Assembly: GCA_963805625.1 (NCBI GenBank) | Contig: CAWDVE010000019.1 | Location: 128,001-192,000 of the forward strand | Direction: 5' to 3' | Source: an uncultured Candidatus Rokubacteria bacterium | Lineage (GTDB): Bacteria; Methylomirabilota; Methylomirabilia; Rokubacteriales; DASRDR01 | DNA length: 64,000 bases | In this document: piece by piece, positions 1-64,000 of the stretch | How positions within the stretch are numbered: position 1 is the first letter of the stretch | How the letters are laid out: each line of letters starts with the position of its first letter | The notes under the pieces: model-generated | What the model was told of the DNA's origin: nothing | What the model saw: only the letters and a program-made list of their open reading frames with translations | Databases searched by the model: none | Made by a program: the position numbers and the translations under genes

Positions 1-136
1 TTGCCGGAAGAGCGGGCGCAGGGGTCTCGCGCGTCTGCTAGGCCGTCGCCAGCACGAGTCTGGACTCGGACCAGGCCGAGGCCGTGGACCAGCACGACCG
101 GCGGCCCCGCGCCGGTCGCCGTCCAGGCGGCGCGCG

Positions 137-988
137 CTATGGGCCGCCCCGCAGGAATGGCAGGGCGAGGGCGTGGAACGCCTCGGGCTCCTCGAGCTGC
201 GGCGTGTGGCCGGAGGCTTTCAGCACCTCGAGCCGGGATCCCGGGATCCGGTCGCGCATCGCGGCGCCGTGCTCGGGGGTGCGCGCGCGGTCGTGACGGC
301 CCTGGATGATCAGGGTCGGGACGCGGATCTCGCCGAGGCGCTCGAGCGTCCGCGACCGCGCGTTCGAGCGGGCGGCCTCCACCGCCGCCGCGTGGTTCGC
401 CATGAGGGCGATCCGGCGGTACTCGGCGAGACGGTCGGGCGGCGGCGGTTCGCGGAAGAACCCCCTCACCACCGGCTCCACCGCCGCCGCGTCCCACGGC
501 GCCGCCGCGACCTCGTCGGCCCGCGCCAGGCCGGCCGCGGGATCGCCCATCGCCCCGCCGGTCGCCATCAGGAGGAGGCGGGCCAGGCGCGCGGGGTGGC
601 GGAGCGCGAAGTGCTGGGCGACCACGCCGCCCATCGAACCGCCGACCAGCGCCACCTGCTCGAGCCCCCGCGCATCGAGTAGGGTGGCGAGGCCGTCGGC
701 ATACGCTTCCATCGTGTAGGGCCCAGGCAGGCGGGCGGACGCTCCGAACCCTGGCAGGTCGGGGGCGAGGCCGCGGACGCCCGCCCGGGCGAGACGGTCG
801 AGGGTTGGCGCCCAGTAGGCGGACGACTGGCAGTAGCCGTGGACGCAGAGGACCGCCGGCTCCGACCCCGCCCGCTCCAAGCAGTGCATCGCAGGCGATT
901 GGGTCGGGGAGGAGCGCGACGCTCCTCCCCGGGTTCCTGCTCCGGAGTCTTGCCCGGATGACTCCGATGACGGTGCGCGTGCCGTCAC
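137..988 (-). CDS. alpha/beta fold hydrolase
   Basis: HG oxyanion motif (VHGYCQS), DLPGFG, nucleophile elbow GGSMGG, C-terminal GHTPQLE; the true start may be the internal Met near 889. Confidence 0.9.
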   Translation of the reverse strand: MTARAPSSESSGQDSGAGTRGGASRSSPTQSPAMHCLERAGSEPAVLCVHGYCQSSAYWAPTLDRLARAGVRGLAPDLPGFGASARLPGPYTMEAYADGLATLLDARGLEQVALVGGSMGGVVAQHFALRHPARLARLLLMATGGAMGDPAAGLARADEVAAAPWDAAAVEPVVRGFFREPPPPDRLAEYRRIALMANHAAAVEAARSNARSRTLERLGEIRVPTLIIQGRHDRARTPEHGAAMRDRIPGSRLEVLKASGHTPQLEEPEAFHALALPFLRGGP

Positions 989-995
989 GCGGCCG

Positions 996-2309
996 TCAGC
1001 TCCATTGCTTCTTCAGGTCGACGGCCTTCTTGGCCGAGGCGGCCAGCGCGTCGCGCGGGCTGGCCTTCTTCAGGAGCGCGTTCTGGATCTGCTGCTGGGT
1101 GAAGCGGTCCCACTCGTTGTACCAGGGCGCCTTGATGTTCGTCCGGGCCCGCGCGTTCCCGTACTGCTGGCTCCGCACCTCCAGGTCCCACCCGGCGTCC
1201 TTGTGCACCTTGATCATGTCGGGATCCTTGTCCAGCGACATGAAGGGATAGCCCACACCGTACTTCGTGTACCAGTCCTTGGCCGTGTAGTACACGCCGG
1301 TCTTGTCCTTGCCGCCCATGTAGGCGATGAGCTGCCAGGCGGCGTCCTTCACCTTGGTCTTGGCGTCGATGCAGTAGAGCCGGGTCCAGCCCATCGGCCC
1401 CTTGCCGGTGTCGGTGAGCCCCGGGAATCGGACCGGGCTGATGTCGCCGGCCCGCTTGCTGAGCTTCGGGTTGTTGGCGCGGGGCAGCACGTTGCCGACG
1501 TTGGACGTGAAGAAGCCCTGGCCGTTGACGAAGGCGTCGCGCGCCTGGGTCTCGTCGAGCTCGAGCCCCTTGGGGTCGAGAATCTTCCAGTCGTGCATCG
1601 CCTGGACCATCCACTCCAGCACGGTGAGGCCGGTCTTGTCCTTGTCCGGGTAGACGGGGTTCAGCTCCTCGTCGAAGAGGTGGCCGCCCGAGGCGAAGAC
1701 CATCGACCAGAACTCGTCGAGCCCGTCCACGTTGGTCTTGAAGCCCTTGAGGATCGGGTACTCGGTTTTCTCGCTCTTCTTCACGGCGAGGGCGGCCTGC
1801 TTGAGCGCCTCGAGGGTGACCGGCGGTTTGTCCACCCCGGCCTTCTGGGCGGCCTTCTTGTCGTACATGTAGACGTAGATGTCGCCGTAGTACGGCGTGC
1901 CGTACTGCTTGCCTTTGTATCGGAGCGCCTCCAGGTTGAACGGGAAGATGTCCCGGTCGAGCTCGGCGAGCCCCGGCAGGCCGTCGATCGGTTGCATCCA
2001 CCCCGCCTCGACCCAGGCGCCCAGGTTCGTGTCGCGCACGTAGTAGCAGTCCGGCTGCGTCCCGGCATTGAACAAGGCGACCATCTTCTCGTTGTAGAGC
2101 TGGAGGTCGAGCGGGATGTACTCCACCTTGATGTCCGGGTACTGCTCCATGAACCGCTTGGCGTTGGCCTCGACGACCTGCGGCTCGAAGGCCCAGCCGG
2201 AGAAGCGAACGACGGTCGGGGCGGCGGCAGCCGGGCGCGGAGCTCGGAGAGCCGCCAGGCCGAGGCCGGCGATGGTGCTGGCGAGGAAGCGTCGGCGCGA
2301 GAGCGTCAT
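996..2309 (-). CDS. carbohydrate-type (CUT1) ABC substrate-binding protein, Tat-exported
   Basis: SRRRFL twin-arginine signal; SBP_bac_1-like motifs (GKQYGTPYY); lies downstream of two CUT1 permeases. Confidence 0.88.
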   Translation of the reverse strand: MTLSRRRFLASTIAGLGLAALRAPRPAAAAPTVVRFSGWAFEPQVVEANAKRFMEQYPDIKVEYIPLDLQLYNEKMVALFNAGTQPDCYYVRDTNLGAWVEAGWMQPIDGLPGLAELDRDIFPFNLEALRYKGKQYGTPYYGDIYVYMYDKKAAQKAGVDKPPVTLEALKQAALAVKKSEKTEYPILKGFKTNVDGLDEFWSMVFASGGHLFDEELNPVYPDKDKTGLTVLEWMVQAMHDWKILDPKGLELDETQARDAFVNGQGFFTSNVGNVLPRANNPKLSKRAGDISPVRFPGLTDTGKGPMGWTRLYCIDAKTKVKDAAWQLIAYMGGKDKTGVYYTAKDWYTKYGVGYPFMSLDKDPDMIKVHKDAGWDLEVRSQQYGNARARTNIKAPWYNEWDRFTQQQIQNALLKKASPRDALAASAKKAVDLKKQWS

Positions 2310-2333
2310 GATGTCCTTGCCTTTCCGGCGCGG

Positions 2334-3209
2334 TCAGCCCTTGACCGCGCCCGACACGAGCCCCTGAACGATCAGCCGCTGGAACAGGAACGCGAGCACG
2401 AGCGGCGGGACGACGGCCAGCACCCCGCCGGCGGCCATCAGCGTGCGCTCGGTGGTCACATCCGTGGCGAACCCGGCCACGACGACCGGCGCGGTCTTGG
2501 CGGCCATGCTAGACGTGAGGATCACCGCGAACAGGTAGTCGTTCCACGCCGTCATGAACGCGAACATCGCGGCGGCGACGAGGCCCGGCGCCGCCGCGGG
2601 GAGCAGCACCCGTCCCATCATCCGCCAGAAGCCGCAGCCGTCCACGAGGGCGGCCTCCTCGAGTTCGCGGGGGATGCCCTGGAAGTAGCTCTTGAGGAGC
2701 CAGATCGTGAACGGCAGCGTGAAGGTCAGGTAGGTGACGACGAGCGCCAGCCGGGTGTCGAGGAGGCCGGCTCTCTGGATGACCAGATAGAGCGGGACGA
2801 TCAGGGCGATCCCGGGCACCATCCGCGAGCCGAGGTAGAGGAAGAGCACGCTTGTCCGGCCGGGAAAGCGCAGGCGGGCGAAGCTGTAGCCGGCCAGGAT
2901 CCCGAGCGCGAGGTTCAGGGCCGCGGTGCCGGTGGCGGCGACGAGCGAGTTCCAGATGCCGGGCATCGTGTTCTCGGCCGCCCGGCTGCCGACGATCGAC
3001 CGCGTCCCGCTCGGGGCGACGAAGGTCGCGTAGTTGTCGAGGGTGGGCCGCGTCGGGAGGAGACGGAGCGGGACCGACATGGCGTCACCCTCGTGCATGA
3101 AGCTCGTGAGGACGAGCCAGGAGAACGGCGCCAGGAAGAAGATCGCCACCAGAGCTCCCGCCAGGGTGAGGAGCCCGGTCCGTCGCCGTCGCCGTCCGGC
3201 CGCGGTCAT
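2334..3209 (-). CDS. CUT1 ABC permease (MalG-like)
   Basis: EAA loop ELEEAALVDG, AWNDYLFA, QRLIVQGLVSGAVKG C-terminus. Confidence 0.92.
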   Translation of the reverse strand: MTAAGRRRRRTGLLTLAGALVAIFFLAPFSWLVLTSFMHEGDAMSVPLRLLPTRPTLDNYATFVAPSGTRSIVGSRAAENTMPGIWNSLVAATGTAALNLALGILAGYSFARLRFPGRTSVLFLYLGSRMVPGIALIVPLYLVIQRAGLLDTRLALVVTYLTFTLPFTIWLLKSYFQGIPRELEEAALVDGCGFWRMMGRVLLPAAAPGLVAAAMFAFMTAWNDYLFAVILTSSMAAKTAPVVVAGFATDVTTERTLMAAGGVLAVVPPLVLAFLFQRLIVQGLVSGAVKG

Positions 3210-4099
3210 GCCTCGAACTCTCCCCGCCGGTAGAGCAGGCGGAAGTAGACGAGCGCCAGTCCCAGCGTGATAAGGCTGATCGTATACGCATAGGCGTTGC
3301 CCAGGCCGAAGTCAAGGCTGTCGAACGTCGTCACGTAGGTTTGCCAGACCAGCGTGGTCGTGGAGGTGCCCGGTCCGCCGGCCGTCAGCACGTAGATGAC
3401 GTCGAAGACCCGGATCGCCAGCATGGTCTGGAGCACGAGGACCACCATCAGCGGCTGGGCGAGCCACGGCATGGTCACGTGACGGAAGAGCTGCCAGGCG
3501 CTGGAGCCGTCGACGCGGCCGGCATCGTACAGCTCGGAGGGGATCGTCTGGAGCGCGGCCAGGAGCAGGATCACACCGAGCGGGACCGCGTTCCAGACGT
3601 GCGCCATGACCAGGGCCAGCAGGGCATCGGTCGGGTCCGAGAGCCAGCCCCGGTAGGCGGGGAGGATCCGGAGCGCGACCAGGAGGCCGTTCAGCGCGCC
3701 GACCTTGGCGTCGTAGATCCACTGCCACATGAGACCGTTGACGACCGGCGGGATCGCCCAGGGGACGAGGACCATCGTCCGCACGAACCCCCGGCCCGGG
3801 AACGGTTCGTTGAGGAGGAGCGCGATCAGGATGGCGAGCGCGACCACTAGGATGACGCCCAGCGCGGTGAAGAGGAGGGTGACCTGGAGCGCCGCCCAGA
3901 ACTCGTCGGACCCGAAGATCTCGACGTAGTTGCCCACGCCGACGAAGCGGAAGAGATTCGGGCGCTTGAGGTTGTAGCGGTGGAGGCTGAGCCAGAGCGA
4001 GTAGGCGATCGGATAGCCGACGAGCCCCACGATGGCCAGGAGGGCTGGGGCGTTCAGCAGGAACGCGAACGACGGCTCGGACAGCCGGCGGCGGCTCAC
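3206..4099 (-). CDS. CUT1 ABC permease (MalF-like)
   Basis: FVGVGNY, ELYDAGRVDG, FDVIYVLTAGGPG; 4-nt overlap with the next gene. Confidence 0.92.
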   Translation of the reverse strand: MSRRRLSEPSFAFLLNAPALLAIVGLVGYPIAYSLWLSLHRYNLKRPNLFRFVGVGNYVEIFGSDEFWAALQVTLLFTALGVILVVALAILIALLLNEPFPGRGFVRTMVLVPWAIPPVVNGLMWQWIYDAKVGALNGLLVALRILPAYRGWLSDPTDALLALVMAHVWNAVPLGVILLLAALQTIPSELYDAGRVDGSSAWQLFRHVTMPWLAQPLMVVLVLQTMLAIRVFDVIYVLTAGGPGTSTTTLVWQTYVTTFDSLDFGLGNAYAYTISLITLGLALVYFRLLYRRGEFEA

Positions 4100-4196
4100 G
4101 CGGTCCCGCGCATCGTATCAGTGTGGTCGTGGGCCGGCGTGGTCGGTGCGGTCACCTGCGTACTGTCGTGAGACGGCCCTGCCAACCTCGTACCCG

Positions 4197-4385
4197 CTAT
4201 GACGTCGTCCCCGTCACGACAATCTGCCGGTGAGTCAAATGCGACCGTCCGGGGTGACATGGGGTCTGAGGACGTGCTCGGCTTGCTCGAGGATGCGGCG
4301 GATCTGCTCCTCGGGCAGCACGACACCCATCACCGGCACCCAGCCCCTGACGTCGGCCTCGACCATCGCGTGCGCAGTATCCATC
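4197..4385 (-). pseudogene. 3' remnant resembling the C-terminus of a class I SAM methyltransferase
   Basis: MVEADVRGWVPVMGVVLPEEQIRRILEQAEHVLRPHVTPDGR, then VAFDSPA and IVVTGTTS in other frames; no N-terminal half; family recalled, not searched. Confidence 0.45.
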
Positions 4386-4876
4386 CGAGGTTGCGACATC
4401 GGTTCGTTCAAGCGAGCGGCCGCCTGACGGATGGACGGACATCGGTCCGAGCAGCCAATGTGTCGCGGCAATGAAACCCTGGGTCGAGCGCCGAGGGCCC
4501 GTGGCGGCGCACGGTCCAGGTCGTGCGAGGGCCTCGCCGAGAGCCTTGCGATACGCGGCGTCGTCCCCCGTGGGCGATCAGCGCGGGGACCATGGATCGC
4601 TCGGATCAGGGCGCATGGATCGTGCGCGTCAGTCTAGGGCGGCACGCGGGCGCGCGTCAATGGACGCCCCCCCCCGACGGCTGCGCGATGGCAGTCGTGA
4701 CCGGTTGCGGGAGGCGACGCCACCACGCTTGCGGCTGCCGCCGGGAGCGCGCTACGCTCCAGGAGGAGGGGTGAGTTACAGCCCGGTCGCGGACCGACGA
4801 GGACCTGCTGACCGACCGGGGTGCTTCGCGTCAACCGCGTAGATGACCAACCAAAGTGAGCCTAAGTGAGGTGGAT

Positions 4877-5299
4877 ATGTCGAGCCTCTTCGAGACCGCA
4901 AAGAGCGCCACGACCGCGTACAACGACAAGAACTGGAACGCGCTGAAGACGGCGTTTGCCGAGAACGGCATTTACGATGAGAAGGCCACCAGCCGGCGAG
5001 TCCAGGGCGTCGGGAAGATCCTCGAGGTCTGGCAGGGGTGGGCCAAGGCGATTCCAGACTCCAAGGCGACGTTTGTTGGCGAGTACGCGAGCGGCGATAC
5101 CGCCATCATCGAGGTGGTCTGGAAGGGCACGCACACTGGTCCACTGCAGACGGCGACCGGTACCATCCCACCTTCGAACAAGCGGATCGAGTTGCCGGCG
5201 TGTCAGGTGATCAAGGTCGAGGGAGGGAAGGTCAGGAGCTTCACGCAGTACTTCGACATGGCGACCCTGCTGACACAGATCGGCGCGGCCAAGGGCTAG
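4877..5299 (+). CDS. SnoaL-like ester cyclase (NTF2 fold)
   Basis: WKGTHTGPL, IPPSNKRIELPACQVIKVEGGKV, YFDMATLLTQIG; GAGGTGG RBS upstream. Confidence 0.88.
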   Translation: MSSLFETAKSATTAYNDKNWNALKTAFAENGIYDEKATSRRVQGVGKILEVWQGWAKAIPDSKATFVGEYASGDTAIIEVVWKGTHTGPLQTATGTIPPSNKRIELPACQVIKVEGGKVRSFTQYFDMATLLTQIGAAKG

Positions 5300-5482
5300 C
5301 CGCGTCTCGACCAGGCACGGCGAACCCTAGAGGAGGTCGATAGACAAGCCCCGACCGGGGAACATGGCGCTCCGCAGCCGTGACGTCAGTATCCTCGCTC
5401 GGGGTCGAAGACGTTCCGGAGGGCCTCGCCGTCCAGATAGCGGCGAGGGTTGTCGCAGAAGAGAATCGTACCGTCCGCGTCG

Positions 5483-6361
5483 TCACCGGCTCTCGGGCCG
5501 CGGACGCGGCGACCTGGCGAGCCGCGGTAGGTCGCCCTCGAGCGTCGTCCGGTGCATGCGTCGCCGGTGGCGCGTCTCGTCGAACTCCGTGGCGCAGTGC
5601 TGGGTGCAGCGATTGTCCCAGAGGACGGCGTCGCCCACTCGCCACCGATGACGATAGACGAAGTCGGCTCGCGTGGCGGCTTCCTGAAGATACCGGATCA
5701 GATCGGGCCCCTCGGGCTCCGGCAATCCCTCGACCTCGCAGGCCCAGCGACCGATGTAGAGGGCGGTCCAGCCCGATCGTGGGTGCTCGCGCGCAATGGG
5801 ATGCCAGACGTCAGGGCGCGTTGCCTTCTGCTCGTCGGTCAGGGGCGCCATGTGGGGGTAGTGGACGTGGTGGAGGCGCACCCGGCTGAAGCACGCGCGC
5901 CGGTTCTGGATCACCCGGCGGACGCTCTCGGGCAGGGCGGCGAAGGCGGCGTAGGTGTCCGCGAAGAGCGTGTCGCCGCCCTCGGGCGGGACCTCGAGCG
6001 CGTAGAGGAACGATCCCGCATTGGGGATGGCCTTGTCCTCACCGTCCGAGTGCCAGCCCCAACCGGCGCGCCGGAGCCCGACGGGCTTGCCGTTCTCCTC
6101 GACGTTCGAGACCACGAAGACCTCTTGCCACTCCGGCAGATTGAACTCGAGCGGCTCCATGACGTGGAGCGGACCGAGGCGCCGGGTGAAGGCCACGTGC
6201 TGGGCCGGCGTCATCCGGACATCGCGGAAGAGCAGGAGGCTGTGACGGGTCCACGCGTCCTGGATCGTGGTGATCGTTTCCTCGTCGAGGTCCCGCGCAA
6301 GGTCGACACCGACGATCTCGGCACCGAAGCTCGCGTGGAGCGGCCGCAGCTCGATTTTCAT
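5483..6361 (-). CDS. TauD/TfdA family Fe(II)/2-oxoglutarate dioxygenase
   Basis: WHSD HxD motif, GGDTLFAD, WDNRCTQH and MHRTT. Confidence 0.92.
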   Translation of the reverse strand: MKIELRPLHASFGAEIVGVDLARDLDEETITTIQDAWTRHSLLLFRDVRMTPAQHVAFTRRLGPLHVMEPLEFNLPEWQEVFVVSNVEENGKPVGLRRAGWGWHSDGEDKAIPNAGSFLYALEVPPEGGDTLFADTYAAFAALPESVRRVIQNRRACFSRVRLHHVHYPHMAPLTDEQKATRPDVWHPIAREHPRSGWTALYIGRWACEVEGLPEPEGPDLIRYLQEAATRADFVYRHRWRVGDAVLWDNRCTQHCATEFDETRHRRRMHRTTLEGDLPRLARSPRPRPESR

Positions 6362-6373
6362 CCCGTGGCCTCC

Positions 6374-6580
6374 TCAGACCTCGGCCAGTCCACCGTCCCC
6401 GCGAGGATCGGACGCGCCCGCGGCGCGCCCGATCACCGGATCGAGCGCGACCAGACTGACGCGCCCTCCGCAGTCCACGAGCTCGGCGAGGACGTGGGCC
6501 AGCATCGCGTCCGTCGTAGTGGCGGGCGTGGACGCGGTCCCGGGGGCCAGATTCGCTCGGCCGAAGTCTGATCGGTCCAA
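6374..6580 (-). pseudogene. remnant resembling the gamma-glutamyltranspeptidase C-terminal tail
   Basis: GGRVSLVALDPVIGRAAGASDPRGDGGLAEV-stop resembles the conserved GASDPRxDG end of the GGT small subunit; the rest of the gene is missing. Confidence 0.5.
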
Positions 6581-6613
6581 GGCGAACTCTGATTTTCGGC
6601 GCTCGGCGCGCGC

Positions 6614-7396
6614 TCAGCCGATCGGCGGGTGGGAGATCGTGGCGCCCCCGTCGACGACGAGCGTGGTGCCAGTGATCCAGGAGGCGTCGTCGGAGACGAG
6701 GAAGAGGATGGCCTGAGCGATGTCGTCGGGGCGGCCCACGCGGCCGAGGGGGATGTTCTTGCCCCACGCCGCGAGCACCGCCTCCCAGTCCTCGCCGGGC
6801 TTCAGGCGGCTCAGCGGCATGGGGGTCGCGATGCGGCCGGGACAGACGGCGTTCACGCGGATGCCGTGGGGGGCATAGTCGAGGGCCATGTTCTTGGTGA
6901 GGATGTTCACGCCGCCCTTGGCCGCGTTGTAGGGCGCGAGCTTCGGATCGCCGAGCATCCCGGCCACCGAGGAGACGTGGACGATCGCGCCCCCGCGTCC
7001 GGCTGGCACCATCTCCATCAGGGCGAAGCGCGACACGAGGAACACCCCGTGGAGATCGACGTCGATGACCCGGCGCCAGTCCTCGATGGACACGCTGGTG
7101 ACGGTCGCGTTGCGGACGAGGATGCCGGCGTTGTTGACGAGGATGTCGATCCCGCCGAAGGCGGCCACGGTCTCGCGGGCCATGCGCTCGGCGTCCTCCG
7201 GCTTGGCGACGTCCCCGATGACCACGGCCGCGGTGCCGCCGGCCTTCTCGACCAGGCGCACCGTCTCCTCCAGCTCGGCCCGGCGCCGGCCGGACACCAT
7301 CACCCGCGCGCCCTCGCGGGCGAACAGCTCGGCCGTGCCCCGCCCGATGCCTGTGCCGCCGCCGGTGATGAGCGCGCGCTTACCCTCGAGTCGCAT
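6614..7396 (-). CDS. short-chain dehydrogenase/reductase
   Basis: TGGGTGIG, NNAG, YNAAK catalytic motif, VDGG. Confidence 0.95.
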   Translation of the reverse strand: MRLEGKRALITGGGTGIGRGTAELFAREGARVMVSGRRRAELEETVRLVEKAGGTAAVVIGDVAKPEDAERMARETVAAFGGIDILVNNAGILVRNATVTSVSIEDWRRVIDVDLHGVFLVSRFALMEMVPAGRGGAIVHVSSVAGMLGDPKLAPYNAAKGGVNILTKNMALDYAPHGIRVNAVCPGRIATPMPLSRLKPGEDWEAVLAAWGKNIPLGRVGRPDDIAQAILFLVSDDASWITGTTLVVDGGATISHPPIG

Positions 7397-7595
7397 GGAA
7401 TCCTCCTCGATCCCGGGGGACGCCGCTTGACAGCCTCCACCGGCCTCGCTAGCGTGTCAACCATTCGGCGAGCATAGTACACGCCCGCGCGCGAAGTACG
7501 GACCGGCTGCATCAATCACTTGGCACCCACCCGGGGCCCGCACGTGAAGCGCCAAGCGGCGAGCGTCCGAGGTGTCGCGACAGGCAGGTGACGAC

Positions 7596-9641
7596 GTGGG
7601 ACGTTACCGGCTGGGGATCGACATCGGCGGCACCTTCACCGACTTCAGCCTCCTCGACGAGGCGACGGGCGAGCTCTCCGGCTTCAAGTCGCCCACCGTT
7701 CCCGGCGATCCCGGCCGCGGCGTCCTCGACGGGCTTCGCGCCCTGGTGACCGAGCGGGCGCTCGATCCCGTATCCATCGACTATCTGGTCCACGGCACCA
7801 CGATCGCCATCAACACCGTCATCCAGCGGAACGGGGCGGCGCTGGGGCTTCTGGCCACGGCCGGGTTCGGGGACGTGCTCGAGATCCAGCGGCTCCGCCT
7901 GGCGAGTCCGGTCAACTTCACGGCGACGCGTCCCGCCCCGCTCATCCCGCGCTACCGTGTGGGCGAGGTCACCGAGCGGATCCTGGCCGACGGCACCGTC
8001 GACACCGCGCTCGATCGCGAGGAGCTTCTGCGGGAGGCTACCCGGCTGGTCGAGAAGGAAGGCGCCGAGGCCCTCGTCGTCGCCTTCATCAACGCGTACC
8101 GGGCGCCGGCCCACGAGGCGGAGGCGCGCAAGGTCCTGGCCGAGCGCTTTCCCGGCCTTCCCGTGACCTGCTCGCACGAGGTGTGGCCCCAGATCCGGGA
8201 GTACGAGCGCACCATGGTCGCGGTCCTGAGCGCGTACGTGCGGCCCCGGGTGGAGCGCTACCTCGAGCATTTGGAGCGGGAGCTGGCCCGGACCGGAGTG
8301 CGGGTCCCCCTCTACATCACGAAATCCAACGGCGGCGTGACGACCGCGCGTGACGCCCGCCAGGCGACGGCCGAGACGATGCTGTCGGGCCCCGCCTCGG
8401 GTGTCATCGGGGCCGCGTCCGTCTGCATCCCGGCCGGGTACCGGAACCTGATCACGTTCGACATGGGCGGCACCAGCGCGGACATCGCGCTGGTGCGGGA
8501 CGGGCAGCCGGTGTACTCGACCGACGAGACGGTCGGCGACTTCCCGATCGTCATGCCGGTCGTCGGGGTCTCGTCGATCGGCGCGGGCGGGGGGTCGATC
8601 GCCTGGCTCGACTCCGTCGGCGTCCTCAAGGTCGGCCCGCGGAGCGCGGGCGCCGACCCCGGCCCGGCGTGCTATGGCCGCGGTGGAAGCGAGCCCACGC
8701 TCTCGGACGCGTTCCTGGCCTGCGGCTTCCTCAACCCCGACAACTTCGTCGGCGGCCGGCTCCGGCTCCACCCCGAGCGGGCGGCGGCCGCCCTCCGCCC
8801 CCTGGGCGAGGCGCTCGGCCTGGACGCGGACCTGACGGCCGAAGCGGTGGTCGAGGTCGCGACCGCGAACATGTACGCGGCGTTCTCCAACGTGCTCGCG
8901 CGCCACGGACTCGACCCCCGCGACTTCTGCCTGGTCGCCTTCGGGGGCGCCGGCCCCGTCGAGGCCTGCTTCCTGGCGGAGGAGTTCCACATCCCGCGCG
9001 TGATCGTGCCGCCGTCGCCGGGCACGCTCTGCGCCCAGGGGGCGATGACCGCCGACATCAAGAGCGACTACGTCCGGACGCTCCACCGGCGGCTGTCGGC
9101 AACCACGGGCAAGCTCCTCGCCGCCGAGTGCGCGGAGCTGTCCGCCCGGGCCCGGCGCTGGCTCGCCGAGGAGGCGCCGGCGGTCTCGGCGAGCGCGCTG
9201 TCCTACAGCGCCGACCTCCGCTATGTGGGCCAGGCGTTCCAGATCGAGGTGCCGATCGAGCCGGCCTGGCTCGAGGACGCCACCACCGACCGTCTGCGGG
9301 CGGCGTTCCACGACCTTCACGATCGGCTGTACGCGCACGCCGACCGCGCGGCTGACGTCGAGCTGATCGACCTCCGCGCCACGATCACGGGCCGAACGCC
9401 CAAGCCCGAGATGCGCGCGGTGCCGGCCGGCCACGGCCCGGCGACGCCGGCCGGCCGCCGCCCGATCCACTACCGGCGGCAGCGGCACGACGCTGCCATC
9501 TACCATCGGCGCGACCTCCGGGCCGGCCAGTATCTCGACGGGCCGGCGATCGTCGAGCAGGAGGACACCACCACGCTGGTCCCGGCCGACTTCCGCGCCA
9601 CCGTCGACGGGTTCGGGAACCTCGTCATCGAGGGCCGGTAG
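7596..9641 (+). CDS. hydantoinase A / 5-oxoprolinase family ATP-binding subunit (copy 1)
   Basis: DIGGTFTD, HGTT, SGPASG, DMGGTS, SAGADPGPACY, FGGAG. Confidence 0.95.
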   Translation: MGRYRLGIDIGGTFTDFSLLDEATGELSGFKSPTVPGDPGRGVLDGLRALVTERALDPVSIDYLVHGTTIAINTVIQRNGAALGLLATAGFGDVLEIQRLRLASPVNFTATRPAPLIPRYRVGEVTERILADGTVDTALDREELLREATRLVEKEGAEALVVAFINAYRAPAHEAEARKVLAERFPGLPVTCSHEVWPQIREYERTMVAVLSAYVRPRVERYLEHLERELARTGVRVPLYITKSNGGVTTARDARQATAETMLSGPASGVIGAASVCIPAGYRNLITFDMGGTSADIALVRDGQPVYSTDETVGDFPIVMPVVGVSSIGAGGGSIAWLDSVGVLKVGPRSAGADPGPACYGRGGSEPTLSDAFLACGFLNPDNFVGGRLRLHPERAAAALRPLGEALGLDADLTAEAVVEVATANMYAAFSNVLARHGLDPRDFCLVAFGGAGPVEACFLAEEFHIPRVIVPPSPGTLCAQGAMTADIKSDYVRTLHRRLSATTGKLLAAECAELSARARRWLAEEAPAVSASALSYSADLRYVGQAFQIEVPIEPAWLEDATTDRLRAAFHDLHDRLYAHADRAADVELIDLRATITGRTPKPEMRAVPAGHGPATPAGRRPIHYRRQRHDAAIYHRRDLRAGQYLDGPAIVEQEDTTTLVPADFRATVDGFGNLVIEGR

Positions 9642-9653
9642 GCCCAATAGATA

Positions 9654-11639
9654 ATGACCATCGACCGGGTCACCCTCGAGATCCTGCGGAACCACTACCA
9701 GGCCGTCGTCGAGGACATGGCGCGCATCATGGAGCGCACCGCCTACACGACGTTCGTCAAGGAGACGGCGGACTTCTCGACCGGCCTGGTCTCGACCGGC
9801 GGGGAGTACGTGGCCTATCCGTGGAACCTGGGGGCGTCGTCGTACCTCGGCCTCAACATGGCCCAGACGCTCGGCTACTTCGACCACTACGACGAGGGCG
9901 ACATCGTCATCTGCAACGACGCCTACCTGTCGGGGCCGCTGTGCACCCACCTGCCCGACGTCCACATCCTCCGCCCCATCTTCCACGGGGGCCGCATCAT
10001 CTGCTGGGGCTACGCCTTCGTGCACTCCTCCGACATGGGCGGCGCGGTGCCGGCCAGCGTGTGGCCGCGCGCCACCGAGATCTTCCAGGAGGGGCTCCGG
10101 CTCCGGCCCACGAAGCTCTATCGGGGCGGCGTGCTCCAGGAGGACGTCAAGAACCTCATCGGCGACAACTGCCGCATCCCCGACACGAACTGGGGCGACA
10201 TCAAGGCGATGGTGGCGGCGGTGAGCTCGTGCGATCGCCGCGTGCAGGAGATGGTGGAGAAGTTCGGGCTCGCCACGGTCGTGGAGGGGATCGACGCCGT
10301 CCTCGACTATGCGGAGCAGCGGGCGCGGGCGGCGATCCGGAAGATCCCCGACGGGACCTACCGCTTCACGGAGTACATGGAGGACGACCTCCGCTCGGAG
10401 GTGCCGATCCGCCTCCAGGTGAGCCTGACCATCGAGGGGGACTCGATCCATCTCGACTTCACGGGCACGGACCCCCAGGTGGGCTCGGCTCTCAACATCG
10501 CTAGCCACGGTGTGACGCACCCTTTCCTGTGCCAGGCGATCAACGCCTACCTGGTGACGGACGACCCCGGCATCCCCAAGGCCTCCAGCATCCTTCGGCC
10601 GGTGCGCGTGACGGCGCCTCCCGGCACCATCGTGAACGCCCAGTTCCCGGCGCCGATCGGCGTGCGCTACGGGACGGTCCTGCGGGTGTTCGACGCGGTG
10701 CTCGGGGCCTTGGCTCAGGCGCTTCCCGGGCAAGTTCCGGCGGCCCCGGCGGGCGCGATCTCTCCGGTGGTGGCCTCGATCCTCGATCTCCGGACCGGGC
10801 AGCGCCAGGTCCAGGTGGTGGAGCCCATGCTGGGCGGCGGCGGGGGTCGGCCGACCATGGACGGGCTGGGCGGCGCCGATTCGACGTCGGGCTTCCTCAG
10901 GAACACGCCGGTGGAGAGCATCGAGGCCGAGGTGCCGATCGTCATGCGGCGCTACCATCTGATGCCGGACACGGGGGGCGCGGGGGAGCACCGGGGCGGG
11001 CTCGCCGTTCGCCTCGACTTCCAGGTGTTCCACCCGCACGCCATCGTGACGGCGCGGGGGATGGAGCGCTTCCGCCTGGAACCCTGGGGCGTCGCCGGCG
11101 GCCGCGCCGGCACCGCGGGCAGCTGCGTCGTCAACCGCGACACGCCGCGGGCGCGCGACATCGGCAAGGTCGACGTGCTCCACCTCGAGCCCGGTGACGT
11201 GGTGAGCATCTTCTCGCCCAGCGGCGGGGGCCATGGCGACCCGCGCCGGCGGGACCCCGCGCGGGTGCGTGACGACGTGCGGGCCGGCTGTCTGAGCGTG
11301 GAGCGGGCCCGGGAGGCGTACGGCGTGGCGATCGTGGCCGGCGAGGTCGACACGGCGGCGACCGCCCGGCGCCGCGCGACCATGGCGCCGCCTCCGGCCG
11401 GCGAATTCGACTTCGGCGCCCGGCGCGCCGAGATGGAGCGCCGCTGGCCGCCGGCGATCCAGGACGCCGCCGCGCGGGTCCTGGACCGGGTGCCGGCAGC
11501 GGTGCGCGACTGGGGCAAGCACCAGATCTACGATCGGATCCAGGCGATCGCGGCTGAGCGCCCGCCCACGCCGGCCGATGTCGACACGGTCTGGGCCGAC
11601 ATCCGGGCGCGCCTGACGCGCGCGCTCGGCGAGACGTGA
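9654..11639 (+). CDS. hydantoinase B / 5-oxoprolinase family subunit (copy 1)
   Basis: THLPD, HSSDMGGAVPAS, EIFQEG, DFTGT, NTPVESIE, GGGHGDP. Confidence 0.95.
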   Translation: MTIDRVTLEILRNHYQAVVEDMARIMERTAYTTFVKETADFSTGLVSTGGEYVAYPWNLGASSYLGLNMAQTLGYFDHYDEGDIVICNDAYLSGPLCTHLPDVHILRPIFHGGRIICWGYAFVHSSDMGGAVPASVWPRATEIFQEGLRLRPTKLYRGGVLQEDVKNLIGDNCRIPDTNWGDIKAMVAAVSSCDRRVQEMVEKFGLATVVEGIDAVLDYAEQRARAAIRKIPDGTYRFTEYMEDDLRSEVPIRLQVSLTIEGDSIHLDFTGTDPQVGSALNIASHGVTHPFLCQAINAYLVTDDPGIPKASSILRPVRVTAPPGTIVNAQFPAPIGVRYGTVLRVFDAVLGALAQALPGQVPAAPAGAISPVVASILDLRTGQRQVQVVEPMLGGGGGRPTMDGLGGADSTSGFLRNTPVESIEAEVPIVMRRYHLMPDTGGAGEHRGGLAVRLDFQVFHPHAIVTARGMERFRLEPWGVAGGRAGTAGSCVVNRDTPRARDIGKVDVLHLEPGDVVSIFSPSGGGHGDPRRRDPARVRDDVRAGCLSVERAREAYGVAIVAGEVDTAATARRRATMAPPPAGEFDFGARRAEMERRWPPAIQDAAARVLDRVPAAVRDWGKHQIYDRIQAIAAERPPTPADVDTVWADIRARLTRALGET

Positions 11640-11707
11640 CGGGCCAGGTGACCTTCCGCCACCACACGGACGAGGCCAACATTCGCCAAGACTCGGTGGA
11701 GGTGAAC

Positions 11708-12910
11708 ATGAAGACGCGGGCACGCTTCCTCGCGATCCTCGGACTGGCCGTGCTGACACTGACCCTCGGGGCCGCGTCGGCCGGGGCCGACAACCTGCAA
11801 GGGATCAGCGACACCACCATCAAGATCGGCAACATCGGACCGTACACGGGCGATGCCTCGAGCTTCAGCGCGCTGAACTACGGGCCGATGGCGTACTTCC
11901 GGTACGTCAACAGCCAGGGCGGCGTTCACGGCCGGAAGTTCGAGATCGTCACCGCCGACGACGCCTGCAAGGAGACGACCGGCATCGCGGCGGCCAAGAA
12001 GCTCATCTACCAGGACAAGGTGTTCATGCTCCTGGTGCACCCTTGCAGCGGGGTCGCGATGGCGGCCAAGCCGACGGTCGTCGAGGAAGGGCTGCCCTGG
12101 ATCGGGGTCTCGGCCAACCCGAAGCTGACGACGCCGACCGTCCCCAACATGTTCCACGTCACGTACACCGGCATCTACTCGGGCCGGGCCATGGCCCGGT
12201 TCGCGCTGTCCAAGCCCAACGCCAAGAAGGTCGTCCTGGTCGCCCACACCAACGACTGGGCCAAGGGCTATTGCGACCCCGCCACGGAGTTCATGAAGGA
12301 GCAGGGCGTCGAGCCCCTGATGAACCTGGCCCTCGAGCGGGGCTCGACCGACGCGACCGCCCAGTCGCTCCGGATCAAGACCGCCAACGCGGACTTCGTC
12401 CTCGGCTGTCTCTACGAGGCGGAGCTGGCGATCCTCCTGCGGGACCTCCACAAGTACGGGGCCACGGTGCCGGTCATCGGCGCGCTGGGGGCCGACTTCG
12501 AGAGCACCCACAAGCGCGTGAACAACCCGGCCGCGGTGAAGAACTTTTACCTGCCGTACCAGTTCAAGGCCCCGATGGGCAGCCCGGAGATGAAGAAGTG
12601 GGAAGAGATGTTCGTGAAGTACCTGGAGAAGAGCGAGCTGCCCGAGAACGGGATCCCGACCAACTTCTACTACTTCGGGCTGCCGACCGCCATCGCCACC
12701 GTCGAGGCGTTCAAGCGGGCCGGCCCCCAGCCGTCGCGCGAGAAGTTCATCGCGGCGATGGAGACCCTGAAGGACTTCGACACCGGCGTGCTGGCGGACA
12801 AGGTGACGATCACCCGCGAGAACCACGTCGGCGTCCAGAACATGTACGCGGTCGGCCTGAACGAGCAGGGCAAGCAGACGGTGTTCTCGGCCTGGGGGAA
12901 GCCGCAGTAG
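11708..12910 (+). CDS. branched-chain amino acid-type ABC substrate-binding protein
   Basis: signal peptide, GISDTTIKIG, NSQGGVHGRK, DDAC; followed by livHMGF-like genes. Confidence 0.9.
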   Translation: MKTRARFLAILGLAVLTLTLGAASAGADNLQGISDTTIKIGNIGPYTGDASSFSALNYGPMAYFRYVNSQGGVHGRKFEIVTADDACKETTGIAAAKKLIYQDKVFMLLVHPCSGVAMAAKPTVVEEGLPWIGVSANPKLTTPTVPNMFHVTYTGIYSGRAMARFALSKPNAKKVVLVAHTNDWAKGYCDPATEFMKEQGVEPLMNLALERGSTDATAQSLRIKTANADFVLGCLYEAELAILLRDLHKYGATVPVIGALGADFESTHKRVNNPAAVKNFYLPYQFKAPMGSPEMKKWEEMFVKYLEKSELPENGIPTNFYYFGLPTAIATVEAFKRAGPQPSREKFIAAMETLKDFDTGVLADKVTITRENHVGVQNMYAVGLNEQGKQTVFSAWGKPQ

Positions 12911-12948
12911 CGAGCGGATCGCGGCAAGGCTGACACCCGGCGATCGCC

Positions 12949-13818
12949 GTGCTGCCGCAGCTCGTCGTGAGCGGCCTCGCCCAGGGGGTGGTCTACGCCC
13001 TCGTCGCACTGTCCATGACCATGGTCTACCGGGCCACGACGGTCGTGAACTTCGGCCACGGAGACCTGGTCATGGGCGGCGCGTTCGTCGTCTACGTGCT
13101 CGTCGTCTACGCGCGCCTGCCGTACCTCCTCGGCGGCCTCCTGGCGCTCGCGATCCTGTTCGGCCTGGGCATGGCGCTCCACCAGGGGCTCATGCGGCGA
13201 ATCATGTCCGGCCCCCACCTCGCGATCGCCATGATGGCGCTCGCGGTGGGATACGCCCTCCGCGGCGGGGCGCGGATGCTATGGGGCAGGGAGGTGCTGC
13301 CGTTCCCGCGGATCTTCCCGGACCACGCGTGGGCCTTCGGGGACGTCGTGGTGACCAGCGACAACCTGATCGTCTCCGGCACGGTGCTCGGTCTCATGGC
13401 CGTGCTCTTCGTGCTGTTCAACGTCACGCGCACCGGGCGCCTGCTCCGGGCCGTCTTCCAGAGCCAGCGGGGCGCCGCGCTGGTCGGGCTGAACGTCGAC
13501 GCCGTGCACCGCCTCATGTGGGGCGCCGGGGCCGCCCTGGCGGCGCTCGGGGGCGTGCTGCTCGCGCCGATCACGCTTCTCTACCCCGACATGGGGGTGT
13601 GGGTGCTGGTCCGGGGATTCGCGGCCATGACGCTCGGGGGCTTCGGCACGCTCCACGGCGCCGTGCTGGGTGGGCTGGTCCTGGGCGTGGTGGAGCTGGT
13701 GCTCGGCGCATACGTGTCGACCGCGTTCATCGACATCTCGGCCTACGTGGTCGTGATTGCCGTCCTCCTGCTTCGTCCAGACGGGCTGTTCGGCCGGCAG
13801 GTGGTCGTCCGGGTCTGA
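12949..13818 (+). CDS. LivH-like ABC permease
   Basis: YALVALSMTMVY, VVNFGHGD, LGGFG, RPDGLFG. Confidence 0.92.
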   Translation: MLPQLVVSGLAQGVVYALVALSMTMVYRATTVVNFGHGDLVMGGAFVVYVLVVYARLPYLLGGLLALAILFGLGMALHQGLMRRIMSGPHLAIAMMALAVGYALRGGARMLWGREVLPFPRIFPDHAWAFGDVVVTSDNLIVSGTVLGLMAVLFVLFNVTRTGRLLRAVFQSQRGAALVGLNVDAVHRLMWGAGAALAALGGVLLAPITLLYPDMGVWVLVRGFAAMTLGGFGTLHGAVLGGLVLGVVELVLGAYVSTAFIDISAYVVVIAVLLLRPDGLFGRQVVVRV

Positions 13819-13825
13819 CCGGCGG

Positions 13826-14809
13826 ATGCCCGGCGCGGCGCCCGCTTCGCTCGTGACGCGCCCGGCTCTCGGGCGCTGGATCTTCCTGCTCGTCCCTCTG
13901 CTCGTCCTGCCCGTTCCGTTCCTCGTGAACCGCTACATCCAGTACGTCCTCAACCTGATCCTCGTGTACGTCTTCGTCGGCGTCGGCTTCAACATCGTCA
14001 TTGGCAACCTCGGGCAGCTGGCCTTCGCGAACGTCGCGCTCTTCGGCCTGGGCGCGTATGCGTCCGGCATCCTCGTCGTCCACGCGGGCTGGCCGTGGTG
14101 GACCACCGTCCTCCCCGCGGGGCTGGTCGGCGCCCTCGCCGGCGCCCTGGCCAGCTTGCCCGCCCTCCGCCGGATCCGGCTCTTCTACCTGGCGATCATG
14201 ACGATGGCATTCGGGGAGCTGATGCGGTGGATCTACATCCGGGCCGAGCCCTTGACCAACGGCTCGATGGGCCTGGCGGTGCCGCCCCCGGTGCTGCTCG
14301 GCGTGCGCCTGGCGAGCGACCGCAGCAAGTTCTACGTGTTCCTCGCGCTGACGGTGCTCGTCGTCGCGCTCACCTCGAGCCTGCTCCGCTCGCGGTTCGG
14401 CCGGGCGTTCATGGCGATCCGGGACAACGAGCTCGCGGCGGCGGCGGTGGGGATCCCGACCGACCGCTACTTCGTCCTCGCGTTCGCCTGGAGCGGGTTC
14501 GTGGTCGGCCTGGGGGGCGCTATGTACACGGCGCTGGTTGGCCACGTCACGCCGGAGGCGTTCAACCTGCTCGAGCTGATCCTCCACTTCGCCGTGGTGA
14601 TGGTCGGCGGGCTGGCCAGCCTGGCCGGCTCGGTGATCGGCGCCGTCGTGCTCACCACGACGCCCGAGCTGTTCCGGAGCTTCCCCGGGATCCAGGAGCT
14701 GGTGCTCGCGCTCTTGATCATCGTCGTCCTCCTGTGCCTGCCCCGCGGGCTCGTGAGCCTGCTCGCCCGGCGCCTGCCGCTGTTCCGCGAGCGGTACTAC
14801 CGGGAGTAG
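13826..14809 (+). CDS. LivM-like ABC permease
   Basis: GQLAFAN, GLGAY, FGRAFMAIRDNELAA, VGGLAS, PRGL. Confidence 0.92.
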   Translation: MPGAAPASLVTRPALGRWIFLLVPLLVLPVPFLVNRYIQYVLNLILVYVFVGVGFNIVIGNLGQLAFANVALFGLGAYASGILVVHAGWPWWTTVLPAGLVGALAGALASLPALRRIRLFYLAIMTMAFGELMRWIYIRAEPLTNGSMGLAVPPPVLLGVRLASDRSKFYVFLALTVLVVALTSSLLRSRFGRAFMAIRDNELAAAAVGIPTDRYFVLAFAWSGFVVGLGGAMYTALVGHVTPEAFNLLELILHFAVVMVGGLASLAGSVIGAVVLTTTPELFRSFPGIQELVLALLIIVVLLCLPRGLVSLLARRLPLFRERYYRE

Positions 14810-14811
14810 CG

Positions 14812-15570
14812 GTGGCGCTCCTCGATCTGGCCGGCATCACCGTGCGCTACGGCGGGCTCACCGCGGTCGCGGGGGTCTCGTTCCGCGTCGAGCCCGGCGA
14901 GGTGCGGGCCATCATCGGGCCGAACGGCGCCGGCAAGACGTCGCTGTTCAATGCGGTGACCGGGCACGCGCCGCTGAGCGCGGGGGCGATCAGCTTTCGG
15001 GGCGTCCGGATCGACGGCCTGGCCCCGCACGTGGTGTCGACGAAGGGCGTTCGCCGGACGTTCCAGAACGGGGGACTCTTCGGCGAGCTGACCGCGCTGG
15101 AGAACGTGCTGGCCGGCCTTCACACGGAGGTGCCAAGCAGCTTCTTCGGCGTCCTGTTCGGGCTGCCGGCGGCGCGGGCGGTCGAGCGGGCGGCCACCGC
15201 CCGGGCCCGCCAGCTGCTCGACCTGATGGGCATCGGGCACCTCGCGGACCAGCCGGCCCGGGACCTGTCGGGCGGCCAGCAGCGGATGGTCGAGATCGTG
15301 CGCGCGCTGGCGACGCGCCCGCCGCTGCTTCTCCTCGACGAGCCGGCGGTCGGGCTGGCGCCGGCCGTGCGCGAGCATCTGCTCGGCGTCATCCGCCGGC
15401 TCGTGCGCGAGGAGGGGATCGCGGTCATCGTGATCGAGCATGCCATCGAGTTCGTGATGAGCGTGTCGGATTCGATCGTGGTCCTCAACGAGGGCAAGGT
15501 CATCGCCGAGGGGACCCCGTCGGAGGTGCGGAAGAACCGCGAGGTGCTGGAGGCCTATCTTGGGCACTAG
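14812..15570 (+). CDS. LivG-like ABC ATPase
   Basis: Walker A GPNGAGKT, LSGGQQ, LLLDEP, EAYLG; GTG start inside the long ORF 14095..15570. Confidence 0.92.
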   Translation: MALLDLAGITVRYGGLTAVAGVSFRVEPGEVRAIIGPNGAGKTSLFNAVTGHAPLSAGAISFRGVRIDGLAPHVVSTKGVRRTFQNGGLFGELTALENVLAGLHTEVPSSFFGVLFGLPAARAVERAATARARQLLDLMGIGHLADQPARDLSGGQQRMVEIVRALATRPPLLLLDEPAVGLAPAVREHLLGVIRRLVREEGIAVIVIEHAIEFVMSVSDSIVVLNEGKVIAEGTPSEVRKNREVLEAYLGH

Positions 15571-15577
15571 TGGGGCC

Positions 15578-16339
15578 ATGAGCGGGGCCACGGGCGGAGA
15601 CAACGAGGCGTGGGCTGACCGGGCCACGAGCGATGAGCGGCCGGTCTTGGCCGTCGAGGGCCTGGTGGCCGGCTACGGGCCCATCCGGGTCCTGCGGGGT
15701 GTGGACTTCCTGGTGCGCCGGGGCGAGGTCGTCGCCCTGCTCGGGGCGAACGGGAGCGGCAAATCGACCGCACTCAACACGATCAGCGGCTTCATCCGGC
15801 CGATGGCGGGCCGGATCCGGCTAGACGGCCAGGAGATTGCGGGCCGCCAGCCTCACTGGACCTTCCGGCGCGGTATCGTGCAGGTGTCCCAGGGCCGGGA
15901 TCTATTTCCCGACATGTCGGTCGAAGACAACCTCACGCTCGGGGCCGCGGTGCGTGGCGACGTCCAGACGGGCCTCCCGCGGACCTACGAGCTGTTCCCA
16001 CGCCTGGCGGCCCGCCAGCGCCAGAGCGTGCGCTCGCTGTCCGGAGGCGAGCAGCAGATGGTGGCGATCGGCCGGGCGCTGATGAGCGACCCGCGGCTCC
16101 TGCTCCTCGACGAGCCGTCGGGTGGCCTCGCCCCGGTGTTCGTCGCGGAGATCGGGCGCATCGTCGAGCGCCTCAAGGCGGCCGGGACGACGGTGCTGAT
16201 GGTCGAGCAGAACGTCCGGCTGGCCTTCGCCGTCGCGGACCGGTTCGTCGCGCTCCGCGACGGCGTGGTGCTGGCTCACGGGCCGGTGAGCGACCTCCGC
16301 GGCGCGTACGAGGACCTCGTGCGCCGCATCTACCTGTAG
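15578..16339 (+). CDS. LivF-like ABC ATPase
   Basis: GANGSGKS, LFPRL, LSGGEQQM, LLLDEPS, VEQN. Confidence 0.92.
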   Translation: MSGATGGDNEAWADRATSDERPVLAVEGLVAGYGPIRVLRGVDFLVRRGEVVALLGANGSGKSTALNTISGFIRPMAGRIRLDGQEIAGRQPHWTFRRGIVQVSQGRDLFPDMSVEDNLTLGAAVRGDVQTGLPRTYELFPRLAARQRQSVRSLSGGEQQMVAIGRALMSDPRLLLLDEPSGGLAPVFVAEIGRIVERLKAAGTTVLMVEQNVRLAFAVADRFVALRDGVVLAHGPVSDLRGAYEDLVRRIYL

Positions 16340-16354
16340 CGAGGCGTGCGACCG

Positions 16355-16882
16355 ATGCCCTCGAGTTCCGAGGCCGACAACGAGTACCGTGTGCGCCCGG
16401 CCACGCTGGACGACATCCCGGTCCTCGCGTACCAGCGATGCGCGATGTTCGTGGCGACGGGGGCGATCGATCGCGAGGCCACCGCGGAGCTCGATGCGGC
16501 CGAGCGCCGGTATCTCGCCCAGGCTATGCCCGCCGGCACCTTCGTGGCCTGGCTGGTGGAGCACGGGGGCCGGATCGTAGCGGGCGGGGGTCTCCAGATC
16601 CGCACGCTCCAGCCGAGGCCGGGGTTCGTGCGGGGGGAGCCCGAAGGGCTCGTGGTGAGCATGTGGACCGAGCCGTCGCATCGCAGGCAGGGCCTGGGGA
16701 ACCGGGTCATGGACGCCATCCTCCAGTGGTGTCGGACCCGCCGGGTCCGGCGGCTGACGCTTCACGCGTCTCCCGAGGGGCGGCCGCTGTACGAGCGCTT
16801 CGGCTTCCGGCCGACAAACGAGATGCGCCTGGAGCTTGACCTGAGCGACGCGCTCGGCGGCGAGACGAGGCGCCAGCCATGA
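16355..16882 (+). CDS. GNAT family N-acetyltransferase
   Basis: motif A HRRQGLG and LHASPEGRPLYERFGF. Confidence 0.9.
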   Translation: MPSSSEADNEYRVRPATLDDIPVLAYQRCAMFVATGAIDREATAELDAAERRYLAQAMPAGTFVAWLVEHGGRIVAGGGLQIRTLQPRPGFVRGEPEGLVVSMWTEPSHRRQGLGNRVMDAILQWCRTRRVRRLTLHASPEGRPLYERFGFRPTNEMRLELDLSDALGGETRRQP

Positions 16883-16949
16883 GCCCGCGACGGTCGATCG
16901 GTCATCGCCCGATGTCTCACCCGTGGCGAGGGACGGGAGGTCCGGATCT

Positions 16950-18899
16950 ATGTTCGAGCACCTGCTGAGTCCGCTCAGGGTTGGCCGGCTCACGCTGCGC
17001 AGCCGCGTCCTCATCACCGCGCACGCGACGAACTTCGTCGACGCCGACGGGCTGCCCGACGCGCGGGCCGTCCACTACTACGCCGAGCGCGCGAGGGGCG
17101 GCGTCGGGCTCATGGTAACCGGCGCCTCCAGCGTTCACCCCTCGAGCCCGCGCGTGCGCGGCGTGGTCAACGCCCACGATCCCCGGGCCGGCCAGGCCTG
17201 GCGCGCGATCGCCGATGCGGTGCACGCCCAGCAGGGCCGCATCCTGGTCATGTTGACCCACATGGGGCGCGTGGGCCGGATGCCCGATATGCGGCCGCTG
17301 GTGGCACCGTCGCCGCTGATCGACGGGAACTTCCACCAGGCGGTGCCGCACGCCCTGGACACGCGGGAGATCGCCGAGATCGTCGCCGCCTTCGCCGAGG
17401 CCGCCGCGCGCGTGCGCGCCAGCGGGATGGACGGCGTCGAGCTGCAGGGCGCCCATGGATATCTCATCGCCCAGTTCCTCTCACCGCTCTCGAACCGCCG
17501 GACCGACGGTTACGGCGGCGACTTCGCCGGACGGTTACGCTTCGGCCTGGAGGTCGTGGACGCCGTGCGCCGGGCGGTCGGCCGCGACTACACGCTCGGA
17601 ATCCGGCTCTCCGCCGACGAGCTGGTCCCCGGGGGCATCGCGCTGGAGGAGTCACAGGAGGTCGTGCGGCGGCTCACCGCGACCGGCCACCTCGACTTCA
17701 TCGACATCAGCGCCGGGACGGACTCGGACCTGATGAGCCTGGCCGAGCACATCCCGTCCATGTACTTCCCGCCCGCCAACCTGGTCCACTTCGCGGCGGC
17801 GATCAAGCCGGTGACGCGGCTCCCGGTCTTCTGTGCGGGGGCGATCCGCGATCCCGCCGTCGCCGAGGGAATCGTCGCGAGTGGCCAGGCCGACATGGTG
17901 GGCATGACCCGGGCGCACATCGCGGACCCCCACGTGGTGCGAAAGCTCCGTGAGGGACGGGCCGAGGACATCCGCCGGTGCATCGGCTGCATGCAGGCGT
18001 GCCTCGAGGCGCTGGCCAACGGCCTGCCGATCGGGTGCGTGTACAACCCGGTCACGGGGCGCGAAGGGGAGTGGGCTACGCTCGAGCCGGCCCCGCGGCA
18101 GCGGCGCGTGGTGGTCGTGGGCGGCGGCCCGGCGGGCCTGGAGGCGGCGCGGGTCGCCGCGCTCCGTGGCCACCGCGTGGTGCTCCTCGAGGCGTCGGCG
18201 CGGCTCGGCGGCCAGCTTCACCTGGCGGCGAGGCTCCCGAAACGCGAGAACTTCCTGGAGATCGTCAGCTTCCTCTCGCGGCAGACTGCAAAGCTCGGCG
18301 TCGAGGTGAGGCTCGGCTGTCGCGCCGATGTCGACATGGTCCGGGCGGAGCGTCCTGATACGGTCGTGGTGGCGACCGGAAGCCGTCCCACGATCCCGGA
18401 CGGGCTGTCCGGCGTGCCGGGGTCGCTCGTTCATGTGGCGGACGTTGTGAGCGGCGAGGCCCGCGTGGGCGACCGCGTCCTGGTCGTGGATCAGGACGGC
18501 CACCTGCGAGGGTCGGGGGTGGCTGACCTCCTCGCTGGCCAGGGTCGCCGGGTCTCCATCGTGAGCGAGCAGCTCTACGTGGGGCTGGGCATCGACCTGA
18601 AGACGCTCTACCCCTTGCAGCGCCGACTGCGCGAGCAGGGTGTCGAGATGCTGCCGTCGACCCGGTTCGTCGGCTGGGACGCCGGGCGCCCGCTGGTCGC
18701 CGACGTCTTTACCGGGGCCGAGCGGACGCTGGCCGACGTCGATACGGTGGTCTGGGCCGCCGCGGGCCGCGTGGTCGCCGAGCTCGTCGAGCCGCTTCGC
18801 TTGGCCGGGCTCCCGGTCCACGCGGTCGGTGACTGCGTCGCGCCCCGGCGAGTCGAGCACGCCGTCCACGAGGCCCACGCGGTCGCCCGCGCGCTCTAG
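16950..18899 (+). CDS. NADH:flavin oxidoreductase (OYE/FadH-like, FMN + 4Fe-4S + FAD)
   Basis: YYAERARGG, GAHGYLIAQF, NRRTDGYGG, CIGCMQAC...C cluster motif, GGGPAG. Confidence 0.93.
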   Translation: MFEHLLSPLRVGRLTLRSRVLITAHATNFVDADGLPDARAVHYYAERARGGVGLMVTGASSVHPSSPRVRGVVNAHDPRAGQAWRAIADAVHAQQGRILVMLTHMGRVGRMPDMRPLVAPSPLIDGNFHQAVPHALDTREIAEIVAAFAEAAARVRASGMDGVELQGAHGYLIAQFLSPLSNRRTDGYGGDFAGRLRFGLEVVDAVRRAVGRDYTLGIRLSADELVPGGIALEESQEVVRRLTATGHLDFIDISAGTDSDLMSLAEHIPSMYFPPANLVHFAAAIKPVTRLPVFCAGAIRDPAVAEGIVASGQADMVGMTRAHIADPHVVRKLREGRAEDIRRCIGCMQACLEALANGLPIGCVYNPVTGREGEWATLEPAPRQRRVVVVGGGPAGLEAARVAALRGHRVVLLEASARLGGQLHLAARLPKRENFLEIVSFLSRQTAKLGVEVRLGCRADVDMVRAERPDTVVVATGSRPTIPDGLSGVPGSLVHVADVVSGEARVGDRVLVVDQDGHLRGSGVADLLAGQGRRVSIVSEQLYVGLGIDLKTLYPLQRRLREQGVEMLPSTRFVGWDAGRPLVADVFTGAERTLADVDTVVWAAAGRVVAELVEPLRLAGLPVHAVGDCVAPRRVEHAVHEAHAVARAL

Positions 18900-19028
18900 C
18901 GACGGACCCTTGTCCACGCTGTCGTTCTACCTGGTGCTCGGTAGGAGCGTGAGACACCGGGCCTGACGCCTCGGCCGAGTCCGGGGCGAACATGAGACTC
19001 CGGCTGGGCTGAGGGGAGAGAGACGGTT

Positions 19029-19721
19029 CTACGCGTGGCGCTCGTGAGCCGCTCGCTCCACGTCCTCGCGGACGAGCAGGCCGATCAGCTCTCCGGCCGA
19101 GGTCGTCACGGGCGCGTTCGGGAGATCGTGCTGGGCCATGTGCTCCGCGATCTCGGCGATGGCAACGTTCGGTCGGAAGGTGCTCGGTCCGGGGCGCATG
19201 GCGGACTCGGCCGTGAGGTCTCCTTCCCGGCCAAGCTGCTCGGCGCGGAGAAGCCCCATGACGATCCGCGCCTCGTTGACCACGACGCAGGCGTCCCACC
19301 CCACCGCTCGGGCGCGCTCCCGCACGTCCCGGAGGGATTCTTCGAGATGGCACATCGGCACGTCCCGGCGCGCGATCGTCCCCGCGGTGGGCCGGCCTGA
19401 CGCCTCGCCCTCGGTGGGGAGTCCGGCTGCCATCCAGTCCGACTTGCCCGCCGGGTAGTCGTACACGTCGAGGAACCCGAGGCTCTCGAGCCGCCACGCG
19501 GCTCGTGGACTCAGGTCTCAGGCGGAGTCCCAGCAGTAGACGACGACCGGGCGGTCGGGATCCAGGGCAGCCCTGGCCTCCGCGTCGATCTTCCTAAGGG
19601 GGAGGTGGATCGCGCCCGGAAGATGCCGCTCGTCGAACGCTTCCCTGGGCAGCACCTCGACGAGTTGCGCACCCTCCGCCACCAGCCGCCGCACGTCCTC
19701 GCGTCCGATATGGGTCGGCAT
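19029..19721 (-). CDS. rhodanese-CBS domain protein with in-frame UGA (probable selenocysteine), 230 aa
   Basis: ORFs 19518..19721 and 19029..19466 share a frame; reading through TGA 19520-19518 gives YCWDSA-U-DLSPRAAWRLESLGF...AGKSDW, which completes the rhodanese fold (HLPGA, G.W.AAGLP), followed by a CBS pair. Confidence 0.85.
19474..19517 (-). promoter_or_regulatory. bacterial SECIS-like stem-loop directly 3' of the UGA
   Basis: lower stem GACCUGAG/CUCGGGUU, internal loop, upper stem CGAGCCGC/GCGGCUCG starting 12 nt after the UGA, apical loop GUG. Confidence 0.75.
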
Positions 19722-19937
19722 GTCTCTTCCTCCAGGTCGCCCGTTCCCCTCAAGCGGTACCGCACCTTCCGGTCGAACCCGGGCGCTCGGTCACGGGAGC
19801 CCTCGTCCGTTCGTCGCGATCGCACGCAGCTCATCGGCGAGACCCGTCAGCTGCGCCCCGGCGGTCATCCACTGCTATCATAGCGCCGGCGTCCGGACCT
19901 CCCCACCGGCGTGCCGGCACATCGAGGAGGCGCGAGC

Positions 19938-21992
19938 GTGCAGATGGGCGTGGACATCGGCGGCACCTTCACCGACATCGTCGCGCTCGGCGATGATGGC
20001 CGGCTCCACCTGACCAAGGTGCCGACCACTCCGAAGGACCTGCTCCGCGGCCTCGCCGCCGCCGTCCGGGGGGTGCTCGCGCTGGCCGGGGCGGAGGCGG
20101 GCGGCGTCCGGCGCTTCATCCACGGGACCACCGTCGCCACGAACGCCATCCTCGAGCAGACCGGCGCTGTCACCGGCGTGTTCATGACCGCGGGCTTCGA
20201 GGACGTTCTCGAACTCGGCCGGCAGAAGCGCTCCCGCATGTACGACCTCGACATGGATGCGGAGACGCCCGCGTTCCTGGCCCCGCGGCGCCGCCGGGTG
20301 GGGATCCGCGAGCGGCTCGACGCCCGCGGCCGGGTCCTGGTGCCGCTGGACGAGGCCCAGGTGCGAGCGGAGGCAGCCAGGCTCCGGGACGAGGGGATCC
20401 AGGCGCTCGCCGTCTGCTACCTCTTCTCGTTCCTCGATCCCGCGCACGAGCGCCGGACACGCGAGCTCATCCGCGAGGTCGCCCCGGGCGTCGCGATCTC
20501 GCTCTCCTCCGAGGTCGACCCCACCTTCCGCGAGTACGAGCGGCTCTGCGTGACCGCCTTCGACGCGTATCTCGGGCCCCTCGTCGGCCGTTACCTGGCC
20601 GGCCTCAGCGAGACGCTGCGGCGCCTCGGCGTGACCGCGGTGCCGCAGATCATGCGGTCCCGGGGGGGGATCGTGTCGGCGGCCGTCGCCAGGCGTCAGC
20701 CCGTCACCCTCTTCCTGTCCGGCCCAGCGGGCGGCGTCATCGGGGCGCAGTACGCGGCCGAGCGCTCCGGCGTACGGGACTTCATCTCGCTCGACATGGG
20801 CGGGACCAGCAACGACGTGAGCGTGGTCCACGGGGGCCAACCTGTCGTGGCGGCCGAAGGGCGGATCGGACCCTATCCGGTGCGGACACCGATGGTGGAC
20901 GTCAACACGATCGGCGCCGGGGGCGGGAGCATCGCGTGGTTGGATGCCGCCGGCGGCCTCCGGGTGGGTCCCCGGAGCGCGGGGGCGGAGCCGGGGCCCG
21001 CCTGCTACGGCCGGGGCGGGGACCGGCCGACCGTGACCGACGCGAGTGTCCTGCTCGGGTTCCTCGACCCCGCGAGCTTCGCGGGGGGATCGATCCGGCT
21101 CGACGTCCGCGCCTCGGAGACCGCGGTCGCGACGGTGGCCGGGCCCCTCGGGCTCGACCTCGTCGAGGCCGCCGCCGGCATCCACCGCGTGGTCAACGCA
21201 CGGATGGCCGACCAGATCCGGCTCATGACGATCCAGCGTGGGCACGATCCGCGAGGATTCACGCTGGTGCTCCTCGGCGGGGCGGGCCCGGTGCACGGCG
21301 CGTCCCTGGCGGAGGAGCTTGGCCTGCGGGACGTGCTCGTCCCGGAGGCGCCCGGCGTACTCTCGGCGCTCGGCCTCCTCGCCGCGGCCGTCGAGCACCA
21401 CCACGCCCGGACGCACCAGAGCGTGGTCGAGTCGGCGGACCTCGCCGCGATCGACGCGCTGCTCCGAGATCTCGACGCCACGGGCCGCGCCCAGATGCGC
21501 GACGAGGACGTGCCGCCCGACGCGGTAGAGGTGGCCTACACCGCGGATATGCGATACGTCGGCCAGGCGTACGAGCTTCCGGTGCCGATCCGGGCGCCGC
21601 TCGCCGCGGCGGATCTCGCGGGCGTCGAGGTCGCCTTCCACGCCGTCCACGAGCGTGTCTACGGCTACGCGCGCGCCGGCCAGCCCGTGGAGTTCGTCAA
21701 CCTCCGCGCCGTCCACACCTACCGTCTGCCGGCGCCCCGGATCCGACCGTCCGACCGGGCGCGCGGGACGGCGGCCGCCGCCCGGGTGGCCGAGCGCCCG
21801 GTGCACTTCGCGCCGGCGGGCTTCGTGCGGACGCCAATCTACGCGCGCCCCCGTCTGCCGCTCGGCGCCGAGCTCTCCGGGCCGGCCATCGTCGAACAGC
21901 CCGATACCACAACTGTCGTGCCGCCGGGCTGGGCGGCGCGCGTGGAAGAGTCGGGGAACCTCCTGCTCCGGCGCAGCCAGGGAGAGTCGTGA
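19938..21992 (+). CDS. hydantoinase A / 5-oxoprolinase family subunit (copy 2)
   Basis: DIGGTFTD, HGTTVATN, SGPAGG, DMGGTS, SAGAEPGPACY. Confidence 0.95.
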   Translation: MQMGVDIGGTFTDIVALGDDGRLHLTKVPTTPKDLLRGLAAAVRGVLALAGAEAGGVRRFIHGTTVATNAILEQTGAVTGVFMTAGFEDVLELGRQKRSRMYDLDMDAETPAFLAPRRRRVGIRERLDARGRVLVPLDEAQVRAEAARLRDEGIQALAVCYLFSFLDPAHERRTRELIREVAPGVAISLSSEVDPTFREYERLCVTAFDAYLGPLVGRYLAGLSETLRRLGVTAVPQIMRSRGGIVSAAVARRQPVTLFLSGPAGGVIGAQYAAERSGVRDFISLDMGGTSNDVSVVHGGQPVVAAEGRIGPYPVRTPMVDVNTIGAGGGSIAWLDAAGGLRVGPRSAGAEPGPACYGRGGDRPTVTDASVLLGFLDPASFAGGSIRLDVRASETAVATVAGPLGLDLVEAAAGIHRVVNARMADQIRLMTIQRGHDPRGFTLVLLGGAGPVHGASLAEELGLRDVLVPEAPGVLSALGLLAAAVEHHHARTHQSVVESADLAAIDALLRDLDATGRAQMRDEDVPPDAVEVAYTADMRYVGQAYELPVPIRAPLAAADLAGVEVAFHAVHERVYGYARAGQPVEFVNLRAVHTYRLPAPRIRPSDRARGTAAAARVAERPVHFAPAGFVRTPIYARPRLPLGAELSGPAIVEQPDTTTVVPPGWAARVEESGNLLLRRSQGES

Positions 21993-23785
21993 TGGCGACG
22001 CGGGCCGTCGACCCGATCCTGCTGGAGGTCATCCGGAACCGGCTGGAGACGATCGCCGACGAGATGGAGCTGACGCTCCTGAAGAGCGCCGCCTCTCCGA
22101 TCGTGAAGGAGGGGCTCGACGCGTCCGCCGCCCTCTTCAATGTGCGCGGGGAGACGATTGCCCAGGCGGCGGCGATTCCCATCCACCTCGGGTGTCTCGA
22201 ACTCGCCGCCCGCCGGATCGTGCGGGCCTTCCCGCCGCAGACGATGGCGGAGGGGGACGCGTTCCTCCTGAACGACCCGTACGACGGCGGCACGCATCTG
22301 CCCGACATCACCCTGGCGGTCCCGGTGCTGGCCGACGGGCGCGTCGTCGCGCTGGCATGCACGATGTGCCACCACCAGGACGTCGGGGGCCGCACGCCGG
22401 GCAGCGTGCCGACGGACGCCACGGAGATCTACCAGGAGGGGCTCATCATCCCGCCGACTCGGTTGTTCCGCGGGGGCGCGCTTGATGAGAACCTGTTCGC
22501 CCTCCTCCGCCGCAACGTGCGCATCCCGGACGTGTTCACCGGGGACCTCATGGCCCAGGTGGCCGCGGGTCGCCTCGGCGGGATCCGCCTCAACGAGCTG
22601 TTCGTCCGCTACGGAACCGAGACCGTGCTCGGATACGTCGACGAGCTGCTCGAGCGCGCGGAGACCCTGACGCGCCGCGGAATCGAGGCCATTCCCGACG
22701 GGACCTACGCCTTCGCCGACTGGCTCGACAACGACGGGATCGACGACCGCCCGGTCCGGATCCAGGTGGCGGTGACCGTGCGAGGCTCGACGATGACCTT
22801 CGACTTCACGGGCACGAGTCCCCAGGTCCGCGGTCCGTTCAACTCGGTGCCCGCTTCCACTCTGTCCGCGGTCTACTACGCCGTGCGCGCCATCTCGGAC
22901 CCGACCGTTCCGAACAACGGCGGCTGCTTCCGGGCGGTCGACACGGTGCTGCCGCTCGGGAGCCTCGTCAATCCTCGGCCGCCGGCCCCGGTAAGCTGCC
23001 GCACGGCCACCATCAAGCGGATCGCCGACACCATCCTGGGCGCTCTCGTCAGGGCCCTCCCGCAGCGCATGCCGGCGGCCAGCTCCGGCACGCTCCTCGT
23101 GATGGCCTTCGGGGGGACAGATCCCGGGACGGGCCGCCCGTTCGTCGCCAGCGAGCTGGCCGCGGGCGGCATGGGCGCCCGCCCCGCGAAGGACGGCATC
23201 CACGTGGTTGAGACCGACGTGACTAACTGCATGAACATCCCTGTCGAAGCGCTCGAGATGAATTTCCCGCTCCGGGTGACCCGGGCCGGCCTGTGGACGG
23301 ACTCAGCCGGCGCGGGCGCGGCGCGGGGCGGCCTCGGGCTCGAGAAGGTCTTCGAAGCCACCGTCACCGACGTCACTGTCGCCCACCGCAGCGAGCGGTT
23401 TGCCTCGGCGCCGTGGGGGCTCTTCGGCGGCGGCCCGGCGCGGCGCGGGCGCGCCTTCCTCGTTCGGCGCGACGGGACCCGGGAGGAGGTGCCCTCCAAG
23501 AAGATGCTCGTGCTCCATCCCGGCGACCAGCTGTGGGAGTACATCCCGGGCGGCGCCGGCTGGGGGGACGCGCTCGAGCGCGATCCGGACCGGGTGCTCG
23601 CGGACGCGCTCGACCGTGCGATCTCGGTCGAGGCCGCCCGCGCCGAGTACGGCGTCGTCCTCTCACCAGACGGGACGGCCGTCGATCACGACGCGACAAA
23701 GGAGTGCCGCGACGCGATGCGCCGGGCCCGCGGGCCCATCCGCTGGGTTTTTGACCGGGGCGGCGAGCACGGCCGCGAGGGCTGA
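21992..23785 (+). CDS. hydantoinase B / 5-oxoprolinase family subunit (copy 2)
   Basis: NDPYDGGTHLPD, HHQDVGG, EIYQEG, NIPVEALE; TGATG coupling to the A subunit gene. Confidence 0.95.
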   Translation: MATRAVDPILLEVIRNRLETIADEMELTLLKSAASPIVKEGLDASAALFNVRGETIAQAAAIPIHLGCLELAARRIVRAFPPQTMAEGDAFLLNDPYDGGTHLPDITLAVPVLADGRVVALACTMCHHQDVGGRTPGSVPTDATEIYQEGLIIPPTRLFRGGALDENLFALLRRNVRIPDVFTGDLMAQVAAGRLGGIRLNELFVRYGTETVLGYVDELLERAETLTRRGIEAIPDGTYAFADWLDNDGIDDRPVRIQVAVTVRGSTMTFDFTGTSPQVRGPFNSVPASTLSAVYYAVRAISDPTVPNNGGCFRAVDTVLPLGSLVNPRPPAPVSCRTATIKRIADTILGALVRALPQRMPAASSGTLLVMAFGGTDPGTGRPFVASELAAGGMGARPAKDGIHVVETDVTNCMNIPVEALEMNFPLRVTRAGLWTDSAGAGAARGGLGLEKVFEATVTDVTVAHRSERFASAPWGLFGGGPARRGRAFLVRRDGTREEVPSKKMLVLHPGDQLWEYIPGGAGWGDALERDPDRVLADALDRAISVEAARAEYGVVLSPDGTAVDHDATKECRDAMRRARGPIRWVFDRGGEHGREG

Positions 23786-23794
23786 GGTTCCCGG

Positions 23795-25081
23795 ATGGAG
23801 CGCGCGTCGGACGTCGTCGTGATCGGGGGCGGGATCGTCGGGAGCGCGATCGCTTACCAGCTCGCCCGTCGCGGCGTGGGCGTGGTGCTGGTGGAGCGGA
23901 ACGAGATCGCAGGAGAGCAGTCAGGCCGTAACTGGGGGTTCGTGCGTCAGCAGGGGCGGGACCCGGCCGAAGTTCCGCTCATGATGGAAGCGAACCGCAT
24001 CTGGCGCGGCCTCGAGCAGGAGCTCGGGGCCGACATCGAGTGGGTCCAGGGCGGGAACATGGCGCTCGCCGCGGCCCCCGAGCGCCTCGCCCTGTTCGAA
24101 CGCTGGCTCGAGACGGCGCGGGAGGCCGGGCTCGACACTCGCGTGCTCAGCTCGCGAGAAGTCCAGGCGCTCCTGCCCGGCATGGCGCGCACCTGGCTCG
24201 GGGGGCTCTACACGGCGAGCGACGGCCACGCCGAGCCCGCGAAGGCGACCCACGCGCTGGCCGACGCGGCCGTCAAGCAAGGCGCGCGCCTCTACCCGCG
24301 CTGCGCCGCCGTGGGCATCGAGACCGAGGGCGGCCGGGTAAGCGGCGTCCGGACGGAGGGCGGCACGGTCCGGGCGCGGACGGTGGTGTGTGCGGCCGGC
24401 GCCTGGTCGGCCTGGCTCGTTCGCCCCCTCGGGCTCCACCTCCCCCAGCGCTGGGTGCGGGCGACCGTGGCGCGGACCACGCCGGCGCCGCCCCTCACGC
24501 GCGCGGGAGTGTGGGGACCGGCCGTGTCGTTCCGCCAGCGCCGGGACGGCACGCTGAATCTCGCCGCGGGCGGCGCCGCCGACCACGACATCACTCTCCA
24601 GTCGTTCCGGCACGCGCGGCTCTTCTTCCCGAACTACTGGAAGAACCGGAAGCTCTTCCGCTTCCACGTCGGCCGGCCGCTCCTGCGGGATCTGGCTGGG
24701 CTCCTGCCGGGGTCCTGGGCGCGTCGGCACCCGCTGACGTGGGACCGACACACGGAGCCGGTGCCGAACGCGGCGAAGGTGCAGAGGAGCCTCGCCGAGC
24801 TGCGCGCGCTGTACCCGGCGATCGGTGCGCTCGAGATCACGCGCAGCTGGGCGGGCCACATCGATGCGACTCCGGACGCCCTTCCGGTCGTGGGTGAGGC
24901 CGGGCCGGCCGGTCTCGTTCTGGCGACCGGGTTCACCGGCCACGGCTTCGCGATGGGGCCGATCGTCGGGCGGCTCGTCGCCGAGCTCGTCACCGACGGC
25001 AGGCCCTCGCTCGATCTCCGCGCATTCCGGTTCTCCCGCTTCGTCGAGGGCGCCGTCGGCACGCCGCGCAGCGTGCTTTGA
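23795..25081 (+). CDS. FAD-dependent oxidoreductase (D-amino acid oxidase/DadA family)
   Basis: GGGIVG, EQSGRNWGFVRQQGR, WAGHID.TPD, GFTGHGF. Confidence 0.92.
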   Translation: MERASDVVVIGGGIVGSAIAYQLARRGVGVVLVERNEIAGEQSGRNWGFVRQQGRDPAEVPLMMEANRIWRGLEQELGADIEWVQGGNMALAAAPERLALFERWLETAREAGLDTRVLSSREVQALLPGMARTWLGGLYTASDGHAEPAKATHALADAAVKQGARLYPRCAAVGIETEGGRVSGVRTEGGTVRARTVVCAAGAWSAWLVRPLGLHLPQRWVRATVARTTPAPPLTRAGVWGPAVSFRQRRDGTLNLAAGGAADHDITLQSFRHARLFFPNYWKNRKLFRFHVGRPLLRDLAGLLPGSWARRHPLTWDRHTEPVPNAAKVQRSLAELRALYPAIGALEITRSWAGHIDATPDALPVVGEAGPAGLVLATGFTGHGFAMGPIVGRLVAELVTDGRPSLDLRAFRFSRFVEGAVGTPRSVL

Positions 25082-25158
25082 CGGCCCGGGAGACGCGAAG
25101 ATGACGAGGTCGAAGGGCGGCTGCGGGCGGAAAAGGGGCGACCCCGCCCGCCGCGCGC

Positions 25159-25305
25159 TCACCTCGTCGGTTTCTTCGCATGCTTGAAGAACTGCACTTG
25201 TCGCTCCCGCTTCAGCGCCTCCGCGCGCGTCCGGTAGGGCCCGCCGAGATTGCGCGAGCCATCCTTCGAGTACAGCACGTAACCCTTGGCTGTCTTCTTG
25301 ATCAT
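25159..25305 (-). CDS. small basic hypothetical protein, 48 aa (absent from the ORF track)
   Basis: GGAGG RBS then ATG; MIKKTAKGYVLYSKDGSRNLGGPYRTRAEALKRERQVQFFKHAKKPTR; codon usage looks coding. Confidence 0.75.
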   Translation of the reverse strand: MIKKTAKGYVLYSKDGSRNLGGPYRTRAEALKRERQVQFFKHAKKPTR

Positions 25306-25807
25306 GACTGCCTCCGTCGTCACCCTGGCCCTCGCGCGCCCTCGACATGGTAGAGGTGGCTGTCCCAGTCATCTCTTGGCACGTTGACGGTGTCAAGCTC
25401 CCGCGACTCGGCGCGTGGAACGCCGCGGGCTCCTCGATCTGCGGCGTGCGACCGTGAGACCTGTCCCCAGACTCCGTGACCACCTTGGTTGAGGGTCCGC
25501 GAACTCCTCACCGCCGGGTTCAGCATCTGACCCTGAGCCTTGTCCACCCCCCCGGGACCGAAGGGCGTCGAGATGCTGACCCCGGTTGGCGAGCAATCCG
25601 GCCGCACAGCGCCAGGAGTGGTAGCGGGTTGCCGCGGTGCTCCGACAGGCTGCGATGGACTCTGGCAAGGGCTAGGATCCCGAGAATCGGCGCGATGTCC
25701 GTGGGTCGCGGCCGCTCGGGCTTCCAGAGAGGCCACTTTCCTGCTAAATTTCTATTCCCTGGAGCGCTCGGACGGCCAGGAACGCTGCGGAGTTGCGTGA
25801 CGACATC

Positions 25808-26029
25808 ATGACGGGCAAGGCGATCCAGGACCTCGTCGGGCGGGTGATGATCGACCGGGAGTTTCTTGCCCAGCTCGCCCGCGATCCGGACGTCATCCTC
25901 GCCGGCTACGAGCTCACCGCCGAGGAGCGGGCCGTCATCATGCAGGCCCTCGGGCGCGGGGCGTACGTCTCGGAGGATGAGCGCGCGCACGCCCTCCAGA
26001 ACGCCCTGCTGAAGCGATGGGCCACCTGA
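25808..26029 (+). CDS. NHLP-clan (Os1348/Franean1_4349-like) leader-type small protein, 73 aa
   Basis: IQDLVGRVMIDREFLAQLARDPDVILAGYELTAEE matches the nitrile hydratase-like leader pattern (GR..xD..F......DP...L..Y.LT..E). Confidence 0.75.
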   Translation: MTGKAIQDLVGRVMIDREFLAQLARDPDVILAGYELTAEERAVIMQALGRGAYVSEDERAHALQNALLKRWAT

Positions 26030-26093
26030 TGCGCCACCAAGGCTCCCTGACGGACACGCGGCGTCCGCCGGGCAGGCGCGCGAGGCTGGCCTG

Positions 26094-26594
26094 ATGGAGC
26101 GCCTCCCCGAGATCGACTTTCTCCGCCAGGTGCCACTCTTCCAGGACGTCGAGGAGTCCGTCCTGCGCGAGCTCTGGTTCACCTTCCGCGAGCGGCGTCT
26201 CCGGAAGGGCGATGTGCTCTTCCGCACCGGGGATCCGGGCGAGGAGCTGTTCCTCATCAAGGAGGGCAGCATCGTCGTCTCGAAGCCCGTCACCGGGCGG
26301 ATCGAGCAGGTGCTCGCCCGGCTCGAGCCGGGCGAGGCGTTCGGGGAGATGAGCGTCTTCGGGGACGAGCGCCACCGGTCGGCCACCTGCCAGGCCGACA
26401 TGGACGCCGTGCTCTACAGCCTCGATCGCGACAGCCTGGGCCGCTTCATCGCCGGCAGCCCGGTGACCGCCGCCAAGTTCTTCCAGCACATGGCGCAGGT
26501 GGCCTTCCAGCGGCTCCGCGACTCGACCGACCTGGTCGCCGAGGTCACCCGCTGGGGGCTCGAGGCCACGGGCCTGGACGTCGAGCACAAGTAG
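26094..26594 (+). CDS. stand-alone cyclic nucleotide-binding domain protein (no HTH)
   Basis: FLRQVPLF, GDVLFRTGDPGEELFLIKEG, phosphate-binding cassette FGEMSVFGDERHRSAT. Confidence 0.9.
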   Translation: MERLPEIDFLRQVPLFQDVEESVLRELWFTFRERRLRKGDVLFRTGDPGEELFLIKEGSIVVSKPVTGRIEQVLARLEPGEAFGEMSVFGDERHRSATCQADMDAVLYSLDRDSLGRFIAGSPVTAAKFFQHMAQVAFQRLRDSTDLVAEVTRWGLEATGLDVEHK

Positions 26595-26607
26595 TCCCGC
26601 AATCCCC

Positions 26608-27861
26608 GTGAACGAGGCCGGGAAGAAGACGGTGCAAAGTCGGCCGAAGCGCGCCCGCCTCGAGCTGCTCGTGCGCCGGGCGGACGGGGACGGGTTCGAG
26701 GTCCGCGAGATCCCGAGCGCGGTCGCGTATCTGCAAAGCCGTCCCCAGCGCATCCCCGCCGCGGACTGGGAGATGGCCCGGCTGCCCTACGCGAGGCAGG
26801 GCGTCGTCACCTACGCTCTCAAGAACAGCCGCACCGAGCAGATCATCCAGATCACCGAGGCCGAGAAGTTCCTCTGGGAAGAGATGGACGGGCGAGTGTC
26901 GCTCCAGGAGATCGCCACCGCCTACCTCCTGCGCTACGGCTCCTTCGACTTCGAGATCATCCCGACGCTGATCGTGAAGCTCCTGCGGGCGGACCTCCTG
27001 ACCATGCGCCCGGTCTCCCGCCTCCGCGCCGTCCTCGCCCGCAACCGCCGCAACGCGGCCGCGCGCGCCATGGAAGGGACGCTCCACGCGCTCGAGCGGC
27101 TCACCGTCGCCAGCCGGCGGGCGCACGACGTCTTCGCGCGCGTGTACCGCTACGGCGGCTTCCTCCTCTTCTCGCCGTGGGCCCTGCTGGCGCTGATCCT
27201 CATGGTCGGCCTCGGCGGGTGGAGCGCCGTCCGGATCTGGGCGGAGCTCGGCGAGGTGACCCACGGGCTGGCCCAGCACCCGCTGATCGCCATCCTCCTC
27301 GTGAAGGTCGTCTTCTGGCTCACGGTCATCAACCACCAGGTCATCCATGCCCTCGCCTGCGTGCACTACCGCCGCCGGGTGCGCGAGTTCGGCTTCACGA
27401 TCCTCCACGGCTTCATCCCGACGTTCTACGCCGACGTCACCGACATCTTCATGGCGAGCCGTCGGGCCCGCATCGTCAACGCGGTGGCGGGGCCGCTATT
27501 CCACCTCTTCCTGGGCGCCTTCTGCTTCTGGATCGCGACCATGCTGTCGCCGGGGCTCTTCCAGGGCTTCCTCGCCGCCTCCGCCATCCTGCAGCTCCAG
27601 TCGTTCTTCATCAGCCTCTACCCGTTCTGCTTCCTCGAGATGGACGGCTACCACATCCTGGTGGAGTGGCTCGGCATCCCGACGCTCAACGACGATGCCG
27701 TCCGCTTCGTCCGGGAGTCGCTGTGGGCGCGCCTGCGGAGTCTCGACAGCTTCACCCGGCGCGAGGGGATTTACGTGGCGTACTTCGCGCTGTCGCTGGT
27801 GTCGGTGACGGGCTTCGTGCTGGCGACCGTGTGGCTCCTGGTCCGTGCCGGCACGTCATGA
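26608..27861 (+). CDS. PqqD/RRE-like domain fused to an M50 (site-2 protease-like) membrane domain with HExxH changed to HQVIH
   Basis: ITEAEKFLWEEMDGRVSLQEI (RRE-like winged helix); HQVIHALAC, FYADVTD, AGP, LYPFCFLEMDGYHIL (M50 motifs); multiple TM segments. Confidence 0.8.
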   Translation: MNEAGKKTVQSRPKRARLELLVRRADGDGFEVREIPSAVAYLQSRPQRIPAADWEMARLPYARQGVVTYALKNSRTEQIIQITEAEKFLWEEMDGRVSLQEIATAYLLRYGSFDFEIIPTLIVKLLRADLLTMRPVSRLRAVLARNRRNAAARAMEGTLHALERLTVASRRAHDVFARVYRYGGFLLFSPWALLALILMVGLGGWSAVRIWAELGEVTHGLAQHPLIAILLVKVVFWLTVINHQVIHALACVHYRRRVREFGFTILHGFIPTFYADVTDIFMASRRARIVNAVAGPLFHLFLGAFCFWIATMLSPGLFQGFLAASAILQLQSFFISLYPFCFLEMDGYHILVEWLGIPTLNDDAVRFVRESLWARLRSLDSFTRREGIYVAYFALSLVSVTGFVLATVWLLVRAGTS

Positions 27862-28051
27862 CCGTGAGACGCTATGATGGGTGCTGACGTCAGGTCAGGG
27901 CGCGGAGCGGCTCAGAGTGGTTGGCGATCTCGCCCGCCTCGTTCGGCCGAAGAGGGTCAGGACTCTCTCCACGCCGGCGCCGCAGCGTGAGCATCTCGCT
28001 CCGGCGCTCATGAGGTCGGGAGGATCGTCGAACGTCGACGGGAGGTCGAGC

Positions 28052-28366
28052 ATGCGACTACTGACCCGCGTAGTGGTCCTCACGGTGGCAGCTCAGCTGT
28101 CGTGGATGTCGCCAGGGTTTGCGCAGCAGGGGACTCTCAACGGAACCGTCGTCGGAGGCGACGGCCGCCCCCGGCCGTTCGCACTCGTCCAGCTGGACGG
28201 AGCGGCGCACTATGCCGCGATGACCGACGCGGAAGGCCGCTTCACGATCACGAAGATGGTGCCCGGGAGCTACGTGGTTCGCATCCGCCAGGGGGACAAC
28301 ATCGAGAGCCAGCAGCAGACCGTATCGAGCGGCACCAGCTCCCTGACGCTCAAGGTGAAGTGGTAG
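28052..28366 (+). CDS. secreted carboxypeptidase-regulatory-like (Ig/prealbumin fold) domain protein
   Basis: GGAGG RBS, signal peptide, GTLNGTVV...G.P...V, TDAEGRFTI...PGSY. Confidence 0.8.
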   Translation: MRLLTRVVVLTVAAQLSWMSPGFAQQGTLNGTVVGGDGRPRPFALVQLDGAAHYAAMTDAEGRFTITKMVPGSYVVRIRQGDNIESQQQTVSSGTSSLTLKVKW

Positions 28367-28385
28367 CTCAGGCAAGGAGGCGCCC

Positions 28386-29174
28386 ATGGCGCTTAGCGAC
28401 ACCTCGATCAAGCTGCTGGACATCGCCGTCAAGGGTGGGCTCGGGATCGTGCTGACGCTGCTGGCCACCCTCTACGGATACAAGCTCCACGATCAGCGAG
28501 AGAAGGAAGCGGATGCGTCGAAGCGAATCCAGGCGATCGTCGACCTGACGAGCAAGCAGAAGGACCTGGACGTCCAGCTGGCGGTCCAGATGTTCAGCAC
28601 GCTGACCAGCAACTACTTTCAGAAGGACGCATCCCCGGCGGACAGCCAGCAGCTGCGCCGGCAGATCCTCTTGCTGCGCCTGGTGGCCCTGAACTTCCAG
28701 GATGTTCCCATCCAGCTGCGCCCGCTGTTCGAGGATCTGGATGGCCAGCTGACACGGCCGGAGGACAGGAGGCAGCTCCGCGAGGTCGCACAGGAGGTGG
28801 CGACCCGCCAGGCGTTCCGGCTGACCGTGGGGGGCGGGTACAACTCCGGGCCGCGAACTGTCAAGAGCGGTGACGTCCTGGAGATTCCGGAGCTCCTCGC
28901 GACGGTCACCATCGAGTCCGTCGGCAAGGATGCGATCCGGGCGTACATCGATTCCAAGTTTGCGGCGGCCGGCCGGGTCGGCCCATTCAACGTGGGATAC
29001 TTCGTCTGGCCGATCACGGACAACACGAAGCTGGGCGAGCTGCGCGTCTGCGTGCTGCTGCTGAACACCGACGGAGAGCAGGCGAGCATCAGAGTCATCG
29101 GGTTTGGCAGCGAGCTGGCCACCGACCGGTTCGACATCAAGGAACTGTCGAGAGTACTGCGGGACAAGCAGTAG
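28386..29174 (+). CDS. hypothetical protein with N-terminal TM helix and coiled coil
   Basis: AAGGAGG RBS; 262-aa ORF with coding-like composition; co-oriented 19 nt after the previous gene. Confidence 0.75.
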   Translation: MALSDTSIKLLDIAVKGGLGIVLTLLATLYGYKLHDQREKEADASKRIQAIVDLTSKQKDLDVQLAVQMFSTLTSNYFQKDASPADSQQLRRQILLLRLVALNFQDVPIQLRPLFEDLDGQLTRPEDRRQLREVAQEVATRQAFRLTVGGGYNSGPRTVKSGDVLEIPELLATVTIESVGKDAIRAYIDSKFAAAGRVGPFNVGYFVWPITDNTKLGELRVCVLLLNTDGEQASIRVIGFGSELATDRFDIKELSRVLRDKQ

Positions 29175-29376
29175 TCCGGTTCCGTCGTATCCGCACTCCG
29201 GCGGCTACGCCACAGACGGAATGGGAGCTGACCCCCGGGACCCGGCTCCAGGGATGGGAGCTGCGATGTGCGCGACTGCCGGCATGCCATTCGCCTGGCG
29301 GCCGATCACCGCCAGGGACGCCGGGATCGCGCCGGATCTCGGCGATCGGATCGATGTCGCACACCAGGAGGGCGAG

Positions 29377-30072
29377 CTACCCGGACCTGCACGGGCTGGT
29401 GATCGGGTCGCGCGGCTCGCGCTCGAGCGCTACTAGCCAGGCCCGGAGGAGAGCTGGGACCGCCCGCTTGGACGGGTGGCGTTCGGGCCGGAGACGTTGC
29501 ACGATCTGCTCTCCGTTACCAAGAGCGTCGGGGCCTCTTCGGCCGATGCCGCTCAAGCCGTGGCACGACATCGTGCTGCCGAGCCGCTGACAGTCGACTG
29601 GCGCGTGGTCCGGACGGCGGGGCGACGCAGCGATCCGATGACACCGCGTGCCCACTTTGACGGGAACGGTATGCCAAGGACCCGGTTGGTGCGGGCTCAA
29701 GAGGTCGCGTCCCAGGGAGTAGTTGCCGACCTGGACCTGGTATCGCACCTCTTCCCCGGTCGGCTTGAGCGCCAGGGAGAAGGACTGGGGCCCGCCGAAC
29801 GTCCCGTTGATCGTGTAGGTGTCGCGGCTCACGACCCGGCCGTTCGCGGCCACGCCGAAGAGGTTCAGGACCGCGAATCTGAAGCTGGCCGTGGTCCGGC
29901 TCGTGATCAGGCCCACCGCCTCGACCCGATCCGGCTGCCGGTCGATCCGGTAGTCCAGCACGAAGATCTGGTCGCGCTCGTGGAGGGGGAAGTCCTCCGG
30001 CCGCGGTTGGGGCGCTCCGGCCGCGCACGCGGTCAGGGCGATCACGCTGAGCAGGAGGACGAATCGGCTCAT
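29377..30072 (-). CDS. putative lipoprotein (C-terminal half after about 29700 doubtful)
   Basis: signal peptide with lipobox LTA-C; a beta-rich domain ending near YQVQVGNYSLG; the downstream sequence looks non-coding. Confidence 0.6.
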   Translation of the reverse strand: MSRFVLLLSVIALTACAAGAPQPRPEDFPLHERDQIFVLDYRIDRQPDRVEAVGLITSRTTASFRFAVLNLFGVAANGRVVSRDTYTINGTFGGPQSFSLALKPTGEEVRYQVQVGNYSLGRDLLSPHQPGPWHTVPVKVGTRCHRIAASPRRPDHAPVDCQRLGSTMSCHGLSGIGRRGPDALGNGEQIVQRLRPERHPSKRAVPALLRAWLVALEREPRDPITSPCRSG

Positions 30073-30179
30073 CGACACTGCCAGTTTATCTCACGCCGTG
30101 CCCGATCACCAGCATGTGCGGCGCGCCGACGATCTTCCGGACGGTCGTGCTCGTGGATTCAGGGACCGGACGCGGGGCC

Positions 30180-31288
30180 CTAGTCCAGCCAGTCCTCGCT
30201 CTTTGAGCTTCCGCGGCAGGTAGGTCTTGGTCAGGTAGCGGAAGTCCTTGTTGGCGAGCGCGTCGAGCTCGTACTTGAGGCCGCTCGCGAGCATCCGCTT
30301 GATCTCCTCCTGCCAGGGCTTCTTCTGGAACCAGCGGTACTTGAGCAGCTCCTTGGCCCGGCCGACGTCCTTGTCGTTGAGCTTGATGCCGACGTTGCGC
30401 GGCAGGCCGTAGGCGTCGGGATCGGCGCTGGAGAGGCCGATGAACTTGGCCTTGGGGATGGCCATGCGCTCGCTCTCGAACGCGAGGTTGATCGAGCCCT
30501 GCTTGACGACCGAGTAGATGTAGTAGCCCCAGGGGTCGTTGTCGACGAGGACGTACACGGGGATCTTGTAGTCCTCGTGCAGGCGGCGGGCCAGGCGGCG
30601 GACGCCGCGGGGCGGCTGGCCGTTGCCGGTCAGGAGCACGCAGTTGTACCGGCGCCAGAACTTGTCCTCCGACAGGCGGTTCCACTGGGTGCCCTTCTCG
30701 ACGAGCAGGACGAAGTCCGCCGTGCAGCGCCGGATCTCGATGTACTCGGGCTCGACGATGGAGGGCACCGAGTAGCCGCCCTTGCCCAGGCGCGCGCAGT
30801 CCACCCGGTCGCCGTCGTCGACCGAGGACGACCGGCCCCACGATGCTGCCGGCGTTCTCGGCGCGCACGTGGAGCTCCTCGCGCAGCGCCGCCAGCGCGA
30901 CCTCGAGGTCCTCGATCAGCGGGTCGGACTCGTTCTGGTCGTCGAAGGTGTTCTCGTGCGAGCCCTTCATCGTGTGCTTGGTGCGGTAGTAGATCTCGCG
31001 GAGCGAGGTCGTGAGGTTCGCCCGCTGCAGCTCGGCCAGGGCGTCGGCCACCAGCACCGTCTGCATGAACTTCTTGGCCATGCCCACGTTGAAGAACGTG
31101 CGCGCCTGCTTGCGCTTGCCCATCTCGATGATGCCGCGCTTCTCGTTGAAGTTGACGTTGGCGAGGCTGCGCACGGGGATCGACAGCGCGGGGTCCCGGC
31201 TCCGCTCGGCGGCGGTGATCACGATGTCGGCCACGCCGACCAGCTTCTTCTCGACCGGCCCGATCTTCTTCGGCGTCGCTCCGGCCAT
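30180..31288 (-). CDS. top6A: DNA topoisomerase VI subunit A (frameshifted at about 30825 and 30197)
   Basis: catalytic LREIYY, FDDQNESD, toprim VEKG and DNDPWG, ELDAL; removing two extra bases restores the ending KLKERDWLD-stop. Confidence 0.9.
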
Positions 31289-31296
31289 GGCTCGCT

Positions 31297-33332
31297 CTAT
31301 CGCTTCCTGCGCTTGGTCGACGGAGCCGCGTCGCGCGTGTCGCCTGTCGCTTCGCGTCCGGTCGGCTTGGGCGCTTCGCGCTTGGCCGTCCTGGGCGCTC
31401 ACGCGCTGCCGCCCTGGCCCTGGCGGGCGGCTCCAGGCTCGCGACCTTGCCCTTCCGCCGCGCCGGCGCCGGCCGCTCGGATTCCGCCGCGCCCTCCGCG
31501 TCCGCCGCCGCGCCCGGTCGGCACCGGGCAGCACCGGCGCCTCCCCCTCGGGCCCGTCGGGCGTGACGATGATCGAGTGCGGCAGGCCCTCCGGGCCGCC
31601 TCCGTCGCGGCCCAGGATCTCGTCGGTCCGGCTCCCGCCGGTCCGCTTCATGGCGATCTTCTGGAGCTGGCTCTTGAGCTTCTCCTTGGGCGAGCTTGCC
31701 GCCCTTCAGCCGGGCGCAGGCCTCGACGACCTCCTCGATGTAGAGCTCGAAGATGTTGCGCCGGCGGAACTCGCTCTTGGCCCGCTCGCGCCGCCGCAGG
31801 AAGACGCCGAGCCGGCGCCCGCACTCCTGGAGCGCGAGCTTGATCTCCTTGCGGATCTCGTCGTAGTCGGCGATCGCTTCCTTGGACTCGCTGGTGAACG
31901 GCACCCAGACCGAGGCCATGTGGACGAAGATCACCATCGGGCCCGGCCGGCAGCGCGCCCCGGGACTGGGACACGCCGTAGTTCCGCCAGGCGGTCTCGA
32001 GCACGGCCTTGAAGGTCGCGCAGGCCGACTGCTGGTAGAGCAGCGGGACGCGGTTGGCGTAGCGGATGACGCGGGCCAGCTCGCCGTCGTCCTCCCGCTC
32101 CTCGCCCTCGGCGAGCGGCACCGCGCGGGCTGCGTGGGCGCGCCGCCGCCTGCTCCGGCCCCTTGCCGAAGGCCAGCCCCGCCTCGATGACGAACGGATT
32201 GCCGCGGTACACCGCCGGCGGGCGGGTCACCGCGGTGTAGAACTCGCCCTTGATCTGCTTGTACAGGCCGTGGAGGATCGCCTTCTCGCCGATGGGCGAG
32301 ATGCAGCTCGACGGCGGCGCCATGATCTTGGTCGTCTGGATGGCCTTGTAGAGCGCCTCGGCGTCCTCGCCGTGGATGTTGCGCGGCCGCGCGTTCGGCG
32401 ACAGCTTGGCCGTCCGGCAGATCTCCGAGCGCGACGGCGGGGAGACCCGGCTGAAGTCGCCGGCGAGGAATCCCGCGAGCGCAGTGGCTCCGCGTGTCCT
32501 GGAGCATGCGCAGGAGGATGCCGAACTCGATGCCGTAGGGATGCGGCTTGATCTCGCGGGGCTGGGGCGGCAGCTCGTGGATCGTCCGCGGGTACTCGCG
32601 AGTCTCCCCCTCGGGCGTGTGGTAGACGAGCGCCACGTGCGGGTTGGCGATGGCCGTCTGCTCGAGGTACTCGTCCACCGAGGCCCGGCCCCGCTGGTAG
32701 CGCCCCTCGATCTCGAGCGTCACCTGGGTGCCGCGGTGGCTCTCCCAGTCGATCTTCTTGTTCTCGAAGATCCGCGGCTCGTTCTTCTTGGTGTCGATCT
32801 GCACCTCGAAGTAGTGGGCCGGGGAGCGGGCGCTGGTGCGCGAGGTGATCTGGACCGGCTTCCCGGTCGTGAGCTGAGCGTACATGCCGGCCGCGGAGAT
32901 GCCGATCCCCTGCTGGCCCCGGCTCATGCGCAGCCGGTGGAACTTCGAGCCGTAGAGGAGCTTGGCGAAGATCGGCGGGATCTGGTGGCGGACGATGCCG
33001 GGGCCGTTGTCGATGACGGTGACGCGGAACCGCGTCGCCTGGCTGGCGGGGGGCGGCGGCGACCCGTTGCTCGGCACGACCTCGATCTTGACCGCGACGT
33101 CGGGGAGGATGCCGGCCTCCTCGGCCGCGTCGAGGGCGTTGTCCACCGCCTCCTTGACGCAGGTGAGGAGGGCCTTGCGCGGGCTGTCGAAGCCGAGGAG
33201 GTGCCGGTTCTTGGTGAAGAACTCGGAGACGGAGATCTCGCGCTGGCGGGCGCCCATCTCGACGGCGGAGACGCCGGGCTTCGGTGGCGGCGGGGGCGTC
33301 CCGGTCTGGGCCAGCGCCTGCGCGTTAGACAT
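31297..33332 (-). CDS. top6B: DNA topoisomerase VI subunit B (several frameshifts)
   Basis: QREISVSEFF, KEAVDNALDA, DNGPGI, LLYGSKFH, SRGQQGIG GHKL motifs, KPHPYG, RYANRVPLLY, VPFTSESKEA spread over several frames; end inferred. Confidence 0.9.
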
Positions 33333-33656
33333 TGCCTCCTTGATATCAGACGCAGGCCCGCTGGCGCGCGTTTATCCTCACCCGAGGTCATCGGACCGAG
33401 GACGGCGCTGTCGGCGGCCTCGGTTCCCCACGGGGGCCGCGGGCACGCTTGACCTGCGCGTCCGGCGGGCGCGATTCAGACTCGCGGAAGGACGCACGGA
33501 CCCTGCAGGGCGGTGACGAGCCGGCGAGAAGCCCACCTCCGTCTCCTCTGGCATGGACACCTCGGGTGGGGACTCTACGCCCCAGCTTGCCACGCCCCGA
33601 CGGTAACCACATCCCACAAGCTGCGGACATGCTGGGCTTTTCGGACACGATCGGCG

Positions 33657-33672
33657 TGGCACTCTCGTTGCA
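33657..33672 (+). promoter_or_regulatory. sigma-54 (-24/-12) promoter
   Basis: TGGCACTCTCGTTGCA, exact GG-N10-GC spacing, 41 nt upstream of the CDS at 33714. Confidence 0.65.
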
Positions 33673-33713
33673 CCCGCTTCGACAGATAGCCTGAACTGGA
33701 TTGGAGGCGTGGC

Positions 33714-34175
33714 ATGAGGAAGGTGGTCGTGCTCGCAGCGTTCGCGATCGTCGTGTGTGCCGTGGCCGGATCGGATGCATGGGCCCAGGGAGGGATGCGG
33801 TGGAGGGGCAGCGGCGGCTGGGGGCCGGGTGGCCCGTACGGGCGCATGTACGACACCAAGGCCGTCGAGACGGTCAAGGGAGAGGTCGTGGCCGTTGGTC
33901 CGGTGATGCCAATGAAGGGGATGGGGGGCGGCATCCACGTCTCGCTGAAGACCGAGAAGGAGACGCTCTCGGTTCACCTCGGGCCGAGCTGGTTCATCGA
34001 GAACCAGGACTTCAAGATCGAGCCGAAGGACACGCTCGAGGTCAAGGGCTCGCGGGTCACGATGGGTGGAAAGCCGGCGCTCATCGCCGCCGAGGTGAAG
34101 AAGGGCGACGAGACGCTCACTCTGCGGGACGACAACGGCGTCCCGGTCTGGAGCGCGACCCGCCGGCGGCCGTGA
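33714..34175 (+). CDS. secreted OB-fold-like protein with a Gly/Met-rich N-terminus
   Basis: signal peptide (AWAQ), YDTKAVETVKGEV, VHLGPSWF, VKGSRV, LRDDNGVPVW. Confidence 0.75.
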   Translation: MRKVVVLAAFAIVVCAVAGSDAWAQGGMRWRGSGGWGPGGPYGRMYDTKAVETVKGEVVAVGPVMPMKGMGGGIHVSLKTEKETLSVHLGPSWFIENQDFKIEPKDTLEVKGSRVTMGGKPALIAAEVKKGDETLTLRDDNGVPVWSATRRRP

Positions 34176-34254
34176 GGAGGGGACTGACCAGGGCGCCCTA
34201 CTACATCGCGGAAGCGAGACGTGCTGCAGGCGGTTGAGTCGGGCGAGACGATCA

Positions 34255-34287
34255 CGCGTGCCGCCGAGGATCTCGAGGCGGCACGCG
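34255..34287. repeat. GC-rich inverted repeat (terminator or REP-like hairpin)
   Basis: CGCGTGCCGCC ... GGCGGCACGCG, perfect 11-bp stem downstream of the CDS ending at 34175. Confidence 0.5.
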
Positions 34288-34535
34288 GAACCTAAGTTAG
34301 GCCGTCCCGGGCAGCCCTCGCCGGCCCTCCGCGGAGGGACCGGTGAAGCCGGCGCTCTCGCCTGGCACGGGCGTCCCATGGACGCTCGCGGCGATCCGGA
34401 GCCAGTGGGCCGACCTGGCCGGGATGGGGTATCTTCGTGGCATCACCGTGGGGCACTTGGCCGCGGCCGGGTGGTAGCCGCTGCTCCTGCGGGACAGACG
34501 TGTCACCCTGGCGTCCCCAACGAGGAGGAGATCCC

Positions 34536-35636
34536 ATGACCGAGCCCCCCAAGACCTCCGTCACCCGTCGCGGCTTCCTCAAGACCGGCGCGCTCGCCGC
34601 CGCGACGGCGCCCCTCCTGGCACGCGCGCCGCTGGCGCAGGCCCAGGCGCGCGGCACGAAGGTGCTGGACTTCCAGACCGGCGCCGACGTCGCCAAGGCC
34701 GAGCAGGAAGGCGAGGTCGTCTACTACGGCCACGACGGCGAGGCCGGGATCGGCGTCCTGCTCGATGCGTTCAAGAAGGACTTTCCGAAGATCAAGACCA
34801 GCTACGTGCGGCTCCAGACCGGCGCCCTGTACGCGAAGATCACCGGGGAGCGGTCGGCCGGCCGCTTCGGCGTCGACGTGCTGCAGCTCTCCGACGTCTC
34901 GCCGGCCATCGACTTCCAGAAGAAGGGCGGCTACGAGCAGTACCCCTCGCCGGAGTACGCCGCCTACCGGCCCGAGCACCAGTCGAGCCCCGCGGGCTAC
35001 TACGGCTGGGGCGGCGTCACCTTCGCCGGCATCTCATACAACCGCAGCCGGGTGACGGCGGAGCAGGCACCGAAGGCGTGGAAGGACATCCTCAACCCGG
35101 CCTTCCGGGACGGGATCAGCGCCAAGCTCGCCACCTCGGGCATGCAGCACGCCCAGTGGTACATGCTGCGGAAGCTCTACGGCAACGAGTTCTGGCAGGA
35201 GTTCGCCAAGCAGCGCCCCAAGGGGTTCGACGCGCGGGCCCAGCTCTTCGACCGGCTGTCCAAGGGCGAGGACCGCATGTGCGTGCTCGCGGAGTACGCG
35301 GGGTACACGCTCTTCTCGGAGAAGGGCGCGGACATCGAGTTCGTGGCGCCGGCCGACGGGTTGCCCGCCACGTCGTTCTTCATCGGGGTGGTCAATCGCG
35401 CGCCCCATCCCGAGGCGGCCAAGCTCTTCGTGGACTGGGCGCTGTCCAAGCGTGGTCAGGCGGTCTATCAGAACCAGAAGATCCTCCTCTACGGGTCGCT
35501 CAGGACCGACGCGGATGCGATGCCCACGGGCAAGCGGCTGGCGGACTTCAAGCTCCTGTTCCCCACGGACTGGAACGACTACGTGGCCAGCCACCCCGTG
35601 TTCGTGAAGGAGTGGAACGCGATCATGGGGCTCTGA
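34536..35636 (+). CDS. FbpA/AfuA-type ABC substrate-binding protein, Tat-exported
   Basis: TRRGFLK signal, AEQEGEVVYY, APKAWKDIL, APHPEAAKLFVDW. Confidence 0.88.
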   Translation: MTEPPKTSVTRRGFLKTGALAAATAPLLARAPLAQAQARGTKVLDFQTGADVAKAEQEGEVVYYGHDGEAGIGVLLDAFKKDFPKIKTSYVRLQTGALYAKITGERSAGRFGVDVLQLSDVSPAIDFQKKGGYEQYPSPEYAAYRPEHQSSPAGYYGWGGVTFAGISYNRSRVTAEQAPKAWKDILNPAFRDGISAKLATSGMQHAQWYMLRKLYGNEFWQEFAKQRPKGFDARAQLFDRLSKGEDRMCVLAEYAGYTLFSEKGADIEFVAPADGLPATSFFIGVVNRAPHPEAAKLFVDWALSKRGQAVYQNQKILLYGSLRTDADAMPTGKRLADFKLLFPTDWNDYVASHPVFVKEWNAIMGL

Positions 35637-35646
35637 GCCCCGTGTC

Positions 35647-37347
35647 GTGACGCTCGTCGCGCGGGCCCGGTCCTGGCGGCCGGGCCCGCGGCTCGTCAGC
35701 CTGGTCGTCGGGGGCGCCGCCGCCGTCCTCGTCCTCTATCCGATCGCCTACCTGATCCAGGCGTCGCTGAGCGTCGGCGATCCGCAGGCGCGCCCGCCGG
35801 AGGCGTACGGGCTCGACAACTTCGCCGACCTTGGCCGCTACGCGCACATCTTCGGCAACACGCTGCTGGTGGCGGCCGTCGCGACCGTCCTGGCCGTCGT
35901 GGTGGGATTCACGATGGGGTGGATCCTGTCGCGCACGAACGTCCCCGGCCGGGTCGCGCTCGAGCAGCTCATGGCCATGCCCTACTACGTGACGCCGCTC
36001 ATGGGCGCGTTGGCCTGGGCGCTCATCGGCTCGGCCAACAGCGGCTTCGTCAACCAGCTCTGGCGGGCGCTCGGCGGCCGGGGCCACCTGATCGACGTCA
36101 ACACGCCCTGGGGGATCGCCTGGGTGATGGCCCTCTTCGAGGGCTCGGTCGCCTTCGTGATGATCGGCGCCGTGATGAAGTCGATGGATCCCGCGCTCGA
36201 GGAGGCCTCGCAGGTCCTTGGCGCCAGCCGCGTGCGGACGATGCTGCGGATCACGCTGCCGCTCGTGCTGCCCGGCGTGCTCGGCGCCGCCATCTTCGTC
36301 TTCGCCGAGATGCTGGGCTCGTTCTCGGCGGCGTTGGTTCTCGGCCTCCCCAGCCGCTTCTACGTCGTCACCACGGCGATGTACCAGATGGTGTCGCAGT
36401 ACCCGCCGCGGTTCCCGACGGCGGCGGCCATGGGCGTGTCGCTGTTCGCGCTCATGTTCGCGATGGTGTGGATCTACCGCCGCATCGTGAGCGCGGGCAG
36501 CTACGCTACCATCACGGGCAAGGCTTTCCGCCCGCGCGTCATGGACGTCCGCGGCCTCAGGTGGCCGCTCCTGGGGCTCTGCGTGGCGTACCTGGGCGTG
36601 GCCATGGTCCTGCCCGTCCTGACGATCGTGTACGCCTCCTTCCAGCGGCTGACGACGCTCTGGCCCCGCGCGGACAACTTCACCCTGGCCAACTACACGA
36701 CCGCGCTGTCGCTCGACGCGGTGCGCTCCGCGCTCTGGAACAGCCTCCTCCTCGGCTTCGCCACCGCGAGCCTCGGCGTCGTCCTGATGGGATTCCTCTC
36801 GTGGCTGATCTACCGCTCGCGTCTCCCCGGCGCCGGCGCCATCGAGTACCTCCTGATGTTCCCGCAGGCGGTGCCGCGCCTCGTCTTCGCCTTCGGGATG
36901 CTGTGGGCCTGGCTGGTCTTCCCGATCCCCATCTACGGCACGCTGTGGCTCCTCCTGATCGCGTACCTCACCGTGTTCCTGCCGCTCGGGCTCCGGACGA
37001 TCTCGGGCGTCATCCTCCAGATCGACCGATCCCTCGAGGAGTGCGCCCAGATGTGCGGCGCCACGTGGGGCTACCGGCTGCGCACCGTGACTATGCCGCT
37101 CCTCCGGCCCGGCCTGATCGCCGCGTGGCTCCTGCTCTTCATCGCGAGCGTGCGCGAGCTGGGCGCGTCCATCCTGCTGATGGGGCCGAAGGCCAAGGTC
37201 ATCACGCCGGCCATCGTCGAGTCCTGGTTCTCGACCAGCTCGGAGCTCACGGCGGCCATGGCGCTCCTGCAGACGCTGGCGGTGGCGGCCGCGCTGGCCG
37301 TGCTCTTCGGGGTGGCGCGGCGGGTCGCCCCGCACGGAGGCGAGTGA
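35647..37347 (+). CDS. FbpB-type ABC permease (two fused TM domains)
   Basis: two EAA loops, [11 protein letters not shown] and [11 protein letters not shown]. Confidence 0.9.
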
Positions 37348-38441
37348 GCGTGCGCCAGGCGTCGATCGAGGTGCGCGACCTGGTGGTGCGCTACGGTGAG
37401 GTCGCCGCGGTCCGCGGGGTGGGCTTCGACGTCGGCGCCGGCGAGCATCTCACGCTGCTCGGCCCGTCGGGATGCGGCAAGACCACCACGCTACGGGCGA
37501 TCGCCGGGCTGGAGCGGCCGGTGTCGGGTGAGATCCGGATCGGCGGCCACCCGGTGTTCTCGTCCTCGGCGCGCGTGAACGTCCCGGCCGAGCGCCGCGG
37601 GCTGTCGATGGTCTTCCAGTCGTACGCCATCTGGCCGCACATGAGCGTGTTCGACAACGTGGCCTACGGCCTCCGGGTGCGACGGCGGCCGGCCGCCGAG
37701 GTGACGGCGCGCGTCCGCGAGGCGCTCGACCTGGTCCAGCTCGGCGACCTCGGCGCTCGCAGCGCCGCCAAACTGTCCGGCGGCCAGCAGCAGCGCGTCG
37801 CCCTGGCCCGGGCCTTCGTGTTCTCGCCGGCGGTGCTTCTCTTCGACGAGCCGCTGTCGAACCTCGACGCCAAGCTCCGCGCGGAGATGCGCGTGGAGCT
37901 GAAGGAGCTGCAACGCCGCCTGGACATCACCTCCGTGTATGTCACCCACGACCTCGAGGAGGCGCTGGCCATCTCCGACCGGGTGGTGGTGATGCGGGAC
38001 GGCGGCGTCGAGCAGGTCGGCACGCCGGGCGAGATCTACGACCGGCCGCGCAACACGTTCGTCGCCGACTTCGTGGGGTCGGCGAACCTGATCCGGGGCC
38101 GCCGGCGCCCCGACCTCGACCGCGACGGGCTCGTGGTCATCGAGACGCCGGGGGGCGCCCTGGTCCACGGCACCGCCCTCGACCGCCGGGCCGGCACCGA
38201 CGCGCTCATGGCCGTCCGCACGGTCCGCCTGCGCCTCGAGCGCGCGCCGTCGCCCGCGTCCGTCAACGTGTGGCCGGGCCGGATCCGGCAGCGCGTGTTC
38301 CAGGGCGACTTCACGCAGTACCACGTGGACTGGGACGGGCGGCTGCTCATCGTGCGCTCGGCGGCGCCGGAGCCGATGGCCGAGGGCGACCAGGTGTTCG
38401 TCAGCGCCGACCCCCGGCACTGCGTGCTGCTGGAGGAGTAG
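37344..38441 (+). CDS. FbpC/PotA-type ABC ATPase with TOBE domain
   Basis: [37 protein letters not shown]; GTGA overlap. Confidence 0.93.
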
Positions 38442-38486
38442 ACCGTCCTCGTCGCTTTCCGGGCCACGGCGGCCGGGGTGGCCAGC

Positions 38487-39828
38487 CTACTGCGGGCAGA
38501 TGTAGCCGGTCCCGCTGGGGTTCCTGAAGCAGCCGACCGATTCCGGCAGCAGCTGCTTCGGCAGCCACAGCACGACGCTCGGGAACTGCATGCAGAAGCG
38601 CGATGGTGAGCAGGAAGACGACGTAGAGCGGGAGCGACCGGACCATCGCGCGGTAGAACGGCACCCCCACGAACTTGGCGGCGATCAGCAGTGACAGCCC
38701 GTAGGGAGGGGTGATCAGTCCGAACACCAGGGTGGTGATGATCACGACGCCCATGTGCAGCGGGTTGATGTTGCCCAGCTCGGCCAGCTTGATGACGATG
38801 GGCATGAAGATGATGATCGCCGGCACCGCGTCGACGAAGTCGCCGACCAGGATGAACAGCAGCACCAGCAGGAACATGATCATGCGCGGGTCGGTGCCGG
38901 CATAGGCCTCGATGAAGCCGGCGACCGTGTCGGGGCCGCGGAGGTACGCGAGCATCCAGCCGAACGCGGACGCGCCGGCGACGGCCGCCAGGGGCAGCGA
39001 GTAGAGGAGCCCCGTGTACATGAAGTCCCTCGGCAGCTGCCAGACGTGCCGGGGCCGCAGGATCGGGATCAGGACCAGGAGGATGTAGAAGGCGGCCACC
39101 ATGCCCGCCTCGGTCGGCGTGAACCAGCCGGTCAGGATGCCGCCCATGATGATCACCGGGATGACCATGGGCAGGGCGGAGCCGCGGGCGGCGACGAACA
39201 CCTCGACCAGCGTCGCCCGAGGCTTCAGGTGGCCGGTGGGGCCGAAGAAGTAGCTGTAGATCATGAGCCCGATGCCGATCATCACGCCCGGCACGACGCC
39301 GGCCAGGAACAGCCCGCCGATCGACACGTTGCCGGTCGCCCCGTAGACCACCGCCATGATCGAGGGCGGGATCAGGTTGGCGATGGTCGAGGCCGAGGCG
39401 ATCAGCGCCGCGGTGAACGCGCGGTCGTATCGCTCCTTGTCCATCTCCGGCGCGACGGTGCGGCTCAGCACCGCCACGTCGGCGGCGGACGAGCCGGAGA
39501 TCCCGGCGAAGAACATGCTGAAGAGCGTCACGACCTGGGCCAGGCCCCCGCGCAGGTGTCCGACCAGCACCTGCGCCAGGCGGATCATGCGCTGGGTCAC
39601 GTCGGCCGAGGTCATCAGCTCCCCGACCAGCAGGAAGAACGGGATCGCCAGCAGCGTCTCGGAGTCGATCCCGTGGAACAGCTGTCCGATGATCGACTGG
39701 AAGCTGACGGGGGTCAGCGACGTGGCGACGAGGACGCCGCCGATCAGCGCGAAGGCGACCGGCACGCCCATGTAGCCCAGCCCCAGGAACAGGAGCGCCA
39801 TCAGCACGAGGATCGCGCTGGAGCTCAT
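38487..39828 (-). CDS. dctM: TRAP transporter large permease DctM (frameshift near 38597)
   Basis: LLAIPFFLL, GISGSSAAD, IPPS, TPTEAG, GLITPPYG; the alternative frame ends FPSVVLWLPKQLLP...CPQ-stop. Confidence 0.9.
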
Positions 39829-40393
39829 TCGACGGGCTCCTCGGTCAGCTCCGTGTCCTCGGGCCCCGCGTAGCCGTTCCTCAGGCCGTTGACCACTTGC
39901 TCGATCGTGAACAGGGCGATCAGGACGCCGGCCAGCGGAACGACGGCGGTGTAGACCGTCAGCGGAATGAGCGACGGCATGCGGAAGCTGCCCAGGTCGT
40001 GCAGCGCGTTCTGGACCCCGAACCAGATCATGAAGCCGGCGATGACCAGCTGGATCAGCCGGTTGACCGTTTCGATGATCTGGCGCTTCGCGCCCCGCAT
40101 GCGGCGGGTCATCTCGGCAGGTAGATGTGGTCCATGCGGCGCGTGGCCGCCGCCATGCCCACGAACACCCCCCAGGCGAAGAACGCCGTCGTCAGCTGCT
40201 GGAGCCACAGCCACGGCCTGCCGATGGTGCGGGTCACGACGTCGAAGAACACGCACATGGTGAACCCGAACATGCAGACCCCGCACAGGATCATCAGCAG
40301 GGCTTCAACCCGGTCGAGCGCCGGCCACTTGAGATGCCGGTGACGCGGGATCACCAGCGCGCGGTGCGATGCGAAGAGATCAGCGTCAGCCAC
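39825..40393 (-). CDS. dctQ: TRAP transporter small permease DctQ (frameshift near 40120)
   Basis: four TM segments split across ORFs 40109..40393 and 39825..40286; lies between dctP and dctM. Confidence 0.82.
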
Positions 40394-40417
40394 GGTCGCG
40401 GTGTCCTCTCGAGTGAA

Positions 40418-40446
40418 GAGCGGCGGCGCTTCGAACGCCGCCGCTC
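40418..40446 (-). terminator. intra-operon hairpin after dctP
   Basis: GAGCGGCGGCG-TTCGAAG-CGCCGCCGCTC, 11-bp stem followed only by a short TTC. Confidence 0.55.
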
Positions 40447-40471
40447 CCGCTACGCTGCGCCGTGAGGCGCG

Positions 40472-41476
40472 TTACTTCACCTTCCGGACCAGCTCCAGCA
40501 GCTTCACCGCGTCCGGGCCCAGCTCCTTGGCGAGCTCATCCTGGATCGGCGCGGCGACCTTCACGAAGCCTGACTTGTCGACCTTGGTGTTGACCTTCAC
40601 GCCCAGCTTGACGAGCCGTTCGGCCGAGTCCTTCTCGAGCTTGAGGGCGTGGGGCGGCTCCTGCTGGCCGACTTCGGCGGCGGCCGTCTCGACCCACTTC
40701 TTCTCCTCGGCGCTGAAGCTGTTCCAGGTCTTCTCGCTGACCCACACCAGGTTGTTGTTGGCTTCGTGCTCCGTCATGTTCAGTACGGGCGCGACCTCGT
40801 AGTGCTTGTTCGAGAGATACACGTTCACGCCGTTCTCGGCGAAGTTGACCACGCCGGTCTGCAGCGAGGTGTAGACCTCGCCGAACGGCATGTGGACGGG
40901 CGAGGCGCCGTAGGCCGCGAAGTGCGTGTCCTCGGTCTTGGTCGCCTGCACGCGGACCTTCTTGCCCTTGACGTCCTCCACGCTGTTGATCTCCGCCTTG
41001 CCGTACATGTTGCGGAAGCCGAGCGTGATCACCGCGAGGGCGTGGGCGCCTTGCACCGACTTCCCGATCATCTCCTTGAAGGCCTTCACGACCTCCGGAT
41101 CGGCAACTGCCTTGGCCAGGTGCGCGTCATCGCGGAAGATGAAGTGCAGCGAGAACACGCCGGCCTGCGGCGCCACCGTCGACGCGTTGGCGGTCGAGGT
41201 GATGGCGAAGTCGATGTCGCCCGAGCGGACCTTCTGGAGCATGACCGGCTCCTGGCCCAGCTGCGCCCCGGGGAACTGATCGACCTTCAGCGCGCCCTTG
41301 CTCAGCTCGCCGAGGCGCTTCTCGAAGAGGTCGCCGGCGAAGCCGTAGCCGGTGCTCTTGGGCTGGTCGTAGGCGAACGTCAGCTTGCGCTGCGCCCCCG
41401 CGTCGTTCGGCAGGGCGAGCGCGGCGACGCCGAGCGCCAGCAGGCCGAAGCCGACATGCCTGAGATGGATCATCAT
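40472..41476 (-). CDS. dctP: TRAP substrate-binding protein DctP
   Basis: signal peptide, FPGAQLG, KGKKVRV, MPFGEVYTSLQTGVV, conserved carboxylate-binding Arg. Confidence 0.92.
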   Translation of the reverse strand: MMIHLRHVGFGLLALGVAALALPNDAGAQRKLTFAYDQPKSTGYGFAGDLFEKRLGELSKGALKVDQFPGAQLGQEPVMLQKVRSGDIDFAITSTANASTVAPQAGVFSLHFIFRDDAHLAKAVADPEVVKAFKEMIGKSVQGAHALAVITLGFRNMYGKAEINSVEDVKGKKVRVQATKTEDTHFAAYGASPVHMPFGEVYTSLQTGVVNFAENGVNVYLSNKHYEVAPVLNMTEHEANNNLVWVSEKTWNSFSAEEKKWVETAAAEVGQQEPPHALKLEKDSAERLVKLGVKVNTKVDKSGFVKVAAPIQDELAKELGPDAVKLLELVRKVK

Positions 41477-41630
41477 CGTGGTCTTCCTCCCCTTGGCTGT
41501 GGACATCGTCCGTGAAAGCCCCGCATATGGTTGTCCAGTGGGCCAGGGCGCGTCAAGCCGAGGTTACCGCTCGACGTGGGACACGGAGGCGGGCGGTGGC
41601 GACCCTGGTAAGCTCTCTGGCGGAGCGAGC

Positions 41631-42722
41631 GTGAGCACCCCTGGGCACGTGATCGTCTGCGGAGCCGGCGTCGTGGGCGCGAGCGTCGCGTACTTCCTGG
41701 CGCGCCGCGGGGTCCGCGTCACGGTGGTGGAGCGCTCGGGGGTGGCCTGCGCCGCGTCGGGGAAGTCCGGGGGATTCCTCGCACTCGACTGGTGCGACGG
41801 CTCGCTCCTCGGCCCGCTGGCGCGCGCGAGCTTCGCCCTCCACGCCGACCTGGCCCGGGAGCTCGGGACGGACTACGGCTACCGGCGCATGGAGACGTTC
41901 ATGCTGGCCGCGCGCGAGCGAGGCGGCCGCCCCGCGGACCACCGGGTGCCGGCCCCGGCCTGGCTCGACGCGGAAGCCACGGTCATGGACGTGCTCGGCT
42001 CCATCGAGACGACGGCTCAGGTCGACCCGGCCCGTTTCACGGCGGCGCTGGTCCGAGCCGCGGAGGCCCGCGGCGCGACGCTCAGGCTGGGCGTCGTCGA
42101 CGGCGTGCTCCGTCGCGCGGGCGCGGCCCGCGGGGTGACCGTCGATGGCGCCGCCGTCGAGGCCGACGCGGTCGTCCTGGCCATGGGCCCGTGGACGGGG
42201 GCCACGGATCTCCCGCTCCCGCGGGTCCAGGGGCTCAAGGGCTACAGCGTCACGCTGGCCGCGGCCGGTGTGCCGGCCCACGCGCTGTTCGTCGACTACC
42301 GCACGGCCGACGGCCGCCGGCTCGAGCCGGAGATCTTCCCCCGGCCTGGCGGGGAGGTCTACGTGTGCGGCATGGCGGACCCCGCGCCGCTGCCGGACTC
42401 GCCGGACGCGGTCGACGTCAGCGAGGCGGCGTGCGCCGTCCTCGCGCGCGCCGCCGGACGCGTGTCCACCCAGCTTGCGGCCGCGCGGATCACCCGGCGT
42501 CAGGCGTGCTACCGGCCCGTCACGGACGACGGTCTGCCGCTGATCGGCCCCGTGCCGGGCGTGGCGGGCGCCTTCGTGGCAACGGGCCACGGCCCCTGGG
42601 GCATGCTGAACGCGCCGGCGACCGGCCGGGCGCTCGCCGAGCTTATCGTCGACGGCGCCGCGTCGTCCGTGGACCTCCGCGCGTTCGACCCTGCCCGGTT
42701 GGCCTCCGTCCGAGGCCGATGA
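41631..42722 (+). CDS. FAD-dependent oxidoreductase (DAO family)
   Basis: CGAGVVG, ASGKSGGFLA, QACYRP, ATGHGPWGMLNAPATG. Confidence 0.9.
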   Translation: MSTPGHVIVCGAGVVGASVAYFLARRGVRVTVVERSGVACAASGKSGGFLALDWCDGSLLGPLARASFALHADLARELGTDYGYRRMETFMLAARERGGRPADHRVPAPAWLDAEATVMDVLGSIETTAQVDPARFTAALVRAAEARGATLRLGVVDGVLRRAGAARGVTVDGAAVEADAVVLAMGPWTGATDLPLPRVQGLKGYSVTLAAAGVPAHALFVDYRTADGRRLEPEIFPRPGGEVYVCGMADPAPLPDSPDAVDVSEAACAVLARAAGRVSTQLAAARITRRQACYRPVTDDGLPLIGPVPGVAGAFVATGHGPWGMLNAPATGRALAELIVDGAASSVDLRAFDPARLASVRGR

Positions 42723-42827
42723 AGCGCTAGCGCGGCCGATCGCGCACGGCGTCCCGCGGAACGGCGGCACTCCCCGGCGGGGCACGGGCCTTTGGTAGAC
42801 TGGTTGCACCCTAGAGGAGGACGAGCC

Positions 42828-43796
42828 ATGGCCAGCGTCGCGCCGAAGTACGCCTGGATGAACGGCAAGGTGATTCCCTGGGAGCAGTGCGTGCTGCACG
42901 GGCGCAGCGCGGGCGGCTTCATGGGCAGCAACGTGTTCGAGGGGGTGCGCGCCTACTGGAGCCCGCAGCACGGCGAGCTCTTCGTCTTCAAGCACGAGGA
43001 GCACCTCGAGCGGCTCGGGCGCTCGCTGAAGACCGTGCGCCTGGACGTGCCCTTCACGCTGCGCGAGATCGGGCAGGGGGCGCTCGACCTCCTGCGGGCG
43101 AACGAGTTCCGCCAGGACGTCCACTTCGTCCCGGTGGCCTTCTTCGGGATGGGGGCGCACAACTTCAACACCCTCGGCCCCACGGTCGACAACGGGGTCT
43201 ACATCACGGCGGTGCCGTGGCCGCAGCCTGCAGCTTTGTGGGATGGGGCGACCGCCTGCGTGGCCTCGTGGCGGCGCATCAGCGACGACACGGTGCCGCC
43301 ACGGCTCAAGGCGGGCGCCAACTACCAGAACAGCCGGCTGGCGCAGACCGAGGCCAAGGTGGACGGCTACGACACCGCGATCATCCTGAACCAACGCGGC
43401 ACGGTGGCCGAGGGCCCCGGCGCGTGCCTCATGATGGTGCGCGACGGGAAGCTGATCACGCCGCCGGTCACAGCCGGGATCCTGGAATCCATCACCCGCA
43501 CCACGCTGATGGACCTGGCGGCGCGCGAGCTGGGCGTGGAGGTCGTGGAGCGGGAGGTCGACCGCACCGAGCTGTACGTGGCGGACGAGGTGTTCATGTG
43601 CGGCAGCGGCCTCGAGGTGCTCCCGATCACCTCGGTCGACCGGATCGCGGTCGGCGACGGGACGCGGGGATCGCTGACGAAGCGCATCCAGGACGTCTAC
43701 TTCTCCGCCGCCCGCGGCGAGCTGGCCGCCTACCGTCGCTGGCTCACCCCCGTGTACGCCGGGGTGCGCGAGGCGGCCGCGGCCGCCTCCCGCTAG
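42828..43796 (+). CDS. ilvE: branched-chain amino acid aminotransferase (class IV PLP)
   Basis: VFEGVRAY, PLP lysine KAGANY, EGPG, LESITR, ADEVFMCG; GAGGAGG RBS. Confidence 0.88.
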   Translation: MASVAPKYAWMNGKVIPWEQCVLHGRSAGGFMGSNVFEGVRAYWSPQHGELFVFKHEEHLERLGRSLKTVRLDVPFTLREIGQGALDLLRANEFRQDVHFVPVAFFGMGAHNFNTLGPTVDNGVYITAVPWPQPAALWDGATACVASWRRISDDTVPPRLKAGANYQNSRLAQTEAKVDGYDTAIILNQRGTVAEGPGACLMMVRDGKLITPPVTAGILESITRTTLMDLAARELGVEVVEREVDRTELYVADEVFMCGSGLEVLPITSVDRIAVGDGTRGSLTKRIQDVYFSAARGELAAYRRWLTPVYAGVREAAAAASR

Positions 43797-43873
43797 GGCG
43801 AGACCCGACGCCGCGGGCCGACGGAGGCGACGCCGGCCGGGGTCGGTCTCGGGCGGGATCCTGGTCGTTCGCT

Positions 43874-44266
43874 TCAGCGTCCCGGGTCTCGGCCCCGGCG
43901 CGCCCAGGGCTCGCGGGGGTCGTGCGCCGCGAGGCGCCGGACCTCGACGCTCCCGAAGCGCGCCCCCGGGATCCGCCCGGCGATCTGGACGGCCTCGTCG
44001 AGATCGCGCGCCTCGATGAGGTAGTACCCGCCGAGCTGCTCCTTCGTCTCGGCGAAGGGGCCGTCGGTGGTCGATGGCCGGCCGTGACGCACCCGGACGG
44101 TGGCGGCGGTCTCCACCGAGTCAAGCGGCGCGGCGCCCACATAGTGCCCGCTCTGCCGAAGCTCCTCGCAGAGCGCCAGGTTCTCGGCGACCAGGGCGTC
44201 CCACTCGCCGCCGGACAGCGCGGCGATCCTCCGCTCCTCGGCGTAGACCAGGCACAGGTACTTCAA
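43874..44266 (-). CDS. YciI/DGPF family protein
   Basis: TDGPFAETKEQLGGYYLIE; AAGGAG RBS before a TTG start. Confidence 0.9.
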   Translation of the reverse strand: MKYLCLVYAEERRIAALSGGEWDALVAENLALCEELRQSGHYVGAAPLDSVETAATVRVRHGRPSTTDGPFAETKEQLGGYYLIEARDLDEAVQIAGRIPGARFGSVEVRRLAAHDPREPWARRGRDPGR

Positions 44267-44401
44267 AGGTCCCCTCCTTGGGCGCGCGATCGTTTCCCGG
44301 AGCGCGCGGACCGTGCCTCGTCACGGCGATGACTCGCCGGAGGGGCAGGCCGCTCGATCACCCCGTCAGTCTAGTTGATTCAAGCTCCGCCTGACGGGCC
44401 C

Positions 44402-45472
44402 TCATGGGGCGGCCGGGCGGGTCCACGGCCGCTCTGGCCGCGGCGCCCACCCGAGCATCCGGGCCCCCACCTGGGCGATGCCGCCTGGGAAGGCGAAGAT
44501 CACGGCGATCAGGAGGCTGCCGAGCACCAGGCCGTGGGACAGAGCGAACCGGTTCGCGACATGCTGGAGGACCACGAACACGGCGGCGCCCACGACCGGG
44601 CCGAGGAACCAGCGGGTGCCTCCGATGATCGTGACGGCGATGAGCTTGGCCGAGAATAGCCAGTGGAGCTGCTCGGGCGTGACCTGGCGATCGATCTGCC
44701 CGTAGAGTCCCCCGGCCAGCCCCACGATCGCGCCGGAGAGGACGAAGGCCCGCCACCGATAGGCCCGCACCGGGATGCCGACGAACGCAGCGCGGACGTC
44801 GCTGTCCCGTATCGCTCGGAGCGCCATCCCGAACGGCGAGCGGCTGATGCGCCAGAGCACGCCGAGCGACGCAAAGAAGGCCACGAGCAGCACGTAGTAG
44901 AAGACCGCGAAGAACCGCTCGGGCGCGGGCTCGGTCCCGAGGATGGTGAGGCGGGGGATGTGGAGGCCCCCGTCGCCGACGAAGAAGAGGCCCTTCCCGA
45001 AGTCCCCGAGCAGGCGGAACGGGACCCCGACGACGAACACGGCGTGGACGAGCTGCCCGAAGGCGAGCGTCATGATCGTGAAGTGGATGCGGGTCGCGCG
45101 CACGCACCAGGCGCCGGCCAGCGCGGCCGTGGCGCTGGCCGCGGCGATGCCGGCCAGGAGGTACACCTCGAGCGACTGGACGTCAGCGATGTTGAAGAGG
45201 AACGCGCCGGCGTACGCCCCGAGCCCGAAGTAGGCGGCGTGCCCGAGGGAGAGGAGGCCGGTTGTCCCGTACACCAGGTTCAGCCCGAGCCCGGCGATCC
45301 CGAGCGTCAGGACGTAGCACAGCTCGATGAGGGGGTAGGGCGCGAGCACCGCAGGCATCGGGGCGAGCAGAAGCGCCGCCAGACCGGCGGCGAGCGTCGG
45401 CCGCGATCGATGGGTCCATGCGCGCGCACCGGCGCCGAACCGCGTGCCGGGCGCCCTGTGCCAGATCCACAT
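44402..45472 (-). CDS. orphan LivM-like ABC permease
   Basis: GLLSLGHAAYFGLGAY, SPFGMALRAIRD, IIGG, FPGGI; start uncertain. Confidence 0.85.
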   Translation of the reverse strand: MWIWHRAPGTRFGAGARAWTHRSRPTLAAGLAALLLAPMPAVLAPYPLIELCYVLTLGIAGLGLNLVYGTTGLLSLGHAAYFGLGAYAGAFLFNIADVQSLEVYLLAGIAAASATAALAGAWCVRATRIHFTIMTLAFGQLVHAVFVVGVPFRLLGDFGKGLFFVGDGGLHIPRLTILGTEPAPERFFAVFYYVLLVAFFASLGVLWRISRSPFGMALRAIRDSDVRAAFVGIPVRAYRWRAFVLSGAIVGLAGGLYGQIDRQVTPEQLHWLFSAKLIAVTIIGGTRWFLGPVVGAAVFVVLQHVANRFALSHGLVLGSLLIAVIFAFPGGIAQVGARMLGWAPRPERPWTRPAAP

Positions 45473-45816
45473 CGCTAGCCCTCGCCCCACGTCTCGACGA
45501 TCGGCATATTGCCACGTTGTGAGACTCGCCGTCGCGGAGCGACGGCCCTCGGGGGCTGTGGGCCTGAAGCGATCGGTGACCGTTTCGAGCGCGTATACCC
45601 GGCGCGCCAGGCTTTGTCGAGATGGTCTGTCGCACCCGCGGCGATGGGTCCACGAGACCAATGCCGTCGCGGGTTGCCGGGTCGTGGCTGTCGGAGTGAC
45701 GGTCCGCGTCACCCGAGCGGGGTGCCGGCGCCCCAATCGAGCCGGCCGGGAGGGCCTTTGGCACGGATTCGGCCCGAATCAGTGCCTGGCACGGCCTTGC
45801 ATGGGATCTCCTCGCA

Positions 45817-46251
45817 ATGCTGCGGCAGGCGGCCGTCGCCGTGCTGGTGGTCGGGACAGTGGTGTCGCTCACGACAGCCGCGCGCCGCCGGCTGCGCCAT
45901 GGCGTGCCCCGGAACGGGCGCGGGCGTGGTCACCCGCATCATTGCTTTCTCTGCGACGGCTGGTGGAACCATCAGGGAGAGTGCGTGGAGGGGCCGGCCC
46001 GACTGTGCCCGTGGTGCCTCGCTGGCAGCCGGCCCGACAAGGCCCCGCTTCCCGAGCGCATCGTGAGCCTGATCCAGGAGATCGGCCCGGCCCGCCGGAG
46101 CCGCCACGCCCACCACTGTCCGACGTGCCTCATGACGTGGTCGCACCGCCACGCGGACACGTGCACGGCGGGCGATCGCGCCGCGCTTCCCGAGTGTCCC
46201 GGTTGCCGGCGACGGCCCGCCGCGCTGCCGGTGTCCTTGCCGCGCGTCTGA
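45817..46251 (+). CDS. hypothetical membrane-anchored protein with two tandem Cys/His finger repeats
   Basis: N-terminal hydrophobic helix, then two copies of HxHHCxxCxxxWxH-x(3-5)-C-x(7-10)-CPxC. Confidence 0.7.
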   Translation: MLRQAAVAVLVVGTVVSLTTAARRRLRHGVPRNGRGRGHPHHCFLCDGWWNHQGECVEGPARLCPWCLAGSRPDKAPLPERIVSLIQEIGPARRSRHAHHCPTCLMTWSHRHADTCTAGDRAALPECPGCRRRPAALPVSLPRV

Positions 46252-46529
46252 CGTCCGTGTGGGCGCGCCCCCCGGATCGGTAGCACCGCATGGCGCCGCC
46301 GCGGAACGTGCCGGACGCCAAGATCACAATCCGATCTGCCTGTCGATATGGGCTGGCGACCAAGCAGCGGGCCGGCGAAGCTCCAGGGCTTCACCGATCT
46401 CGACGGATCGCGCCCGGACTGCTGTCCCTGCATCCGGGAGGTCCAGCGGACCGGGAAACCCGTGGATGCGACGGGGTCTGTTGATCTGGCACTAGCGCGG
46501 GAGTGGCAATCCAACCGGTGCCGGGACCG

Positions 46530-46910
46530 CTAGGCCAACCTCGTTTGCAGGGCCGTGGCCACAGTCGCCCGGATGGCGTCTGCACGAAAGGGCTTCAGGA
46601 TGACCGGCAACCGCCAATCACGGGCGCGTTGCATCACGGCGGGCTGATTCATCCCTGTGATCAGGACGATCGGCGTGGCCGGAGCGCGTCGCCGGATCGT
46701 CTCTACCACCCCCCAGCCGCTCATCACGGGCATGACGATATCGACGAGGACAAGGTCCCAACCGCCCTCGTCGAAACGCGCCAGACCGCTCGCGCCCTCC
46801 GCGGCCGCTTGCACCTCGTACCCGAACGAGGCGAGCAGGTGCAGCAGGACCTCCCGCACGTTGGGTTCGTCGTCAATCAGGAGAATCCGAGGTCGACCGG
46901 CACTAGACAT
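46530..46910 (-). CDS. single-domain response regulator
   Basis: ILLIDDE, phosphoacceptor DIVMP, ITG, KPF. Confidence 0.9.
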   Translation of the reverse strand: MSSAGRPRILLIDDEPNVREVLLHLLASFGYEVQAAAEGASGLARFDEGGWDLVLVDIVMPVMSGWGVVETIRRRAPATPIVLITGMNQPAVMQRARDWRLPVILKPFRADAIRATVATALQTRLA

Positions 46911-47044
46911 GGCGATGGTGCAACCGTTGTCAGCCGTCCAGACCTCAAGCGTATCCCACCTAGACGCGTCTCGAGAGTGGCGAAAATCCCCACTCAGGCC
47001 CTCCCGGGCCCCGAGATGTAAAGCGGGCCGATTGAGTCTGAACG

Positions 47045-48085
47045 CTAGCGGGCGGGAACGCTCACGCGGACCGTGCCGCCGAGCGCCGCACGAAGGGCGG
47101 GGCCGCGCCCCTTCGGCACGCGGATCTCGTAGCGGCCCTTGCCGAGCCAGTCCTCGACGATCTCCGGGTTGAGGGCCTTCAACTCCCGGTAGAACGAGCC
47201 CGCCTGCCGCGCGAGCTCGGTGACGGCCACCCGGTCGCGGAGCTCGATCCCGACGACGTCGGAGTCATAGGGGCGGTAGCGCTGCTCGGGCGGGACCTCG
47301 AAGCCGTACCGCTCCGGCTCCGAGAGGATGAGCTTCGCGGCGAGCGCCCGGAAGACGTAGCGCTCGGTCTCCTCCGAGAGCGCGACCTGGTAGTAGCTCG
47401 ACACGCCCTGGTGGCGGAGCGCCTGGTCGATGCGCGCCTCGCCGGCGTTGTAGGCGGCGAGCGCCAGGGGCCAGTCGGGGAATCGCTGGCGCAGTTCTCG
47501 CAGCAAGGCGAGCGCGGCGGCGGTGGAGCGCTCGGGATTCCGCCGCTCGTCCCAGCCCGAGGTGACCGCGAGCCCGTAGCGCTTGGCCGTTGACGCGATG
47601 AACTGCCAGATGCCGAGCGCGCTGGCGTGCGAGTAGGCGCCCGGGAGGAGCGCGCTCTCGATGACCGCGACGTACTTGAGGTCCTCCGGGAGCCCGGCGC
47701 GCGCCAGCTGGCGCTCGATGTACGGGAAGTAGCGGGCGCTGCGCTTGAGCCAGAGCAGCACCTGGGCGGGATTCCCGAGCGAGAGGAGAAACTCGCGCTC
47801 GAGGCGCTCGCCGATGTCCCACCGCACGAGCGGCACCGGCTCCCCCGCGAATTCCATTCGGGTCGGCAGCGCGAAGCTGTGGAGAGCCCGCGGCGAGGCG
47901 GCCTGGCCGCTCTCGAGCCGTGCGAGCCGCGCACGGAGCCTGTCGAGCTCGGCCCGGAGCTCGACGACTTCCGAGATGGCTGGCTCGCCGGCCGGTTCGG
48001 CGACGGGTTCAGTGTCCTGGGCGGCGGCCGGGGCCCCTCCGAGGAGGCCGATCGATAGCCAGACCATCAGCCAGGTCTTGCGCAC
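47045..48085 (-). CDS. lytic transglycosylase (MltD-like SLT domain)
   Basis: LPEDLKYVAVIES, ALGIWQF, ALAAYNAGE, ETERYV; the start may be ATG 48067. Confidence 0.9.
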   Translation of the reverse strand: MRKTWLMVWLSIGLLGGAPAAAQDTEPVAEPAGEPAISEVVELRAELDRLRARLARLESGQAASPRALHSFALPTRMEFAGEPVPLVRWDIGERLEREFLLSLGNPAQVLLWLKRSARYFPYIERQLARAGLPEDLKYVAVIESALLPGAYSHASALGIWQFIASTAKRYGLAVTSGWDERRNPERSTAAALALLRELRQRFPDWPLALAAYNAGEARIDQALRHQGVSSYYQVALSEETERYVFRALAAKLILSEPERYGFEVPPEQRYRPYDSDVVGIELRDRVAVTELARQAGSFYRELKALNPEIVEDWLGKGRYEIRVPKGRGPALRAALGGTVRVSVPAR

Positions 48086-48097
48086 GCCGGGGAACGG

Positions 48098-48113
48098 AGC
48101 AATGTCCGTGCCA
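48098..48113 (-). promoter_or_regulatory. sigma-54 (-24/-12) promoter
   Basis: TGGCACGGACATTGCT on the minus strand, perfect TGGCACG-N4-TTGC, just upstream of the SLT gene. Confidence 0.7.
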
Positions 48114-48217
48114 GCCTCGGGCCGGAATGGCGGGGTGGCGAACGCGCCAGATGTGTTCGCGGGCCGACATTCCCTCGCGGTCGAATTCCTGCCCGGGACG
48201 CAGTGGCACCCTGGGGG

Positions 48218-48793
48218 TCAGCGGGGACGGTTCTGGCGCGCCAGCTCCATGAGGAGACCGGCCTCGCCAAGATGGGCGCGGCCGTGGCCGATGTCGAGGG
48301 TGATCACCTCCGCGACCGTCTGAGTCCACATACCCTGCACCTCGGCCAGGTACTGGGTTGTCCGGTACGCGGGGCGGCGAGCGAGATGCGCGCGGTTGTC
48401 CGGCACCCGGTGGAGATCGCGCTCGGTCACGGTGCCGAGCCAGCAGACGTTCTCGGCGAGCACCGCGTCGGCGTAGGCCAGCATGTCCTCGACGGAGACG
48501 GCCCGCGCGATGGCGTCCGCGTCGGCGAGGCTGATGCCAAAGGCGAGACCGAGCCGGTCGAACCCTACTTGGCGGATCCACGTGTCCCGGTCCCTCACCT
48601 CGGGGACGTTCCGGATCCAGGTCTGGACCGTCCAGTCCTGGCTGGCGGGAACGTGCCAGAGCGTGAAGCCCGTGAGGTTCTGTCCGGGCGCCACGCGGAA
48701 GGTCCACTCGTCCGGGCTCAGGTCACCGGCCAGCTCGTGCAAGCCCGCGTTCACGGTGGTCCACTGCGACGCGAGGAGGGCGATCGCATCCAT
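48218..48793 (-). CDS. DinB family protein
   Basis: N..GFTLWH...QD and C-terminal HGRAHLGE metal-binding His pattern. Confidence 0.75.
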   Translation of the reverse strand: MDAIALLASQWTTVNAGLHELAGDLSPDEWTFRVAPGQNLTGFTLWHVPASQDWTVQTWIRNVPEVRDRDTWIRQVGFDRLGLAFGISLADADAIARAVSVEDMLAYADAVLAENVCWLGTVTERDLHRVPDNRAHLARRPAYRTTQYLAEVQGMWTQTVAEVITLDIGHGRAHLGEAGLLMELARQNRPR

Positions 48794-48854
48794 TGCTTCG
48801 CCAGTGTACGCCCGGCTTGACCCGGTCCTCCTCCGGGTGCTACCCAGGGAACCC

Positions 48855-49580
48855 ATGAGCCCGTCACCGCAGAGCGAAGGCCGTCCACCACAGGCCGAAG
48901 GCCGTCCACTAGTTCGGGAGTCGCCCGAGGGCCTCGAGGTCGAGACGGGCCCAGCGCCCGCGGCGTCCGTCATCTGGCTCCACGGCCTCGGCGCCGACGG
49001 CTCCGACTTCGTGCCGATCGTGCCCGCCCTCGGTCTCCGGAAGCCCGTCCGCTTCGTCTTCCCGCACGCGCCGCGGCGGCCGGTGACCATCAACGCCGGC
49101 ATGGTGATGCGCGCCTGGTACGACGTGCTCGCGCTGGAGGGCCCGCGGCGGGAGGACGAGGCGGGCATCCGCGAGTCCGCGCGCCGGGTCGAGGGCCTGA
49201 TCGCCGCCGAGGTGGCCCGCGGCGTGGCGCCGGCCCGGGTGATCCTGGCGGGGTTCTCCCAGGGCGGCGCCATGACGCTTCACGTCGGGCTGCGTCACGC
49301 CGCGCGCCTCGGCGGGCTCCTCGTGCTCTCGGCCTACCTCCCGCTCGCCCACGCGGTCGCGGCGGAGGCGAGCCCCGCGGGCCGCGGCACCCCGGTGTTC
49401 CTCGGTCACGGGACCGAGGACCCCTTGATTCCCCCCGTGCGGTCGCGGGCGGCCCGCGACGCGCTCGCCGCGCTCGGCTGCCCCGTGGAGCACCACGAGT
49501 ACCCGATCGCCCACACGGTCTCCGACGCCGAGATCCGGGACCTCGCGGCCTGGCTCGCCCGCCGCCTCGCGGACGGGTGA
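48855..49580 (+). CDS. phospholipase/carboxylesterase
   Basis: IWLHGLGADG, FPHAP, MRAWYD, GFSQGG, HGTEDP; start uncertain. Confidence 0.92.
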   Translation: MSPSPQSEGRPPQAEGRPLVRESPEGLEVETGPAPAASVIWLHGLGADGSDFVPIVPALGLRKPVRFVFPHAPRRPVTINAGMVMRAWYDVLALEGPRREDEAGIRESARRVEGLIAAEVARGVAPARVILAGFSQGGAMTLHVGLRHAARLGGLLVLSAYLPLAHAVAAEASPAGRGTPVFLGHGTEDPLIPPVRSRAARDALAALGCPVEHHEYPIAHTVSDAEIRDLAAWLARRLADG

Positions 49581-49667
49581 CCGAACCGGGAGCGAGCACC
49601 CGATCCGGCGAGGGTCTCCTCGGACGGCGTCGCCCTGCGGCCGGCCGACCCGCGGTAATCTAGATCC

Positions 49668-50545
49668 GTGCGGATCGCGACCTGGAATGTCAACTCGCTG
49701 AAGGCCCGCCTGGAGCGGGTCGTCCTGTGGCTCGAGCGCGCCCAGCCGGACGTGCTCCTGATGCAGGAGACGAAGCTCGGGGACGCGGACGCCCCGGCCG
49801 ACGTCTTCGAGCGCGCCGGCTACACCCTGGCGCATCACGGGGAGGGCAGGTGGAACGGCGTCGCCATCGCGAGCCGCTCGGGCGTCGCGGACGTGGTGAC
49901 GAACTTCGGCGCCCCGCTGCGCGCCGCCCGCACGGAGGACACCGGCGACGACGAGCCGTTCGCCGAGGCGCGGATGATCGCCGCCTCGTGCGGCGGCGTG
50001 CGCGTCGTGTCCCTCTACGCGCCCAACGGCCGGAGCGTCGGCTCCGTCTTCTACCAGGCCAAGCTGGCCTGGTTCGACCGGCTCGCCCGCTGGCTGGCCG
50101 AGGCGGCGGACCCGCGCGCGCCGCTCGTGCTCGGGGGCGACTTCAACGTCGCGCCCGCGGACGCCGACGTCTGGGACGCCGCAGGCCTGCCACGGCGGGA
50201 CCCACGTCTCGGAGCCGGAGCGGGCGGCCTTCGCGCGGCTCCTGCGACTGGGGGCTCGTCGACATCTATCGCCGGCAGCACTCCGAGCCCGGACGCTACA
50301 GCTGGTGGGACTACCGCGCCGGCAACTTCTACAAGAACATCGGCATGCGCATCGACCACCTGCTGGTGTCGGCGCCGCTCGCGGACCGCGTCGTCTGGAG
50401 CGAGATCGACCGCGAGACGCGCAAGGGGAAGCCCTTGCCCTCGGACCACACGCCGGTCGTGATCGACATCGACGAGCCGGGGCGTCCCTTCGACGCGGGC
50501 TGGGCGTCGGCCGAGGAGCGCATCGCCGCGCGGCGCTCCCGGTGA
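49668..50545 (+). CDS. xth: exodeoxyribonuclease III / AP endonuclease (frameshifted at about 50180-50250)
   Basis: ATWNVNSL, QETK, YAPNG, GDFNVAP, then SWWDYR, RIDH and SDH in the second frame. Confidence 0.92.
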
Positions 50546-51628
50546 TCCTCGAGCCGCCGATCGAGCCGATGCTGGCGACGCTCGGCGACGAGCTGCCCGC
50601 CGGCGACGGGTGGCTCTTCGAGCCGAAGTGGGACGGCTTCCGCGCGATCGTGTTCCGCGACGGCGACCGCCTCTACATCCAGAGCCGGGACCTCAAGCCG
50701 CTCGACCGCTACTTCCCGGAGCTGGCAGCGCCCCTCTCGCGCGGCCTTGCCCGAGCGCTGCGTCGTCGACGGCGAGATCGTGATCGCCGACCGCGCACGG
50801 GCTCGACTTCGACGCGCTCCAGCTGCGGCTGCACCCGGCGGCCTCGCGGGTGGCGAAGCTGGCGGCGGAGACGCCGGCGTCGTTCGTCGCCTTCGATCTC
50901 CTGGCCGAGGGCGACGAGGACCTGCGCGCCCGCCCGCAGGCGGAGCGCCGCGCGCGGCTGGAGCGGGCGCTCGGGCGCGCCGGCGGCCGCGTCCATCTCA
51001 CGCCGTGCAGCCGCGACCGCGCCGTCGCGCAGGACTGGTTCCAGCGCTTCGAGGGCGCCGGGCTCGACGGCGTCGTCGCCAAGCACGAGAGCACGACCGT
51101 ACCAGCCCGGCAAGCGCGCGATGATCAAGGTCAAGCACGCGCGCACGCGCCGACTGCGTCGTCGCGGGCTTCCGCTGGCACAAGAACGGCCCCGGCGAGC
51201 TCGTCGGCTCGCTGCTCCTCGGGCTCTACGACGACGGCGGGAGCGCTCCACCACGTCGGGGTGACGTCGTCCTTCACGATGACGCCGGGCGCCGCCAGCT
51301 CGCGACGGAGCTCGCGCCGCTCCGCGCGAACGCGCTCGAGGGGCATCCCTGGCGTGACTGGGCCGGGGCCGAGGAGAGCGCGACGCGCATGCCCGGCGGC
51401 AGCAGCCGGTGGAGCGCGGGCAAGGACCTCTCGTGGGAGCCGCTCCGCATCGAGCGCGTGTGCGAGGTCAAGTACGACCACCTGCAGGGCGACCGCTTCC
51501 GGCACGCGGCGACCTTCCTGCGCTGGCGGCCGGACAAGCGGCCCGCGGACTGCCGCTACGACCAGCTCGAGGTCACCCCACCGGCGGAGCTGGCCGCGAT
51601 CTTCCGCGAGGCGGCCGGGCGGGCCTGA
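50542..51628 (+). CDS. ligC: ATP-dependent DNA ligase, LigC type (multiple frameshifts)
   Basis: EPMLA, motif I EPKWDGFR, DGEIV, FDLL, DGVVAK, KVKH, MPGGSSRW, EVKYDH, RFRH, RWRPDK. Confidence 0.88.
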
Positions 51629-51631
51629 CCG

Positions 51632-52938
51632 TCAGCCTCCACGCGATCGGCGCGGAGGCGCCGTACCCCACGCCGGCGGGTCGTCCGGATCGAGGGGCTC
51701 CGGCGCCGGCCGGAGCGTCGTCGGGCACGTGCTCCAGGTTGACGCGGATGCGGGTCCAGGTCGAGGAGCGGCCGCGCATCGAGTCGACGAGCACGTCGGC
51801 GGGCTGGAGGTGCGGGACGACCGCGGGATGACGCGCCTTCCACCGCTCGAGGCCGGCGAGCGCGTCCTCCTTCCTCTGCGGCGCGGCCGATCTCGACGAG
51901 CGGCTTCGTCGGAACCCGGCGGCCGCCCGCTTCGGCGCTCCGCGACGGGGCGACCCGCGCCGGCTCGCCGGGCTGCTTGGCGTAGTGCGGCGGCCACGGC
52001 GCGTCGCCGAGGCCCTCGGCCTCCTGCGCGGCCGAGAGCTCGAGCAGCGGCTCGAGCGAGCACGGGTGCTCGTCGATCCCGGCGTGACGGTCGCCGATCT
52101 CGGCGAAGCGGGCCGGCATCGTCCGGAGCGTGAAGTCCCCCGGCGCGCACGCGCCGAGCTCGTCCCACGTCACGGGCGCCGAGACGCGCGCGTCGGGCGT
52201 GGGGCGCACCGAGTAGGCGCTGGCGACGGTGCGGTCCTTGGCGTTCTGGTTGTAGTCGAGGAAGACGCCGTGACGCTCCTCCTTCCACCACTTGCTGGTC
52301 GCGAGCGCCGGCGCCCGCCGCTCCACCTCGCGCGCGAGGGCGAGGGCGGCGCGCCGCACCTCCACGAACGACCACCGCGGGTGGATCCGCACGAGGATGT
52401 GGATGCCCCGCGAGCCCGAGGTCTTCGGCCAGCCGACCAGCCCGAGGTCGCCGAGGGCCGCGCGCACGACCGTGGCGACGGCCACGAGCTGGGACCACTC
52501 GACGCCGGGCACCGGGTCGAGATCGATCCGGAGCTCGTCGGGATGATCGAGGTCCTCCGCGCGCACCGGATGCGGGTGAAGCTCCAGGCACCCGAGGTTC
52601 ATCATCCATGCGAGGGCTGCGGCGTCCCGCGGCACGACCTCGTCGGCGAGGCCGCCCGAGGGGAAGCGGAGGGAGACGACCTCGACCCAGTCCGGCCGCG
52701 ACGTGGGCGCGCGCTTCTGGTAGAAGGACTCGCCGTGGATCCCGTTCGGATAGCGGACGAGGACGTTCGGCCGGCCGCCCGCGCCCCGGAGCGCCCCGTC
52801 GGCCACGGCGAGGTAGTAGCGCACGACCTCGAGCTTGGTGATTCCGGCCTCGGGAAAGTAGACCTTGCCGGGATTGGTGATCGTCACCTCGCGGCCGGCG
52901 ACCTCGAGCGTGACGCGCTCGCCCTTTGGAGGCGCCAT
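51632..52938 (-). CDS. stand-alone LigD-type polymerase (Prim-PolC/PolD1-like AEP), frameshifted near the 3' end
   Basis: RYPNG, FYQKRAP, DLDP, KTSGSRGIH, FLDYNQNAKDRT, YSVRP; C-terminal MRGRSSTWTRIRVNL domain. Confidence 0.88.
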
Positions 52939-53145
52939 GCTTTGAGCATAGTCCAGGCGACGCGGAACCCGGCCAAAGGTCTGACACTGGAGGCGTCGCT
53001 GCCGCGCCGCCCGTTCGCCACGGTGACCCCTGGGGACGGTGGCCGCGAGCGCCAGTGGGGTGGGACGCGTGCTCTTCGCCGTCGGTCCGCGCTCCGCCGT
53101 GAGGTACTGTGGAAGAGAGGGCCGCTCGCCGGAAGGAGGACCTCC

Positions 53146-53652
53146 ATGAAGGTGTGTCGAAGGGTGTCGCTGCTGGCGGTTTCGGTTGTCGCGCTGTGGG
53201 CGCTGGCACGCGCGGTGTCCGCGCAGATGCCGGATGCCATTGCCGCGCCGGGGGAGACCGTCGTCGCGACCCTCCATGCGGAGGGGGCGCAGGTCTACGA
53301 GTGCAAGGCCGAGGCGGGCGGCAAGCTCGCGTGGCAGTTCCGCGAGCCGATCGCGACCCTCCTTCTCGACGGCAAGACGGTCGGCCGGCACTACGCGGGG
53401 CCGAGCTGGGAGCACGGCGACGGCAGCGCCGTGATGGGCAAGGTGGCCGCTCGCGCGCCCGGCGCCAGCCCGAAGGACATCCCGTGGCTCAAGCTCGACG
53501 CGACGGAGCGCCGCGGCACCGGGCTGCTGTCGGGCGTGACGACCGTCCAGCGCATCAAGACAGAGGGCGGCGTCGCGGAGGGCGCGTGCGAACGGGCCGG
53601 CGCCTACCTGAGCGTCCCCTACGCCGCGGAGTACGTGTTCCTCCGCAAGTGA
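53146..53652 (+). CDS. DUF3455 family secreted protein
   Basis: signal peptide, GAQVYEC, GRHYAGPSW, DIPWL, VQRIKTEGG, VPYAAEYVF. Confidence 0.85.
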   Translation: MKVCRRVSLLAVSVVALWALARAVSAQMPDAIAAPGETVVATLHAEGAQVYECKAEAGGKLAWQFREPIATLLLDGKTVGRHYAGPSWEHGDGSAVMGKVAARAPGASPKDIPWLKLDATERRGTGLLSGVTTVQRIKTEGGVAEGACERAGAYLSVPYAAEYVFLRK

Positions 53653-53676
53653 TCGCCAGCTCGAGGAGGCCGCCTC

Positions 53677-53976
53677 ATGTGTCGAGCCATCAAGGCGCTC
53701 CACAACTTCACGCCGCCCGCCTCCGATGAGGAGATCCGCGCGTCGTCCCTTCAGTTCGTCCGGAAGCTGAGCGGCTTCACGCGGCCCTCCAGGGCGAACG
53801 AGCCCGCGTTCAGCCGGGCGGTGGACCAGGTGGCCCAGGCCGCCCGCGAGCTTCTCGACGCCCTGGTCACGACGGCGCCGCCCCGCGATCGGGACGTCGA
53901 GGCGTCGAAGGCCCGGGCCCGGTCGGCGGACCGGTTCGGCGCGTCCAGGGCGGGCCGCGCTGCGGCCTCGGGGTAG
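53677..53976 (+). CDS. DUF2277 family protein
   Basis: MCRAIKALHNFTPPASDEEIRASSLQFVRKLSG signature. Confidence 0.85.
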   Translation: MCRAIKALHNFTPPASDEEIRASSLQFVRKLSGFTRPSRANEPAFSRAVDQVAQAARELLDALVTTAPPRDRDVEASKARARSADRFGASRAGRAAASG

Positions 53977-53997
53977 GGGAGCGGACCGCGGATCTCG

Positions 53998-54747
53998 CTA
54001 CGGCTGCGCGGTGATCTGGCCCGTCTGCGACCGCGAGCGATGTGGCTCCGGGATGCTCTCCGGACGGTTCGTCCAGAACGTCGTGCCCGCGTCGTCGGTC
54101 CATCGATAGATCTTGCTTCGGACTGCCGGGGGGACCGATCCCGTGCGGGGCTCGTCGGGAGATGGCGTCGGCGCGACGGGCGGCGCCGGCGGCGGATTGG
54201 GGATCCACACCCACACGTAGGGCGTTGCCACGCCGTCTCCGCGGAGCTCGTAGCGCCCGGTCGGGTGCTCGACGACGCTCGGCGAGGCAGTGGCCGGGGC
54301 CGCCGCGGCCGGGGCGGGCTGCGGAGACGCGACGGACGGCGACACGTAGACGGTCGGTGATACGTAGATGACCGGCGACACGCTGACGGCCGGAGGCGAC
54401 ATGTCGACCGGCGGCTCGTAGAGCGCCGCCGGCGCGTAGAGGGCCGTCGTGCCCAGGAACCCGGGGAAGGCGTGATGCGGCGCCCGGTGAGAGAGGCGCG
54501 CGGGAGGCACCCGGGCCAGCCGGCTCTCCGGGCTCCCCGGGAGGGGCAAGGGGAATCCGCCGGGCGACCCGAACGCGCCCTGCGGCCGGTATTCGGCTGG
54601 CGCCCGGAATCCGCTGTGCGCAGGGGCGGGCCCGACCGCGTGGCGTGCGCGCCGAGAGTGCGGCCGGCCGCCGGCGAAGGCCGCCGCCGGTAGCAGGGAA
54701 GCCGCAAGAGTCACGCACACCGTGAGGGCAATGAAGTGTCGTCTCAT
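53998..54747 (-). CDS. secreted proline-rich protein with a C-terminal DUF4124-like motif
   Basis: signal peptide, GRYELRGDG...WVWIPNPP, IYRWTDDAGTTFWTNRP. Confidence 0.7.
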   Translation of the reverse strand: MRRHFIALTVCVTLAASLLPAAAFAGGRPHSRRARHAVGPAPAHSGFRAPAEYRPQGAFGSPGGFPLPLPGSPESRLARVPPARLSHRAPHHAFPGFLGTTALYAPAALYEPPVDMSPPAVSVSPVIYVSPTVYVSPSVASPQPAPAAAAPATASPSVVEHPTGRYELRGDGVATPYVWVWIPNPPPAPPVAPTPSPDEPRTGSVPPAVRSKIYRWTDDAGTTFWTNRPESIPEPHRSRSQTGQITAQP

Positions 54748-54927
54748 CCCGGGTCACGCTCTGAGACAGAGTCTACTCCCCACCGGTGGTGCTGAACAGG
54801 TCAGGCTGCGAAGGTCGGATGCGTCACGGCCTGGGCGCCCCGCCACCGTAGCCCCGCGGGACGCGGGTATTTGGGTTCGGCGTGCCGTGAAACATCCGCG
54901 CACCGGACAGCGCTAAGCTGGGGCCCC

Positions 54928-55626
54928 ATGACGGAAGCCAACATCGCGTTCGTGGCGCGTCTCCTGGCCGATCCGACCCGCGCGGCCATGTGCCTGGCCC
55001 TGGCGGGCGGCGAGGCCAGACCGGCGGGCGAGCTGGCCGCCCGCGCCGGCGTCTCCGCGCAGACGGCCAGCAACCATCTGGCCAAGCTGATCGACGGCCG
55101 CATCCTGCGCGTCGAGCAGCAGGGGCGCTGGCGCTACTACCGCCTGGCCGGCGCCGACGTGGGCCATGCCGTCGAGGCGCTCGCCGTCGTGGCGCCGCCG
55201 CTGCCCGGCCCGGTCGCGGGCGACGCCATGCACGGCGTGGCGCGCCGGCTCAGGGACGCGCGCACCTGCTATAGCCACCTGGCGGGCCGGTTGGGCGTGG
55301 CGCTGGCCGATGCGCTGGTCGCTGAACGGTGGATGGAAGAAGACGGTCGCAGCTACCGGCTGACCCCGACCGGCACGCGCTCGCTGCGCGCACTCGGGAT
55401 CGAGGTGCGCGGTCGTCCGGCGCAGCCCGCGGCGCGGCGGTGCCTGGACTGGACGGAGCGCCGGCCGCACGTTGCCGGCCCGGTGGGCACGGCGCTGGCG
55501 AGCCTCGCCCTCGACCGTGGCTGGGTGCGACGCGTCCGGGGGACGCGAGCGGTCGTCGTCACGCCGGCGGGCCGCGCGCAGCTCAAGAAGGTCTTCAACG
55601 TGCGATGGGAGGAGAGGGCCTCATGA
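54928..55626 (+). CDS. ArsR/SmtB family transcriptional regulator
   Basis: LADPTRA, ASNHLAKL, QGRWRYYRL, ARTCYSHLAG, CLDWTERRPH. Confidence 0.9.
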   Translation: MTEANIAFVARLLADPTRAAMCLALAGGEARPAGELAARAGVSAQTASNHLAKLIDGRILRVEQQGRWRYYRLAGADVGHAVEALAVVAPPLPGPVAGDAMHGVARRLRDARTCYSHLAGRLGVALADALVAERWMEEDGRSYRLTPTGTRSLRALGIEVRGRPAQPAARRCLDWTERRPHVAGPVGTALASLALDRGWVRRVRGTRAVVVTPAGRAQLKKVFNVRWEERAS

Positions 55627-55928
55627 TCACGCTGAGCATTCGCTACACGATCGACGCGCGGAAGCGTCAGGACTTCGAGCGGTACGCACGGGCTCTGGGC
55701 GGCATCATCCCGCGCTGCGGCGGCGAGCTCATCGGCTACTGGTTGCCGACCAAGTTCGCCGGCCCGACCAACTCCGCGCTGGCCTTGATCGACTTCCCGA
55801 GCCTCGCGGCGTACGAGCAGTACCGCGACCGTCTCGCCAAGGACGACGACAACATCGACAGCGTGCAGCGCGCCGACGAGAGCGGCTGCATCCTCGTCGA
55901 GGACCGGGCGTTCCTCGAGCGCGTCTAG
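55623..55928 (+). CDS. NIPSNAP family protein
   Basis: IRYTID, CGGELIGYWLP, FPSLAAYEQYR; ATGA overlap with the regulator. Confidence 0.85.
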   Translation: MITLSIRYTIDARKRQDFERYARALGGIIPRCGGELIGYWLPTKFAGPTNSALALIDFPSLAAYEQYRDRLAKDDDNIDSVQRADESGCILVEDRAFLERV

Positions 55929-56315
55929 CGCCTCGCCGCGCGGCGTCGGGGCGCGCGCTCGCAGGATTGTTCGCGGGCCCCGGCGCGGGCGGCGGGTGCT
56001 CGCCAGGATCAAGGAGCCGGCAGGCGTCCACCGACGCTCGGGCTGGTGCCAGCCCGGCCGGGAAGAGACTTCATGTCGCCGGGGCGCCTTGACGCTCCGA
56101 GCCGACTGATCGTAGCGTAGGCGGAGTCAGGATCTGAGTCTCGACGACCGGAGACCGTCCTCCAGGACCCCCACGTCAGGGCCCAGGTGAGGCTGATGGC
56201 GAAGTGTCGGCGATCGATCCCTCGACCGCTGGCAGGGTGTCCCGGCGCATCGTGAGGGTATCAGGAACGTGACGCTGCTGCGGCTGGCCGGCACATCGGT
56301 TGCGGGGAGCGTGAC

Positions 56316-59300
56316 GTGACGACACCAGCGGAGGGCTTCACTCTCGAGGACGTCCTCCGGGAGGAGCGCGACTTCCTGAGGGGCCCGGCGGACAAGGACG
56401 CACCTCGCAACACTCAAGACGAGCCGCGCCATCCGGACGAGTTCCTGGGCCTGGCCTTCTCGGGCGGCGGGATCCGCAGCGCCACGTTCAATCTCGGCGT
56501 GCTCCAGGCCCTCTCGGAGCTGAAGCTCCTCAAGGAGTTCGACTACCTCTCCACGGTGTCGGGCGGGGGCTACATCGGGAGCTGGCTCTCGGCCTGGATC
56601 CATCGTGCGGGCATCGACACCGTCGAGCAGCAGCTCAGCATGAAGGATCACCCCCACGAGGAACCGAAGGAGGTGACGTTCCTCCGGAGCTACAGCAACT
56701 ATCTCACCCCGAGGACGGGAATCCTCAGCACGGACACCCTGGCCGCGGTGGTGACGTATCTCCGCAACCTCATCCTCAATCTCTCGATCGTCCTGCTCTG
56801 TCTCACCGTCGCCCTGCTCCTGCCGCGCATGATCGCGTGGGCCGGGCAATTCCTTCAGGCCCAGTCGGATGTCCTGCTCGTGGGCGCCGCGCTGGGGCTC
56901 GGTGTCGCCGTGTTCTTCATCAATCTCAATCTCGCCAGTCAGCTTCCGTACAGCCAGAGCAATCGCGACAAGAGGTCTCTGGGCTCGAGGTGGAAGGCGC
57001 CACGGTACGCCACGCGCACTGCGGTGGTCGCCTGGATCGTGCTCCCCCTGGTGCTCGCGGCTCTGGCCCTGAGCTTCTGGCTGGCCGGTCCCGCACCCCC
57101 GCTGGCGCAGGCATTGCTCGAGACCGATTGGCCCACGCTGCGCCTCGATGCCGAGATCATCGGCGGCATGATCTTCACGATCGGCCTCTTCTGGTTCTGC
57201 GCATTGAGGATAGCGCGCGTGTTGCGAGAGCCGGGCGATCGTCCGACGTGGAGATGGCGATTGGGTGCCCTCCTGATCGGCGTGCTGATCGGTCTGGTCG
57301 GGCTGGTCGCGTTCCAGGAGATCATGTTCGCCAGAACCGACCCGGGGTCTTCTCGCCTGTGGTGGGCGACTGTGTGGGGGCTCCCAGGTCTGCTCGGCGT
57401 GTTCGGGCTGGCCGTCGTGTTCGTGATCGGCGTGAGCGGGCGCCAGTTCGAGGAGGACAGCCGGGAGTGGTGGAGCCGTCTGGGGGGTGTCCTGTTCGGC
57501 GTCGCCGTCGGCTGGCTGGTCGTCGCGGGTCTCGCCGTTCACGCGCCCCCCTGGGTCATGAGGGTGACCCGCCTCGCCCAAGGTCTGAGCGTCGCCTGGC
57601 TCGTGACCACCATCGTCGGCGTGCGCGCCGCCATGAGCGGGTCCACCGGTAAGCCAGGGTCTATCAGCTGGCGCGAGCGGCTCGCGATGATCACGCCCTA
57701 CGTCTTCCTGGCCGGGCTCCTGATTGCCCTCGCCTTCGGCATTCATGCCGCCCTGGCCGCGTGGCACGGCGAGAGCACGTTCACCTTCGAGGGGAACGAC
57801 TACTTCAGCGACATCACGAAGTGGCTCAGCTTGGGGGGCCTCGGGGCGCCGTTCCTGTTCAGCGCGGCCCTCGCCGCGTTCTTCTCCTGGCGGATCGACG
57901 TGAACGTGTTCGCCTTCCACATGTTCTACCGGAACCGGCTGGTCCGGTGCTACCTTGGCGCCAGCAATCCGCAACGGGCGAATCATCCCTTCACCGGCTT
58001 CGACGGAGGCGATTCCGTGCCGATGAAGGATCTTCAGCAGCGCCCCTACCATCTGGTCAACGCGGCGTTGAATATCACCCGCGGGACCCGTTTGGCGTGG
58101 CAGGAGCGAAAGGCCGCGTCCTTTATCGCCAGCCCGATCTTCTGCGGGTACGAGCTGAGGGACGACGACCGCAAGGCCGCCAGGACCTACCAGCGCACGG
58201 AGCATTACCTCGCCGAGGAGAACGAGGCGCGCAAGCGCCGCCGCACGAAGGCCTGGAAGCGGCGGAACCGCTCAGCGAGCGACGAGCCGGATCCCGGGGA
58301 GCTCAAGCTGGGTCTCGGGACCGCGCTGGCCGTGTCCGGAGCCGCGGCAAGTCCCAATCAGGGGTATCACTCCTCGCCCGCGGTCGCGTTCCTGATGACG
58401 GTGTTCAACGTGCGGCTCGGGTGGTGGCTTCAGAATCCCGCTCAGCTTCGGCAGTGGCGACAGATGGGCCCCCGCTGGGGGATCATGTACCTCCTGTCCG
58501 AGCTCTTGGGCATGGCGGACGACTCCTCCAAGTACGTGTATCTCAGCGATGGGGGCCACTTCGAGAATCTCGGCATCTACGAGCTGGTGCGGCGCCGCTG
58601 CCGGTTCATCGTCGCCTGTGATGCGAGCATGGACCCGGGATTCGAGTTCGAGGACCTCGGCAATGCCATTCGCAAGTGCCAGGTCGACCTCGGTGTCTCG
58701 ATCGAGATCGACGCCCAGTCGATCCGACCGGATCTCGCGACGCAGCGGGGCCTGGCTCATTGCGCGGTCGGCACCATTCGCTACGGGCGCGCCGGCGGGC
58801 AGGCGGCCGGCGGCACGCATGCGGCGGACGGCTATCTCCTTTACATCAAGCCCTCCATCACCGGGAGCGAGCCCAGCGACGTCCTGCAGTACCGGGTCGC
58901 TCACGCCGAGTTCCCGCACGAGAGCACGTCCGACCAGTGGTTCGGCGAGTCCCAGTTCGAGAGTTACCGGAAGCTCGGCCATCACATCACGCGTCTGGTG
59001 TTCCGCAGCGCAGGCATCACCGAGCCGCGTGGACGGGCCGCATCCGAGCGCCCCGGACGGGAGCGGATGTTCGTCGCCCTCAAGGAGCGCTGGTATCCAT
59101 CGAGCGCCGCGGTCAAGGCCAGTTTCTCGAGGCACGCCGACCGCCTGAACACGCTCAAGGTGGCGCTGCGCCGGGATGACAGCCTCCGCTTTCTGGACGC
59201 CCAGATCTACCCGGAGTGGGACGAGCTCATGAGGGGGCGGGAGGCCCCTCATCGCTCAGGCCTGTCGCTGCCGCCCTCGGCCAGGGAAGCTCGGGCCGGC

Positions 59301-59972
59301 TTCTACTTCTGCATCAACCTGCTCGAGCTGATGCAGAACGTCTATCTCGACCTGAACCTGGAGGAGGAGCACAACCATCCGGACAACCGGGGGTGGATGA
59401 ACCTCTTCAAGCACTGGTCCTGGGCGACCATGCTCCGGGCCACCTACGCGATCTGCTGTTCGACCTTCGGGGCGCGGTTCCAGACGTTCTGCGCCCGGCG
59501 TCTGGATCTCGTGCCGGGAGAGCCTAGGGTGGTGTCGCGCAGCGTGAACGGGCCGGTGAGCGGAATCCTCGACGAGGCGCACCGGCGGGGGGAACTCAAC
59601 TTTTGGGAGGTCAAGGTCATCGGCGATTGCGAGTCGGCGGGCGTGCCCTTCGACGAGATCCACCTGCTCCGGCTGAGGGTCGAGGATCCCAGCCGGGCCG
59701 CGGCCGATCCCGACGCGGAGGCGGCGCTCGAGTTCACTTTCGGCTTCGCGCTGACCCATCAACGAGAGTTCGTCTACTTCCGCGTGCAGGACCACTTGCG
59801 TCGGATGGGCCTGGCCCGCGACGCTCTCCTGAGACTGTGCAAGCGCCGCTACACGGAGGTGTCGAAGCATGCTCGGGAGGATGCCGATCCGGAGGGATGG
59901 CGACGCTTCCGGGCGCTGTTGACCTCGGCGCTGAGCGAGATCAGCGGCCTCTCGAGCGCCACCCGCGAATAG
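56316..59972 (+). CDS. large integral-membrane cPLA2/patatin-like phospholipase with a C-terminal GNAT-like extension
   Basis: GLAFSGGGIRSA, YLSTVSGGGY, YLSDGGHFENLG, FPHESTSDQWF; many TM helices between the catalytic Ser and Asp; RVQDHLRRMGLA near the C-terminus. Confidence 0.85.
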   Translation: MTTPAEGFTLEDVLREERDFLRGPADKDAPRNTQDEPRHPDEFLGLAFSGGGIRSATFNLGVLQALSELKLLKEFDYLSTVSGGGYIGSWLSAWIHRAGIDTVEQQLSMKDHPHEEPKEVTFLRSYSNYLTPRTGILSTDTLAAVVTYLRNLILNLSIVLLCLTVALLLPRMIAWAGQFLQAQSDVLLVGAALGLGVAVFFINLNLASQLPYSQSNRDKRSLGSRWKAPRYATRTAVVAWIVLPLVLAALALSFWLAGPAPPLAQALLETDWPTLRLDAEIIGGMIFTIGLFWFCALRIARVLREPGDRPTWRWRLGALLIGVLIGLVGLVAFQEIMFARTDPGSSRLWWATVWGLPGLLGVFGLAVVFVIGVSGRQFEEDSREWWSRLGGVLFGVAVGWLVVAGLAVHAPPWVMRVTRLAQGLSVAWLVTTIVGVRAAMSGSTGKPGSISWRERLAMITPYVFLAGLLIALAFGIHAALAAWHGESTFTFEGNDYFSDITKWLSLGGLGAPFLFSAALAAFFSWRIDVNVFAFHMFYRNRLVRCYLGASNPQRANHPFTGFDGGDSVPMKDLQQRPYHLVNAALNITRGTRLAWQERKAASFIASPIFCGYELRDDDRKAARTYQRTEHYLAEENEARKRRRTKAWKRRNRSASDEPDPGELKLGLGTALAVSGAAASPNQGYHSSPAVAFLMTVFNVRLGWWLQNPAQLRQWRQMGPRWGIMYLLSELLGMADDSSKYVYLSDGGHFENLGIYELVRRRCRFIVACDASMDPGFEFEDLGNAIRKCQVDLGVSIEIDAQSIRPDLATQRGLAHCAVGTIRYGRAGGQAAGGTHAADGYLLYIKPSITGSEPSDVLQYRVAHAEFPHESTSDQWFGESQFESYRKLGHHITRLVFRSAGITEPRGRAASERPGRERMFVALKERWYPSSAAVKASFSRHADRLNTLKVALRRDDSLRFLDAQIYPEWDELMRGREAPHRSGLSLPPSAREARAGFYFCINLLELMQNVYLDLNLEEEHNHPDNRGWMNLFKHWSWATMLRATYAICCSTFGARFQTFCARRLDLVPGEPRVVSRSVNGPVSGILDEAHRRGELNFWEVKVIGDCESAGVPFDEIHLLRLRVEDPSRAAADPDAEAALEFTFGFALTHQREFVYFRVQDHLRRMGLARDALLRLCKRRYTEVSKHAREDADPEGWRRFRALLTSALSEISGLSSATRE

Positions 59973-60285
59973 CGCCCGGGGGCTTGTGTCACGACGCGCC
60001 AGTCGCCTCTGGCGCCCTCCGACGGGATGTTGACGCCAGTGCTGCGCGACGGTAGCCAGCCTGACGCGGACCCGCTCGGAGGACGAGAACCCAGTCAGTG
60101 GCTCCCGCGCAGCATCGGGCCGATCATCGCTCGAGCTCCGCTTGACCACTCCGGCGAGCGGCGAGGGAGGAGGCGCGACCCGCTGTCGCGCCTCCCGTAG
60201 GGCCAGCAGAGTGCCTGCCGACGCTGCACCACCAACGCGGCATCAAATCATCGGCGGCACACGACGATCAGCGGCACACGAGGTC

Positions 60286-60765
60286 CTAGGCCCCGGGCTT
60301 GCCCATGGAGGCCATGGCGGCCGCCCCGCGCTTCCGGATCTCCTCGGGACGCAGGTCCTCCTTGTGGGTGGCCAGCGCCCACTCGTGACCGAAGGGATCG
60401 GCGAGCTTGCCGAATCGGTCGCCCCAGAACATGTCGGTGGGCGGCATGATGGCTTTGGCGCCGGCGTCGACGGCCCGCTTGAAGGCGGCGTCCACGTCCG
60501 GCACATAGAGGAAGAGTGACCCGGTGGTGCCGCCCAGCGTCTGCGGCGAGCGACTTCCCATCTGGGGGAACTCGTCACTGAGCATGACCATGGAGTCGCC
60601 GATCTTGATCTCGGCGTGCATCACGCTCTTGCCGTCGGGGGCGGTCATGCGCTCGCCCTCCCGGGCACCGAACGCCCGCGTGTAGAAGTCAATCGCTTGG
60701 GCGGCACCCTTCACGGTGATGTAGGGAGTGACGGTGCGATACCCGTCTGGAATAGGCTTGGCCAT
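60286..60765 (-). CDS. VOC/glyoxalase family protein (PhnB-like)
   Basis: VTPYI, AIDFY, HAEIKIGDS, MFWGDR, DPFGHEW. Confidence 0.92.
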   Translation of the reverse strand: MAKPIPDGYRTVTPYITVKGAAQAIDFYTRAFGAREGERMTAPDGKSVMHAEIKIGDSMVMLSDEFPQMGSRSPQTLGGTTGSLFLYVPDVDAAFKRAVDAGAKAIMPPTDMFWGDRFGKLADPFGHEWALATHKEDLRPEEIRKRGAAAMASMGKPGA

Positions 60766-60831
60766 GGTAGGCTCCTTTCCTTGGTTGGCGCTTCAGCCTT
60801 GTGCGCCAGCTCGCGACAGTTTGAGAGCGGA

Positions 60832-61387
60832 ACGGCACGAAGTCAGGGCCGTTCACCGCCTCGGCGACCCTCAGCAGCCCAGGATGACCGTACAGTCTCA
60901 GGCACGAGTCCATTATCTGCAGATTGCCGAGGAGGAGCTCGACGATGCGATCCGGCGCATCCGCCGCTGGTGTCGGCTCCTGCATCTTGACGGGATGCCG
61001 GCCCTGATACCTGCTGGTTCCCCCGAGCGGATCGCTCAAGGGCCTGGCGAAGCTGAACGAGGGGCGGGCGAGCGCCGACCCAATGGCTGGTCGCCCACGG
61101 GCATCGACCTTTGCCCCGGGCTCGACCGGGGCGCCCGCAACGACACGCTCGACGTCGGCTTTCAGCTCCTCGAGCTCATCCTCGCCGATGGCTCCTTCGA
61201 AGACGTAGAAGCCACAGCGCCAGTAGGCCTCGAGGATGTCCCGATGAACCGAGCCATCAGCCTCGAACCGGATGGCCCCGCGATTGCCGAGCTCGAGCGC
61301 GCGCGCTTCGCCCTCGCGTATGTACTCGCGCATCGCCGAGGCGTGCCGCTCGGCTGAGAGCTCCCGTGTGATCCGTAGCTCTGGCAT
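60832..61387 (-). pseudogene. 3'-truncated phytanoyl-CoA dioxygenase (PhyH)-like gene
   Basis: YWRCGFYVFE, LRLYGHPGLLRVAEAVNGPDFVPF, then the coding pattern stops; no HxD motif; the ORF runs on into the VOC gene leader. Confidence 0.6.
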
Positions 61388-61570
61388 GTCAACGCCCTCG
61401 GTCACTCGGCGCCACGCGGGTGGTTGTGTTGGCGCATGACTCCGCCTTTCTAGCGCGAATCCTGGATCGCCGGCGTCCGTGATGTCAAGGACCGCGCGGT
61501 CGCGCGCCCGCCGGACGAATCCCGTTGGAGCGATTGCGTGAGGCGAAGGCGGCCAGGAACTAGGAGCTCT

Positions 61571-63013
61571 TCACGCGGTCTCCGTTTGCCTCGCAGTCCC
61601 GCCCTCCCGGACAGCCCGCGCCGCGTCCTGGCCGGCGAGCATCCCGTAGCCCAGCGCCGTCAGGAGGCCGTTGCCGGAGAAGTAGCCGCCGGGGCCGTGG
61701 CCGGAGAGGCCGGCCGCGGTGCCGCCGCCGGCGTAGAGGTTCGGCACCGGCGTGCCGTCTCGCCGGAGGACGCGCGCGGCCGCATCCACCACGAGCCCGC
61801 CCTGCGTGTGGAAGAGGGCGCCGGTGACCTTGACGCCGTGGAGCGGCGGCTCCAGCCGGCGGCAGTCGAGCCGGCCGAAGGCGTCGGACCGTCTCCCCTC
61901 GGCAACGGCGTGATACTCGGCGAGCGTCTCGTCGAGGGCCCGCGCGGGGAGCCCGAGCGCGGCGGCCAGCTCCGCGGCGGTCGCCGCGGTGACCACCGCT
62001 CCCGCGTCTAGCGCCTGCCGGTAGTCGTCGAACCCGAGCGCCAGCCGGTGGAGCCGCGCGTCGTACACGTTCCACGCGAGCCCCTCGGGCTGGGTGAGGA
62101 CGCGGAGCGCGTGCTCGGAGTAGCCCGTGGTCTCGTCGCCGAACCGCCGACCGTCGCGGTTGACCTGGATGCCGCCCTCAGTGATGACCGCGTAGGTGAT
62201 GAGGATACCGTGCGGTACGGCGACCGACGCGTGCGCCTGGTAGGCGTCCATGAAGGCGACGGCGCCGCCGAGGGCCTGGCCCCACCGGATAGCCTCCCCC
62301 GTGTTGCCTTCTCCGCCGAAGTAGTACGCGCTGGCTACCTCGGGGCAGTAGCGGGTGAGCATGGCCCGGCTGGCGGCGAAGCCGTTCGCGGCCAGGATCA
62401 CCTGGCGGGCACCCACCCGCTCGATGCGCCCGGCCCGCTCGGCCACGACGCCGCGCGCCGCGCCGCCGCCGTCGGCGATCAGGCCCGTCACCGCGGCGCC
62501 CTCGATCAGCTCGGTGCGCGGGTGCTCCGTCACCGCCCGCCGGAGGTCCGTCCACAGCGCCGCACCGGTCCGGCTGGGCGGCGCGTGCATGCGGAACTCG
62601 GTGTGCGCCGGGTACTTGAAGTCGCCGACGAAGGTGAGGGAGACGCCCACCTCGTCGACCAGCCACTCGACGAGGCCGGCGGCGACCCGACAGAGATGCC
62701 GCGTCGTCTCCGGGTCGGACGCGTGACCGTTCTTCCGGAGGATGTCCTGGGCCATGGCCTCCGGCGTCTCGACGATGCCGGCGGCCCGCTGGAGCCGGCT
62801 GCCCGCGGCCGGGATCATGCCGCCGGAGCGCGCGGTGTTGCACCAGGGCTGGGCCTGCTTCTCGAGGACCAGGACCTCGACGCCGCCCTGGGCGGCGGCG
62901 ATCGCCGCGGTCAGGCCGCAGCCGCCGCCGCCCACCACGACGACGTCGGCCTCGAGGTCGAAGCGCCCGGTGTCTCGGACGAGTCCAGTGTCCTCGCTCA
63001 CGACCGCGGCCAC
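61571..63013 (-). CDS. FAD-binding-2 family oxidoreductase (flavocytochrome c/TcuA/KstD-like)
   Basis: VGGGGCG, SGGMIPAAG, TQGGLVVD, NLYAGG, SGNGL; probable start GTG 63001. Confidence 0.88.
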   Translation of the reverse strand: MAAVVSEDTGLVRDTGRFDLEADVVVVGGGGCGLTAAIAAAQGGVEVLVLEKQAQPWCNTARSGGMIPAAGSRLQRAAGIVETPEAMAQDILRKNGHASDPETTRHLCRVAAGLVEWLVDEVGVSLTFVGDFKYPAHTEFRMHAPPSRTGAALWTDLRRAVTEHPRTELIEGAAVTGLIADGGGAARGVVAERAGRIERVGARQVILAANGFAASRAMLTRYCPEVASAYYFGGEGNTGEAIRWGQALGGAVAFMDAYQAHASVAVPHGILITYAVITEGGIQVNRDGRRFGDETTGYSEHALRVLTQPEGLAWNVYDARLHRLALGFDDYRQALDAGAVVTAATAAELAAALGLPARALDETLAEYHAVAEGRRSDAFGRLDCRRLEPPLHGVKVTGALFHTQGGLVVDAAARVLRRDGTPVPNLYAGGGTAAGLSGHGPGGYFSGNGLLTALGYGMLAGQDAARAVREGGTARQTETA

Positions 63014-63126
63014 CGGTCGTCCGTCCAGAGGTGCTCCATCGCCCGCAGCGCGACGAGCCCGGGCATGAAGAGCGGGAGCCCTCCCGCCGCCTCGCGCATC
63101 GGGTCGGTCAGCGCCATAGTGGTCAC
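62998..63126 (-). pseudogene. 42-aa ORF resembling the tail of an Asp/Glu/hydantoin racemase
   Basis: AAGGAGG RBS; TTMALTDPMREAAGGLPLFMPGLVALRAMEHLW; its stop overlaps the next start as GTGA. Confidence 0.4.
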
Positions 63127-63247
63127 GTGGCCCTCCTTCGTCCGGGACATTGGACGCGTTCGGTTTCGGGCTGGACCCACCCCACCGGCGGGCCGTGACC
63201 CGGATGAGGAGTCACGCGTCCGGGGCCGCGGGACGAGCCCGCTCTTG

Positions 63248-64000
63248 TCAGAAGGGCTTGTCGCCCTGGATCGTGACCCGCAGACCGCGGCGCCGGTTCG
63301 GGTAGTAGTCCCAGAGCGCGTGGTGCTGCACCTGGCGGTTGTCCCAGAACGCGATCGAGCCCGGCTGCCACTGAAACCGGCAGTGGAACTCCGGGGTCTC
63401 GATGTGGCGATAGAGCATCTCCAGCACGGCGTCGCTCTCGAGCTTCGAGAGCTGCACGATGCGCGAGGTGAAGAGGCGGTTGACGAAGAGCGTCTTGCGG
63501 CCGCTCACGGGGTGCGTCCGGATGACGGGATGCTCGGCCTTCGGATAGGCCTTGTCGACCGGGCTCGCGTTCTCGTAGCGGCCACGGTACACATGCTCCC
63601 CGTCGTGGATGGCGGTCAGGCCCTCGAGGAACCGCTGCATGGGCGCCGAGAGCGCGTCGTAGGCGGCGCCCATGCTGGCGAACAACGTGTCGCCGCCGAC
63701 CGGCGGCACCTCGAGCATGTAGAGGATCGTCCCCATGGGCGGCTCCGGATCGCACGAAACATCCGAGTGCCAGTCCTCGCCCGCGATCCGCTTCGATTTC
63801 TCGTCGGCGAAGATCACCATGATCTCGGGGTGCCCGTCGAGCAGCATCGGGTAAGCGGGGTGGATGTGCAGCGCGCCGAAGCGCCGGGCGAATGTGGTGT
63901 GCTGCTCCGGCGTGATGGTCTGGTCGCGGAAGAAGATGACGCCGTGTTCAATCAGGGCCTGGTGGATCGCGGTGAACGTGGCCTCGGGCAGATCCTGGGA
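63248..64000 (-). CDS. tauD: taurine dioxygenase-like TauD (5' end lies outside the window)
   Basis: VIFFRDQ, WHSDVS, GGDTLF, HPVIRTHP, WDNRQVQH, IQGDKPF. Confidence 0.88.
   Translation of the reverse strand, partial: SQDLPEATFTAIHQALIEHGVIFFRDQTITPEQHTTFARRFGALHIHPAYPMLLDGHPEIMVIFADEKSKRIAGEDWHSDVSCDPEPPMGTILYMLEVPPVGGDTLFASMGAAYDALSAPMQRFLEGLTAIHDGEHVYRGRYENASPVDKAYPKAEHPVIRTHPVSGRKTLFVNRLFTSRIVQLSKLESDAVLEMLYRHIETPEFHCRFQWQPGSIAFWDNRQVQHHALWDYYPNRRRGLRVTIQGDKPF

Follow-up and report, generated by a model that had tools for sequence, protein, structure and literature searches.

The window, a stretch of 64,000 nt from an uncultured Candidatus Rokubacteria bacterium (GCA_963805625.1, contig CAWDVE010000019.1, positions 128,001 to 192,000), carries on its reverse strand a rhodanese-CBS gene that translation with table 11 splits into ORFs of 67 and 145 aa. 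The original prediction had taken the two fragments for one frame interrupted by a TGA; its coordinates are right, and read-through of the TGA, which lies in the context YCWDSA-TGA-DLSPRAA, gives 230 codons from an ATG at 19721 to a TAG at 19029 to 19031. No signal peptide is visible in the sequence of the 230-aa protein. The features of the locus are as follows:

19029..19721, minus strand: rhodanese-CBS gene, 230 aa, one in-frame TGA (sequence, ORF calls, Pfam)
19729..19733, minus strand: GGAGG ribosome-binding site, 7 nt 5' of the ATG (sequence)
19407..19721, minus strand: rhodanese domain, residues 1 to 105 (PF00581, E 1.3e-13; AlphaFold model matches)
19533..19535, minus strand: Cys63 (TGC), at the position that is usually catalytic in rhodaneses; three actinobacterial relatives have TGA instead (UxxxxU)
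19518..19520, minus strand: in-frame TGA, codon 68, predicted selenocysteine, between invariant Asp65 and Asp69
19487..19505, minus strand: SECIS core, an 8-bp upper stem (+13..+20 with +24..+31), GUG loop, G at +21
19474..19517, minus strand: predicted lower stem (+1..+8 with +37..+44), formed here but poorly conserved among relatives
19032..19397, minus strand: CBS pair, residues 109 to 230 (Pfam CBS 173 to 225; model matches)

An independent, DNA-derived contig covering 19350 to 19781 differs from the window at four positions and leaves the TGA unaffected; the assembled reads keep the TGA at codon 68 and show no sense codon there. Contigs from two RNA libraries overlap the gene in part, one at 19534 to 19699 with one difference and the others from relatives, and they do not demonstrate transcription of the gene. 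No Rfam family matched between 18800 and 20000 at E up to 1, and a promoter scan around the gene returned no sites. A terminator-like match inside the start of the gene, on the opposite strand, was taken as chance. The nearest named relatives are uncultured Rokubacteria at 90%, 82%, and 76% identity, and four protein matches from Cupriavidus/Pseudomonadota share 28 to 31% identity. Standard gene callers do split genes of this family, as had been anticipated: among the best 120 protein matches, 50 are full-length proteins and 70 are C-terminal fragments beginning downstream of the TGA.

We examined codon 68 in homologs from several sources. Our search of the phylum covered 201 genomes, 14 of which match; 15 matches span the Sec site, the window's own copy included, and all 15 of these Rokubacteria matches have TGA. 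The actinobacterial sample consisted of 401 genomes from the phylum to which an Actinomycetes MAG belongs; 49 of them match, and at the 29 readable sites among 30 loci examined we found 26 TGA, 2 TGC, and 1 CGA. A pattern scan of metagenomes gave 110 TGA, 9 TGC, 1 TGT, and no TGG among the 120 matches listed; the pattern had TGN at the Sec site and excluded UxxxxU, and its fixed codons may favor TGA genes. The profile-based counts (15/15 and 26/29) are free of this codon bias. The 50 full-length proteins among the best 120 protein matches have Cys (40), Trp (8), Arg (1), or Ser (1) at this position, and Cys is the usual alternative to TGA. Homologs at the DNA level carry TGA or Cys, as the original prediction had expected, with no TGG among the 120 matches listed, and none of the outcomes that it had named as evidence to the contrary was observed. 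In a quick tree, Sec and Cys labels interleave, with at least eight changes forced by starred branches; we claim no direction of change between Sec and Cys because the tree was rooted at its midpoint and its Cys rows of protein-database origin are unchecked at the DNA level.

The machinery for selenocysteine insertion bears on whether the TGA is recoded. The genome has selA, selC, and selD with scores over the cut-offs. We observed that selC, selA, and selB form one cluster (G000:C21:223591-228224, minus strand), with selD elsewhere. The search for sel genes suggested at the outset thus succeeded for selA, selC, and selD, and found selB frameshifted in this assembly: compared with three relatives, a C/G run lacks one base. 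The selB frames of 3/3 Rokubacteria relatives are intact (641 to 654 aa), and the frameshift is likely an assembly error. Among the relatives that carry the rhodanese-CBS gene, 12 of 13 have selA. In the actinobacterial sample, selA is present in 42 of 45 carriers vs 25 of 35 non-carriers, an enrichment that is weak because selA is common in this sample.

It is very unlikely that the TGA is a genuine stop, an error, or a codon for Trp, which would make the locus a split gene or pseudogene, or that the strain is unable to insert selenocysteine through a broken selB. The Trp, Arg, and Ser residues in 10 of the 50 full-length database homologs and the selB frameshift would fit such an explanation. 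However, the eight Trp forms share a single source (JGI), and TGG occurs in none of the 120 DNA matches listed, so these forms are probably TGA translated with another code. The genome encodes a tRNA-Sec(UCA) and one tRNA-Trp(CCA), TGA terminates neighboring genes, and the first fragment alone would amount to half a domain. The break in selB is a single base, and selD of the same genome has its own in-frame TGA and SECIS. We conclude with high confidence that the TGA at codon 68 is read as selenocysteine; judged from its sequence, the locus is a real gene that is almost certainly recoded.

The original prediction described a two-tier SECIS hairpin behind the TGA. Its geometry forms here as described, but conservation is confined to the upper stem. 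Starting at the UGA, 50 nt fold with an energy of -27.1 kcal/mol (z -2.62), and 3 of 200 shuffles fold equally well. The bSECIS model, as given in the legend of Fig. 2 of PMC13188914, calls for a loop of 3 to 9 nt, a stem of 4 to 16 bp, a G in the first two loop places, a distance of 16 to 37 nt from the UGA, and an MFE of at most -7.5. The upper hairpin agrees with this model on all four criteria, with a 3-nt GUG loop, 8 bp, 20 nt spacing, and -27.1 kcal/mol. The selD gene of this organism has a SECIS built in the same way (12 nt, 8 bp, and a 3-nt loop beginning with G).

To follow the hairpin through the family, we used the 120 metagenome matches listed, from which the removal of three that were too short and the merging of duplicates left 100 TGA genes and 9 Cys genes. 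Among these listed matches, a G at +21, a synonymous third position, is present in 100/100 TGA genes vs 4/9 Cys genes, and +15 is only A or G. At least seven of the eight pairs plus G+21 are found in 99/100 TGA genes vs 5.8% of synonymous recodings. A C-G pair has changed to U-A together with an Arg-to-Gln change in five genes of two separate clades. In the same listed matches, 97.3% of cells are paired in the upper stem vs 75.6% in the lower stem, two pairs of which hold in about 40%. Slid controls reached 26 to 46% vs 86.4%. Column shuffles reached the observed values in 14, 5, and 7 of 500 for three measures and in 216 and 428 of 500 for two others; since most columns show little variation, covariation by itself is modest. 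Codons +1 to +7 give no evidence in their first two letters, which the metagenome search pattern fixed. The upper stem-loop is the SECIS element, and the lower stem is incidental. Locus L191 (G298) has CGA (Arg) at the Sec codon and retains the hairpin and G+21, which is probably a recent loss of Sec.

The rhodanese fold runs past the TGA and is followed by the CBS pair, in line with the original prediction: Pfam Rhodanese (PF00581) matches residues 9 to 98, across the TGA, with 51.7 bits vs a cut-off of 22.2, and an AlphaFold model built from 40 sequences agrees (pLDDT 95.3, pTM 0.83). Residues 1 to 105 of the model match 3tp9 (Z 18.2) and 3nhv, BH2092 (Z 17.6), and no listed structure spans both the rhodanese and the CBS parts. 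Cys63, Asp65, Asp69, Ser71, and Arg73 are invariant in 40/40 Cys-form rows, Asp65 and Asp69 are present in all 29 profile-found actinobacterial loci, and His33 is retained in 100/103 locus-derived members. Positions 63 and 68 have only Cys or Sec in nearly all rows. Both loop residues probably react because three actinobacterial genes have Sec at both (UxxxxU). These double-Sec genes, L208 (G221) and L213 and L214 (G442), have the loop YU-HDGL-U and a C-terminal CxxC tail, form one clade with 100% support, and adjoin ArsR, MerR, MerB, or DF genes. Alignment to 1yt8 makes the loop two residues longer than common rhodanese loops, a length that BH2092 shares.

No NCBIfam model reached its cut-off on the 230-aa protein, with 17 weak matches; the thiosulfate/mercaptopyruvate sulfurtransferase models GlpE and PspE are far below theirs, and the protein has Cys63. 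The loop of Cdc25/ACR2-type phosphatases or arsenate reductases is C-x5-R. We rejected this type of activity for the rhodanese-CBS protein, in which Cys63 to Arg73 is C-x9-R and position 69 is Asp in 40/40.

The C-terminal part of the model is a tandem CBS fold, which superimposes on CBSX2-AMP with Z 18.6 and an rmsd of 1.9 across 121 residues; CBSX and AcuB, both regulators, are its nearest CBS matches by fold. Thr181 is present in 102/103 and Arg183 in 103/103 locus-derived members. The canonical ribose-phosphate (nucleotide) motif of CBS domains is G-h-h-T/S-x-x-D. In this family the motif is half kept: Asp220 is found in 77/103 members, the first repeat has no Asp, and the T/S places are mostly Arg or hydrophobic, with T/S in neither repeat. 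Regulation by adenylate binding, which the original prediction had inferred, is not supported as stated; adenylate control via the CBS pair is possible. At least two His occur in the last 20 residues of 21/103 locus-derived members, the window's copy included, and these C-termini are possibly metal-binding tails. Longer fused forms are limited to two weak matches among 7993 candidates of 451 to 2000 aa; none of these candidates is a MerB fusion, which is weak evidence.

We surveyed the genes around members of the family, calling 253 ORFs in 97 loci, of which 148 were scanned. Among the matches listed, 80 metagenome loci have flanks, with MerB-like genes in nine, ArsR-type regulators in seven, and MerR in two. 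Recurrent neighbors in the family are DF thioredoxin-like, redoxin, Prx, MsrA, TrxR-like, and Cu-ATPase genes, and one second rhodanese and two DsrE-like genes also occur. The rhodanese-CBS gene is often alone or beside regulators, and no conserved partner gene was found in the scanned loci. In the actinobacterial sample, MerB lies within 1.5 kb of 5/57 gene copies vs 0.045 expected from 45 carrier genomes and 33 MerB matches, an enrichment that is inflated by kin and mobile cassettes. The MerB-adjacent cases are spread over several separate tree branches. At one locus, the rhodanese-CBS gene is preceded by merA-like, merT-like, merR, and two merB-like genes and followed by a third merB-like gene. 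No MerB is near 52/57 actinobacterial copies, and 25/45 carrier genomes have no MerB match. The scanned neighbors at 17 Rokubacteria loci include no MerB-like gene, and two of these loci have weak MerT-like matches. All MerB-like neighbors score 24 to 63 bits, below the MerB cut-off and the SaoL cut-off (140). The actinobacterial counts include the unpublished genomes G205, G252, G292, G324, and G539, which contribute none of the five MerB-adjacent cases and none of the three double-Sec genes.

The window's copy sits between flavin oxidoreductase and hydantoinase/oxoprolinase genes and has no MerB-like, MerR/ArsR, or thiol-redox neighbors. The flanks in the window (11636 to 25081) comprise an ABC transporter cluster and genes for a GNAT protein, an OYE-like flavin oxidoreductase, hydantoinase/oxoprolinase A and B, and a DAO-family oxidase; only the three closest relatives retain parts of this gene order. 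Several further observations were made at other loci. At L220, a MerB-like gene (G000:C10:1625592-1625972, minus strand) upstream of a two-domain sulfurtransferase-like gene contains a TGA in frame (SSFL-U-TRLNFF), followed after about 20 nt by a hairpin whose loop has GG; it scores below the MerB and SaoL cut-offs. In-frame TGA occurs in 13/40 MerB matches from 80 actinobacterial genomes (one in the unpublished G539). An upstream peroxiredoxin-like neighbor (L114:2020-2307, plus strand) with its own in-frame TGA (TAG-U) is likely, from its sequence, a second selenoprotein. At L028, a second rhodanese (G000:C10:514685-514966, plus strand) has an in-frame TGA at the catalytic place (VVLY-U-ACPHH, UxC), a signal-like N-terminus, and a weaker hairpin, and scores 46.8 bits vs 115 for NF041203. 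A remnant of the leader and the first ~25 codons of this rhodanese-CBS gene, with a two-base gap, lies near an ISL3 transposase (L030/L219, G000:C17 about 59324 to 59439, plus strand).

The fusion to a regulatory-type domain and the mercury-handling genes beside its relatives suggest a possible role in metal or redox defense. The reading we favor, and hold tentatively, is that Cys63 and the predicted Sec68, which share one rhodanese loop, may act as a thiol/selenol pair for soft-metal binding, e.g., of Hg(II), or for thiol-redox exchange. By the established route of Sec insertion, SelB would bind the hairpin and deliver Sec-tRNA to the UGA, very likely giving one selenoprotein of 230 residues. 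The pair would probably bind soft metals or exchange thiols under metal or oxidative stress, cycling between a reduced state and a selenenylsulfide or chelating the metal with the aid of Asp65 and Asp69. Neighboring thioredoxin-like proteins or MerA could re-reduce or unload it, and the CBS pair might conceivably tune activity or dimerization. MerB itself uses Cys96/Asp99/Cys159 (bioRxiv 10.1101/2022.07.06.499078).

A narrower proposal places the family, as a selenoprotein component, in the mercury/organometal resistance operons of soil Actinomycetota and Rokubacteria; its Cys/Sec (or Sec/Sec) loop would take Hg(II) from MerB-like lyases and pass it to MerA or sequester it, under CBS control. 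We regard this as unlikely, and prefer the general thiol/selenol pair because most copies have no MerB nearby and the window's copy lies among catabolic genes. A role in mercury resistance, if true, would be the first for a selenoprotein, since Haft and Gwadz report that their cataloguing turned up none (bioRxiv 10.1101/2022.07.06.499078).

The selenoprotein might alternatively be a carrier of sulfane sulfur or selenium, with a persulfide on Cys63, like that of classical rhodaneses, that Sec68 resolves, releasing sulfide or passing the sulfur or selenium on. The canonical fold, near the GlpE, PDO-rhodanese, and CoADR-RHD domains (Z 16 to 18), would suit such a carrier, as would the invariant Cys63, the conserved His33, and the presence of the same C-x4-U loop in form 1 selenoproteins of sulfur-respiring bacteria; a supply of sulfide could serve metal detoxification too, in line with the neighbors. 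Yet the loop is longer than in typical rhodaneses and has two invariant Asp, which are unfavorable for an anionic sulfur donor, and the neighbors are of the metal and thiol-redox kind rather than of sulfur metabolism, apart from the single second rhodanese and the two DsrE-like genes. We therefore rank a carrier below the thiol/selenol pair and consider it less probable. Lower still in our ranking, and rather improbable, is a non-catalytic sensor, in which oxidation or metal at Cys63/Sec68 would alter CBS packing or a CBS-bound adenylate and so signal to a partner. The model packs both domains in one confident arrangement, Thr181 and Arg183 are strongly conserved, the nearest CBS folds are regulators, and the gene is often solitary or beside regulators, all of which would suit a sensor. 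Against it stand the degeneracy of the nucleotide motif and the lack of a conserved partner gene in the scanned loci, and likeness of fold demonstrates no function.

Recognition of the family corrects a systematic annotation error, in which 70 of the best 120 database matches are "CBS domain" fragments behind the TGA, and gene callers hide it in roughly an eighth of the sampled actinobacterial genomes (49/401). A Sec site familiar from anaerobic, sulfur-respiring bacteria is now also recorded in common soil bacteria, where it sits in a new arrangement of domains. The protein is small, soluble, and well modeled, and its natural Cys/Cys, Cys/Sec, and Sec/Sec loop versions offer a test of the contribution of selenium. 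Should the link to mercury prove functional, selenocysteine would be connected with mercury resistance, for which the 2022 preprint catalogues no selenoprotein.

We compared the rhodanese-CBS protein with known selenoproteins and rhodaneses. Table 1 of PMC13188914 has 119 families with five rhodanese forms, and "CBS" does not occur in the part of that article available to us. The same source cites Deng et al. 2026 for 44,000 MAGs and one Methylomirabilota MAG with 63 selenoproteins. The Sec site is already known because rhodanese-like selenoprotein form 1 has the same C-x4-U-x2-S, a match that the original prediction did not mention. By eye, the loop and the place of Sec are the same: YCGGVT-U-VLSP in the form 1 representative WP_010941598.1 (PF00581, UxxS; PMC12013277 supplement), YCGGPT-U-RLSP in further members, and YCWDSA-U-DLSP here. 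The protein has the features of the form 1 class, namely, a PF00581 domain, one Sec, and the UxxS motif (U68-D-L-S71). Its architecture, as judged by eye, is not shared: form 1 representatives mostly have a signal-like N-terminus, at least two rhodanese repeats, and no CBS, whereas the rhodanese-CBS protein combines a single rhodanese domain with a CBS pair, lacks a signal stretch, and has the invariant Asp65/Asp69. Six motifs of the family gave no matches in four supplementary files of PMC12013277.

Other relatives are more distant. The loop region (residues 52 to 111) matches TsoB (NF045694, rhodanese/DsbD fusion-like, form 5, UxxxxU) at E 4.4e-7, and UxxxxU also occurs in the three double-Sec relatives. 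We rejected membership in TsoB (28.4 bits vs a cut-off of 805 for a 572-position model), given 230 aa, one Sec, and no DsbD-like part, and also membership in rhodanese_LYCAU (NF041203, form 3, CxU), for which the score is 21.1 bits vs 115 and the motif here is CxxxxU. BH2092 of Bacillus halodurans (PDB 3NHV/3O3W), a structural-genomics target, has a CWGPAC loop with the same C-x4-C spacing, and its rhodanese domain superimposes on the model with an rmsd of 1.6 to 1.9 A; it differs in being a stand-alone domain with Cys at both places and no CBS pair. SAO selenoproteins such as SaoL share with the family a Sec beside MerB-like organometallic chemistry but belong to a nine-gene locus of anaerobes, and rhodanese and CBS are not mentioned in the text that describes them (bioRxiv 10.1101/2022.07.06.499078). 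The literature we searched contains no description of a rhodanese-CBS selenoprotein, and recent large selenoprotein surveys may list it. The principle of UGA recoding in a rhodanese loop is not new, and the Sec site is of a known type. What is new is the CBS fusion, the Asp-flanked loop, and the link of the family to MerB-like, MerR/ArsR, and thiol-redox genes.

Follow-up and report, generated by a model that had tools for sequence, protein, structure and literature searches.

The question raised by this locus is what is done together by three neighbouring genes that encode a small protein resembling a RiPP leader, a stand-alone cyclic-nucleotide (cNMP) sensor and an RRE-bearing M50 membrane protein without its catalytic glutamate. 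They lie in the window, by which we mean the whole stretch of 64,000 nucleotides of a Candidatus Rokubacteria contig that was analysed. The spacing of the three co-oriented open reading frames (gaps of 64 nt and 13 nt) bears out the tight arrangement described in the earlier note. That note had also reported that radical SAM, YcaO and exporter-type genes are missing nearby; indeed, no RiPP enzyme or exporter was seen around the trio, as judged from translations and from HMM scans of 8 nearby ORFs. A promoter and terminator scan of the locus gave 0 promoters and 0 terminators. RNA runs contain just 5-8% of the words, and the contigs from four RNA libraries that overlap parts of the genes come mostly from relatives at <95% identity and cannot show transcription. 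The features are:

25808..26029, forward strand: small helical protein of 73 aa, Os1348/Frankia_peptide type (LigA-like, NHLP clan), with a conserved C-terminal K/R-R-x-A-T (profile scores and helical model)
26094..26594, forward strand: stand-alone cNMP-binding protein of 166 aa, without HTH (PF00027 and CRP profile matches)
26343..26387, forward strand: phosphate-binding cassette (PBC), G84-E85 ... R95-S-A-T98 (orthologue comparison)
26553..26567, forward strand: WGLEA motif at the C-terminus of the cNMP protein, a putative docking element (orthologue alignment)
26608..27861, forward strand: RRE-M50 membrane protein of 417 aa with a site-2 protease fold, Gln replacing the catalytic Glu (NF041824 match, predicted model, motif)
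26656..26715, forward strand: N-terminal beta-hairpin LELLVR...FEVREI, residues 17-36, a putative docking site (predicted model, comparison with relatives)
26767..26988, forward strand: RRE/PqqD-like domain of three strands and three helices, residues 54-127 (predicted model and Foldseek)
27334..27348, forward strand: HQVIH, the zinc-binding His pair with Gln (CAG) at the position of the catalytic Glu (sequence and alignment)
27643..27645, forward strand: Asp346, third zinc ligand, in EMDGY (alignment)

HMM and Foldseek searches assigned the three proteins as the earlier note had proposed, recovering a protein at the edge of the Os1348 family, a PF00027 domain, and RRE and site-2 protease (S2P) folds. 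The last of these assignments concerns the 417-aa protein, which had been read as a PqqD/RRE-like domain fused to M50. Its Pfam matches are weak (PqqD, E 0.13; M50, E 0.013), and it matches the daptide peptidase family NF041824 with E 9e-23 and 81 bits against a cut-off of 300. The AlphaFold model (pLDDT 88.8, from an alignment of 81 sequences) predicts an N-terminal hairpin, a domain of three strands and three helices, and a helical membrane portion. No Foldseek row attained E 0.001 for this protein; the top match was the M. jannaschii S2P 3b4r (prob 1.00, E 2.8e-3), with the three-helix catalytic core recovered, rank five was the RRE TbiB1 (5v1v, prob 1.00, TM by target 0.71, rmsd 3.0 Å), with the RRE fold recovered, and SpoIVFB was also matched (8vjl, prob 0.96). 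The proposed fusion is thereby confirmed. The HExxH motif with its catalytic Glu is replaced by HQVIH at residues 243-247, the His, His and Asp zinc ligands are all kept, and D346-G347 is invariant in 81/81 aligned proteins. Gln takes the position of the Glu at all 99 Rokubacterial-type (HQ) loci classified, in keeping with the claim of a pseudoprotease. In S2Ps this Glu is described as activating the catalytic water (PMC10202637). Because the established S2P chemistry needs Glu where Gln stands here, we infer that the Rokubacterial RRE-M50 protein would be catalytically dead.

The cNMP protein had been described as carrying an intact cassette and no HTH, and both points stood. PF00027 matches residues 34-120 with E 3e-21 (75.5 bits, cut-off 27.5), and the cassette shows GEMS at 84-87 and RSAT at 95-98, so that the Gly-Glu pair and the Arg (G84, E85, R95) are all present. 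The CRP model aligned at positions 20-137 of 214 only; therefore the 166-aa protein has no HTH, and it lacks the C-terminal domain of a CRP/FNR regulator. Its tail carries WGLEA, in which W, G and A are invariant in 25/25 aligned orthologues.

The earlier note had also asked after cNMP-RRE-M50 fusions, and these do exist: RRE-M50 is fused to one or more cNMP domains in 25/57 long or selected relatives, some with FHA or AhpC domains. Among 150 representatives, the distant relatives carry HExxH. The stand-alone clade, of about 400 aa, shares the N-terminal LELL(I/V)R hairpin, which occurs in 0/25 cNMP fusions, and the WGLEA motif is likewise absent from 25/25 fused proteins. A viral-contig scan with the fused relatives as queries found 0 relatives among 73 pattern matches, and a plasmid search gave partial matches only, daptide MpaP being among the best. 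Two apparent cNMP-M50 fusions (loci L022 and L027) were rejected since their N-termini are translated off-frame: the cNMP gene of G013 carries a frameshift, and in G002 the ORF caller produced an artefact.

How constant is this grouping? Of 41 related genomes, which as kin are not independent, 26 have the small gene and the M50 gene side by side, and in the other 15 neither gene was found (M50 E below 1e-86, small gene E below 1e-13); G022 has just a weak M50 match, to a long ORF. Because of this co-presence and co-absence, the grouping is beyond chance. The wider locus set comprises 122 loci, namely 42 genome loci (some of them duplicates, from genomes fetched twice) and 80 metagenome loci, and is not a set of independent observations. 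At least 1.1 kb of upstream sequence is available at 87 of the 99 HQ loci, and both partners are present in 87/87, so the expected co-occurrence of homologues was upheld. Over 200 phylum genomes at least 80% complete, the M50 protein was matched in 127: in family f2 in 115/127 genomes (two matches partial or weak; almost all full-length and single-copy), in the genus of the window in 7/9 genomes besides its own, in 1/2 for two small families of the order, in 0/6 other genera of the window's family, and as 3 weak matches among 55 genomes of the remaining families. At 43 loci, no modifying enzyme or exporter recurred among the gene clusters, as judged from translations; the flanks differ between genera, the commonest neighbour being an amidase-like gene, and no output gene (regulator, enzyme or transporter) was found conserved in the operon.

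We propose that the trio is a conserved Rokubacteriales unit of peptide-processing descent that works as a cNMP-switched membrane trap or scaffold, holding the small protein and not cutting it; we would give this reading about an even chance of being right. The RRE-M50 protein, which retains its zinc ligands and has Gln for Glu, would be dead as a catalyst. The stand-alone cNMP protein would dock on its cytoplasmic N-terminal part, probably via the WGLEA tail and the LELLVR hairpin, and so substitute for the cNMP domains that relatives carry in the same chain. The small protein would be bound by the RRE and the zinc cleft, and cAMP or cGMP, from some of the many cyclases of the genome, would alter capture or release. 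On this reading, machinery for peptide processing has likely been put to new use as a switch. In favour of this reading, the trio persists through rearrangement, with the flanks changing freely: the order is cNMP-small-M50 in G024 and is also changed at six loci discussed below. Against it stand the lack of a conserved output gene, the other genera of the family without the M50 gene, and a metagenome clade in which the small gene is not found nearby.

The first alternative turns on the nature of the small protein. It could be the true precursor of an orphan RiPP or export module whose enzymes are encoded elsewhere, the dead RRE-M50 protein then being a membrane chaperone or escort that the cNMP protein tunes; we regard this as unlikely. 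The earlier note had called the 73-aa protein an NHLP/Os1348-type leader. It scores 39.8 bits with the Os1348 model NF038399 (cut-off 40) and 26.9 bits with PF14407 (E 5.8e-6, cut-off 48 bits). It contains zero Cys and zero GG, hence neither the double-glycine site nor the modifiable core that mark NHLP (proteusin/TOMM) precursors. The LigA-like fold that it probably has is described also in non-precursor and regulatory subunits such as LigA (PMC12353581), and because of this "leader" is a resemblance only; the composition given in the note stood. The helical model (pLDDT 82.8) gave fold matches that were weak overall, with the best Z, 5.7, going to unrelated helical bundles; other weak matches were to the C-terminal domain of DesB (prob 0.6) and to SonA, a borosin precursor (Z 5.0, rmsd 3.2, 50 aligned). 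Contrary to what would be expected of a precursor, the protein occurs in a single copy, is strongly conserved and stays helical up to its last residues, with no variable core. Its Trp position is W, V or R across Rokubacteriales, which ruled out Trp prenylation as a conserved function. The genome holds five NF038399 matches, four of them outside the trio; two of these four are LigA-like by translation and context, and another is a genuine second gene of the Os1348 type.

More can be said for a precursor when the genome and the relatives with an intact protease are considered. The nearest NCBIfam family of the M50 protein is that of the daptide leader peptidase, whose substrates are described as ending in Thr (10.1101/2023.03.08.531785), as do all 42 small proteins that the pattern caught at HQ loci. 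The genome also yields 6 more PqqD matches above the cut-off and one YcaO; the YcaO, however, sits with a TfuA-like gene on a different contig. A genome-wide search with the daptide MpaB model gave 0 matches, the control being silent as well, and the best match to the NHLP peptidase-ABC exporter model TIGR03796 stayed below its cut-off (334/853 bits), with the peptidase part unmatched.

Further clues come from metagenomes. HExxH is intact in 6 of the best 80 of 524 metagenome relatives, from two tree branches. All 6 of these HE loci have a divergent small gene of the Frankia_peptide/Os1348 type, read from the opposite strand, its products exceeding both the NF038399 and the PF14407 cut-offs in 3/3 scanned, and the orthologous stand-alone cNMP gene downstream, with the tail WG(L/I)(E/D)A. 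A PPDxDxLG protein of 517-620 aa is encoded beside the small gene at 5/6 loci, the sixth contig ending there; that of L080 scores 0.93 in the Atlas to SQHop_cyclase_C/prenyltransferase clusters, and we read the five as class II terpene-cyclase/prenyltransferase-like. L078 and L079 have an extra trans-IDS-fold protein (TM 0.76 to polyprenyl transferase), and L078, L079 and L081 an adjoining membrane adenylate/guanylate cyclase gene. Prenylation and cyclisation of RiPPs at Trp are reported for enzymes of the trans-IDS and class II cyclase folds (PMC13290415, section 2.4), which speaks for a precursor, but the aligned sister-locus small proteins have zero Trp and zero Cys. Moreover, homologues of neither terpene-type enzyme were found in the window's own genome, which has only the canonical SHC; among the best 10 candidates from each of 135 phylum genomes there was no full-length cyclase-like match, and 17 short C-terminal ones. 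A PDB sequence search with the cyclase-like protein gave 0 matches. A comparison of the trans-IDS-like protein with the N-terminal half of the cyclase-like proteins detected no similarity and so did not support a prenyltransferase-cyclase fusion.

Because 5/6 intact-protease loci adjoin the terpene-cyclase/prenyltransferase-like gene, the "enzyme-less" state of the Rokubacterial lineage looks derived. The trio probably descends from an active HExxH module that included such an enzyme and an adenylate cyclase. The term "enzyme-less", taken from the earlier note, is therefore apt for what is conserved beside the trio in Rokubacteriales and probably not for its ancestry.

The second alternative is that the trio is at heart a two-component membrane receptor, a cNMP protein bound to a dead M50 protein, in which the small protein is an accessory or structural LigA-like subunit rather than a switched ligand. 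The cNMP gene lies beside the M50 gene in every clade scored. In the metagenome clade with HVxxH, of which one cluster member is named Candidatus Binatia, it is directly upstream in 11/11 scorable loci, and the small gene within 3.5 kb is found at 0/11, on contigs that cannot show its absence from those genomes. By these counts the M50 gene can stand without the small gene next to it, and the small protein may be dispensable. LigA-like domains do serve as regulatory subunits (PMC12353581), and the second Os1348-type gene of the genome likewise stands ahead of a stand-alone cNMP gene, followed by another membrane protein, an AI-2E transporter. Against a purely structural role, the RRE fold is kept and well modelled, and no rearrangement has removed the small gene from any scorable HQ or HE locus, or from G024. 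We consider this receptor rather improbable.

The partnership of cNMP protein and M50 protein need not involve nucleotide, because the orthologous cNMP protein lacks the PBC Arg in 6/6 HE loci. That Arg is retained in 104/104 scored glutamate-less loci (91 HQ, 13 HV; 12 of the 122 loci were not scorable), and most fused RRE-M50-cNMP proteins retain both Glu and Arg. This reciprocal pattern, which reflects few independent events, suggests that the split module may have kept either proteolysis or nucleotide sensing.

Could the protein still cut? An active cNMP-regulated intramembrane protease of non-canonical chemistry, slowly cleaving the small protein or another substrate, would accord with the conservation of the three zinc ligands and the DG motif, and with Gln being the sole substitution in Rokubacteriales, always encoded by CAG. 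However, the sister clade has Val or Thr at the same position, and the relative P0159 has lost both His as well as Glu, a further independent loss in the tree; this fits lost chemistry and not a replacement base. Mutation of this motif is also described as lowering S2P activity (PMC10202637). Only one step separates CAG, and likewise GTN, from Glu codons of the GAG or GAA type, which would fit separate losses of Glu. In a quick tree (95 rows, SH-aLRT only, midpoint root), the HQ/HV proteins nest in the HE-bearing stand-alone clade with SH-aLRT 99%; HE is the general state of that clade, and at least two Glu losses are implied. HQ (100) and HV/HT (99) each form a subclade of their own and meet an HE row at an unresolved fork, consistent with one or two origins. 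We find such a protease quite improbable.

The last alternative concerns selection. Across 54 pairwise comparisons with the window (ungapped matches of at least 72% identity), dN/dS is 0.13-0.44 for the small gene (7 pairs), 0.15-0.34 for the cNMP gene (24 pairs) and 0.14-0.37 for the M50 gene (23 pairs), indicating that all three genes are under purifying selection. A decaying RiPP cluster remnant without present function would explain the loss of the catalytic Glu and of the enzymes, and the frameshifts that interrupt the cNMP gene of G013 and one of the two copies in G004, but the nearly always full-length, single-copy matches throughout family f2 and dN/dS values well below 1 in all three genes make it exceedingly improbable. 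Despite those frameshifts, the comparison of coding sequences argues that decay can be excluded for the lineage, and the claim that this is no decayed locus stood, the trio being conserved as a unit.

Returning to the cNMP-switched trap, the idea in the earlier note that RiPP parts were repurposed as a cNMP-gated system fared well as to the conserved unit, its glutamate-less protease and the fusions in relatives; it has to be amended in that the enzyme-less state is derived and the small gene is not obligate. A bolder and doubtful extension is that an ancestral cNMP-gated RRE-site-2 protease acting on a leader-only peptide split into two. One descendant would have kept the protease, lost the nucleotide-binding Arg and joined terpene-cyclase/prenyltransferase-like enzymes in acting on a peptide free of Trp and Cys, which would be an undescribed class of lipidated RiPP or of protein lipidation; the other would be the near-core cNMP-sensing dead protease of Rokubacteriales, trapping an unmodified small protein as a new kind of cAMP/cGMP effector. 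Genomes of this kind have dozens of class III cyclase domains (40 matches in the window's genome), yet the window's genome has only about ten cNMP-domain matches to the query. As a near-core, single-copy cNMP module, the trio is a candidate for the main effector. If true, a Glu-to-Gln site-2 protease occurring naturally throughout a lineage would be a rare intramembrane metallo-pseudoprotease, and structural studies of RRE-M50 proteins could use the Gln protein as a ready-made substrate trap. The HE sister loci, for their part, point to an apparently undescribed peptide-prenylation/cyclisation cluster and provide matched active controls.

How does the trio compare with what is known? The PF14407 family is said, in its Pfam comment, to have been linked by Iyer et al. 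in 2009 to cyclases and cyclic-nucleotide signalling in Chloroflexi. The cNMP link of the family may thus be partly in print. Our literature search, which covered neither that paper nor Hubrich et al. 2024 (nor the supplements), found no description of the trio; newly found here are the HE metagenome loci, with the trio in another order and beside a terpene-cyclase/prenyltransferase-like gene or an adenylate cyclase. PF14407 is stated to originate from Iyer et al. 2009 (PMC8939145). The NHLP paper (PMC2887384) contains no mention of cyclic nucleotides or M50, and the 2024 pseudopeptidase review (PMC11266112) none of the terms M50, S2P or intramembrane. The trio is not an NHLP cluster, having no GG and no exporter above the cut-off. 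Its small protein probably shares the Os1348/Frankia_peptide fold (NF038399, PF14407), with a score close to the NF038399 cut-off; Os1348 itself is described as lacking the usual TOMM-precursor motifs (PMC7726476, PMC12353581) and as sitting with predicted modifying genes and efflux transporters (PMC7726476), whereas none were seen beside the trio.

Closer in architecture are the uncharacterised RRE-M50-cNMP fusion proteins (JGI: "putative peptide zinc metalloprotease protein"), which unite the same domains in a single chain; they have HExxH and neither hairpin nor WGLEA tail, whereas the trio has its domains on separate chains and lacks the catalytic Glu. Group III site-2 proteases with CBS domains, and SpoIVFB under BofA/SpoIVFA, share the M50 fold and control by an added domain or partner, but as described they are active, cut sigma factors and have neither an RRE nor a cNMP domain (PMC10202637). 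ComQ-ComX, ChrPC and NctPC share with the HE sister loci the trans-IDS-like and class II cyclase-like folds, which the sister loci combine with a LigA-like small protein; those systems are reported to act on Trp (PMC13290415), whereas the sister small proteins have neither Trp nor Cys and the window's lineage is without the enzymes. Finally, the daptide leader peptidase MpaP/DapP (NF041824; Ren et al., 10.1101/2023.03.08.531785) is described as an intramembrane site-2 protease with an N-terminal RRE and a neighbouring short ORF ending in Thr, both of which recur here. In contrast to it, the trio protein reaches 81 bits of 300, lacks the catalytic Glu and has a cNMP partner; no DUF-RRE (MpaB), decarboxylase, aminotransferase or methyltransferase is conserved at the 43 trio loci, and its small protein, with 73 aa and a probable LigA-like fold, lacks the ELExMEAP motif reported for daptide precursors. 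The trio would work like the RRE-peptidase arm of daptide clusters, yet falls outside their membership.

The layout of the trio (small protein, cNMP protein and membrane protein) is repeated at a second place in the same genome, with an AI-2E transporter replacing the RRE-M50 partner. There, an Os1348-family gene comes first, its profile score of 66.8 bits lying above the cut-off; a gene for a stand-alone cNMP domain and one for a transporter of the AI-2E family come after it.

L071, 5379-7741 (contig C16 of G000, about 5.4-7.7 kb): second Os1348-family gene, cNMP gene and AI-2E transporter

Loci in which the RRE-M50 protein keeps its HExxH motif include candidates for undescribed clusters for peptide prenylation/cyclisation. 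These regions hold a Frankia_peptide gene, whose product has neither Trp nor Cys, and a class II cyclase-like gene, joined in some cases by a trans-IDS-like gene or an adenylate cyclase and in L081 by a WelO5-type halogenase gene; the intact RRE-M50 gene is divergent from them. In L080, L082 and L083, the gene after the cNMP gene codes for an Rce1-like CAAX protease.

L078, 3713-8012; L079; L080, 106-1968; L081, 2-2569; L083, 1-1761: candidate prenylation/cyclisation clusters
L078, 12118-13062; L079, 10607-12357: protein with an N-terminal Os1348-like domain

In L078 and L079 alike, the gene for the latter protein lies a few kb away from the trio with the intact protease, and in L079 it adjoins an MNIO (MbnB/TglH-type) gene.

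In several genera of f2, a family of the same phylum in which most genomes have the M50 gene, amidase-like, DAHP-synthase-like, thrS-like and infC-like genes (so named from their translations; L034-L038, L041) lie downstream of the trio, an arrangement suggestive of an old core-chromosome position.

25159-25323, minus strand: short basic ORF (about 48-54 aa) that runs divergently to the trio
30196-32927, minus strand: genes that resemble those of topoisomerase VI subunits A and B

The short ORF had no matches in Pfam or NCBIfam. Compared with the genes of a close relative, the topoisomerase VI-like genes are broken across frames, probably by assembly indels: the frame changes four or more times in B and once in A. 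Contig C28 (12.4 kb) of the window's own assembly (G000) duplicates the last part of the M50 gene together with what lies downstream of it (C19 155739-163114) at 89-99.9% identity, and is probably a strain haplotype.

The C-terminus of the small protein, in the window as in the orthologues, is a conserved basic-x-A-(T/S/A) (KRWAT, RRVAT, RRAT, RKAAT/S/A).

26012-26029 and orthologues: conserved C-terminal tail of the small protein

This tail may resemble ClpX C-terminal degrons, kinase pseudo-substrate motifs, and even the cNMP cassette's own R-x-A-T.
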